This document shows, piece by piece, positions 1-64,000 of a stretch of 64,000 nucleotides of DNA (positions are counted from its first letter, which is position 1; every line of letters begins with the position of its first letter). The notes under the pieces were generated by a model. The model saw only the letters and a program-made list of their open reading frames with translations, searched no databases and was not told where the DNA came from. The translations under genes and the position numbers were made by a program. Origin of the DNA: Octopus vulgaris (taxonomy: Eukaryota); contig OX597819.1 of the NCBI GenBank assembly GCA_951406725.2, positions 129,890,001 through 129,954,000 of the forward strand, given 5' to 3'.

Positions 1-3000
1 CAAGTTCGATAAAATGACGTAGCGGTTCGCCAAAAAAGATCGATAAAATGACTTAGCAGTTCGCCAAACAAAATCGATAAAATGACGTAGTAGTTCGCCA
101 AACTAGATCGATAAAATGAACTAGCGGTTCGCCAAACGAGATCGATAAAATGACGTAGGGATTCTTCAAACGAGATCGATAAAATGACTTATCGGTTCGC
201 TAAACAAGATCGATAAAATGAACTAGCGGTTCGCTAAACGAGATCGATAAAATGACTTAGCTGTTCGGCAAACGAGATCGATAAAATGACGTAGCGATTC
301 GCCAAACGAGATCGATAATATGACGTCGCGGATCGACAAACCAGATCGATAAAATGACTTAGCGGTTCGTCAAACGAGATCGTTAAAATGACGTACCGGT
401 TCGACAAACGAGATCGATAATATGACGTCGCCGATCGACAAACCAGATCGATAAAATGACGTAGCGGTTCGCCAAACGAGATCGATAAAATGAACTAGTG
501 GTTCGGCAAACGAGATCCATAAAATGACGTAGCGATTCGACAAACGAGATCGATAAATTGACGTAGCGGTTCGCCAAACGAGATTGATAAAATGACCTAG
601 AGGTTCGCCAAACGAGATCGATAAAATGACATAGCGGTTCACCAAAAGACATCGATAAAATGACGTAGCGGTTCGCCAAACAAGATCGATATAATGACGT
701 AGCTGGTCGCCAAACAAGTTCGATAAAATGACGTAGCGGTTCGCCAAATGAGATCGATAAAATGACTTAGCGGTTCGCCAAACAAGATCGTTAAAATGAC
801 GTAGTAGTTCGCCAAACTAGATCGATAAAATGAACTAGCGGTTCGCCAAATGAGATCGATAAAATGACGTAGTGATTCGCCAAACGAGATCGATAAAATG
901 ACTTATCGGTTCGCTAAACGAGATCGAAAAATGAACTAGCGGTTCGCCAAACGAGATCGATAAAATGACGTAGCGGTTCGCTAAACGCGATCGAGAAAAT
1001 GACTTAGCAGTTCACCAAACATGATCGATAAAATGACGTAGCGGTTCGACAAACATGATCGATAAAATGACGTAGCGATTCGCCAAACGAGATCGATAAT
1101 ATGACTTCGCGGATCGACAAACCTGATCGATAAAATAATTTAGCGGTTAACCAAACGAGACCGGTAAAATGACGTAGCGGTTCGCCAAACGAGATCGATA
1201 AAATGACGTAGCGTTTCCCCGAAAGAGTTCGTTAAAATGACCTAGCGGTTCGCCAAACAAGATCGATAAAATGACGTAGTAGTTCGCCAAACTAGATCGA
1301 TAAAATGAACTAGCGGTTCGCCAAATGAGATCGATAAAATGACGTAGTGATTCGACAAACGAGATCGATAAAATGACTTATCGGTTCGCTAAACGAGATC
1401 GAAAAATAACTTAGCGGTTCGCTAAACGAGGTCGAAAAAATGACTTAGCGGTTCACCAAACATGATCGATAAAATGACGTAGCGATTCGCCAAACGAGAT
1501 CGATAATATGACTTCGCGGATCGACAAACCTTATCGATAAAATGATTTAGCGGTTAACCAAACGAGATCGATAAAATGACGTAGCATTTCCCCGAAAGAG
1601 TTCGTTAAAATGAACTAGCGGTTCGCCAAATATTATCGATAAAATGACTTAGAGGTTCGCACAACAAGATCGATAAAATGACTTAGCGGTTCGCCAATCG
1701 AGTTCGATAAAATGACTTAGCAATTCAACAAACAAGATCGATAAAATGACGTACCGGTTCGACCAATGAGATCGATAGAATGAACTAGCGGTTCGCCAAA
1801 GTACATTGATAAAATGACGTAGCATTTCTCTAAACGAGATTGATAAAATGACTTAGCTGTTCATCAAACGAGATTGATAAAAATGAACTAGCTGTTCGCC
1901 AAACGAGATAGATAAATTGACATAGCGTTTCCCCGAAAGAGGTCGTTAAAATGACATAGCGGTTCGCCAAATAAGATCGATAAAATGAGTTAGAGGTTCG
2001 CACAACAATTTCGATAAAATGAATAAGCGGTTCGCCAATCGAGATCGATAAAATGACTTAGCAATTCAACAAACAAGATCGATAAAATGACGTATGGTTC
2101 GACCAACGAGATCGATAAAATGATCTAGCGGTTCGCCAAAGTACATTGATAAAATGACGTAGCGTTTCTCTAAACGAGATTAATAAAATGACTTAGCTGT
2201 TCATCAAACGAGATTGATAAAATGACTTAGCTGTTGGCCAAACGAGATCGATAAAATGACTTAGCGGTTCACCAAACAAGATCGATATAATGACGTAGCT
2301 GGTCGCCAAACAAGATCGATAAAATGACTTAGCGGTTGCCAAATAACATCGATAAAATGACTTAGCAGTTCGCCAAACAAGATCGATAAAATGACGTAGT
2401 AGTTCGCCAAACGAGATCGATAAAATGAACTAGCGGTTCGCCAAACGAGATCAATGAAATTACTTAGCGATTCAACAAACGAGATCTATAAAATGACTTG
2501 GCTGGTCGCTAAACGAGATCGATAAAATGACGTAGCAGATCGCCTAACAAGATCGATAAAATGACACTAGCGGTTCAACAAACGCGGTCGATAAAATGAC
2601 ATAGTGCTTCGCCAAATAAGATCGAGAAAATGAGTAGCGGTTCCCCAAACAAGATCGAGAAAATGATACTAGCGGTTCACCAAATGAGATTGATAAAATC
2701 ACGTAGCGGTTCGACAAATGACACCGATAAAATGACAGCGGTTTACCAAACGAGGATGTTAAAATGACCTAGATCGATAAAATGACTTAGTGGTTCGCCC
2801 AACAAGATCGATAAAATAAATTAGCGGTTCGCCAATCAGAATCGATAAAATGACTTAGCAATTCAACATACAAGATCGATAAAATGACGTACCGGTTCGA
2901 CAAACGAGATCGATAAAATGACCTAGCGGTTCGCCAAAGGATAATGATAAAAAGAAGTAGCGTTTCTCTAAACGAAATTGATAAAATGACTTAGCTGTTC

Positions 3001-4450
3001 ATCACAGGAGATCGATAAAATGAATTAGAGGTTCGCCAAACGAGACCGACAAAATGACTTAGCAGTTCACCAAACGAATTCAATAAAATGAACTAGCGGT
3101 TCGCCAAAGGTGATCGATAAATTGACTTAGCGATTCGACAAACGAGATCGATAAAATGACATAGCGGTTCGCCAAACAAGATCGTGAAAATGTCTTAGTG
3201 GATCGCTAAAGGAGATCAATAAAATGACTTAGCGGCTCGACAAAAGAGATCGATTAAACGACGTACCGTTTCGGTAAATGAGATCGATAAAATGACTTAG
3301 CGGTTCGACAAACGAGATCGATATAATGACGTAGTGGTTCGCCAAACAAGATCGATAAAATGACGTAGCGGTTCGCCAAATGAGATCGATGAAATGACTT
3401 AGCGATTCAACAAACAAGATCGATAAAATGACGTAGCAGTTTGCCAAACGAGTTCGATATGATGACGTAGCCATTCGACAAACGAGATCGATAAAATGAC
3501 TTAGCGTTTCGATAAACGAGTTCGATAAAACGATGTACCGGTTCGCTAAACGAGATCGATAAAACGACGTACCGGATCGCTAAACGAGATCGATAAAATG
3601 AAATAGCGATTTGACAAAGGAGATCGATAAAATGACTTAGCAGTTCGACAAAGGAGATCGATAAGATGACGTAGCGGATTGCCAAACGTGATCGATAAAA
3701 TGATTTAGCGGTTCGACAAACAAGACCGATAAAATGTCTTAGCGGTTCGCCAAATAAAATCAATAAAATGATTAAGCGGTTCCTCTTACGAGATCGATAA
3801 AATGACTTAGCGATTCAACAAACGCTATCGATAAATTGACGTACCAGTTCGACATACGAGATAGATAAAATGACGTAGCTGTTCGCCAAATAAGATCGAT
3901 AAAATGACGTACCGATTCTCTATACGAGATCGATAGAATGATGTAGTGGTTCACCAAACGAGATCGATAAAATGAATTAGCGGTTCGACAAATGAGATCG
4001 ATAAAATGACCTAGCGGTTCGCCAAATACGATCAATAAAATGACATAGCGGTTCACCTAATGAGATCGATAAAATGACCTAGTGGTTCGCCAATCGAGTT
4101 CGATAAAATGACTTACCGATTCAACAAACAAGATCGATAAATTGACGTACCGGTTTGACATACGAGATAGATAAAATGGAGTAGCGGTTCGCCAAATAAG
4201 ATCGATAAAATTACATAGCGTTTCTCTAAACGAGATCGGTAAAATGACTTAGCATTTCACCAAACGAGATCGATAAAATGAACTAGCGGTTCGCTAAACA
4301 AGATCGATAAAATGACCTAGCGATTCGACAAACGAGACCGATAAAATGACTTAGCAGATCGAAAAAATGACTTAGCGGTTCACCATTGAAATCGATAAAA
4401 TGAACTAGCGGTTCGCCAAACAAGATCGATAAAATGATCAATAAAATGAT
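1..4450. repeat. Satellite DNA, 34-bp monomer (consensus AAACGAGATCGATAAAATGACGTAGCGGTTCGCC), about 130 copies, open at the left edge of the window
   Basis: CGATAAAATG recurs every 34 bp (e.g. positions 7 and 41). The array is CpG-rich and appears more divergent toward 4450. Confidence 0.97.
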
Positions 4451-6010
4451 GAAAACTTCCTGGGAAGTCTCGAGGAATTTCGAACTTCCTCGAAAATTGG
4501 TCCAAAACTGCATGGAAACTTCCGAGGATTTTCTAACTTCCGGTAAATTTGGTCGGAAACTTCCTGGGAAGTTCTGAGTATTTTCGAACTTCCAGGAAAT
4601 TTCGTCGAAAACTTCATGCGAAGTTCCGAGGATTTTCTTGCGGGAAATTTGGCCGAAAATTGCATGGAAACTTCCAAGGATTTTCTAACTTCCAGGAAAT
4701 TTCGTCGAAAATTTGTAAGAAAGTCCCGAGATATATTTGGTCGAAAACTTCATCGGAATTTCCGAGGATTTTCTAAATTCCGGGAAATCTGGTGGAAAAC
4801 TAAATGGGAAGTTCCCAGGATTTTCTTACTTCCGGGAAATTTAGTCAAAAACTTCCTGGCAAGTTCGAGGATCTTCTAGCATTCCAGAAATTAAATCGGA
4901 AACTACATGGGAAGTTCCAAGGATTTTCTAACTCCCCGGAAATTACGTCGAAAACTTCTGGGAAGTTCCGAGGATTTTCTAACTTTCCGGAAATGCCCTC
5001 GAAAATTCGATGGATTTCCTAACTTCCGGGGAAACTTCTGGGTAATTCCGAGGATATTCTAACCTCCCGGAAATTTCGTCGAAAATTTCATTGAATTTCC
5101 AGGAAAGTTCCAAAGGATTTTCTAACATCCCGGAAATTACGTCGAAAACTGCATGGGAATTTCCACACATTTCCCATTCCCGCGAAATTTCGTCGGAAAC
5201 TTCCTGGAAAGTTCCCAGGATATTCTAAATTCCGGGAAATCTGGTGGAAAACCGCATGGGAATTTCCGAGGATTTTTAACTTGCGGGAAATTTGGTTGAA
5301 AACTTCTAGCTTCCGGGAATTTTGTCGAAAACTTCCAGAAAAGTTCCGAGGATTTTCTAACTCCCGGGAAATTTCGTCGAAAACGTCTGGGAAGTTCCGA
5401 GGATTTTCTATCTTCCGGGAAATTTGGTCGAAATCTTCCAGGAAAGTTCCGAGGATTTTCTAACTTTCCGGAAATTCCGTCGAAATGTTCCGAGGATTTT
5501 CTAACTTTTCGGAAATGCCGTCGAAAATTCCAAGGATTTCCTAACTTCCGGGAAATTTCGTCAAAAACCTCTGTGTAGTTCCGAGGATATTCTAACTTCC
5601 GGGAAATTTGGTCCCAAACTTCCTTGGAAGTTCCGAGGATTTTCACGCTTCCGGGAAATTTCGTCGAAAACTTCCAGGGAAGTTCCGAGGTTTTTCTAAC
5701 TTCCCCGAAATTTCGTCGAAAACTGCATGGGAAGTTCCAAGGATTTTCTAGCTGCCGGGAAATTTCGTCGAAAACTTCCAGGGAAGTTCCGAGGATTTTC
5801 TAACTTCCCGGAAATTTCGTCGAAAATATATGGGAAGTTCCAAGGATTTCCTGACTCCTTGGAAATTTCGTCGAAATCTGCTGGGAAGTTCTGGCGATTT
5901 TCTAACTTTCGGGAAATTTGGTCAAAAACTTCCTGGGAAGTTCCGAGTATTTTCTAACTTCCGGGAAAATATGTCGAAAAGTGCATGGGAATTTACTAGG
6001 ATTTTCTAAC
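4451..6010. repeat. Satellite DNA, 52-bp monomer (consensus AAAACTTCCTGGGAAGTTCCGAGGATTTTCTAACTTCCGGGAAATTTCGTCG), about 30 copies
   Basis: ATTTCGTCG recurs at a 52-bp period (e.g. 5762 and 5814). It starts abruptly at the end of the 34-bp array. Confidence 0.95.
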
Positions 6011-6506
6011 GCATGCACACACATGCGTATTAATTCATATATACGATGTATATGTACGATGCATTCCTTGTCGATTTCCAGTTTACTATCATCAAACCAC
6101 GACTCCACGTGACCTTTCTCGGCTAATCGCATCCAACCTTACGGTAATAACAATCAACTTCTTTCATTCAAATTCAAAATGGCTGAAGATAGAATCAGTT
6201 ATCGATCTTGTATCAGAAGTATTGGTGTCATTCATGGTTAGCTTTTTACAAGTATACAGTATATGAAAAGAAGCCATTAGTTTCTCCAGTAAATTCATGC
6301 GTTGATGTGCTTGGAAGATCACTGTTATTACAAAGGTATACTAGTTCCCACATTGACTATATCAATACACACGCACACACACATACACATATTCACACAC
6401 ACACACTCACACACATGTATACATACTCGTGTAATATATGTATGTAATCTAATTTTAGAAATAGCGACAGAAAGAGTACAATGAAGTTGTCGTAGAGAGT
6501 GGAAAA

Positions 6507-6540
6507 TCCAACGTTTCGGATAGAGTCCTTCTTCAGAGAA
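6507..6540 (-). ncRNA. Minimal type-I hammerhead ribozyme motif
   Basis: Minus strand reads TTCT CTGAAGA A GGA ctcta TCC GAAA CG T T GGAT. Canonical CUGANGA and GAAA core, 3-bp stem II, palindromic ACGT stem III, GUU triplet, weak stem I. Confidence 0.65.
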
Positions 6541-6906
6541 AGATTGACAAGAGTGAACTTAAGAGAAAGAGCAGAGTTGCACATGTCTGAGAAATTGGCT
6601 TCTACTGATGCAAAAATACAAGACAACCTGAGTTTTATACATAGATCAAAAGTAGTAGAAGTTTGGTGATGTAGATGGAAAGTGAAATGAAGTGAGACTG
6701 AAAAGCAGACGAAGGCGAGGTGAAAGGATAAATTGAGATGAGAGGTGAGATGAAGAATAAGAAAGGGATTACTGAATAGATTAGAGCAACGTGAAATGAA
6801 GTGTTTTGCTCAAGAAAAAACGCATCTCCCGCTCCAGGAATCACAATCTTTTGATCATGAGTCCAACACCCTAACCACTATGCCATGCACCCCACGTATG
6901 AACCCA

Positions 6907-7858
6907 TACATACATACATACATACATACATACATACATACATACATACATACATACATACACACACATACATACATGCATACATACACACACACATACA
7001 TACATACCTACATGCATACATACTTACATACATATACCTAAATACATACATACACACACACATACATACATACATGCATGCATACATACACACATACATA
7101 CATACATACACACATACATACATACATACATACATACATACATGCATGCATACACACACACACATACATACATACATACATACATACATACATACATAGA
7201 TACATACATGCATGCATACACACATACATACATACATACATACATACACACATACATACATACATACATACATACATACATACACACATACATACATACA
7301 TACATACATACACACATACATACACATACATACATACACACATACATACATACATACATACATACATACATACATACATACATACACACATACATTACAT
7401 ACATACATACATACATACACACATACATACATACATACATACATACATACATACACACATACATACATACATACATACATACACACATACATACACACAT
7501 ACATACATACACACATACATACACACATACATACATACATACATACATACATACATACACACATACATACATACATACATACATACATACACACATACAT
7601 ACACACATACATACATACATACATACATACATACATGCATGCATGCATACATACATACATACATACATACATACATACATACATACATACATACATACAT
7701 ACATACATACACACATACATACATACATACATACATACATACACACACATACATACATACATACATACATACATACATACATACATACATACATACATAC
7801 ATACATACATACACACACATACATACATACATACATACATACATGCACATACATACAT
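6907..7858. repeat. (TACA)n microsatellite, about 950 bp
   Basis: Read directly from the sequence. It produces the HTYI/MYVC pseudo-ORFs. Confidence 0.98.
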
Positions 7859-8179
7859 ATATTTGTCTCAATATGTATTCATCTTCGACTCTATGCACGT
7901 GACAGCATGTGTGTGTGTGTCTGAGTTAATGTGTCAGTGCGTATGCATATGTGTTCCTACACCACCGAGTATGTTTGTATGATATTCTGCCTATGCCTCT
8001 GTGTCCACCTACTGCTTCTGTATAATAACAGTATGTTTACATATGTTTATCTGCACATGTATACATGCATACGCATGTGTGCGTGCGCGCGTGCGTACCT
8101 GTGTGTATACACGAACATAAGTTCATGCATGCATACATATATACATGCACACTTGCACACACACACACACACAGAAAGG

Positions 8180-8552
<373 letters not shown>

Positions 8553-9039
8553 TTAACAGAGTATAAATGAACCAATGAAATTCAATTACATAGACGAGAA
8601 AATATGGAACGATCCATAGGACAATGAGAAAAAAGAGGTTAAGACATCAATTAGATTCACATGGCGATAGAGAGTGTGAGGGAGTTGACCGAATAGAATT
8701 AGACAAAAATAAATACTGGCAGGGAGAGGGTGGAGGAGTGGGGTTCAGGGAGTCAGACAATGCTGAAGTGGTGTGCTTAGCTAAATGTTATTTAATGACA
8801 GTTTAACTCTATTAAAGCGTGGACGGTAGAATCTTGAAATAAGACTACACAAAGTAAGAGCAACAACGATGATAACGGCACCTATTACAATAACAACAAC
8901 TACTAATACAATGCTGTCTAACTGCCATAACAATAATAGCTTTACAGGACAACAACAATGGGAGTTGTAACGTGAATAGCAATCATGGAAAAGGCAACCG
9001 AGACGCCAAAAAATACTTACGGCTAAAAGAGCAAAAAGA

Positions 9040-9260
9040 AGGACAATAGCAACAGCAGTAGCAACAACAACAACAACAGCAATAATAACAAGAGAACTTC
9101 CAGTAGTAGTAGTAGTAGTAGTAGCAACAGTAGCAGCAATGATAGCATTGACAACATTCGCAACGATAATCTTATTATAGTCTGTAATAATAGTGATAAT
9201 ACCGAGAGTAACAACAGCTAAAATAACAAAAATGAAAACAGCAGCGACAACAACAACAAT

Positions 9261-9325
<65 letters not shown>

Positions 9326-9330
9326 CGGCG
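9040..9330. repeat. (AAC)n/(AGT)n trinucleotide tracts
   Basis: Read directly from the sequence. Confidence 0.9.
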
Positions 9331-9515
9331 GCAGCACAACATCGTCTCATCACAGTAACAACAGCATTATGGATGTCTCATGCGATAGCTACATCAACAA
9401 GAATAACGAAGACAATGATGACTACAACAATAGCAACAATAACAACTGCTATGACAACGAGAACGGTTTTAGATACAATAGCAATCGGAACAATACGTAA
9501 AGAACACCAGCAACA

Positions 9516-9884
9516 GTGGAGGCGCAATGGCCCAATGGTTAGCGCAGCGGACTCGCGGTCGGAGGATCTTGGTTTCGATTCCCAGACCAGGCGTTGTGTG
9601 TGTTTATTGAGCGAAAACACCTAAAGCTCCACGAGACTCCGGCAGGGGGTGGTGGCGACCCCTGTTGTACTCTTTCGCTCCAACTTCTTCTCACTCTTTC
9701 TTCCTGTTTCTTGTCCCCGACTTCCTACGCAACCGCTTTGCCTGGATGCGCATTCATCCATCCGTCGATACTCTCAGTGTCGGGGGTTGACCTGCTTTCT
9801 CTTCAGCGGGTCTTACGAATAGCAAAGGACCACGTTTCGGACTTCTCCCACTACAGACGGGACGAAGACCGCTTCGCTCAACAA
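9516..9884 (+). mobile_element. tRNA-derived SINE, family A
   Basis: Head GTGGAGGCGCAATGGCCCAATGG (A box) and GTTTCGATTCCC (B box). Tail ...TTCGCTCAAC. Near-identical copies at 13.6, 14.0, 24.0 and 56.9 kb. Confidence 0.9.
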
Positions 9885-10302
9885 AGAAACAAACAGCAAC
9901 AGCAATATCAGCAATAAATTGACAATAATGTCCATAAGAGGTCGCTGGACTTGCTAGATATAGCTGTGTTAAATATCTCTGAAATAACATCTCTACTGTT
10001 TAGATAAAGGAAAGTAGAGACTGGATCACGTGGTCCCTAGCAATGCAACATTTGTAACAATATAATGAAGGATTATCTCAGTTTGAGTGCTTTTGTCATG
10101 GAGCAGTCAGTGATGATCTGATGGTAAGCAATAACAAGTGAATAATGTTGTCCTAGAAAGGCGATGCTTGGAAAGAATTTGTGGTAGGTATGGTTGGAAA
10201 GCCTCTGATCATAGATTTGATCAATCTGGGTTGACTAGGAGTTGAACAACAAAATGAACAGCAATTATAAATTGAAACTGACTAACAATTTTGAATTGAT
10301 AA

Positions 10303-10672
10303 CGGTTTCAAATTATAGCACAAGGCCAGCAATCTCGGTGATGTGGTAACTCGATTATAACGATCCAAATGTCTAAGTGGTACTTATTCTATCGACCCCG
10401 AAAGGATAAAAGGCAAAGTCGACCTCGGCGGAATTTGAACTCAGAAGATAAAGAAGGACAAAATACCTGTTTCTTTATTACCCACAAGGGACTAAACACA
10501 AAGAGGACAAACAAGGACTGACAAACGGATTAAGTCGATTACATCGACCCCAGTGCGTAACTGGTACTTATTTGATCGACCCCGAAAGGATGAAAGGCAA
10601 AATCGACTTCGGCGGAATCTGTACTCAGAACGTAACGGCAGACGAAATACCGCTAAGCATTTCGCCCGGCCA
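10303..10672 (-). mobile_element. SINE family B copy joined to an older B-variant copy at the AAATAC site
   Basis: Two tandem cores ATCGACCCCGAAAGGATRAAAGGCAAA. Junction AAATAC|CTGTTTCTTT at about 10466. Confidence 0.85.
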
Positions 10673-11047
10673 ATTCGCCAACTTAAGTTTTGAATTAATA
10701 ATGTTTCATGTATATATTTATGCGAGCAAATACGCATGCATGCATACATACATACATACATAATAATACATACATACATACATACATACATACATACATA
10801 CATACATACATACATACATACATACATACATACATACATGTTTTTATATGCATGACAAGGCAGAAAATTGGTATCATCTACAAGATTCGAACATCATATC
10901 TTCCGTAAACTATGTAGTTGTTATCAAACTACTACATGAAGGTGATAGTACAAGCTCAAAATTTCAAGTTAGAACCCTTAAGCTAACAAGCTCGTACCCC
11001 TCGTTTCAGAGGCTTGTCAACAAAGATATATATATGTGTATATATAT

Positions 11048-11235
11048 CGCCATGATAGGTCGTTAGCCACTACACACATTTTTTCTCTCCTTGTTTGTTT
11101 CTGTGTCCCTTTCTGTAGAAGAGCGTAGGCTCGAAACGTAAAAGACTTTTTCTATTCCTGAGCGTTATACTAATTCATCTGTTTGTTTTGTACACCACCT
11201 GTCTTCGTCTTTTGTTTTTTTCGTAAACTCTCTCT
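11048..11235 (+). mobile_element. Penelope-like terminal-repeat remnant in (TA)n, with hammerhead-variant motif at 11109-11144
   Basis: CTTT CTGTAGA A GAGC gtag GCTC GAAA CG T A AAAG. Homologous copies at 30637-30790 (+) and 36888-37050 (-); all three have their 3' end on (TA)n. Confidence 0.65.
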
Positions 11236-11350
11236 ATATATATATAATATCAAGATATGATATTATATATATCTAATACGGAAGACGAAAACAACGTAAC
11301 ATTGTCTACAGGAATTGAACTTCTGATCTACTGTAAATCATATGACCGTA

Positions 11351-11407
<57 letters not shown>

Positions 11408-12058
11408 CGAACATGCATACACACACACGCACACATATATGTATATGTATATATACTCTTATCGAAACGGTAATATTGTTTTAAAAGAACCACCTCTGAG
11501 CTTCCTAGTAAATTCCAGAAAACAATTACAACATATATGATCGTATATAAACAGACTTTCGAACGGGAGGTGTTGAGAGGGTGGGATAATTCAAGACAAA
11601 TATACAGAGGAAGAAATCAAAACAGCGAAGGAAACCGAGACACAATACAATCAACAGAAAACGTTGTCTTTATCTCTTTAAATCTGCATAAAATTGCTTC
11701 CATTTCCGCCTCTTTTCGCCATAACGAGGTCATAACCACCATGATAGCAGGAGGCAGACGATAGGGAAGAGACGATAGGGAACGCTCGTATCTGTGTCTG
11801 TGTGCATGTACGTTGTGTATGTGTGTATGTGTGTGTGTGTGTGTGTGCGTGTGTGTGTATACACGTAATGAGCGCGCATATGTGTACGTGTAATTGTGAT
11901 TTGGTATGTGCGCACACGTTCTGAATTACTAGCGTCTGTTCAAATCGTATTTTGGTACATGTGTGTGTGTGTGCTTATGCGATATAAGTATATGTATAAG
12001 TACTTGTATGCATGTTTACTTGTGCATTCGTCTATATGTATACATGTGTGTGTAAATG

Positions 12059-12119
<61 letters not shown>

Positions 12120-12248
12120 ACGTTTTATATATATATATACATTTTATATATATTTATCATATATATATATATATATATATGAATGTATTTATGTATGTAT
12201 ATATACACACACACACATATATATATGCATGTGTGTATATATATATAT

Positions 12249-12391
12249 AGGCGTGGCTGTGTGATAAGAAGCTTGCTTTTCAACCACATGGTTCCGGTTT
12301 CAGTCCCACTGCGTGGCACCTTGTGTTCGAGACGCCGACCTTGTGAGTGGATTTGGCTGATGGAAATTGACTAAAGCCCGTATTGTATATG

Positions 12392-12462
<71 letters not shown>

Positions 12463-12690
12463 GTGTATGTGTGTGTTTATGTCTGTGTTTGTCCTCTACC
12501 ACCGCTTGACAAACGTTGTTGGTGTGTTTACGTTCCCGTAACTAATCAGTTCGGCAAAAAGGGCCTACAGAATAAGTATTCGATTTTACAAACAATAAGT
12601 CTTTGGGTAGATTTCTTCGACTAAAATCCTTAAATGTGGTGCACCAGTATGGACCCAGCCAAATGACTGACACAAGTAAAAGATAAAAGA
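12249..12690 (+). mobile_element. tRNA-derived SINE, family C (diverged, internal (TG)n)
   Basis: Head GGCGTGGCTGTGTG...TTTCAGTCCC. Tail GTGGTGCACCAGTATGG...AAATGACTGA...TAAAAGA. Confidence 0.85.
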
Positions 12691-12796
12691 TACACACCCA
12701 CACACACATGTTTGTGTATGAGATCGTGGTTTCGATTCCTAGACTAGCTGCACGTAGTGTTGTTTAGCAAAACGCTTTATTTCACGTTGCTCCGGT

Positions 12797-12850
<54 letters not shown>

Positions 12851-12981
12851 GACAATGGGTTTTCTGAAAAATTTTCCACTTTAATAATTGGATGTTTATC
12901 AGTTTATAAAAATGTCACCTCATTAAAATGACACTTTTATATTATCAGAAAAATTATCAGAAATACCATTTCTGTTCATTT

Positions 12982-13017
<36 letters not shown>

Positions 13018-13609
13018 GGGGATACCTATATGTATATAGTATACACATAATTGTACGTACAAATTAGACAGTTGATGGTGGATTCGTTTTAATAATTGAG
13101 AAGTCCCGCGAACAAAATTCTAGCGCCCTGTCTAGGCAAGTGATGATCGCGAAGATGATAAAATATCAATCATACAAGCAGAAAAACAACTGTATAAATG
13201 GAAGGCAAAGAAAAAAGAAAGAAAAGAAGAGTTTGAGAGATTAATATGAATGGAATAAATAGTATGGAATAAATAAGGACGAAACCATTGCCAACAACTC
13301 GAAACACAACAACAATAACATTCCTAATTTGCAAACATTGTTGATCAAAAGAAGTGACATTACTTGGACTAAGTCAAAGAAAAAGAAAACGATTCCATGA
13401 GAGATGTGAAAATAGGCCTTGCTCAATGAATTCTGAGGAAAGTCGAAAAAGAAGATGATTATACGTCTGAGTTTTCAAAGGTTAAAATCTTTTTAACAAT
13501 AATACAACCATCTCATGAACCACTACATTTGCTGGCTACAATAACGCCACCAACAAGTGCACCAATGTAGTCAGCTACAACAGAAGGAGCAGCAGCAGAA
13601 CCAACAGCA

Positions 13610-13962
13610 GTGGAGGCGCAATGGCCCAATGGTTAGGGCAGCGGACTCGCGGTCGGAGGATCGCGGTTTCGATTCCCAGACCGGGCGCTGTGTGTGTTTA
13701 TTGAGCGAAAACACCTAAAGCTCCACGCGGCTCCGGCAGGGGGTGGTGGCGATCCCTGTTGTACTCTTTCGTCCCAACTTTCTCTCACTCTTTCTTCCTG
13801 TTTCTTGTCCCCGACTTCCTACGCAACCACTGAGCCTGGATGCGCATTCATCCATCCGTCGAAGCTCTCGGTGTCGGTGGTTGACCTGCTTTCTCTTCAG
13901 CGGGTCTTACGAATAGCAAAGGACCACGTTTCGGACTTCTCCAACGAAGACCACTTCGCTCA
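13610..13962 (+). mobile_element. SINE family A
   Basis: Same head and body as the 9516 copy. Confidence 0.92.
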
Positions 13963-14047
13963 TTAGTTCGCAGATTAGTTAGGCGGTATTAGCAAAAATG
14001 TGGTGTTTTTGCTGCTACTATTGCTGTTGGTGCTGCTGTTGCTGTTG

Positions 14048-14420
14048 CTGTTGAGCGAACGGTCTTCGTCCCAGAGCTCACAAGATGGGAGAAGTCCGAA
14101 ACGTGGTCCTTTGCTATTTGTAAGACCCGCAGAAGAGAAAGCAGGTCAACCCCCGACACTGAGAGTATCGACGGATGGATGAATGCGCATCCAGGCTCAG
14201 CGGTTGCGTAGGAAGTCGGAGACGAGAAACAGGAAGAAAGAGTGAGAGAAAGTTGGAGAGAAAGACTACAACAGGGGTCGGCACCAACCCCTGCCGGAGC
14301 CTCGTGGAGCTTTGGGTGTTTTCGCTCAATAAACACACACAACGCCCGGTCTGGGAATCGAAACCGCGATCCTCCAACCGCGTGTTCACTGCCCTAACCA
14401 TTGGGCCATTGCGCCTCCAC
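14048..14420 (-). mobile_element. SINE family A, inverted relative to the 13610 copy
   Basis: Reverse complement of the family A consensus, with a (CAA/CAG) tail. Confidence 0.92.
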
Positions 14421-14989
14421 TGCTGCTGAAGCTGGTGTCGGTGGATACAATAGTTGTAATCATGGCAGCAGTAGTGACGCTAGTCAACAGTAGAGGTAGT
14501 GTCAACTGTTTTTCATTGCAAAACTTCTACTACTTTGGTGATCCCAAAGTCGTTACAACAACCTTCATCATCGCTGAAGCTGGTGTTGAATGCCGTAGTG
14601 CTGACCATATTACGGCTGATGGCGGTTGTAATACCACCGTCATTGCCATAAGTTATTCAAATGTGTCTGGCTAAATTGCGAATTTCTTTTTCTGTTACCT
14701 AACTGAAAAAGAAGTGCTCACATCACACAGTCACCTCTCTCTTGTTGCATCTCGCCCTTCTCTTTTTATTGTGCATAAGAAAAAAAAAAGAATGCCTGAA
14801 AATGAAAGAGTTGTGAAACGAGGAGTACATTGCACAGTTGGTCAGGTTAGCAACGAGACAGGAAACATTGAAGGGGAAAAAATAAAATGACTCCAATGGG
14901 TAAAAATCGACAACAAATTTAACAAACTTGCGGAATAAAACCGTGGCTTGATGTTTAAAAACAGTTCCAAGAATAACAGTCACAACAAC

Positions 14990-15580
<591 letters not shown>

Positions 15581-15924
15581 TTGCTCCTAATTAGATATGA
15601 AGATTTAGAAGTATGGTAGTAAAGGAAGTGTGAATCTTTGGACGATGGCGACGACGACAACGATGAAGATAATGATGAGGAGGAGTGAAAATGGTTGGAA
15701 GAAGAGGAGGGAAAGGGAAAAATAGAGATGATAATGGTTAAGGGGGGGAGGGGACGAGCGTGGTGCGTGGAGAAAATCCAAAACCGGATTAAGGCAACGA
15801 TTTGTAAGACGAAAATCTCGAATCGGACACGTGTACATACACGCGCATACCCGCATAAGCGTATGCATGCATGTATACACACACACACACACGCACGCAC
15901 GCACACGTTCTCCCCCATTATATA

Positions 15925-15963
<39 letters not shown>

Positions 15964-16974
15964 AATGTATGTATGTGTGTGTATGTATGTATGTATGCAT
16001 GCTTGTATGTATGTATGTATGTATGTATACGCACACACATAAATAACGTATGTGCACACATTTATATATGCGTATATGCACGTAAGCATGCATATGCATG
16101 TATGTATGTACGCGTATATTGTGCAAGTGTGCGTTTGCTGCGGATTTGCGCACACACAGACACACACACACTCACACACACACACATACACACACAAACA
16201 CATACACACACACATATACACATATGTACACATACGCACATGAGTATTTGCATGTGACTGCGTGTATGTGTGTGTGTGTGTGTCTGTAGAATGCCCGATA
16301 CCCATTTCTTTGCCAATGATCTGTAGAAGGGGTTTCTAATAGGGTCAGTAGACAAATGTAATTCAAAGGCTAAATTGACTTAGAACATAGGGACGCTATA
16401 CATACATAAAAATACATACACGCATACATAAATACGTACAAATATACATGCATGCATATTTAGACACACACATACACAAACACACACTCTCTTCCCCCCT
16501 CTCTCTGTCACACACACACGCACATACACATTCATTGTACAATTCGGCTTTGCTATATATATGCAGTGGGTCTTACAATGCGGCGTGCTGAGAGCACACA
16601 CTTATATACACTCGATGGTATTGCCAACCGTGTGTAATTAACTAAGCCGAACGCGTGCAGACGCGTGCAGTTTTGTGTGACTATGTAATTGTATTTCTGT
16701 GACTATGTGTTTGTGAGTTTTTAATTGATCCGTATTTGTATTGAGCGTGTATTTGTATGTGTACGTGTGTGTGTGTGATTGTGCGTGTGCCCGTGAACCT
16801 GTTTGTGCAGTTTTTTGTGAGTGCGCAATATGTTTTGTAATATCTGGTAGATATGTATACACATGTATGAATCTACAAACATGAATATGTATATGTATGT
16901 ATGTATGTATGTATGTACGTACGTTTTTATGCATGACTGTATTTATGGTGTCTAAACTGGTGCATCTACCACCC

Positions 16975-17575
16975 AAAAAACAATATTTATGAAGGGGACA
17001 GATTACCCTAGGTAGGGTCAACGACTCTCGAGCAAAAGCGTAAGGGTCTTAGAAATTCTCTGTTGTTATCTGGAGTGTTGTAAGACCCTATGGATTTCAG
17101 CAACCATTCGCATTCGTCGACGCATATCGCCAGAAAAAGGCTCCTCTGATATAACACCAATTGCACACGTAATGTTCTTGGTTATTTTAAAGCTCTTCAC
17201 CCAACATTTGAAGAACATGATTCTCCCACATTTTGGAGTCTGCGACATTTATTGAGACAAGATATCTTATTTTGGCTCATCCTTTCCTTTAGACTTGTGA
17301 TGCGTAGACTTCTGTATGCAAAGGAAGGAAATTGAAGGCAATCTATTTCTGACATAGTTTTTATATTCGTAGGACAAAATCGATGATATAATCTCCTGTA
17401 AGCAAAGCATTTATATTGTCTTATATTACTCGTAAGAAAGTTACTTTGGTAGAGAAGGTACCGTGCTTCCTTCTCTGGGACTGTGGTTTTAAGTCCAGCC
17501 ATGTACACTTTCCCTTGAAGTGGAAATAATGATGCAGTACGGTATATTAAGGCTTGATAAATCATTGCCATCGCT
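16975..17575 (-). pseudogene. Possible highly decayed R4/Dong-like non-LTR retrotransposon C-terminal relic
   Basis: Broken minus-strand frames give PLQGK..AGLK, an EKMSKYKDL..KMW-like stretch across frameshifts, and CAIGVI...LQHS..RISKTL. These loosely resemble RLE-type C-termini. It abuts an (AAT)n tract. Confidence 0.3.
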
Positions 17576-17581
17576 GTCGTA

Positions 17582-17652
<71 letters not shown>

Positions 17653-17662
17653 TAATAATAAT
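17582..17662. repeat. (AAT)n microsatellite
   Basis: Read directly from the sequence. Confidence 0.97.
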
Positions 17663-18317
17663 ACATAACAAAAACACCAGGACTTACAAACACATATAAC
17701 ATACAGAAAATTGCACTACAAGGCACTGCACACATTAATTTAGAGCCAAATTCTGCCAAATTCGACTTTGCCTTTCATATTTTCGTGATCGATAAAATAA
17801 GTACTATTCAAGTATTGGGGTCAATGTTATCGTCTTGCCCCATTGTTAATTTAGAGCAGTCGCACAGCAGAATCTATTTAGTGCTTGCTGTAATGATTTA
17901 CAGAATTTAATTACATGTATTGATACTCATAGTTCTAATCAATCCTGAGTCAAGTTTGATTTTAAATCACTCCAAGTTCGATAAAATAAGTCCCAATTGT
18001 TTTGCTGTTGCTATATTGTTGTTTAGTTGAAAGTTTATCAAAGGTAGTTATGACCATCTGGCATTTCTAAACGCCCAGCACTGAATTAATCGATGTATTC
18101 TTTTTTAAAAGACAGTAAGATATAGTTTGAAGAAAATTTCGCTGATATTTCTATTACATTGAGCCGTTGTGTAAAAACATCCCCATTGTTCAGAAAATTA
18201 GTGGGGCTTGATACAAGCCCAATAATATACTCTGGATGTATTTAGTCCTAGTAATATATTAAGGGCATAATCAATCCCAATAATATTTTCAAGGTGGATT
18301 CAGTAGTAGCAATATAT

Positions 18318-18665
18318 TGGTTTCAAATTTTGGCACAAGGCCAGCAATTTCAGGGGAGTGGCTAAGTTGATTACTTATTTTTTTTTTTATTGATCCCGTA
18401 AGGATGAAGAGCAAAGTCGACATCGGCGGAATTTGAACTCAGAGCGTAAAGCCGGACGAAATACCTATTTCTTTATTATCCACAAGGGGCTAAACATAGA
18501 GAGGACAAACAAGGACAGACAAAGGTATTATGTCAATTACATCGACCCCAGTGCGTAACTGGTATTTAATTTATCGACCCCGAAAGGATGAAAGACAAAG
18601 TCGACATCGGCGGAATTTTAACTCCGGACGAAATACCGCTAAGCATTTTCTTCCAGCTCGTCTCC
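18318..18665 (-). mobile_element. SINE B-variant with a 5'-truncated SINE B nested at the AAATAC site
   Basis: 14-bp duplication CCGGACGAAATACC at 18452-18465 and 18624-18637 flanks the inner copy. Confidence 0.85.
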
Positions 18666-19137
18666 TTAGTTGAAGTAACGTATTGCAAGTAGATTTAATT
18701 CCAGCAAATACTGATTGTGGATCCAGGCCTGCTATTATTATACTGAGGATAGATTTAGTCCCCGTAATAGATTAGGGTGGATTCAGCGGCGGTGAATTTA
18801 ATCCCATTAACATGTTGAAGAAAGGGCCAGTATCACTATCATAATAGGTTTGATTCAGTACCCGTAATATACTGAGAATCATCCTTATACCAATGCAAAG
18901 AAAATATCAGGAATTTAGAGTCGACTGTGTTTCTTACCTGTCCGCGGTCAATGAATTATATACCAGGTGTGTATTAAAACACTTTCTATGTACCCTGTCT
19001 TTCCAGTGCATAATTCTTTTCACATATTGATTTGAAAAGTCTTTTACCTGTCTGCTTGATCTACCATAAACAGCAGCCAAATCTGCCTTAAGATACACTC
19101 TAGCTGAAAAATAAAGGAATTAAAAAAAAAAAAATAA

Positions 19138-19530
19138 CGGCATGAGCGGCTGTGTGGTAAGTAGCTTGCTGACCAACAACATGGTTCCGCGTTCAGTCCC
19201 ACTGCGTGGCATCTTGGGCAAGTGTCTTCTGCTATAGCCTCGGGCCGACCAATGCCTTGTGAGTGGATTTGGTAGACGGAAACTGAAAGAAGCCTGTCGT
19301 ATATATGTATATATATGTATGTGTGTGTCTGTGTTTGTCCCCCTAGCATTGCTTGATAACCGATGCTGATGTGTTTACGTCCCCGTCACTTAGCGGTTCG
19401 GCAAAAGAGACAGATAGAATAAGTACAGGGCTTACAAAGAATAAGTCCCGGGGTCGATTTGCTCGACTAAAGGCGGTGCTCCAGCATGGCCGCAGTCAAA
19501 TGACTGAAACAAGTAAAAGAGTAAAAGAGT
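19138..19530 (+). mobile_element. SINE family C, near full length
   Basis: A box GGCTGTGTGG, B box GTTCAGTCCC, internal TA/TG tract, tail (GTAAAAGA)n. Confidence 0.92.
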
Positions 19531-19942
19531 ATGGTATAGTTGTGCAAATCACAGTCGGATTGTGGTTGTGTTTTCAGCTCTCTGGTGAAAATTAACTGGG
19601 AAAACCCATGAATTCAGGAGTTCAAGGTGTGCTGTGTCCATTTCGTTTTAAGTCGTGTCTTTTACAAGGTCGCTTGACCCGCTAGAAAAAGCAGGCAAAT
19701 CTTCCTCAACACCATAACAATGGCTTAAGTTAAGATTACAATGGATTATGTAGTCTCTGACACACAGACAGACAAGATGGTGAAGACTAGAACCTTGGTC
19801 ACAGTGTCTAATCAGTCAGTTTTGGGGATGATCGAGGGGTGGGGTAGGGCGGATAGCTAACAATAACAACAACCAAAAGAACAAAAGCAGATTAATGTGC
19901 GTTTGTGTGTGGTGTGTGTGTGTGAGTTTGTTTGCATGTGTT

Positions 19943-20028
<86 letters not shown>

Positions 20029-20302
20029 CATACATATATATAGATATATGTATATATGCATATATATATCTGTGTGTGTGTATATCTATGTGTATATGTG
20101 CATTTGTGCGCGTGTGTGTGTGTGTCTTAGAAAGTAATGCTCCAGCACGGTCGCAGTCCAGATGAATGAAAGCGGTGGAAAGAATATCATTACTCTAATT
20201 AGCGGATGATGTTGTGAGATTACGGAAGGCCAACCTTTTAATTGGCATATTCCGTCTTAGAGATTTGATTCTTTTATTCCTTATCATAATCTCACTCAAT
20301 CT

Positions 20303-20577
20303 CATCACCACCACCACCGCCACCACCCACCACCACCACCGCCGCCGCCTCCACCACCACCACCAAAACCAGCACCAGCACCAGCACCACCGCCATCACC
20401 ACCACCAGCAGCACCACCACCACCACCGCCACCGCCGCCATCACCACCATCACCACCACCACCACCAACATCACCACCACCACCACCACCACCGCCGCCG
20501 CCACCACCGCCACTGCCACCACCACCACCACCGCCACCACCACCACCACCACCCACCACCACCACCGCCGCCGCCGC
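20303..20577. repeat. (CCA)n/(CCG)n trinucleotide tract
   Basis: Read directly from the sequence. Confidence 0.95.
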
Positions 20578-20776
20578 TTTTCATAATCTGGTGTTATTGT
20601 TTTTGCCTTTGCTTTTATTGTAGCTGGGGGTAGGAGTGGGGTGCAGGGGTGCGTGAGAGAAAGGGAAAGTGCGATTCTTCTTTTTTTTTTTTATATTCTG
20701 TTAAACAACTCCATTCATTCTACCGTTCGTTCGACCCATTCACCCTCGTCTCACCACCTAACCGCACACATACCCT

Positions 20777-20807
<31 letters not shown>

Positions 20808-21022
20808 CCATCCGTACACTCATACGTACATAGCTTCTGCTCCCTATTCATAACAAGGCTGCTCTCATGGGACTAGTCGCTCTAATCTTCAGCCCCATTC
20901 GTCCACTTCAGCATCACCCCCGCCTCATCTACTTCTTGACACCCAGGAGGGATTTTCTTGTTTTTATTAATTTTCTATTGCTTTTAAAACTATCATTATT
21001 GTTGTTGTAGTTGTTGTTGTTG

Positions 21023-21053
<31 letters not shown>

Positions 21054-21488
21054 CTTTATCCGCTCCAACTCTAATTAATTCCCGACATTCTTTTCTTTTC
21101 ACTTCTCATGTATACCACTATACCACCACGTAACCTAATTACCGACATTACCCCCCACACTTGACATCGCAACTACCACCCCACTTTGTCCCCCCACCCC
21201 CTTAACACCGTTTAATTCTGCGTTTCTTCCCCGCCTCCACTCCTGCCACCCCCAGTACTTCATTCAGTTAGAGAAAAAGGAAATAAATATTACATGGTAG
21301 AATGATGAGCATTACTTGTGGGGTAAGGTGACGATACGGTGATGGTTGTACAAAGAAGGGTTGTTATATTGTCAGATATATAAAAAGCTACCAAAATTGC
21401 GAAAGATGTCTTGGGCAAAGAATTTCAGAAGTGTTGACGTGCATTTCTATTCTCATGGACACTACTTTGAGAAACATGCCGGACAATA

Positions 21489-22082
21489 TACCTATTTCTT
21501 TACTACCCACAAGGGGCTAGACACAGATAGGACAAACAAGGACAGACAAACGGATTAAGTCGATTATATCGACTCCAGTGCGTAACTGGTACTTATTTAA
21601 TCGACCTCGAAAGGATGAAAGGCAAAGTCGACCTCGGCGGAATTTGAACTCAGAACGTAGCGGCAGACGAAATACCTATTTCTTTACTACCCACAAGGGG
21701 CTAAACACAGAGAGGACAAACAAGGACAGACAAACGGATTAAGTCGATTATATCGACCCCAGTGCGTAACTGGTACTTATTTTATCGACCCCGAAAGGAT
21801 GGACGGCAAAGTCGACTTCGGCGGAATTTAAACTCAGAACATAGCGGCAGACGAAATACCTATTTCTTTACTACCCACAAGGGGCTAAACACAGAGAGGA
21901 CAAACAAGGACAGACACACGGATTAAGTCGATTACATCGACCCCAGTGCGTAACTGGTACTTATTTAATCGACCCCGAAAGGATGAAAGGCAAAGTCGAC
22001 CTTGGCGGAATTTGAACTCAGAACGTAACGGCAGACGAAATACCGCGAAGCATTTCGCCCGGCGTGCTAACGATTCTGCCAG
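21489..22082 (-). mobile_element. SINE family B trimer: one head plus three 184-bp units
   Basis: CCTATTTCTTTACTACCCAC at 21491, 21675 and 21859. A single head (CGTGCTAACGATTCTGCCAG) at about 22040-22082. Confidence 0.92.
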
Positions 22083-22097
22083 ATACCTTGCGGCAGT

Positions 22098-22312
22098 TAA
22101 GGCAGCGAACTGGTAGAGTCATTAGCACGCCAGGCAAAATACTTTGTAGCGTCTCGCTCGTCTTTACGTTCTAAGCTCAAATTTCACCGAAGTCGACTTT
22201 GCCTTTCATCCTTTCCAGGTTGATAAAATAAGTACCTGTTGAACACTGGGGTTGATGTAATCGACTTACGCACGTCCTCGTAATTGCTGGCTTAGTGCCA
22301 AAATTCGAAACC
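22098..22312 (+). mobile_element. SINE B-variant, head-to-head with the trimer
   Basis: GGCAGCGAACTGGTAGAGTCATTAGC...GCCTTTCATCC...TTGCTGGCTTAGTGCCAAAATTCGAAACC. Confidence 0.85.
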
Positions 22313-22930
22313 AATATACTTTGTAGCATTTAGTTATGTTCCTTCTGTGCTGAAATAATTTGATACTCTCAACTTTGTTTCTAAAAAGGAAATAAAAAAG
22401 AAACACAAAAAAAAAAAGGAAAAAACAAAACAAAACAATGAAAGGTTGATGTATTAGATAGTGTAGTTCTGGATATTCTATGACTGAAAAAAAAAGATGT
22501 GATGGTCACAACTAGTACGTCTTTGATCGGATGACAACTCTTTCAGTAATGGCAGTTGTGTCAAACGGAGCTATATTAGTTCCTTTTTGGTGAAAAGTGG
22601 GCCAAATTCTTCGTAATATCAGCTCTTAATTACATAAACGTCTTAGGTGGTTTGCTTGAAGAAAATTATGCATTTTCCGGCAGGTGAAGAATAGACGAAT
22701 GGTTATGAAGTTAGTTTCGCAAAAACAAGATTATGGGTTCGATTCTATTGCGTGATGTCTTGGTCTCGTTCACCCACACACCGTGAGTAAAACTGGGCAG
22801 ACAGAAACTGTATAGAAGCCCGTCAAGTGGAGTGCACTTAAATTTCAAAAGGTAAAGCCTTATCACATACTGTGTCACACTGATTATGGCTGCTAATCAC
22901 GTTAAAAGTACACGTTTCTGAAGTACACGA

Positions 22931-23163
22931 AGGTGGCGAGCTGGCAGAAACGTTAGCACGCCGGGCGAAATGCGTAGCCTTATTTCGCCTGCCGCTACGT
23001 TCTGAGTTCAAATTCCGCCGAGGTCGAATTTGCCTTTCATCCTTTCGGGGTCGATTAAATAACTACCAGTTACGCACTGGGGTCGATATAATCGACTTAA
23101 TCCGTTTGTCTGTCCTTGTTTAGCCCCTCTGTGTTTAGCCCCTTGTGTGTAGTAAAGAAATAG
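22931..23163 (+). mobile_element. Full-length SINE B with an 18-bp TSD, inserted in an older SINE tail
   Basis: GTACACGTTTCTGAAGTA at 22908-22925 and 23164-23181. The flanks resemble the tail seen at 50775-50955. Confidence 0.92.
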
Positions 23164-24043
23164 GTACACGTTTCTGAAGTATATTCGACCACTTACACGT
23201 TGATTCAGGAGTAGATAGTTCAGGTTTTCGAGCAATTAAATCCTCGTAGTGTAACGACGGAAATCCACTACCAGAGTTTCGAACAATTAATTTAATTTCT
23301 GTAGATGAAACTCTTAAGCAGTCTGCCGTTTAGAGTTATGCGTTGTGGCCGGAGCTCGTTTTCCTCGCTTGGAAAACGGCATAAATTTTTGTATTAGTCA
23401 ATATCTGTTTGATATTTTCATATATATCCCGCTTAGATCGGTTTAATATCCGATTATCATCAATGTTAATTTCTGGGATGTAGATTTATTTTCTCTTAAG
23501 GAGGAGGAAGGGCATTTCAAGATCATTTTTAAAGAGCATTCAAGATAGTAACAGAAAGGGAAAAAGTTATACATCGGCCGGAGACCTGACATCAATGCTG
23601 GTAATAGGGCGAAGGATATTAAAGTCAACCAAGAACCAAAAGATGGTATTAAAGCAAAAAATAAAAATGGATTAAGCCTACCACAAAAGAACTGCAACAG
23701 TCTTACGACAGGTTATTTCCGTTTACCATATGTAACTCCTTATGTAACTTCAGTCGAACTGGGGCTATAGCGGAAAACATTTGCCCAAGGTGCCGTTCAG
23801 CGACAAGAAACACAAAATTACGTACTTGCCATGTTAACTTCTCCCCATACAACTATGTTTGCGCTCATAGATGCTGCCAGACGGGAATCTTAATTTTTGA
23901 ACAGGAAAGTTGTTAATCTTAGTTTAGATATAAAGTTAGTTCGAACTCTCTCTCTGGTGGTAACCATACATCTAAGAATAAAACACTTGATGATGATTGC
24001 TGATAAGATCGATCGAAATCAATCGGTTTAAAAAGTGAAACAG

Positions 24044-24318
24044 CCTAAAGCTCCACGAAGCTCCGGCAGGGGGTGGTGGCGACCCCTGTTGTACTCTTTC
24101 GCCCCAACTTTCTCTCACTCTTTCTTCCTGTTTCTTGTCCCCGACTTCCTACGCAACTGCTGAGCCTGGATGCGCATTCATCCATCCGTCGATGCTCACG
24201 GTGTCGGGGGTTGACCTTCTTTCTCTTCTGCGAGTAGCAAAGGACCACGTTTCGGACTTCTCCCATCTTGCGAGCTCTGGGACAAAGACCGTTCGCTCAA
24301 CAGCAACAGCAGCAACAT
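24044..24318 (+). mobile_element. 5'-truncated SINE family A
   Basis: Begins at CCTAAAGCTCCACG and ends GTTCGCTCAACAGCAAC. Confidence 0.9.
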
Positions 24319-25144
24319 TAACAATAAAATCTAACAATATTTCGAATGTAAGTGATACAAACACAGACAAACATATATTTAAGGGTGAAATGCTAAGCTT
24401 TTTTAGAAATAATAAAAACAAGAAAAAGCCCTCGAGGTAGACACTCCCAATGGGGACAGTTATCGCATATGTAAGTAGTCTTGTAATATTGAGGGCAACA
24501 AAATCCAAAGTGTCTTAGCTAGTGGGTAATAATCCTTTTTACAATAAGTACAAGGCGTAACATTTGGGGGACGGGGATAGTCGATGTCATCGAGACCAGT
24601 ACCCCCAAATGGTACTTATTTTATCGAACCCGAAAGGATGAAAGGCAAAGCCGAACTCGAGTATGTTGCAGAATTTATCGCTTTGAAAAGACGAAATACA
24701 TTCACATCCCTCAAATAAGGGGCTGGCCCTGATTAAGACGCCCTCAATTATACGTCTGCTAGATCAAGTTTATCTGAAAGGCAAACAGCAAGAACAACTG
24801 TTACAACTACTGTAGCAAAGGAGAAATTAGAAAGCATCTATTTGATCAATTGACTTGTTAAAAAGGGCAACCAAATCTCCCTCAAATTCCACCCTGTCGC
24901 TAAAAACAAAAAAAAAAAAAATGAAAAGACATTTGACAATGTAGTACTAAATAGAAAAAAGACAGTATCGTTTGAATTAGAATGTCTTTGTTCATAGAAC
25001 GGTTCAACTACAGATGGCTTGGGGATAGAAAAAGAACAAAAGATCACCAGCGGCAACAACGGTAACAACACAAACAATATTGATGTTAAGAACGGATCGT
25101 ATTATTACAAAAGGAGAAATCACCTCCTGGTGCCCCCCTGGCTA

Positions 25145-25181
<37 letters not shown>

Positions 25182-25259
25182 GACAAACAGACACACACAT
25201 GTATATATGTTATATGATATTTATGCATGTATATATATATATATATATATGTATATACG

Positions 25260-25289
25260 TGTATCTATCTATCTATCCACCCGCCAATG

Positions 25290-25351
<62 letters not shown>

Positions 25352-25358
25352 CCCGCCA

Positions 25359-25434
<76 letters not shown>

Positions 25435-25450
25435 ATCTATCCACCCGCCA

Positions 25451-25485
<35 letters not shown>

Positions 25486-25545
25486 AATCTATCTATCTAT
25501 CTATCAATCTATCTATCTATCTATCTATCAGTCTGTGTGTCTGTG

Positions 25546-25577
<32 letters not shown>

Positions 25578-25580
25578 AAT
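25260..25580. repeat. (TATC)n microsatellite with recurring CCACCCGCCAAT interruptions
   Basis: Read directly from the sequence. Confidence 0.93.
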
Positions 25581-25869
25581 CAATGCATACATAAAAAGGG
25601 ATAAAAAATCCAGGCAGATCTTTATACATCATATATGTGAGTGTGTAAATGTGTGTGTTTTATACATGTGTATGTGTGTGTAAGTGTATGTGCGTGTGTG
25701 TATGTGTGCGTGCGTGCAGGGTTGTGTAAAACGTTTTGTAAACATGTGTAGTTCAGCGTTGCTGATGTGGTACGTTGATATTGAAACCGGAAATATTCCA
25801 AAGCCGTCGTTTCCGTTTTGGCCGGCATTGTGTTTCCGGCGCTTGTCGACTCACAGTATACACACATGT

Positions 25870-25921
<52 letters not shown>

Positions 25922-26001
25922 GTACGCATGCGCGACTACACACACGCACACAAGCACACTCAAATAAATACGTTAAAAAATACTTACACAAACATACACA
26001 C

Positions 26002-26062
<61 letters not shown>

Positions 26063-26233
26063 GTATATGTATAAATGCATATATGCGTAAATATACATAA
26101 CTCACTCGTTCTGGAACGTATAAATATTACAAAAAAAATCTATTAGTAAACATTCATGACAAAACAATTTTTAGAACTAGGAACAATATATAAATATAAA
26201 GAAACTTTCTTGTTCATAGAACACACACACACG

Positions 26234-26288
<55 letters not shown>

Positions 26289-26299
26289 GCACACACACA

Positions 26300-26585
26300 C
26301 ATATTACGGAGATGTACCTGCATAGCAAGTGACCTGATCTGAGACGGTGTGCTGAGATAAAAACAATTGCAGCGTGGAAGATGTTTATAAGCCATTTAAG
26401 AACACACAAAAAAAACCGTTAGATTCACTTCGTGATGCAGTACGACGTTTTGTCAGTGAACAGGTCGCGGTTGGAAAGCGACGAAAATATTTCGACACAA
26501 ATTTAATTTAAATGATGACGTGAATCTACCAGTTTTTTTCTTGTGTTCTTAAATGTCTTATAAACATCTTCCATGCTGAAACTGT
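26300..26585 (+). mobile_element. Inverted-repeat Penelope-like remnant, with a hammerhead-variant motif at 26451-26497
   Basis: Arms 26370-26428 and 26520-26578 are imperfect reverse complements. The spacer contains TGTCA GTGAACA G GTCGC..GCGAC GAAA ATAT T T CGACA. Confidence 0.6.
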
Positions 26586-26610
26586 ATATATATATATATA
26601 TATATATATA

Positions 26611-27009
26611 TCTTTATATATAAAAGTGAGGTTGTGTGCTGTCTGTCTCCTACGATTTTGATTCCTAACTACTCCCACATTTTGCGGTGCAGTTTAACCA
26701 AAAGCGTGTATCTTATAGTCGTGATTCATATCGAGCCCTTCTGGGTATTAGCGCGCGTCTACGATGTATCTACGATTTAAAAAAGAATTACCATCAATTT
26801 TTCCCATTTTTAATGCATTTTTGGCATATATATAAGGGAAGTAACTCTCTAAAAATTAATTATTAAATCTCAGAACGTAAAAAGCTACAGTAACCTCCCC
26901 CCCCTTTGTGGTTAGCCATATTGAGATGGCTATTATACTTTACATCTCTAAAAATGCTTATATAGTTATTTCCCTTACAAACCCGAGCAACGCCGGGCGA
27001 TACTGCTAG
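26611..27009 (+). mobile_element. Non-autonomous Helitron
   Basis: Starts TC after A and ends CTAG before T, within (TA)n. Subterminal hairpin CCCG-AGCAACGC-CGGG lies just upstream of the CTAG. Confidence 0.85.
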
Positions 27010-27659
27010 TATATATATATATAGTGTGTGCCTTCATGCTTACACGAAGCTGGTTCCGATGCTGGAGTTTACTGAAAACTTTGAACTGAGGAGAAGCAGG
27101 AACTATCGCCAGATCCTGCGTTCTAATGCTTTGTTTTCCCAGCAACAGAAGGGAATGTTGCATCACATCAGATTGTCGTTTAGCTTGTCTTCTTCATAAC
27201 CGGGACCTCATCTCCTAACGACAATGTAAACTCCATATAATCATGACCTGACAATATCTTGCAGTTTACCCCTCGTTTGGATAATTTACCATTTCAGGGG
27301 CTCCACTAGCAATGAAACATATGCAGCCAGGACTTTATCTACCCCATAGCCTAACTTTATAATGTTTATTCGCCTATACAACAACTCTTGTTGCTAACAG
27401 TAAACTACAAAATTAACTGTTTTCAGTTTATTGTACTTCGACATAAACCACCATTGTTTCATGAAAGTTCCTGTTTTTTCCTAATATTTTCTACGGATTT
27501 CTTGAAGCTCACTAACTTCCTACACCTTGATCCTTGGATCTTACCTTCATACACACGCATATATATAGGCATTATTGGCTTTAAATTGTCAGTGATGCTT
27601 CTGTAACTTTGGATTGTTGGCCTTACGCAAATCCATTTTTGTCTGTGAGATAATGCGGT

Positions 27660-27785
27660 CTACATTAGTCTGGTCTCTACCCTTATGCCTGTCCAACATG
27701 GGATGCCCTCCTAGAAACTTGTGCTCCACTGGTTCAGTACTCGGGGTTATTGAGTCACGCAAGCAAGCACGTCACAACAAGGATC
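27660..27785 (-). mobile_element. Decayed RTE-type LINE 5' UTR fragment
   Basis: CTACCCTT..CCTGTCCAACATGGG..CCCT...GGGGTTATTGAGTCACGCAAG resembles RTE 5' leaders as I recall them; no search was run. Confidence 0.35.
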
Positions 27786-28990
27786 TAAATAGTGAGAAAG
27801 AGACACAACCATACTAGTTACTCGCAAATGAATATGAGTTTGTAGCATGTAACATGCATTTGCTAATTGCTTTAAATGTCTAAGTAGTCTCGAGCAGTTG
27901 TAGACGTTCTCTCAAACCTCTCACACCTGACTTAACAGAATATCTGGGATATGACAGCCGGAAAGATTGAGGGTGAGCAGCATCAATACTCAGTTGATAT
28001 TCATTTTCAATTGGTTAGTTTATAATAAGCAGAAATGACGTGTCTAACTCAAGAAGAAAACGTGTCATTAGGTCCAGGGTTTAGAAATCAAACTACAGCG
28101 TTATGATTGTGAGAAAATAGCTTAACTAAGCAACAGAATCGGTGCAACAAACACAAATGCCTTTTCATACTTCGCAGTAACCATTTACGTTCTGTTTACC
28201 TGTCCATTTACACCTATTATGATGTTTGGATTTCCTTCTATCGAGTTTGATAATAGTACTGAATGCTGTGCCCTAGGACGACTGCAGTTCAATAACTGAA
28301 ACCTATAAAAGAATAATTGAACATAGTGGATCGCTCATGCATGCAGTTATGTTCCTTTGAAGTGAGATAGGTTTTCCTTAGATATCTCTCTAGATCATTA
28401 TCATCATCCAGATCATTATCATCATCATGAATGAGTTGAACTTTCAAATATGTAAATGTGAACAAGGAGAGATGATTAGATGCCGTCTGCGAATAAATTC
28501 TGTTTCAAAGTTGATAAATTCACATCTGTTCCAATGGGAACGATGGTATTATATCTTTCATACGCAGGTTTCTCCAAAAATCTGGTATCTAGTAAGTTAA
28601 AGGGCGATGTACTGAATAGTGTAAGCAATGAACTCTAAATGATTGAAATTTCACTCATAGTTGGAGAAACAAAGCAGAAACTCAGTAGTAAAATTGTTAA
28701 CAAGTCTCAGAGGAAAAGGGAAATAATTTTAAGAAATTAAGAATTAGCTTCTTAAGTTTTTAAAAGAGAGCCTAATATTTGCTTGCAAGCATAAAACATT
28801 TTTAGCATTTTTCTGTTTATCGGGCCTCATTAGCAAAACAAGTGACGCATTAATAGAGTGTTGGAAGCGATGCCATGGTTCTAGCTCTCAATCTTCTGAG
28901 TTCAAATCCCACCAAGATCTCTGTCTTTAATATTATTTCGAGGTTGATCAATAAAGAACCAGCTAAATACTGATAACTGTGAGTCCCATC

Positions 28991-29190
<200 letters not shown>

Positions 29191-30636
29191 CTTTAACTTT
29201 CTCTCCCTTTGAATATATTACGTTGAAGAGGTGGGGTAGTGGAAAAAAAAAAAGATTGTTCATGTCGTAACTCCACCAATAATTTTTCATGATTCTGTAG
29301 ACTCGCTAAAAATTAAAGAACCGCATGCTGCAGTGTAACCGGGTGTACCATCCACTGGATAAATTCTTATTTCAACAATTAAGTGCCAAAAAAAAAACAT
29401 GGCTCATAAAACAAGTGTTTATCTCACAGACAAAAAAAAATAAATAAATGAACATCAGCCGCGGATTTGAACTCGTGTGCTTATAACCGTAAACCAATAC
29501 GTTAACCATTCAGCCAATCGTTCCATCGTGATCGAATCATTGCAACTCCAAAACAGTGAAAATTTAAATCTAGTTTCGTCAATTCCATGATTATATTTGT
29601 CAATTTGAAAAGAAAGACACTACAACCAGCCAATGAACATCGCCGCTTTTCAGTTAACGAGAGACATATTTTATTCTTTAATTGTTTAAATTTCAATGTA
29701 TATATATTTATATATTTATATATATATATTTTATTTTATTCGGAAATTTTCCGAAAATTTCACGAATTTTCCCCAATATGTTTAGAAATTCGCTTTATTT
29801 TCAGTAATTATTATGTTATGATCAAAGTTAATTTTATTGAATGATATTAAAATTTATAATGAAATCAAGCTGATTCTGAAGATTCTTATGGAATTTTTAT
29901 ACGTTAATTATTGCAAATTAAGAACATCTTAAAACAATTTACAAATCTGAAAGCTATTTTTGAAAAATTACCTTTTGTTTTAGCTTGTTTATTTTATTGT
30001 TTTTGTTTCTTTTCCCATTCTATGTAAAGTCTTTTAAGAAGGAAATAAAGAAGGAATTGAAATATTTCCATTTTTAGTAATTTTTGATTAAACAATTTGA
30101 TAAAATTGTTCTCTGCTTTTCTTTCTCTTGTTTTGATATTGTGACTGTTGTTGTCTGTTCTTCTTGTTGTTGCTGTTGTTGTCGTTGATTATAGTTGCCG
30201 CTGTGTTGCTATTCCTACTTCTCCAAGCAAGGTTTCTGCTATTCTTTGTTTTACAAACAAAAGAAAATTACAGATCCACTACACTTAAATAAATCTAGAA
30301 TATATATACACACACGCGCACGTGATTATATAACACATATGTGCATGTGAGTATGTGTATGAATACATGTCTATAACTATATGTGTGTGTGTGTGTGTGT
30401 GTGCACGCGTCAATGTAAATTGGTGCGTTGAACAAAGATACTTTGTATTGTTTAAGATTTGAGTTACGTCGCTTTACACTAAAGAGGGCAACCATTCAAT
30501 AGAAAGATGAAACAAGTAAAGGGACCACGCATTGGGGCTGATACAATCAAGTAAAATCCCTGGGGAAATTTTGAGCTTTAGAAGGGTCAGCATCCAAACT
30601 CTGAAGCCAGTAAAATAGTGAGTGTATGTATGTATC

Positions 30637-30790
30637 TTTCTCTCCTTGTTTTTCCTGTGTCCCTTTCTGTGGAAAAGCGTAGGCTCAAAACGTAAAAGAC
30701 TTTTCTACTCCTGAGCGTTATACTAATACATCTGTTTGTTTTGTACACCACCTGTCTTCGTCTTTTGTTTTTTTTCGTAAACTCTCCCTA
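30637..30790 (+). mobile_element. Second copy of the 11.1-kb Penelope-like remnant; hammerhead core mutated (GAAA to AAAA)
   Basis: Near-identical to 11080-11235 and ends on (TA)n. Confidence 0.7.
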
Positions 30791-30842
30791 TATATATATA
30801 TGCATATATATATACGTAATAAGAATACGTAATATATATACG

Positions 30843-30972
30843 TAATAAGAAGCTTGCTTCCCAGCCACATGGTTCCGGGTTCAATACCACAGTATGGCAC
30901 TTTGGGAAAGTAGCTTCTAGTATACTCTTGAGCCGACCACTGTGTGTGTGTCTGCTTGTGTGTGTGCGTGTG

Positions 30973-31003
<31 letters not shown>

Positions 31004-31195
31004 TTATATTAGTCCCCTACAATCGATTGACAACTGATGTTGGTGTATTTATGTCCCCGTAACCTAGCGGTTCGGCAAAAGATCCGACAGAATAAGTACC
31101 AAGCTTTAAAAAATAATTCATTCAGCTAAAATTCTTCAAGGTGGTGCCCCAGTATGACCGAAGTCTAATGACTGAAACAAATAAAGATAAAAGAA
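30843..31195 (+). mobile_element. SINE family C (diverged, internally deleted)
   Basis: GGTTCCGGGTTCAATACC, CCCCGTAACCTAGCGGTTCGGCAAAA and GGTGGTGCCCCAGTATG. Confidence 0.85.
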
Positions 31196-31214
31196 ATATA
31201 TATCGATATATATA

Positions 31215-31694
31215 TATATAAAAGATTTGTATATAACAAGGGCGCTTTTTCTTAAAAATACACCAGCTTTGCTAAAGATAGGGGTCAAAACACTCCGAAG
31301 CCATATAAATTAACTCTATATTTTCACAGGCATGGTTGGAAAAAAAATTAAGTGAAATAAGGATTGCATCTTACCTCTGCAAAATTACAAGACGGAATGT
31401 TAACTTGATATCAAGATTTCGAATCTAGCGCTCCCACCAAAAAAAAAAAATGCTCGATTCTCCTCAGTCAAGTCTACTTAGTAACAAAACCTTTATATAT
31501 CACTTACTAGTAGGTTGACTGAGGAGAATCAAGCGTGTTTTTTTGGCGCTAAATTCGAAATCATGATATCATGCCTGTGAAAATATAGTGTTAATTTTTA
31601 TGGCAGCTTCGGAGTGTTTTGACTCCTACCTTTAGCAAAGCTGGTGTTTTCTTTTTTAAAGCGCTCTTGTTATATATAATTCTTTTATATATAT
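31215..31694. mobile_element. 480-bp imperfect palindrome in (TA)n with a hammerhead motif in each arm (inverted Penelope-like terminal repeats)
   Basis: The arms are reverse complements (e.g. CACCAGCTTTGCTAAAG and CTTTAGCAAAGCTGGTG). Hammerheads at 31403-31473 (-) and 31516-31571 (+). Confidence 0.75.
31403..31473 (-). ncRNA. Type-I hammerhead ribozyme motif, intact core
   Basis: ACTTGA CTGAGGA GAATC..GATTC GAAA TC tt GA T A TCAAGT: 6-bp stem I, 5-bp stem II, minimal stem III, AUA triplet. Confidence 0.8.
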
Positions 31695-31960
31695 CTATTA
31701 ATTTTGCCTATACAGTTTTAGCTTGAAGGCACTGTGGTGTTGGTGGTAAGGATGATGATGGTATTGAAAACGTTTTTGATGGTGGTGTTGCTGCTGCTGA
31801 TGAAGTCCATCATGATGATGAACATGATGATTATTATGATGGTGAAGATGAGAGTCCTACAGCTTTTGTTAGCGGCAATGTTTTTGATCTTGGTCCTGGT
31901 GGTGGTAGTGGTGGTAGTGCTAATAGTTGTTGTTGCTGTTCCTGCTGCTGTCTAGTTAAT

Positions 31961-32280
31961 GGCACTTCGTCGGTGAAGACGACGAAGGATCCAGTTGATC
32001 CGATCAACGGAGCAGCCTGCTCTTGAAATTAACGCTCAAGTGGCTGAGCAACTCCAAGGACGCGTACCCTTAACATAGTTCTTAGGGTGATTCAGCGTGA
32101 CACAGAATGTGACAAAGCCGCCCCCCTTTGAATTACAGGTACTACGCATATTTGCCAGCTGAGAGTACTGGAGTAATGTGAAATAAAGTGTCCTGCTCAA
32201 GGACACAACGCGTCACCTGGAATTGAACTCATAACCTTGCGAACGTGAGCCGAATACCCTAATCACTAAGCCATGCGCTT
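31961..32280 (-). mobile_element. tRNA-derived SINE with a CORE-like middle and the same tail as the 50.6-kb SINE
   Basis: Head GCGCATGGCTTAGTG..GAGTTCAATTCC, middle TGTGTCCTTGAGCAGGACACTTT, tail TGTGTCACGCTGAAT...CCGACGAAGTGCC. Confidence 0.82.
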
Positions 32281-33369
32281 CTGCACTGTTTATTTATTCC
32301 AGGTCTAACCCTTCTCATGAAGACCTATTATCAAAAGACATGCCAGCCGCCGTGAGAATCAGAACTTTTGCCTTCATATTGGGAACCCATCACCATATTA
32401 TAGAATGTGTCCACAAGTTAACAACATAGCATTTCTGTGGGGATTTCACATGCTAGAAATAACTGTTCAATATTCATCAAACCCCATACTCTGTTCTTCC
32501 ATCCACCCACCCATCCATCCATCCATCCATCCACCCACCCACCCATTTTTGTCGTCAATTATTCTTGGTGGGATCGAGATGGGTGGAATCCTCCGGTACC
32601 TCTTCCACAGCGTCCTATCACAAGCAACCATCATTAGACATTCCTGCTATATCTCTAAGTGTGACCAAACGAGGTTATTGATATACTGTGCAACAAATTT
32701 CAGGTTCAAAACAAATACAAGATAACTAAGACTTGTTTTTGGGTCAAAAAATTGTCCTGATTCTTATTCTGACCTTTATTTCTCTAGATTAGGTACCGTT
32801 TTCCTCTACCATGAACCATATGTTTTATAATATACTGCATAATATTGCGTATTGAACACAACATTGCAAATATTGAAAGTTACAGAAAACAAAACAAAAA
32901 AATTAGTTGGTATAGCAAAACATATTGATTACGAATTAATAACACACCTATCGGTTTAAACAGCTTTTGTCCTTCTAAGCCTCTTGTGCGGAGTGTGGTC
33001 TTTTTTTATACCCAAGCAGTAGTCTATCAACATGCCAGGGTTCCATTTTCCTTTGAAACCATGCCTAATTCAACAAAAAGAAGGCCATAAATGGTGGATT
33101 TCCCGTGTCATTTTGCATATAAAAATGGCCACAGATCTCTTGTACTTATTTGAGTGTTGCACAGTGATATTATCCGACTATTTCTCTCTTGGTCTACCCT
33201 AGATTTCCTACCGGCCCCAATCGAGTTCTATGTGGCCCTTAGGGATCCATATCAGATTCTACTCTTCAAATTTACATGCAAACTGGTTATACTTCGGCAA
33301 TACACAAAATATTTAAACTTTTATAATACACTTCCTTAAAATATTCAAGAATTTTTTTTATATACATAA

Positions 33370-33781
33370 GCGCAGGAGTGGCTGTGTGGTAAGTAGCTTG
33401 CTTAACAACCACATGGTTCCGGGTTCCGTCCCACTGCGTGGCACCTTAGGCAAGTGTCTTCTACTATAGCCTCGGGCCGACCAAAGCCTTGTGAGTGGAT
33501 TTGGTAGACGGAAACTGAAAGAAGCCCGTCGTATATATGTATATATATATGTGTGTGTGTGCGTGTATGTTTGTGTGTCTGTGTTTGTCCCCCTAGCATT
33601 GCTTGACAACCGATGCTGGTGTGTTTATGTCCCCGTTACTTAGCGGTTAGGCAAAAGAGACCGATTGAATAAGTACTGGGCTTACAAAGAATAAGTCCTG
33701 GGGTCGAGTTGCTCGATTAAAAGGTGGTGCTCCAGCATGGCCGCAGTCAAATGACTGAAACAAGTAAAAGAGTAAAAGAGT
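33370..33781 (+). mobile_element. SINE family C, full length
   Basis: Matches the family consensus with a (GTAAAAGA)2 tail. Confidence 0.93.
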
Positions 33782-33785
33782 AATA

Positions 33786-34763
33786 GGCACAGGCGTGGCT
33801 GTGTGGTAATAACTTTGCTTCCAGCCACATGGTTCCGGGTTCAGTCCCACTTTGTCGCATCTTGGGCAAATGTCTTCTCCTATAGCCTCGGGCTAACCAA
33901 AGCTTTGAGAGTGGATTTGGTAGACAGAAACTGAAAGAAGCCTGTCGTATATATGTATATGTACACGCACACTACGCACGCGCGTACATATATCTATGTA
34001 TGTGCATATGTACATATATATAATATATATATGTGTGTGTTTATGTATATATACATATATATGTGTGAGTGTGTATATGTATGTATACATATATATATGT
34101 GTGTGTATATGTATATATACATATATATATGTGTGTTTATATATATATATACATATATATATATGTGTGTGTATATATATATATATACATATGTATATGT
34201 GTGTGTATATGTATATATATACATATGTATATGTGTGTGTATATGTATATATATTCATATGTATATGTGTGTGTATATGTATATATATACATATGTATAT
34301 GTGTGTGTATATGTATATATACATATATATATGTGTGTGTATATGTATATATACATATGTATATGTGTGTGTATATGTATACATACATATGTATATGTGT
34401 GTATATGTATATATACATATGTATATGTGTGTGTATATGTATACATACATATGTATATGTGTGTATATGTATATATACATATGTATATGTGTGTGTATAT
34501 GTATATATATGTGTATATATATATATATATGATATATGTATGTATGCGTGTATATGTATGTGTATATATATATATATATGATATATGTATGTATGCGTGT
34601 ATATGTGTGTTTGTCTACACTTGTCCCTCCCATCACCCCTTGACAACCGGTGCTAGTGTGTTTACGTCCCCGTAACTTAGAGGTTCGGCAGAAAAATCTG
34701 TTCAAGACGGTGCTGCAGCTTGGCCACAGTCAAATGACTGAAACAGGAGAAAGAATAAAAGAA
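33786..34763 (+). mobile_element. SINE family C with an internal TA/TG microsatellite expanded to about 660 bp
   Basis: Head at 33786-33948 and tail at 34610-34763 flank the expansion. Confidence 0.88.
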
Positions 34764-36075
34764 TACATCGAATTGCCATGGAAGGCCAGAAGAACACAAC
34801 AGTAATCAAAGGATTCCATGGACCGAAGTTGGTTGAGAACTGGTGTTCTACGCACATGTCCGTAATATGGTAGTACCGAGATTCTAACCACATATCCACA
34901 GTATCCTGTCGAGTAACGTAGCTCTAATTTGGCCGCATCTCTGCACGATTGTGCTTTTTCGGTCATTTATCGAACATTCATGATCGAAGGCGAGGATAGG
35001 TGTGAAACCGTTGGTAGAAAAACAATTTCTGGAGAACGTGGGTTTCTTGCACAAATGGAAAAGACAGAATGGTGCAAGCTGAAATGCCTTTGGTCGCAGA
35101 CCTACTCATACAGGACCAGGCCAGGGGCTAAATTACATCAACCACAAAAACGAAAAAAATGTTACTTTTTCTAAGAAAGGATGTGATTTAATGAAGATTT
35201 TGATTACGATTTCTAGCAGGTAGAGGGACCACTGAGAGACTCCTTCAATGACACATGATGATGATGATGATGATTATGAAGAACAAGTTGTGATGGTGGA
35301 CGTAGTAGTGGTTGTATTGGTGGGGTTGTTGTAGTGGTAGTAGTATTGGTGGCGTGTTGATGGTGCTGGTGGCAGGAATGGTGGTGGCGATGGTGATAGC
35401 GGTGGTGGTGGTGGAGGTGGTGGTAGTGGTAACAACGGCAGCGGTGATCACGGTGGTTTCGGTAACGATGGTGTCTGAGGAGGTGACAGCGATCCAGAAG
35501 CTATTGGTGTTCGGTTACAGTTATCTTTAATTAGTTGCCAATATTCTGGCGACACATTCTCGCCGTGATCTGCAAAGTAATATATTACAGCATCTAATCA
35601 GGACACATCACACACAAGATGTATTACCTGCTCTGCCATCCTTCATTGGCTTGAACTATTGCCAGCTCTCGTGTCAGACTGTCTACCTGTATGTCTCTTA
35701 CAAACTATACATATGTATATATATGAACGTCTGCATGTATGTAGGCTTGTGTGTGTGTGTGTGACATTACCAGTCTGGTTTTCCATTGTCTTCCTCTATC
35801 TATCGACTCGTAATGGATTCATAATGTGAATGATACTGCTCCTTGCTACTCTTGCTTAATTGTTTCTTACTGTAGAGAGACACTGATAAGAGTATTACAG
35901 TCTTGATACAGCTACAACACGCACTCACACATACACACACACACACACACGCATATATACGCATATACAGACAGGTAGATGGCTATAGAAAGATAAATAC
36001 ATGTATAGATAAATAGCTAAGTACATATAGAGGCAGGCAGAGAGACTGACAGACTGATAGTTATTCCGGTGACTG

Positions 36076-36133
<58 letters not shown>

Positions 36134-36312
36134 GAGAAAGATAGATAGATAGATAGATGGATGGATGGATGGATGGATGGATGGATGGATGGATGGATGG
36201 ATGGCTGGATGGATGGATGGATGGATGGATGGATGGGTGGATGGATGGATGGATGGATGGATGAATAGACACATGGATGGATGGATGGATGGATGAATGG
36301 ATGGATAGATAG
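36076..36312. repeat. (GATA)n/(GATG)n microsatellite
   Basis: Read directly from the sequence. Confidence 0.96.
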
Positions 36313-36576
36313 ATATGTTATAGTCCGATAGAAAAACTACATATATGTAGTGTGTATGCGTGTGTATGTTTGTATGTATGTATACGTTTGTTCGTGCGTG
36401 AGTGCGTGCGTGTGTTTGTATACAGAGGTAGATATATGGTGAGATATGTATATATACATACATAGAGAGAGAGTGAGAGTGAGAAAGAGAGAGATAGGGA
36501 AGCAGACGGAAAGCGAGAGAGAGATGTGTGTGTATATGTATATATATAAATATATATGTGTTTGTGTGTGTGTGTA

Positions 36577-36616
<40 letters not shown>

Positions 36617-36837
36617 TATAAGGGCAACTCCTGAGTAGGTGCACATGCTAGAAATAGATGCCAAATGACTCTAAAACTGGTGTCTACTTCTAACATGTGG
36701 TGCTACTCAGTTATTTTGTCCTTATAATTATATTTATAAAATGACATACTTTGCATTAATTTTTACTTAAATGGTTTTTTACATGATTGCTACTTGATAA
36801 AATCTTATATAGATTTTATCTTTTACAATAATAATGA

Positions 36838-36887
<50 letters not shown>

Positions 36888-36891
<4 letters not shown>

Positions 36892-37050
36892 AGAGTTTAC
36901 AAAAAAAAACCAAAAGACGAAGAAATGTGGTGTACAAAACAAACAGATGTATTAGTATAACGCTGAGGAATAGAAAAAGTCTTTTACGTTTCGAGCCTAC
37001 GCTCTTCTACAGAAAGGGACACAGAAAAAAAAAAACAAGGAGAAAAAAAG
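36888..37050 (-). mobile_element. Third copy of the 11.1-kb Penelope-like remnant; hammerhead-variant motif at 36981-37016
   Basis: Reverse complement of 11080-11235, with its 3' end on (TA)n. Confidence 0.7.
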
Positions 37051-37689
37051 GAGAGAAAAAAAGGAGAGAGAGATAGAGATAGAGAAACAGTTACATAGAA
37101 AATTAGATGGATTAGTGAATATATATGTGCATATATTACATAATATATATGTATTATATATATAAATACATTATATATATATATAATTTATATATAATAT
37201 GTAATTTTATGTATATATATATATACATATATATATGTGTATACACACATACATACATAGAGGTAGAGAGAGAGAGAGAGAGAGAAAAGGAGAGAGAGGA
37301 GATAAGGGGGAATGGAGAGGGAGAGAGAGAGAGAGAGAAAAGGAGGGAGAGGAGATAAGGGGGAATGGGGAGGGAGAGAGAGAGAGAGAGATAGAGAGAG
37401 AAAGATACACACCAGGTAAAAGGCAAAGCCTCTGTCAAACCTTCATTTTAGAAAATTTCGCGACAGTTCTTCCTTGTGAAGGAAACACGATACTCGCAGC
37501 CACTTCCAGAACCGTCTATTCTTTCAATCAGACCGGTAATTTATCACTGTTCCGTCCAACTTCACCCCCATTCTCACTGGCACCATTATTTTATCCATAT
37601 TTATCCCCGTGTCGCCTGCTTTCTCCCACTGTCCCACTCCCCACCCTCCCTTATTCCTTCCAAACTTCAATCTCCTGCTACTCCACCAC

Positions 37690-38045
37690 TAGCATCGCCA
37701 CCGCCGCCGCTGAGGCCTTCAACATCATCATCATCATCATCATCATCTTGCTACCACCGATACCATCTCCCCGCCATCGCCGCCACCACCGCCACCACCG
37801 CCACCACCAGCCACTCCGAAACCACCTACCCTATCACCACTTTACAAACACCACCGCCACCATAACCACCGCCACCACCACTACAACCAGCAGCATCACA
37901 ACCAACACCAAGCACCAGCACCACAACCACCACCACGATCACCACCACCACCACCACCACCACCACCACAGTTATCGCTATCATCATCGTCGTCGTCGTC
38001 ATCGTTCTCATTCATCGTCGTTGACATCGTCATCATCGGCATCAT
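37690..38045. repeat. (CCA)n/(CAT)n/(CGT)n low-complexity tract
   Basis: Read directly from the sequence. Confidence 0.9.
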
Positions 38046-38254
38046 TATCCCCAAACCTTCACAGCTACCTCTCTCACCACATTTATTACCATCCACATTT
38101 CACAAAATAGCAGCGAAATCTCTCTTTCTAATTCCGCTCCACTGGTCGGAAGGACTCGTTGGATAATATTAGTCCTAGACATATTATGTTTGGAAACATG
38201 GCGAGATTGTTACGGCGAGAACGCCATTGGTCATTGGGCAACACTGTCATAACC

Positions 38255-38398
38255 CATTTCTTTACTGCCACAAGGGGCTAAACATTGAGGGGACAAACAA
38301 GGACAGACACACGGATTAAACCGATTACATCGACCCCAGTGCGTAACTGGTATTTATTTAATCGACCCCGAAAGGATGAAAGGCAAAGTCGACCTCGA
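38255..38398 (-). mobile_element. 5'-truncated SINE B
   Basis: Tail ATTTCTTTACTGCCACAAGGGGC through GTCGACCTCG. Confidence 0.88.
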
Positions 38399-38664
38399 TC
38401 CGGCGCTGATCTACGATCGTTGTTGAAAACGATGACTACGACAACAATAAGAACAATAACATAATTAGCAGCAATAGCGGCTTATCCAGATCTTGAACCA
38501 TTGTCCATTATCTTCACAACGATCGTTTGCAACATAGTTTTAAAAAAATATCGCTGTTCTAATTGTGTTTAATATTAGGTTAGTTATAATTGCAGTTCTT
38601 TGATCAAAGGTGTTCAGGCAACGATCGTCCCGTCTATATTTACTCTTCACTATAAGACAATGGG

Positions 38665-38967
38665 TGGAGACACATGGCCTAGTGGTTAGAGCAGCGGACT
38701 CGCGGTCGAGGGATCGCGGGTTCGCATCTCAGACCGGGCGATGTGTGTGTTTATGAGCAAAAACACCTAAGCTCCACGCGGCTCCGGCAGAAGATAATGG
38801 CGAACTTCTGCTGATTCTTTTGCCACAACTTTCTCTCACTCTTTCCTCCTGCATCTTGCAGCTCACCTGCGACGGACCGCTGTCCCGTCCAGGTGGGGAA
38901 CCTATACGCCAAGGAAACCGGGAAACCAGGCCTTATGAGCCAGGCGTGGCTCGAGAAGGAACAAACA
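38665..38967 (+). mobile_element. SINE with an A-type head but a different tail (Meta/V-domain-like); 13-bp TSD
   Basis: TSD ATAAGACAATGGG at 38652-38664 and 38968-38980. Tail CCTGCGACGGACCGCTGTCCCGTCCAGG...GGAAACCGGG. Confidence 0.85.
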
Positions 38968-39537
38968 ATAAGACAATGGGATGTGATTTAAGGGATGTTT
39001 TACTGCTAATTCTAGCAGGTCCAGTAACGATGAAGAAGCTTTGTCATGGCTTCATGCATATATTGTATTGTTGTTATTGTTCGACGCTGGGCGTCTCTAA
39101 TCAAGAAAACTGAGGATCAAAGAATTTCAAACAATAGCCAACTCGTTTATTTGGGGCTATGCCATAGGACTAAGTTATTCGATGTGTTCTTTCCTTATGT
39201 AAGACCGAACTGTTTCAGCTGAGTGGGAGCTGGCTGCGAGTTCCTGCAGTCTGAGCGACCACATAGAAACTCCAGCGAAATGCTTAGCGGTGTTTCGTCT
39301 GCCGTTACGTTCTGAGTTCAAATTCCGCCGAGGTCGACTTTGCCTTTCATCTTTTCGGGGTTGATAAATTAAGTAGCAGTTATATATATAAAGGATTTTT
39401 ATCTTTACTATTGAATAATTGTAACATATTATTTTATAGATAAATTATTTTATAGATAATATTATTTTATAGATAAATTTCCTCTATATACATAATATTG
39501 AGGTCTCTTTCTTTCTTTTGTTAGCTTACCGTTTTTA

Positions 39538-39569
<32 letters not shown>

Positions 39570-39576
<7 letters not shown>

Positions 39577-39850
39577 CTGAAGATATGCGTGTGTGTTCAT
39601 GCACGGGCACGTGCATCAATAAAACTCGAGAACTACCCAACCAATTTCATTCAAGCCTTATACATAAACTGTTTAGGGTGCATGGGGCGTCATGGACCCA
39701 AAAAGTTCCAACTTCTTGCCTAATGCGAGCTTGGTGCAATCTCTTACACTGTTTCGGTATTACGTGTTAAAAGTGAAACAATAACATCTCTACTGTAATG
39801 TGAGATAATAGTTTCAGTTCTGATAGTTTCACTATTAATACTTTCATTAT
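39570..39850 (+). mobile_element. Probable Helitron-related non-autonomous fragment
   Basis: TATATAACTGAAG..GTGTGTG..AACTCGAGAACTAC..CCAATTTCATTCAA, starting in (TA)n. No CTAG end was seen. Confidence 0.35.
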
Positions 39851-39879
39851 GTATATAATATATACATTGTGAAATTATT

Positions 39880-39968
39880 ATCTTACTTTATATATATATA
39901 TGCATATATAATATTATATGTATACATATGTATATACATATATATATATATAAGCATATATATATGCA

Positions 39969-40016
<48 letters not shown>

Positions 40017-40237
40017 TTTATATATATATATATACGTATATATATGCATATATATATATACATATATATATATACATATATATATATATACATATATATA
40101 TGCACGCATATATATATATATGTATATATATATATGTATGTATAAATATGTATAGATGTATTTGTATCCATGTATACATATACATGTAGATATATAGATT
40201 ATATATGTATATATCTATGTATATATATGTGTATGTA

Positions 40238-40277
<40 letters not shown>

Positions 40278-40607
40278 TGTATGTATGTGTATCTATATGT
40301 GTACGTATGTGTATGTGTATATATATTCATATATATAGATGTGTATAGATGTATATGTATAGATGGATATATGTAGATTTATATATATATATATGTATAT
40401 ATGTATATACATGTATATATATGTGTGTGTGTATATATATATGTATGTATATATATATATGCATATATATGTACATATATACGCATGTATACATGAGTGT
40501 ATATATATGTACATATATAGGAATGTATATATATATATGTATATATATGCATATGTATATATTTCTATATGCATATATATGTATATATGTATATATGTAT
40601 AAATATA

Positions 40608-40650
<43 letters not shown>
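39880..40650. repeat. (TA)n-rich degenerate microsatellite
   Basis: Read directly from the sequence. Confidence 0.95.
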
Positions 40651-40656
<6 letters not shown>

Positions 40657-41465
40657 ATATTTCGGAATGGTCATATTGCCAGTTTAGCCAATAAAAACAC
40701 ACGCACTATATATTTGGTGTTATTTTGCTTCAGTGATATTTATTTTTTACATTAATCTTAATCTTATTTCGGCCAAAGTTCTTTCGTCACACTCCTGTGA
40801 CCGCATCAGTGGTCCTTTGTTTTCTTCTCACTTACTTGTGTCTCTCCTTACTAACCGTCAGCCATTTTGTATTTCTATTGTATGTCTTCATTTGCGCATG
40901 CTTATATCTCTATGTGCGTCTATGTTTATTTAGTGTGTGGGGGGGATGTCTGTAATATTTGTATCTTCTGGTTATATACATTCTTGTAATTTGTATTTTG
41001 TTTTTGTTGTTGTTGCTTTTGTTCTAATTTTGTTCATGTGTTTACATCCACCCATTATTATCATTACATATGCTTGTATGTATGTATAACAACAATATTA
41101 GTAATAATAATAATAAATCTAATCGATCTAAATAAACATAGACGCACATAGAGATATAAGCATGCGCAAATGAAGACATACAATAGAAATACAAAATGGC
41201 TGACGGTTAGTAAGGAGAGACACAAGTAAGTGAGAAGAAAACAAAGGACCACTGATGCGGTCACAGGAGTGTGACGAAAGAACTTTGGCCGAAATAAGAT
41301 TAAGATTAATGTAAAAAATAAATATCACTGAAGCAAAATAACACCAAATATATAGTGCGTGTGTTTTTATTGGCTAAACTGGCAATATGACCATTCCGAA
41401 ATATAACAATATCTGTTTCAACACACGACTTCACATAAAAAATCTTGCACAACAAATATTTAAAC

Positions 41466-41466
<1 letters not shown>
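40651..41466. mobile_element. Penelope-like element remnant with 283-bp inverted repeats (40651-40933 and 41128-41410)
   Basis: The arms appear identical (same 66-aa ORF on both strands in the track). Each arm has a hammerhead-like motif. The spacer minus strand encodes IMGGCKHMNK...KYKLQECI*, resembling the C-[RK]-H-x-N-K end of some PLE ORFs. Confidence 0.72.
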
Positions 41467-41539
<73 letters not shown>

Positions 41540-41592
41540 ACATATATGTGTACATATATATACACGTATATATATATATGTATATGTAAATA

Positions 41593-41647
<55 letters not shown>

Positions 41648-41649
<2 letters not shown>

Positions 41650-42216
41650 TAACAGCAGAACTCGAAGCAATTCAGAGAAGCTACACAAAGAAAATCGTCT
41701 CAATGCAAAATATCAGCTACTGGGAAAGACTTAAGGTATTAAACCTCTTCTTCCTAGAGCGAAGGTGGGAGAGATATGAGGTGATATACATCTGGAAAAT
41801 CCTGGAGGGTCTTGTCCCAAACTTTGGCATTCAAAGTTACCCCAACCGCAGAATGGGGCGCCACTGCATGGTGCCAAGGATTCCAACATCACCATCAAAA
41901 TACAGGTCCAGATACTGCAACAGCTTGGGTTTTAGAGGACCACAGCTCTTTAACATCCTCCCTAACTGCCTGAGAGGCTTACATGGTGTGGATGTGGGTT
42001 TCTTTAAAACTAAACTGGATCTCTTCTTGTCGTGTGTCCCAGATGAACCTACCTCACAACAGGAGACACAGATGCGGGCAGCAGCATCGAACTCCCTTGT
42101 TGATCAAGTGCCACGTATCAGAGGTTGATTCACAAATTAGTGTAGCTCATTCAGCGGTGGTGCCCCAGCATGGCCGCGGCCTTCGGGCTAAAACATTTTA
42201 AGGATTTAAGGATTTA
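41648..42216 (+). mobile_element. 5'-truncated CR1-group LINE (ORF2 C-terminus to the stop at 42128, 3' UTR, TTTAAGGA tail)
   Basis: [11 protein letters not shown]...[17 protein letters not shown]...PQLFNILP...FKTKLDLFL is typical post-RT sequence. Flanked by (TA)n. Confidence 0.9.
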
Positions 42217-42334
42217 TATATATATATGTATACATATATGTTTACATATATATGTACATGTATATATATATATGTATGTATATATACATGTATATATGTA
42301 CAAATATACAAGTATATTTATATGCATGCATGTA

Positions 42335-42385
<51 letters not shown>

Positions 42386-42429
42386 TATATATTTATGTAT
42401 ATATGTATATATGTATATATATTTAAATA

Positions 42430-42874
42430 ATACGGCTAAAATATTGATATTCATGAGATTAATGTCAATTTAAACCAGTGACGTAGCATATTGAAAAGAA
42501 TCTGAAGATTCAGAAAATTATATTACATGCATATAAGAGGAATGACCACTAAGTGGTCTCCTAATATGCTAAATGTAGACCCCCATATTGTCTGACCAGA
42601 ATGAAAAAATTGTTCTCAAGAAAATTCGGGAAAACGCCAGAACGTAAAGCGAGCAAGACAAATGAAAAGATACAAAACATAACGATTAGTCACATTCCAT
42701 GGTTTCATTGTTACCATTTACATTACGTAAATGTCTGCAAATCCTCAGTGTGACCGTCATAGAAAATATAATATGCCGAACTATGCACGAGACGTCCTCC
42801 AGAGAGAGAAGAAGCTTACGGGTCCATCAATGATATTTGTGGATATATTTCAAACGTCTTCGTTTTGGCTCGCC

Positions 42875-42876
<2 letters not shown>
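42430..42876 (-). mobile_element. (TA)n-flanked Penelope-like remnant with a hammerhead motif at 42689-42754
   Basis: GTCACA CTGAGGA ..hairpin.. GAAA CCATGG A A TGTGAC: 6-bp stem I and palindromic stem III, with U16.1 replaced by A. Confidence 0.62.
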
Positions 42877-42915
<39 letters not shown>

Positions 42916-42941
42916 CATATATGTATGTATATATATGTATA

Positions 42942-43006
<65 letters not shown>

Positions 43007-43031
43007 ATATATATGTATGTATATATATATG

Positions 43032-43118
<87 letters not shown>

Positions 43119-43121
<3 letters not shown>

Positions 43122-44126
43122 ACTTAGAATAACTTAGAAAGGTTTTGGCCATGTCTAACTTAATAGCACCACCTGGCGAAGTCTTTCAGTTCAGGATTTG
43201 GGCACCAAGGCCCATTCGAGCAGAGAGTTATTGTTTGCGGAGACATATCCGGGTGTGGGTGGTTTGTCCGGTACTGTTTGAAGGAATTTGTCCAAAGACT
43301 TCTTGAATTTTGTGTGGTCAGTTTCTTTTTTGACGTGTCCTGGTGTAATGTTGAAGAGAGCGGGTCCAATTGAGGTGAAATAGTTGTGCCGTATTGTCGT
43401 TATGTGATGCGATTTAGATTTTTGTTGTGGACGGATGGCACGTGGTCCAAGCCTTGGATGCATTTTGAAGGTGATTCCAACATCATTCGGACAGTGCTGA
43501 TGGAATATTTTCCACATCATACAGATAATGTAGCGTTCACAGCGTCGTTGGTGTGAATACAATTTCAGCTTCTCTAGTCTACCCCAGTAGTCAAGGTCTG
43601 ACATGCCATCTATCTTTTTTGTGATTGACCTTTGGGGAGCTTCAATTCTCATAATATTTTGTTTTGTGTAGGGAGACCACAGTGGACAGCAGTATTCAAG
43701 GTGGGGTCGGGCAAAAGTGGAGAAGAGAAGGATAATAGCGTGGGAATCTCTCGACTGGAAGGTTCTGAGAATCCAGGAACACATTCTGCGGGCCATGTCA
43801 ACTTTGCTGCTTATATGTGTAGCCCAGCTTATGTTGTTGTCCACTGTTACTCCCAGGTCTCTGATGTTGTTGGATGCCATGAGAATTTCTCCAGAAGGAA
43901 GAGAGTATGGGAGTTTCAGAGCGTCCTCCCTTCCAAAGTGGATCAGTTCGAATTTGTCTTCATTTAGCAACATGTTATTCTTTTCCGCCCATTGGACAAC
44001 AGCCAGTAGGTCTGACTGAAGGTTTATTCGGTCATCCACGGCATTGATGACCTTCTGGAGCTTGGAATCATCAGCGAAGGTTCTGATGTTACTGTGTTTG
44101 ATGGTGTCAGTAATATCATTTATATA
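43119..44126 (-). mobile_element. 5'-truncated CR1-group LINE: reverse transcriptase C-terminal half, 3' UTR and TTCTAAGTT tail
   Basis: Open frame YINDI...IRTFADDSKL...LQSDL...W...IRDLGV...RPHLEYCCPLWSP...IEAPQR, stop at 43191. Contains the FADD catalytic motif. Confidence 0.95.
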
Positions 44127-44299
44127 TAGATAAGGATAAGATCTACTTTTAAAATTATAACAGCAATTAAGGATAAGATCGTTAATTTAAAAATAAAATA
44201 ACGATTTTATGAAGTGGTCAGCATGGAAAAAATAACCTTCAAATGTAATAATTATTAAAATTATTAATTAGGGTATCTCGTGGATACCCTAATTTATAA

Positions 44300-44338
<39 letters not shown>

Positions 44339-44372
44339 TATTTATTTATTTATATGTATGTATGTATGTATG

Positions 44373-44423
<51 letters not shown>

Positions 44424-44671
44424 CTGAATGGTTATACATACATACACTCAGACACACACATACACACACACACATGTATGTATATTCGTACGTGTTAGAT
44501 AATAAAGCGTATGGTATACACCTTTTAGCTTATCGGTTGCGCACTTTCACTTTCACTCGTCTTCGTTGGGTATTCGATTAATGAGAGGTATGGAAGATAC
44601 GAAAATGTTTATTGATCACTACGATTGTTTCGACCCGTCTAGCATCGATCCCTGAACAAACGCATGTACGG

Positions 44672-44845
44672 TTCCAGGTAAATTTCTCCGCGGTAAATTC
44701 CACCAGGTAAATTGCCCCATGGATATATTCTATCACGGTGTATTCCACCATGGTAAATTCCACCCGCTAATAATCACCGTGATCAGTTTCTCTAGACCGT
44801 GGGTCAATACCTTTGTTATTCAATCTTTCTATCTCTCAAGTCTTA

Positions 44846-44879
<34 letters not shown>

Positions 44880-45429
44880 GAAAGTGTGTGTGTAGGTGTG
44901 TGAGAGAGAGAGAGTCTGAAGGTTAGATAGAAAATAATTTTTATAATCTACTTGAATTGAGATGGGATCGCTTTAATGTGCTTCCACTGAGCAAGAATCT
45001 ATGAAAAAGACTCATCACAAAATTTCAAAAATGATATAATTTGAGATAAAGAAAGAAAAGATTAAATTTTAGCACCCATTTTATTATGACAATAGGATAA
45101 AAAATAACAGCGAATACATTGTGAATCAGAGTTAAGATGAGAAAGTACAATTTATTAAAAAAAAAATTTCTTATGACAAATTGTGTGCAATACTCTTTTA
45201 CTCTTTTTCTCTTTTACTCTTTTACTTGTTTCAGTCATTTGACTGCGGCCATGCTGGAGCACCGCCTTTTTAATCGAGCAACTCGACCCCGGGACTTATT
45301 CTTTTGTAAGCCCAGTACTTATTCTATCGGTCTGTTTTGCCGAACCGCTAAGTAACGGGGACATAAACACACCAGCATCGGCTGTCAAGCAATGCTAGGG
45401 GAACAAACACAGACACACAAACACACACA

Positions 45430-45509
<80 letters not shown>

Positions 45510-46257
45510 CTTATATACCACGGGCTTCTTTTAGTTTCCGTCTACCAAATCCACTCACAAGGCTTTGGTCGGCCCGAGGCTATAGTAGAAGACACTTGCC
45601 CAAGGTGCCACGCAGTGGGACTGAACCCGGAACCATGTGGTTGGTAAACAAGCTACTTACCACACAGCTACTCCTGCGCCTCTCTCTCTCTCTTCCTAAG
45701 ACTTGAGAGATAGAAAGATTGAATAACAAAGGTATTGACCCACGGTCTAGAGAAACTGACCACGGTGATTATTAGCGGGTGGAATTTACCATGGTGGAAA
45801 ACACCGTGATAGAATATACCCATGCAATACTTCTTAAAAATTGCAGAGGGTTTCCATTTTGATATTCCTGAACTAGTTTCTTCAGTCGTGCATCAATAAT
45901 TTAATAGGTCTTTTTTGCTGTTGTTGAGTCTCCACGTCGAACGTGTGTAGTTTTTGTCTGGCTTAATCCTTCCACAGATTTAAGAGCAGTGCGTAGTTTC
46001 CACAAATTTGGATGTGTGGATGTTAGTGATGAGCGCAAAGCACTGTGGTGCCCTTCTAATAATTATTTGATAATGATGATGATAATTTCACCTATGGTGA
46101 AATTTACCATAGTGCGTGGAGGAATTTACCTCTGGTAAAATTTACCTGGTGGAATTTTTCGTAATGTAATTTTTCGTGGTGGAATTTTTCGTGGTGGAAT
46201 TTTTCGTGGTGAAATTTTTCGTGGTGGAATTTACCGCGGCGGAATTTACCGGTCACC
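44672..46257 (-). mobile_element. Non-autonomous MULE/Mutator-like derivative with a transposase C-terminal relic (about 45820-46060)
   Basis: Terminal inverted GGTAAATTCC repeat arrays. Minus frame reads LEGHHSALRSSLTSTHPNLWKL...KKTY*IIDARLKKLVQEY...FLRSIA, matching the MULE (TNN)xxEGWH..HPNIW pattern. Confidence 0.72.
45192..45680 (-). mobile_element. SINE family C nested in the MULE derivative
   Basis: Full reverse-complement consensus with an internal (TA)n tract. Confidence 0.93.
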
Positions 46258-46393
46258 CACGTCTTCACCGACGGATACTCCTAAACCAGCCGTTCAGTAT
46301 CCCACCCGTGAAGGATCGATGCTAGATGAGTCGAAACAATTGTAGTGGTCAATAAACATTCTCGTATCTTCCATCTTCCGACTCTCTCATTAA

Positions 46394-46436
<43 letters not shown>

Positions 46437-46745
46437 CGCGCATTTGTGTGTGTGTGTTTGGGTGTGTGTGTTTGTGTTGTGTGTGCGCGTGCGTGCGTGT
46501 GTGTTTCTGGTGTGTAAGTCCTAAATGGGCCGAAATGCACATGGCGCTCTCGCTGGTCGCTCTAGCGACGAATGTTCGTCTCCGTCACTCATATTTATTG
46601 TTCTTAACAGAGCAAGTCTATAACGGTTGTTACCTCGGGATAAATACTGCAGTAACTGGCCTGTGAACAGTATGTATACACGAAATATGATACATAGTGG
46701 GCTATTTTAATTCAATTCTCTCTCCTATTCTGGATATATACATAT

Positions 46746-47152
46746 ACTCTTTTACTCTTTTTCTTGTTTCAGTCATTTGACTGCGGCCATGCTGGAGCAC
46801 AGCCTTTAGTCGATCAAATCGACCCTGGGACTTATTCTTTGTAAGCCTAATACTTATTTTATCGGTCTATTTTTTGCCGAACCATTAAGTTACGGGGACG
46901 TAAACACACCAGCATCGGTTGTCAAGCGATGTTGGGGGGACAAACAGACACACAAACACGCACACATATACATATATATATATATATACGACGGGATTCT
47001 TTCAGTTTCCGTCTACCAAATCCACTCACAAGGCTTTGGTCGGCCCGAGGCTATAGTAGAATACACTTACCCAAGGTGCCACGAAGTGGGACTGAACCCG
47101 GGACCATGTGGTTCGTAAGCAAGCTACTCACCACACAGCCACTCCTACGCCT
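46746..47152 (-). mobile_element. SINE family C
   Basis: Full reverse-complement consensus. Confidence 0.92.
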
Positions 47153-47479
47153 GTAGTATGTATTTATTCATGTCCACAACTGTATGCTCTTTAATGACAG
47201 ATACAGGCCATTTCGCACAGAGAAACCCACACAGAGAAATAAACATCTGTCTTCTTAATGTTTAGCCTTGAAAATAAATATCCCCATCCAAAAAGTGCGA
47301 GTATGGAATGCCTTGGCGGTACATGTATACAGTGTGTGAACAGAAGTGTGTGACAGACTCCCATGTAGCATACAAACACGCAGACACACAGATTCACGGA
47401 CGCGGCGCATCATAATCACCAAGAGAGGTAATCAATCAAACATTAAATCCCATCTTAGTTCTGACCAATCGATGTACTT

Positions 47480-48360
47480 ACCTACTTACATACACATATG
47501 CATACACATATGCATGCATACATGCATGCATACATACATACATACATACATGCATGCATACGTACGTACGTACATACATACATACATACATACATACATG
47601 CAACATACGTACATACATACATACGTATATACATATATACATACATAATACATACGTACATGCATATATACATACACACATATTCACATACATACATACA
47701 TACATACATACATACATACATACATACATACATACATGCAACATACGTACATACATACATACGTATATACATATATACATACATAATACATACATGCATA
47801 CATATATACATACATGCATACGTAATACATACATACATATATACATACATACATACATACATACATACATACATACGTACATACATATATATATGCATAC
47901 GTACATAGATATATACATACATACATACGTAATACGTACATACATACATACATATACATACATATAAATACAAACGTATGTATATATTATCCATATACAT
48001 GTCTATATGTATGTGTATATGGATATTTTCATGTGTACCTGTTTGTAAATGCACGTATGTGTATTTTTGTTTACGTGTATGTACATATATTTGAATGCAT
48101 GTATATGTGTGTGTGTAGACACACACACACACACACACGTAATACCAGTATATATACGTACATACATATACACTCACTTATCCACATAAATGTACATATA
48201 TGCATATTTGTATCTGTGTATATATAGATGTGTGTGTGTGAATATGTATGTATGTATGTATGTATGTATGTTTGTATGTATGTATGTATGTATGTATGCA
48301 TGCATGTATGTATGTATGTATGTATGTATGTTTGTATGTATGTATGTATGTATGTATATG
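47480..48360. repeat. (TACA)n/(TATG)n degenerate microsatellites
   Basis: Read directly from the sequence. Confidence 0.93.
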
Positions 48361-49537
48361 AAACGAAAGTCGTTTGTTTTGCAGATTAGATGATGGGTTT
48401 AAAGAAGTCCCGATGTACATAATGCGTCTAATTAAAATCTCATTACTTCTGATTGGTAAATTCTTCATTTTGCCGGCTTTTCCAGTAGATCTTTAATCTA
48501 ACTTCATTTATATAACCAATTACTGAAATTAATTTGTTTATTAATTAGAAAACTTATTGATGCTTAAACTGTCAGCCGCTAACGATGTTGCTAATTGCTT
48601 GACACAATTAGAGTCGTTTCTAAGAATTTTCCCGAGATTTGCATTGTTGTGGTCCACCCACCTCGTAAGTTTGGCATCCAAATAAATAAATAGATAGATA
48701 TAAAAAGAAATAATGAGAAAATAAAATAAAATAAGCAACAATAGATGAGGAAAATTTACCCCACTGCAAGTTTCGCTTCTTTCCTCATCTGCTGTCACTT
48801 GCTGTTGTTGAGTTAGTTTTGATTGTGATAGCTTAGCCGAACTAAAGCCAGCGCTTATGTAACGGAGATCTTTGATCACAGCTTTCGACTCCCATCCGGG
48901 CCCTTTACGATCTATTTTTACTGGCGTGATATGACACGAACTACATTTTAAAATGGTGGATACAAGAGAGATGTTTTTTTTTCTTTATTGTTGATTAGCC
49001 GCAAGTCAACTCTCTACAGCGTGTAGGCAGGCCCATGATCAAAGGCGCTCCGGACGTAGTTAACCCACCTTTATTTCAGGTAGAATATAACCCAGAACCA
49101 CAACCATTTCTCAACGTTCCTTTGTCAGTTTTACAAATGTAGGGTAGCAGTGTTAGGGAAATTTGGCTACTATTGCTAACAGATCAATCAACCACATTGA
49201 AACAGCGAGCTACTTGGTTCGATTTTTTGTTGATTTTGTTTCGCCCAAAGTCAGTTATGCTGAAGCAGACCTCTGATCAAAAGCATTCTAGCCGTAAACA
49301 CGATCTTTTTCCAATTACGGAGGGATTTGCGATCACATAAGTCAATGTATCTTTTTCTAAGACGGCAGGGTAAGATTTGAAGGGCATTTGGCTTCTAATT
49401 CTAGCGGGTAGAGGAAACAGTCTCCCACTGATGGTGGTATTGATGGCAGCAGGCGTAGTGATGTTGTTGTTATCGATTATCTTCCTATCACTCCTGATGT
49501 AGCATTTATGATCAAATGATTTCTAACGGTGACTATC

Positions 49538-49755
49538 TGTTTCTTTACTACCCACAAGGGGTTAAACATAGAGAGGACAAACAAGGACAGACAAACGGAT
49601 TAAGTCGATTATATCGACCCCAGTGCGTAACTGGTACTTAATTTATCGACCCCGAAAGGATGAAAGGCCTCGGCGGAATTTGAACTCAGAACGTAACGGA
49701 AGACGAAATACGGCTGCGCATTTCGTCCGGCATGCTAACGGTTCTACCAGCTCGC
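49538..49755 (-). mobile_element. SINE B with an 11-bp TSD
   Basis: CGGTGACTATC at 49527-49537 and 49756-49766. Confidence 0.9.
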
Positions 49756-50260
49756 CGGTGACTATCGTTTATCTGATTTTTAAGCATAGTCCACAGAGGA
49801 GTACATTATCCAGTGTGTTTTTCTGGTCTCCGAATGAAGATAATTGATTAATTAAAAAAAACATGTAGTATTCTTCCCTCACTGATCTTTTCCCTTTATT
49901 TTTATGGTTTCATTCAGGGGTTCTTAGTCGATTAAGTTTACCTCAGTACTTAATTTGATACTTATTCTATCTCATACGATTCTAAATGGACGCTAACGTA
50001 ACAGCAGGTATTTCCTTTGGACATAGATAACACGGTGTATGACGAACAGACATATTCCGCATTATACTTGCCCGGCTGAATAATCTCCCCTTGCATAAAG
50101 GTTCACTTTGCATTTCCTATCTTAGACAAACAAGGTCATTCATAAGTACCAGATAAATTCTAGATAAAAGGCCAATAAGCGACTAAAGCTCTTGGAAACA
50201 GTACCACAATATTGTCGCATGCACACGAATGAAACCCTTGAAAGTAGAATAGAAAGCGAG

Positions 50261-50293
<33 letters not shown>

Positions 50294-50482
50294 CAGACAG
50301 AGAAAGAGAGAGACGGGAGAGGGTCGTGTGTGCATGATGAGCATTACATCAATGTTTAAAAGCAAATGACGAAGTTCAAAGTGAGAAATTATTTGATTGT
50401 AAGTCTATTAGATCAGGGCTGATACGACGATAAGCGATAATTAAGAAGCAAATAAATAAAATCACAGTCTCATTCACCTGCA

Positions 50483-50514
<32 letters not shown>

Positions 50515-50574
50515 AAATTCTTCCGTTAACTAAATTCCTCTTGCAGTGTATCCATGACGCAATAGTATTATACA

Positions 50575-50964
50575 GTGGAGGCGCAATGGCCCAGTGGTTA
50601 GGGCAGCGGACTCGCGGTCATAGGATCGCGGTTTCGATTCCCAGACCGGGCGTTGTGAGTGTTTATTGAGCGAAAACACCTAAAAGCTCCACGAGGCTCC
50701 GGCAGGGGATGGTGGTGATCCCTGCTGTACTCTTTCACCACAACTTTCTCTCACTCTTACTTCCTGTTTCTGTTGTACCTGTATTTCAAGGGGCCGGCCT
50801 TGTCACTCTCTGTGTCACGCTGAATATCCCCGAGAACTACGTTAAGGGTGCACGTGTCTATGGAGTGCTCAGCCACTTACACGTTAATTTCACGAGCAGG
50901 CTGTTCCGTTGATTCGGATCAACCGGAACCCTCATCGTCGTAACCGACGGAGTGCTTCCACCAC
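50575..50964 (+). mobile_element. SINE with family A head and body and an alternative tail; 11-bp TSD
   Basis: AGTATTATACA at 50564-50574 and 50965-50975. It diverges from family A after CTTCCTGTTTC. Confidence 0.9.
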
Positions 50965-50977
50965 AGTATTATACAAT

Positions 50978-51192
50978 AAGGTGGCGAACTGGCAGAATCA
51001 TTAGCAGCCAACCAAAATTCTTTGCAGCCGAACAAACTGCTTTATGTACTGAGTTCAAATTCCGCCGACGTCGACTTTGCCTTTCACCCATTTTAGGGTC
51101 GATGAAATGAGTACCAGTTCAGCACTGGCGTCGATGTAATTGACTTATACCCCTCTCCTGAACTTGCTGGTGTTGTGCAAAAAATCGAAACC
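50978..51192 (+). mobile_element. SINE B-variant
   Basis: GGTGGCGAACTGGCAGAATC..GAGTTCAAATTCC..TTGCTGGTGTTGTGCAAAAAATCGAAACC. Confidence 0.85.
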
Positions 51193-52649
51193 AGTTGTAC
51201 AAGTGGCATATAGTAAGATTGAAGCTGGAATCACGTGGTTGCGAACCAGAAGTCATAACCATATATAGACTTGACTGCGTCTCCGAAAATATATTTTTTA
51301 AAAAATAGTTTCAATTATTGGACTGTGGCATCACCATCTAGAGGTTCAGTTGATTATAACAATCCCGATATTTTGGTACTAATTTTAGCGAATTAAGAAT
51401 GAAAAATGGCCAAGTTCACGCCGGTGGGGTTTGCTCTCAGAATGCAAAGGGACATAACCCAAAGTATCTAATATGCCTCGCGTTTGGGGCAAGTAAATGA
51501 TTTCAAAATAGATTTATTTATTAACTTAGACAGAGGGTTATAAGTTTTGAATTGCGTGTGTAGGAGGAGGAGTATAGTAAATTAAATCGATGATGCTTAC
51601 TTAGGAGATGATGTGCGCTAGCATCTTTAATGTAGGCGTCAGATAATTTTGATCTATAGGTTTCAGGTTTCGACAGAGATCTAAGAAGTACGATCAACCT
51701 TTGATATTGCGACATGAGACCATACACATGGACTACCATCCTCGTTATCAATAGAAAACGACGATGACGACGACGACGACGGCGACGACGATGATGATGA
51801 TGATGATGAGGAGGAGGAGGAGGAGGAGGAAGGGGGAGGACCAGAGAGATTCTAATGTCAAGCGGCGAAGAGAAAGAGAAAAGATGAGGTTGTAATGCGC
51901 TTTTCAATGTTCGATTGAAACTATATTCTTTATAATAATTTCGGTTGCACGACATAAAATATACCTCAAACCATCGCAGACTCTCTGAGTTTCGTCAGAT
52001 TGATGCGGTCGATGTCGAGCTGGGGTCAGATGCAAATTGACCCATGTTAGGAAAATGAAGGAAAATTTAGAGATGGAACTGGAAGAAATTATAATAACGG
52101 TGCCTGGGAAGGAAACAGAATGGATGAGGATAGGAGGAAGGATGGCTGTGACAAATTTGTTTCGGTGGAAGTGACATTCAAATTGCAGGCTGTGGTAGCA
52201 TTGGAATGGTTGAAGCAGAGACAGCGTATCTTTGGGTTGACACGTTAAAATGAGTTGGTTTGTTCCTGCCAATCTGCTAGAAGACTTTCTTTTGCATGCG
52301 GTCTAGACTGTTGTGTATATCAGCAATGCTATATCTGTATTCTTTTGGATAGAAAGAAAATATTATGCACTTTTATAGGAGGCAGAAGGCTCTGCTCCAA
52401 AGTGAGTGCCAGTGCTTCATTGAAGATTTGTGAGAAAGAGAATATTTATTGAAAAATACTACGAAACTTACTACTTTTTCTCATTGATTTATGTTGTTGA
52501 AATTCGTACCTATAATTATTGGTATACCAATCCATTGGATGTGGTGCTGAAGAAGTAATTACTCCTGAGATATGCATATATACTCATTAACTATTACAAA
52601 GTAGGATGCAGTGTTGACTTAAAAACCTTTGATATACTAGGTTGTATAT

Positions 52650-52882
52650 ATTTCTTTATTGCCTTCAAGGGGCTAAACACAGAGAGGACAAACAAGGACA
52701 GACATAGGTATCAAGTCGATTATATCGACCCCCAGTGCGAAACTGTTACTTTATTTATCGATCCCGAAAGGATGAAAGGCAAAGTCGACCTCGGCGGAAT
52801 TTGAACTAAGAACGTAGCGACAGACGAAATACTGCAAAGCATTTCGCCTGGCGTGCTAACGTTTCTGCCTTCTCGCCGCCTT
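52650..52882 (-). mobile_element. SINE B with a 20-bp TSD
   Basis: TGATATACTAGGTTGTATAT at 52630-52649 and 52885-52904. Confidence 0.92.
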
Positions 52883-53307
52883 TCTGATATACTAGGTTGT
52901 ATATTAAGGTTGCATACTGAAATATGGTGTCACAAACAGAAATTAATATGTACGCATCAGATGCTAGGAATGTGTTTAATATGTAAAATTGGTCTACCCA
53001 ATTGTGCTACACCGCTAAGATTTGAGGCTATTTGAGCAATGTATTTGTGGATAATTAATGTATTGGATGTAGCGGCACTGAAGAAAGTGCAATAACCCCT
53101 GAAATATGCATATACACCTATTACATACTTTTTTTTTATCGTTGATTACATTGATTACATAGAATTATTCGTATACGAAACGTCGTAACTTTCAGGGCTG
53201 GTCATAATTATTACAACAATCTGTAGAGATACACTTAAAAAGAAACAATGACTACAACGCACTACTATCATGAAGTAGGACACAGTATATTACGGCTACG
53301 ATTAATC

Positions 53308-54345
53308 TGTATGTATGTATGTATGTATGTATGTATGTATGTATGTATGTATGTATGTATGTATGTATGTATGTATGTATGTATGTATGTATGTATGTAT
53401 GTATCTATGTATGTATGTATGTATGTATGTATGAATGTATGTATGTATGTATGTATGTATGTATGTATGTATGTATGTATGTATGTATGTATGTATCTAT
53501 GTATGTATGTATGTATGTATGTATGAATGTATGTATGTATGTATGTATGTATGTATGTATGTATGTATGTATGTATGTATGTATGTATGTATGTATGTAT
53601 GAATGTATGTATGTATGTATGTATGTACGTATGCATGTATGTATGTATGTATGTATGTACGTACGTACGTATGTATGTATGTATGTATGTATGTATGTAT
53701 GTACGTATGTATGTATGCATGTATGTATGTATGTATGTATGTATGTATGTATGTATGTATGTACGTATGCATGTATGTATGTATGTATGTATGTATGTAC
53801 GTATGTATGTATGTATGTATGTATGTATGTATGTATGTACGTATGTATGTATGTATGTATGTATGTATCTATGTATGCATGTATGTATGTATGCATGTAT
53901 GTATGTACGTACGTACGTATGTATGTATGTATGTATGTATGTATGTATGTATGTACGTATGTATGTATGTATGTATGTACGTATGTATGTATGTATGTAT
54001 GTATGTACGCATGTATGTATGTATGTATGTATGTATGTATGTATGTATGTATGTATGTATGTATGTATGTATGTATGTATGTACGTACGTATGTATGTAT
54101 GTATGTATGTATGTATGTATGTATGTATGTATGTATGTATGTACGTATGTATGTATGTATGTATGTATGTACGCATGTATGTATGTATGTATGTATGTAT
54201 GTATGTACGTATGCATGTATGTATGTATGTATGTACGTACGTACGTATGTACGTATGTATGTATGCATGTATGCATGTATGTATGTATGTATGTATGTAT
54301 GTATGTATGTATGTATGTATGTATGTATGTACGTATGTATGTATA
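53308..54345. repeat. (TATG)n microsatellite, about 1 kb
   Basis: Read directly from the sequence. Confidence 0.98.
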
Positions 54346-55132
54346 TGGCTAGCTAGCTAGATAAGATAGATTGAACAATACAGAGAACGACATACTCATA
54401 TATAAAGCGATATAAATAAGTTAACGAAGCAAATAGATATAGAAGAAAAGGAAGAAGATAAAATATATTTGTATTAAAATATATCGGCGTTAGTTACTGA
54501 TTCTCTAAGAATTCTATGCCATGCACGTTTGGAGAAAAGCCAGCAAAGGAATCTAATAGAATCGACATTAAAGGAGAAGTGAAAAGGCGATTAGGTAACA
54601 TTTAGAGAAAATTGAATTATCTCTCCAAGAACCGTTACCAAAGAAATTCTCTCTTTAAGTTAATATCCTTCTAACCTTTGCCAAGAGCCGTTCTGTTTAA
54701 TTAGCTGGCGCAGAACCGTCTCCAAGGCAACATCCAGTCAATGCTCTCAGCCTTTTCTGTAGTCTTTAAAAGCAGCGCTCTTCAGCGCCATTGAAGTAAA
54801 GTAAGCTATGTTGACTTTAGTAATAAAAAAGAAAGAAAAAAGAAAAAAGAATTTATCTACCTTCCCGCTTTGGTCGGGCTGCTACTAGCTTAAGTGACAG
54901 AGTTATCGGACTGCAATCTAAAGGTGTGGATAATTAGTGGCTCGATGCCGCCCGTTGTGTCCAAGTATATCAAGGCACTTAGTGACGGCTGGATTAGTCC
55001 ACCTAGTCACAAATAGGTATCGTAAATAAATTCAAATTACCAATGGAGCGCTATATAACCCGTTTCTTTTTGTCTAAGCAGGATTTAATTTCGAAGAGAA
55101 GGGATCTAATTGATTGTATTGTTTCTACAGAT

Positions 55133-55133
55133 C

Positions 55134-55165
<32 letters not shown>

Positions 55166-55246
55166 CTTCTTCTTCTTCTTCTTCTTCTTCTTCTTCTTCT
55201 TCTTCTTCTTCTTCTTCTTCTTCTTCTTCTTCTTCTTCTTCTTCTT
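55133..55246. repeat. (GTT)n(CTT)n microsatellite
   Basis: Read directly from the sequence. Confidence 0.96.
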
Positions 55247-55469
55247 CCCCCTCTCTCTCTTTCTTTCAGTCCTTGCGTTTGTTCATATCAGCCCATGGTC
55301 CGCATTGAATCATTAATACCGCTGAGATGTTACTCAGCGAATTCCTCTCCATCTAACATAGAAAGTCAGTCACTACTAGGCGCGCCTCAAAGGACGTGTT
55401 TCCTCACAACGAGGCTCGTGACGGGAGGCAGAAATTGAACTCAGAACACATAGATTCGGAACATATATT

Positions 55470-55662
55470 ATTTTCAAAATTTGGCACAATTCCAGAAAGT
55501 TGGGAGAAGAGGGCTTGTCGATCAAATCGACTCCAGCGTTCAACTGGTAATTATTTTATCGACTCCGAAAGGATGAAAGGCAAAGTCGACCGCGGCGGAA
55601 TTTGAACTCAGAACGTAAAGACGGACGAAATGTCGCTAATAACTCTGCCCGGCGTGCTAACG
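55470..55662 (-). mobile_element. SINE B-variant
   Basis: TTCAAAATTTGGCACAA...GAAAGGATGAAAGGCAAAGTCGAC...GGCGTGCTAACG. Confidence 0.85.
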
Positions 55663-55669
55663 CTGTTTA

Positions 55670-55860
55670 TCATGGAATGGGATCACCATGTCGTGCACAT
55701 ATGGTTGTGATGCATGTGCCTAGTGTACCCTTATCAGACGGGTAGTCATGATGGGTTTACTGGGCTTCGTATATTTTACCTAGTGTCAATTTGATGTCAT
55801 GCACTGCTCTCTCACTCAATAATAATAATAATAATAATTATAATAATAATAATAATGACG
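55670..55860 (+). mobile_element. 3' end of an unclassified retroposon with an (AAT)n tail
   Basis: ...GCACTGCTCTCTCACTC is followed directly by (AAT)n. Confidence 0.4.
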
Positions 55861-55865
55861 ATGAA

Positions 55866-56222
55866 AAAAAGGCATTGGAGGGGCGATGCATACCCTGCGC
55901 GCAATCAAGGATAAAATAAAATTAATTTAATGAATATATTCTCAGACAAATTCATATTTCAACAAAATGACATGAATTCTTTCCCATTCTTATCGTTTAT
56001 GCCTATGTAACCAAAGCAAAGAAACATTTCGATCCACCCGTTCGCCAGTTTTGAAGATAATCAAACCAAAATAATGAGTTCGAGCCACTCACCCAATGAG
56101 TATTTCTGCCAAATTTCATGAAAATCCGTTCAGCTGTTTTCCAGTAGTTTCGCAAACACACAGACAAACAGACAAAGACGAGCGACTACAATACCCTGTT
56201 TTCGCTTACACACGCTAGGTAA
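55866..56222. mobile_element. Helentron-associated (HINE/DINE-1-like) non-autonomous element
   Basis: CCAAATTTCATGAAAATCCG core, CAGA microsatellite, then a terminal ATACC..hairpin..GGTAAT arrangement. Confidence 0.55.
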
Positions 56223-56881
56223 TAATAATAATAACAATAACAACAACAACAATGCTTAATCAACAGGAAAACAGATGTCAGCCATATTGGGTATGGTGCA
56301 ATGCCTGTAACAGGGTGCGAACATACGATCTCTTGTCTTGTTAACCAGGTCCTTGTTATCTTTATTGTTGTTGGAGTTTGTAAAATAGACATCAGTAACA
56401 TAAAATATTACTGGTGCCCATTTTATATACTCCGAGGAGTTGTCGACTTTATCAATTTATTAGCTAAGAAAGTAGATGAAATTATAATTGCTACACATCA
56501 TCCTACTGGATTCTGAGAGCTGATGCCTTTCCCGGTATTGCCTACATCACCAGTTGTCTGTCTCTCACCTTTGGATAATTCAGGAAAAAACAATCCTGTT
56601 GATTAGTCGCAGGTCTGTAAGTAATTAAGTAACAGTCCTAGCTGGTGACAGGATAAGGAGGCTGCTGTGTGTGCCACTGGATGTCTGACTCTTGTGATGG
56701 TGTTATTCCACGCTTTCCATGGCGCTGGACTTAATATGCCTGAGGTCGACTTCAAGTTTTCCTCAATTTGTTTCCGTCGTGTCTGTAAAGGATAGGGTGG
56801 AAGTATGATAAAGGCTTTCTGGCTGCGATCATCTCATCTTTTCTACGTTAATGGTGAACAACAACAACAACAACAACAACA

Positions 56882-57259
56882 GTGGAGGCGCAATGGCCCA
56901 GTGGTTAGGGCAGCGGACTCGCTGTCGGAGGATCTCGGTTTCGATTCCCAGACCGGGCGTTGTGTGTGTTTATTGAGCGAAAACACCTAAAGCTCCACGA
57001 GGTTCCGGCAGGGGGTGGTGGCGACCCCTGTTGTACTCTTTCGGCCCCAACTTTCTCTCACTCTTTCTTCCTGTTTCTTGTCCTCGACTTCCTACGCAAC
57101 CGCTGAGCCTGGATGCGCATTCATCCATCCGTCGATGCTTTCGGTGTCGGAGGTTGAGCTGCTTTCTCTTCTGCGGGTCTTACGAATAGCAAAGGACCAC
57201 GTTTCGGACTTCTCCCATCTTGCGAACTCTGGGACGAAGACCGTTCGCTCAACAACAAC
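56882..57259 (+). mobile_element. SINE family A inserted in (CAA)n
   Basis: Full consensus, with CAACAACAAC on both sides. Confidence 0.93.
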
Positions 57260-57269
57260 GATTCTTTTT

Positions 57270-57865
57270 TATCATAGGCACCAAGCTAGCAATTTTGGGG
57301 CAGTGGGCTAGTCGATTAATCGATCTCAGTATTTGACTCCTATTTATTTTATCTACTCCTGAAAGGATAAAAAGTAAAGTTAACATCAGTAATATGTGAA
57401 CTCAGAACGTTATGAACCAGAACAAATACTTATTTCTTTATTACCCACAAGGGGCTAAACACAGAGGAGACAAACAAGGACAGACAAACGGATTAAGTCG
57501 ATTATATCGACCCCAGTGCGTAACTGATACTTATTTAATCGACCCCGAAAGGATGAAAGACAAAGTTTACCTCGGCGGAATTTGAACTCAGAACGTAACG
57601 GCAGACGAAATACCTATTTCTTTATTACCCACAAGGGGCTAAACACAGAGGAGACAAACAAGGACAGACAAACGGATTAAGTCGATTATATCGACCCCAG
57701 TGCGTAACTGGTATTTATTTAATCGACCCCGAAAAGATGAAAGGCAAAGTTGACCTCGGCAGAATTTGAACTCAGAACGTAACGGCAGACGAAATACGGC
57801 TACGCATTTCGCCCGGCGTGCTAACGTTTCTGCCAGCTCGCCGCCTTATACCTGAACAAATACCA
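57270..57865 (-). mobile_element. SINE B dimer (57430-57845) inserted into an old B-variant at the AAATAC site
   Basis: Junctions at 57429 and 57613 (184-bp spacing). Duplication GAACAAATAC at 57420-57429 and 57854-57863. Confidence 0.88.
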
Positions 57866-58432
57866 TCAATTTGAACTCAGAATATAAAAGCGAGCAGAAG
57901 CTAAAATACCACAAGGAAACAATAACAACAACAATAACGATAACAACGGCAACAATAATAATTGAACAACAACATAACTAAAGGAAAAAATCATGTGACT
58001 TTTATTGAGAACATGTGACCTTAAACTTGTTGAGTCTTTTAGCAAGCAATCTAAACACGCATTTGTGTTATTTGTGATAGACAAACACTATACGCATGCG
58101 CTTTATTTAAACCCATAAATCAAGAACGGATTATGGAAAGTGGTAGTGGGAGGCACTTGAACAAGTCATACACTCATATCTGACCTTTTGCATTTTTCAT
58201 TCGCCAATCGTTGTCCGCAATCATAAACGATTAAGTGACCTTTAGCTTTTGTGTTCCGGACTCATTCTCTCTCTCTCTCTCTCCCTCTCTTTCTCTTTCT
58301 CACTCTCCCCCTCTCTCCCCCCTATAACGATTCTCTCACTCTTCCTTTTTCTGTTCTTCATCGATTTATTCAGTCAGCCATACCACTTCAAACTGAACAC
58401 CAACAACGGCGGGAAAGGTCTTCTTGGCTTAG

Positions 58433-58695
58433 TTTTCTTCTTCTTTTTCCCCTTCTTCTTCTTCTTCTTCTTCTTCTTCTTCTTCTTCTTCTTCTTCTTC
58501 TTCTTCTTCTTCTTCTTCTTCTTCTTCTTCTTCTTCTTCTTCTTCTTCTTCTTCTTCTTCTTCTTCTTCTCCTTTTTCTTCTTCTTCTCCTTCTTCTTCT
58601 TCTTCTTCTTCTTCTTCTTCTTTCCTTCCTTCTTTCCTTCTTTCCTTCTTTCCTTCCTTCCTTCCTTCCTTCCTTCCTTCCTTCCTTCCTTCCTT
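58433..58695. repeat. (CTT)n/(CCTT)n polypyrimidine microsatellite
   Basis: Read directly from the sequence. Confidence 0.97.
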
Positions 58696-58844
58696 CTCTG
58701 TACATCTTCTCCTCCTTCTCCCTTTCCATTTCCGTAACTTTCTCTTCTTACGACACAATTTCTCTATAGTTGTGTCCATTGCAGCGTTCTCTCTCTCCCC
58801 TCTTTCTCTCTCTATATATATATCAGCCTATCTTTCTATCTACC

Positions 58845-59135
<291 letters not shown>

Positions 59136-59221
59136 TTATTTATTTATTTATCTATCTCTTTGTCTGTCTGTGTATGTGGTGGCGATGTGGCATTGCTGAT
59201 TACCGTGTGTGTGTGTGTGTG

Positions 59222-59540
59222 TGACGGTGTTCATCCAGGGCGGGTTGAGCCGGTTTCTTCTCTGGTCCTAACAGCATCACGAACCATGGGCGGCCCACGC
59301 TCGACGGTCCTTCTATAAATCCATGGCAATAAATACGAATACGAATTATCTACCTATGCAACCAATCAACAACCCTCAAACTGCTATGACTCTTCAAACT
59401 ACTCCTGGAGAAGTCCCGCTTTTTAAACGCAGGACAGAACTGAAGGTAGCGTGCTGGAACGTCAGAACCCTTCGCGCCGGCGGTGTCCAGGCGCTAACAA
59501 TGAAGGTTTTGCACAAATACTGCGGGAATGTTGCTTGCTT
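59222..59540 (+). pseudogene. RTE-type LINE 5' fragment (AP endonuclease N-terminus)
   Basis: LKVACWNVRTL...LHKY...VAC is the first motif of non-LTR AP endonucleases. The similarity stops at about 59540. Confidence 0.75.
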
Positions 59541-59789
59541 TCTGATTGCACATAACCCTGATAGTCTATCTTTGCTCTCTGTTCAATTGGCTTTCTCACA
59601 ATTTCAATATTTGTTTTGCTCACTGTTATTTCTTTGTGGTTATCATTGATTTTGCTTTCTTTACAATTTGATTTCATTCGACAGTGCATTCGTTTTCATT
59701 TACATAGATAACAAAGTTCTGTAGATGATCTCTGTTACCAAGGCAGTATCAGCTGCATACATCTAAGTTTGTTGATGTTCAAATCTAAA

Positions 59790-60170
59790 ACTGGTTTCAA
59801 ATTTTGACAGAAGACCAACAATTTCGTGGGGAGGGGTAAGTCGATTACATCGACCCCAGTGTTACTTTATTGACTCCGACGAGGAAATACTGCTAAACAT
59901 GTTACCCGGCTTGGTAACGATTCTGCTAGCTCGCCGCCTCATATTTATATCTAATATTGATTTCACATTTTGGCACAAAGCCAGAAAGTTCTGGGGCGGG
60001 GGATAGTTGATTACATCAACCACAATGATCAACTGGTACTTATTTTATCGACCCCAAAAGGATGAGAGGCAAAGCCACCCACGGCGGGATTTGAACTCAG
60101 AATGTAAAGAGACGAAATGCTGCTAAGCATTTTGCCAGGCGTGTTAACGATTCTGCCAGCTCGCCGCCTT
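59790..60170 (-). mobile_element. Two tandem SINE B-variant copies
   Basis: Two TTTCA.ATTTTG.CA tails and two CTCGCCGCC heads (ending at about 59938 and 60168). Confidence 0.85.
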
Positions 60171-60802
60171 TATGTTTATATTTGATATCAACATTTTTAG
60201 CACGCCTTCTTGAAATAGACTTCAGCTAAATCTTGAAAGCAAAAATCCTTTATTTGCACGTTGCTCGCACCAAGAAAATCATGCTAGACAAGAAGTTAAA
60301 ATCCTCAGTGATCCTTTCTAGCAGTGATCCTTTCTCACATATAAAAGTACAACTTCGACTTTCCAGACACTGATCAGCCGGAAGCTCTTATAGCTCGCAC
60401 TAATTTACAAACAATAGCTTCAAACTCCCGCGGTCGAATGACTAGTTTATTGTGCGGCCCTTGTTTCACAGCATTTTTGCACAGTACAGTATTAATAAAT
60501 TCGTATGATATATATTAATGTACAAGTACCTGTATTTCAATTAATTAAGTAAAATTAATGTTTGCTTTATTTAGAGGTGATCTTTCTCGGTTAGAAAAAA
60601 AAAAACAGGAATCCGAAAATGCTTTGGAATCAAGGGCTCTGGAAAATTGATGTACATGTAATGTAGGTGGAGTGACTCTAAAGAGGATCTCTTACTGGCC
60701 TCGTCAAGGAGCTAGAAGTTAAGTTGATCCAAAAAATGGAATACTAAGAGTGGGAACCGACGGCGGAACCATTTACTATTGTAGCTTGTGGATCATTATA
60801 CC

Positions 60803-61036
60803 TATTTCTTTACTACCCATAAGGGGCTAAACAGAGAGAGGACAAACAAGGACAGACTAACGGATTAAATCGATTATATCGACCCCAGTTCGTAACTGGT
60901 ACTTATTTAATCGACCCCGAAAAGATGAAAGGCGAAGTCGACCTCGCCGGAATTTATTAGAATTTATCAGAACGTAACGGCAGACGAAATACGGCTACGC
61001 ATATCGCCCGGCGTGCTAAAGTTTCTGCCAGCTCGC
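60803..61036 (-). mobile_element. SINE B with an 18-bp TSD
   Basis: CTTGTGGATCATTATACC at 60785-60802 and 61037-61054. Confidence 0.92.
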
Positions 61037-61574
61037 CTTGTGGATCATTATACCACCACCACCACCACCACCACCACCACCACCACCACCACCACCGCCG
61101 CCGCCAATGCTGCCCCCACCATTATTATTTCAAAGAGGTAATGATCTCTGTTAAAGACAAATAAAATACATTGTCAACTGATGTCTCATTGAAGTGAAAG
61201 AAAGATTAAAGAAACAAATAAATAAATATATATTACTAAACCACTTTTTCCTACTAGTAAATCGGCAAGAGTCAACGTTAACTATTCTTTGACTGAAAGA
61301 GGGTGGATGGACAAACCATTATTTTCTTTTCCTTTTTTTCTGATACGACAAACTCTGCTCCACCAGAGACTGCATACAAGCAAATGGCGGGATCCATTTA
61401 GTTTCCGCTACAACGGAGAGCATTTGCATTGTTGCACGCTGTCTGTTTTAATAAGGGCAACCATACGAAGGCTTCGCTGACACAGCTATTTGTAATTGTC
61501 TCTTACTAACTTTGCTATGTAAAGAATAGTCGGTTATCAGTCTTTTTATCTTTCTTTCTTTTTTCTTGTCATCT

Positions 61575-61666
<92 letters not shown>

Positions 61667-61857
61667 AAAGCAATTAAGATTCAAGTGAGTTCCAATGAAT
61701 TCACATGAATGTAGGTACTTAACTTAGATGCACCAGAAATCTATATGGTATTAACCATAAAATAATGTGGGATCATTATAACCAAGAAAAAAAGCAACAA
61801 GAATGGATCGGTAGATTAGTACAAACTACTAATCCATTCTTGTTGCTTTTTTCTTGG

Positions 61858-61890
<33 letters not shown>

Positions 61891-61892
<2 letters not shown>

Positions 61893-61943
61893 AACGGCGG
61901 TGCATCAGCATGGCCGCAGCTCTGAGCTGAAACTTTAAAATTT

Positions 61944-61947
<4 letters not shown>
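61891..61947 (+). mobile_element. Extreme 3' stub of a CR1-group LINE in (TA)n
   Basis: GGCGGTGCATCAGCATGGCCGCAGCTCTGAGCTGAAAC(TTTAAAA)2 matches the 3' UTR at 42156-42216. Confidence 0.7.
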
Positions 61948-62008
<61 letters not shown>

Positions 62009-62165
62009 GCCATGGCTGATATATATATATATATTATATACATATTTGTATGTATGTATTATATATTGATAAAAACGGTACCAAAAATAAGAAAGAGACC
62101 TCGATATTATGTAAATAGAGGAATTTATCTGTAGTTGTAATATGTGACAACTATTCGGTAGCCAT

Positions 62166-62226
62166 GATAAAACTCCTAGTTTCGGATGCCGAGGTGGAAA
62201 TCCACGCCGCCATCTCTTCAGTTATC
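62166..62226 (-). ncRNA. Type-I hammerhead ribozyme motif within a Penelope-like remnant (about 62066-62235; related stub at 39390-39541)
   Basis: GATAA CTGAAGA GATG..CATC C GAAA CT agg AG T T TTATC: 5-bp stem I, 3-bp stem III, GUU triplet. Confidence 0.72.
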
Positions 62227-63687
62227 CGGCCATTGGATTTTTTCCGTTGATAAGGGTCGAAATAACAATAAGAGAGGAAACTCCTATTGAAACTAGTCAA
62301 CGTTTTTCTTTGCCATAAGCTGGTAATTTGCTGCGGTACCTAATTCGTGAGTTGTTGTTCATAGTTTTGAGCGGTTATTTTCTTTCTAAAATATTCCTTT
62401 GATGTTGTCACTGAAGAAGCTGTTAATTGCATATCTATGGTACGCATTATCGATGTCTGCCCGCTGCTGCGAGTGGCCACTTCATACTTTGTTCAGTTGA
62501 TCAACTAAGCCATTACAATATAGTCACGACTTGAAACCGATCACCAAACAAACACTCCAACCCTGCAGTAAATATTTCTTTTTACTATTTTCCTGAATAT
62601 TTTGGTTTTGTTTTCGGCCTTCATCTTTCTCGCACCAATCTCTAACAGACCCACGAGGAAACATTTCCTACTTCCCTCTCCAGTTCACGAATCACTTCTC
62701 TGCTATCATACCTAAGTCAAATGCAGGCCAGGTGAGGCAAATCACACATTGTTACAACACTACGACATCCCATCTTGAAGTAAAAAACCGTCCACTGCCA
62801 CACAGAAAAAGGAAACGGCACAGCTACGATCGAAAACCGGGAATAAGTTTGTTAGGGATCAAATTACAATCAGTCGATTGGCTTTCTCTAGATGCAGTCT
62901 AAGGTGTCAATGATTGCAGCATTAACAACATTCCAGATATGTGAGCAATACTCGTTGATGGGCCTTATTCAAGTCCTGTCGAGAGTCAACAGCCATTGGG
63001 GGTCTTAGAGATTTGAAGTGAAGGGCAGACATTTGTATGTAGTCCTACTTGAACAGGGAATGCGCTTTTGCCGAAATTATTAGGAAATTGGAATAATTAT
63101 AGAATAAGTAGCAGTATGTAATATGTATCAAGCAATAATTCTTTGTCGTTTTCCAGTCTTCTTTCTTCCCCACCATCTCTCCTCCTTCTTTTCATCCAGT
63201 CTTGCTGTTTTACTACCTGTTCGTCACACTGCAAAAGACGACAATTAAAACATCGGGATTGAAAGTGGGTTATCTCCCTTTGAAAGCGTAACATTGGAAC
63301 ACAAATTGAGTCAAACAGCATAATATGGTTATATTTCCTGTCTTAAGTATAGGCTTTAACACTTCAAAAATGCAAAAGAACGACAAAAAGGTTCATCTAA
63401 GTAAAACCACAAAATGAACCACAATGAAAAAACGAAAAACACACCTATAGAACTACAATACACTGACAATAACATCAACAATAATGAAACAATGTTATAT
63501 TTAGTTTTCGGAAATCTAATAAATAAATGCATTTTCTTATATCTCCCTCGTCTGAAATATCAACCATGGCATTTCACTTTAAATACATTTGGAAATATTA
63601 CATTTATTCAGATTTGTAAAACACGTATACGCTTGCTCATAGAAACACGTAGACACACATTGACACACATTGACACATACACACACA

Positions 63688-63732
<45 letters not shown>

Positions 63733-64000
63733 ACACACACACAGATGCGCGTGCGCACAAAGCAGTATATAAATCCACACAATTCATGAAAACATATATA
63801 CAGACATACGTACATAATACATCATACACATACATATAAACATAGCTACACATACCAACGTATGAACATTGTGCAGTCATACACATAAATATACACGCTG
63901 ATAATTCAATTTAAATCTTTAAATTAAGATCTTTATACTTTTTGCAAATAAGGTTTAAGTTTATAAACGAAATCTCCTTTTCCCTCACTCTAGCTATGCA

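Follow-up and report, generated by a model that had tools for sequence, protein, structure and literature searches.

At the start of the 64,000-nucleotide stretch of Octopus vulgaris DNA analyzed here (the window, Table 1) lies an array of a 34-bp satellite whose unit resembles an internal segment of SINE C, copies of which occur further along the same window. This raises the question of whether the satellite was born from the SINE, and by what route it came to lie where it does. The source of a satellite is rarely traceable. In this genome one can read off a candidate founder, a series of ordered subfamilies, one capture event, and a failed 22-bp competitor, so that related species can be used to test the library model of satellite birth one locus at a time. 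The evidence makes it quite probable that the SINE C segment was first doubled at a TAA microhomology, then expanded within a SINE copy, and later moved out of it. A longer relay within one genome, in which a SINE fragment became a satellite that was exported by a Helitron, joined a 52-bp partner satellite, and re-entered SINEs, is offered tentatively. If this relay is true, some 200,000 parent SINEs serve as landing sites for the satellite that descended from them.

Table 1. Repeat features of the window (positions are those of the window).
Feature	Position	Strand	Remark
34-bp satellite array, late type C/D	1..4437	+	continues 1.14 kb upstream of the window
52-bp partner satellite	4451..6010	+	short 52-bp block also precedes the 34-bp array outside the window
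SINE C copy, old, ~78% to majority	12249..12690	+	segment already present (12493)
SINE C copy	19140..19531	+	homologous segment 19386-19420, 28/34 to satellite
184-bp SINE, head-to-tail multimer	21488..22044
SINE C copy, old, 77-79% to majority	30846..31194	+	segment already present (31014)
SINE C copy	33371..33782	+	homologous segment 33636-33670, 27/34 to satellite
SINE C copy	45203..45678	-	homologous segment 45321-45355, 28/34 to satellite
SINE C copy, young	46745..47149	-	older TAAC segment start, the microhomology-bearing form
184-bp SINE, head-to-tail multimer	57397..57797

The window array and its likeness to SINE C

The whole array that reaches into the window (G000:C6:129888859-129894437) comprises ~164 units. 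Within window positions 1-4450, 127 monomers were detected with a mean identity of 86.6% to their consensus, and 115 of the 126 intervals between them measure 34 bases. The array contains no open reading frame of 150 codons, and the repeat is in all likelihood non-coding, selfish DNA that serves no function for the host.

The monomer corresponds to one full period of the internal SINE C segment. The gapless alignment of 29 of 33 positions described in the sequence-only reading was reproduced with the majority sequence of 51 SINE copies, and the three copies in which the segment had been placed, near 19388, 33638, and 45321 (minus strand), all carry it at 27-28 of 34 positions. The segment is also found in an older SINE C copy at window position 34639. 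When the consensus of type C, the array type that includes the window array, was compared in all rotations with both strands of window 6101-64000, the best ungapped 33-base match was 28, compared with 20-23 in 60 of 60 shuffled-monomer controls. Chance similarity or convergence could be entertained since the comparison spans only 34 bases, but this explanation is hardly credible given the shuffled controls, and it is refuted by arrays that are physically continuous with SINE flanks (see below).

A tRNA-like head and, after it, a CORE-like box give SINE C a presumable resemblance to OR1 and OR2. ARAGORN and Rfam returned no match. The tRNA-derived CORE SINEs OR1 and OR2 of Octopus were described by Ohshima and Okada (1994), as cited in PMC4824008 and PMC4758252.

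Monomers carrying SINE-type bases had been noticed near 264, 1774, and 4334 of the window. These monomers are present, but their interpretation as SINE relics did not stand, as the SINE base occurs at background frequency at the four sites (3.1, 2.9, 1.7, and 1.3% of 2082 monomers from 58 arrays) and at each site at least one other minor base is commoner. The SINE-type bases of window-type monomers are ascribed to background mutation. The proposal that a SINE segment was tandemly amplified into the satellite is supported, with the correction that the window array did not grow in place: this array is a late, relocated member of the family that has no SINE flank and lies between 52-bp arrays.

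Direction of change and the first duplications

The age of the segment was compared with that of its surroundings in 105 SINE copies divided into three age classes (58 young, 20 middle, 27 oldest). Segment and flank identities are 0.942 and 0.942, 0.901 and 0.871, and 0.775 and 0.762 in the three classes, respectively, so that the divergence of the segment keeps pace with that of the remaining element, even in copies at 69-82% identity. Furthermore, the oldest SINE copies are more divergent than every array type (types 0.12-0.15). Position 2 of the segment is A in 22 of 27 oldest, 18 of 20 middle, and 26 of 58 young copies, and A2 is the old state. In this state the segment starts with TAAC and is followed 34 bases on by TAAG, placing a TAA microhomology at a spacing of exactly one period. 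Slippage or unequal repair between these short repeats may have made the first dimer. The 3' end of the segment extends into a motif common to a 184-bp SINE (score 79; maximum of 75 in 300 shuffles), which argues that the segment is native SINE sequence.

Intermediates were sought genome-wide, in keeping with the suggestion to look for SINE copies with a few tandem copies of the segment. The SINE-type tandem junction, with two mismatches allowed, gave 27 matches and none for the control; these matches represent 17 examined loci, the remainder being overlaps. Among them, L070 and L075 are young SINEs with a fresh local duplication (dimers) at the TAA junction, and in L070 a private base is common to the copies of the segment. 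The exact 30-letter SINE-type tandem junction had no match in the genome. Searches for a SINE flank running into satellite-type alleles gave 14 and 2 matches, all of which are single-copy SINEs.

The reverse event, in which the master gene of the SINE captured an existing satellite monomer, is very unlikely, in agreement with the preference expressed in the sequence-only reading. Similarity alone is symmetric, and concerted evolution can give arrays a young look. However, the SINE contains just one period, bounded by the microhomology; the segment is present in the oldest copies at flank-level divergence and overlaps the motif of another SINE family; and fresh duplications recur in young SINEs. 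The numbers also stand against capture. A 28-letter word from the SINE segment has 40,150 exact occurrences in the genome and is present in 19 of the 105 sampled copies, indicating ~220,000 SINE C copies. By comparison, the two exact satellite junctions occur 391 and 174 times genome-wide, of which the collected loci hold 343 and 121 in 113 arrays, indicating ~5,000 monomers (~170 kb) in the assembly, a count that collapsed arrays would escape.

Array words were also found in twelve sequencing runs under four organism labels; no RNA run was among those listed, which speaks neither for nor against expression. One run per label was examined, and all four contained the SINE in bulk, pieces of at least four tandem units, and a contig with the Helitron junction described below. 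The four labels may represent close relatives. Satellite and SINE thus occur together in 4 of 4 labels, which is also compatible with the reverse direction; no label examined had the satellite without the SINE, a pattern that had been taken to imply the reverse. Overall, the direction from SINE to satellite is well supported because genomic intermediates exist, the segment is as old as the SINE, and the array types form a nested series rooted in the SINE.

Array types, a candidate founder, and probable entry into SINEs

Among 101 arrays of at least five units, 91 were typed after the removal of 10 local duplicates. Four types were distinguished: type A (5 arrays, 31/34 to the SINE), type B (39 arrays, 30/34), type C (33 arrays including the window array, 29/34), and type D (14 arrays, 28/34). 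The changes in these types are nested away from the SINE, and no array with G at position 2 (G2) has G32 above 30%. The types are ordered by five sites and by rooting on the SINE. Among the 81 type A monomers, 11 have the SINE base G16 and 12 the SINE base C26; among the 2958 others, 113 and 93 do, respectively. Position 32 itself defines type and is not independent evidence. With hypervariable columns removed, divergence is 0.100-0.106 and alike in all four types, and consequently provides no ordering. PMC13282606 gives a rate of 0.0036 per million years and a Helitron expansion at distance 0.09; if this Octopus rate applies, a divergence of 10-14% would correspond to some 30-40 million years.

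Array ends that run into SINE flanks, which the sequence-only reading had also proposed to look for, were found at three loci. At L094 on contig C17 (G000:C17:59240732-59242484), a SINE has 52 units between its head and its tail, and the array is in register with both halves. The host SINE is 86-88% identical to the majority, an age that matches the monomers. The monomers are the most SINE-like of all and retain SINE alleles in internal units; they form higher-order repeats and are hence non-independent. No other type A array is as long as L094 (52 units compared with 7-15 in the others), within a set that was itself found with a SINE-like pattern and is subject to ascertainment. Two further arrays, L100 and L115, are of type B and are joined in register, at one end each, to SINEs other than the L094 host. 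Their hosts have no private changes in common with the L094 host, and the arrays carry derived family alleles. Recombination between arrays and SINEs is likely because separate births of L100 and L115 would need three substitutions to be repeated. Arrays can therefore probably enter SINE copies by homology.

This conclusion weakens the reading of L094 as a founder, as L094 could be such a case. If so, the SINE origin would still be true, the founder would be lost, and L094, L100, and L115 would all be later, homology-guided insertions of arrays. This reading is rather doubtful. It draws on the exact SINE register of 4 of 213 array ends (in 3 arrays), where ~0.03 are expected by estimate from SINE density, on the derived alleles and unrelated hosts of L100 and L115, and on L096 (3355-3660), a type A/B array that lies inside a 184-bp SINE and has an end in register with the motif common to both SINEs. 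Against it stand the register of L094 at both ends, its length, its internal SINE alleles, and a host as old as its monomers. L094 is rather likely to be the founder or close to it.

Putative carriers, distribution, and comparison with known systems

Canonical Helitrons have a 5' end that starts with TC after an A, and a 3' end in which a hairpin is followed by CTRR and then by T. The 5' flanks of ten arrays form one cluster that ends ~300 bp out with a hairpin, nine bases, CTAG, and then T on the opposite strand, which we take to be the 3' end of a Helitron. The terminal hairpin folds with a 6-bp stem. All 15 ends near arrays (from 16 matches, one of which is a SINE head) are directly followed by T, as are 12 of 12 unselected ends; none of these 12 has the satellite within 1.5 kb. 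Exact carrier ends number 541 in the genome. A 5' start of A followed by TC was observed in 5 of 9 distinct copies, and a unique flank in only 2; the copies without a unique 5' flank lie within longer composites. The CTAG end points to a putative canonical Helitron and away from Helentron or HINE elements.

The junction between the element and the array was found at 24 loci on 15 contigs, compared with none for the control. At 22 of these loci the array has at least three units; of the 22, 20 have an end of the CTAG type no more than 660 bp away, whereas a TC start motif beyond the array is present at only 2. A private T20 is found in the first monomer at 16 of 24 junction loci and in 69 of 884 other monomers. 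This concentration indicates a single capture event that was then copied. One type B array may have been captured by a non-autonomous Helitron at a point ~300 bp away from its hairpin-CTAG end. The array would then have been copied by rolling-circle transposition, with most copies truncated inside the array. The Helitron-type element adjoins 19 of 49 early (A2) arrays and 2 of 61 late (G2) arrays; the two late arrays (L029 and L031) have A2 at the junction and change to G2 further on. At the ends of 102 closed arrays, target-site duplications do not exceed random pairing, and array ends occur at all monomer phases. Retrotransposition of SINE and array together was rejected as the main route, with only 2 arrays ending in an in-register SINE tail; one further array ends in a SINE tail out of register.

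Capture may also explain why the 34-bp unit succeeded. The 22 bases that follow next 3' in SINE C lie between 9-base repeats, and their duplication junction has 66 exact matches, of which all eight inspected are real (e.g., L160-L167 1480-1550). Among these exact matches the unit never exceeds four consecutive copies; of the 3,308 mismatched matches, a minor part was covered. Frequent duplication alone therefore made no satellite, and capture is likely the difference between the two units. An improbable alternative is that the fixed changes of the 34-mer were favored because protein-binding motifs or hairpins aid spread. The derived bases form short palindromes and motif-like words, and the 34-mer was singled out over a commoner competitor. 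However, folded trimers range from -6.7 to -11.8 kcal/mol with no gain from the SINE to types A-D, and transposon capture suffices to explain the success. Hairpin-driven spread was likewise rejected, with no trend in the trimer folds and a z of -0.88 for the RNA fold of the dimer SINE.

Late arrays have a different neighbor. The 52-bp satellite lies beside 22 of 61 G2 arrays, a count that includes some local duplicates on C6 and C5, compared with 0 of 49 A2 arrays. The junction between the window array and the short 52-bp block that precedes it is shared with L022, L037/L038, and L043 (and L026) on C8, C5, C1, and C7. The 52-bp satellite matched neither the SINE nor the Helitron pieces with which it was compared, for the window's own array type no Helitron-type piece was found within 1.5 kb, and no single element is common to all late arrays. 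The later types may have been copied as DNA blocks that included the 52-bp satellite, a process that would have produced no target-site duplication. Further flanks are shared between contigs by late arrays (L021/L105/L111 5', L036/L042 5', L019/L024). The 52-bp satellite has a 73/74-bp variant (window 4451-6010; L025, L026, L039). Other minisatellites of 22, 10, and 9 bp adjoin late 34-bp arrays (L016 6689-10000, L017, L022, L039; L013/L014; L022 5731-6098), which suggests a common pool of mixed blocks.

With 11 further arrays, the family comprises 120+ dispersed arrays. It is small and dispersed and is no major satellite. Of the 13 arrays with at least 90 units, 8 are located in the outer tenth of a contig (p 0.0012), three of them on one arm of C6, compared with 8 of 55 short arrays. 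Later types would have grown longest near contig ends.

The closest parallels are the SINE-derived satellites sSat1-3 of squamates (Vassetzky et al. 2023, PMC10702118), a source that calls such satellites outside squamates uncertain and does not settle what lets one primary duplication succeed where most fail. In both systems, the unit comes from the interior of an abundant SINE and is shorter than the SINE, loci extend from two-copy duplications to arrays of more than 100 units, arrays of at least four middle units occur along with low-copy duplications inside SINEs, a form with both SINE termini is rare, and long loci lean to chromosome ends. In contrast, the octopus unit is 34 bp rather than 67-290 as in reptiles, and only 3 of about 110 arrays keep a SINE terminus, whereas most reptile loci do. 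The octopus case also differs in its stepwise diagnostic subfamilies, its carriage by a second class of transposon, and its invertebrate host.

The mode of spread recalls the Cg_HINE Helentrons of Crassostrea gigas, which contain satDNA-like arrays (PMC7492417; reviewed in PMC12692304). In the oyster and, putatively, here, short tandem arrays are dispersed in non-autonomous rolling-circle elements with T at the insertion site. The oyster elements lack target-site duplications, and at the array ends examined here none exceed random pairing. Unlike Cg_HINE, the octopus carrier ends in a hairpin and CTAG followed by T, which we regard as the canonical Helitron type. Only a minority of the octopus arrays ride on the carrier, the copies mostly break off inside the array, and the cargo can be traced to a SINE. 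By analogy, the octopus repeat appears to combine an sSat-like origin with a spread like that of Helitron-borne arrays. SINE-derived satellites in reptiles and Helitron-borne arrays in the oyster are known separately. No prior cephalopod case or SINE-to-Helitron relay was found in the literature searched, the scope of which excluded subscription journals, Repbase, and Dfam. No description of satellites was found in PMC13282606, and its supplement or Zenodo library may contain the 34-bp repeat.

Several arrays are further rearranged. Strand flips or large inverted duplications are frequent (L016/L017, L024, L037/L038, L098, L114, L119, L145), and the L037/L038 array shifts to a 35-bp unit. L044-L048 (G000:C6:122.44-122.49 Mb) form a multi-kb tandem segmental duplication of blocks derived from the 34-bp and 52-bp satellites, with higher-order units of 240-300 bp. 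Telomere-like TTAGGG runs lie near two arrays (L016 ~3900-4000 and L029 9759-9835), and the run at L016 sits in a dispersed repeat.
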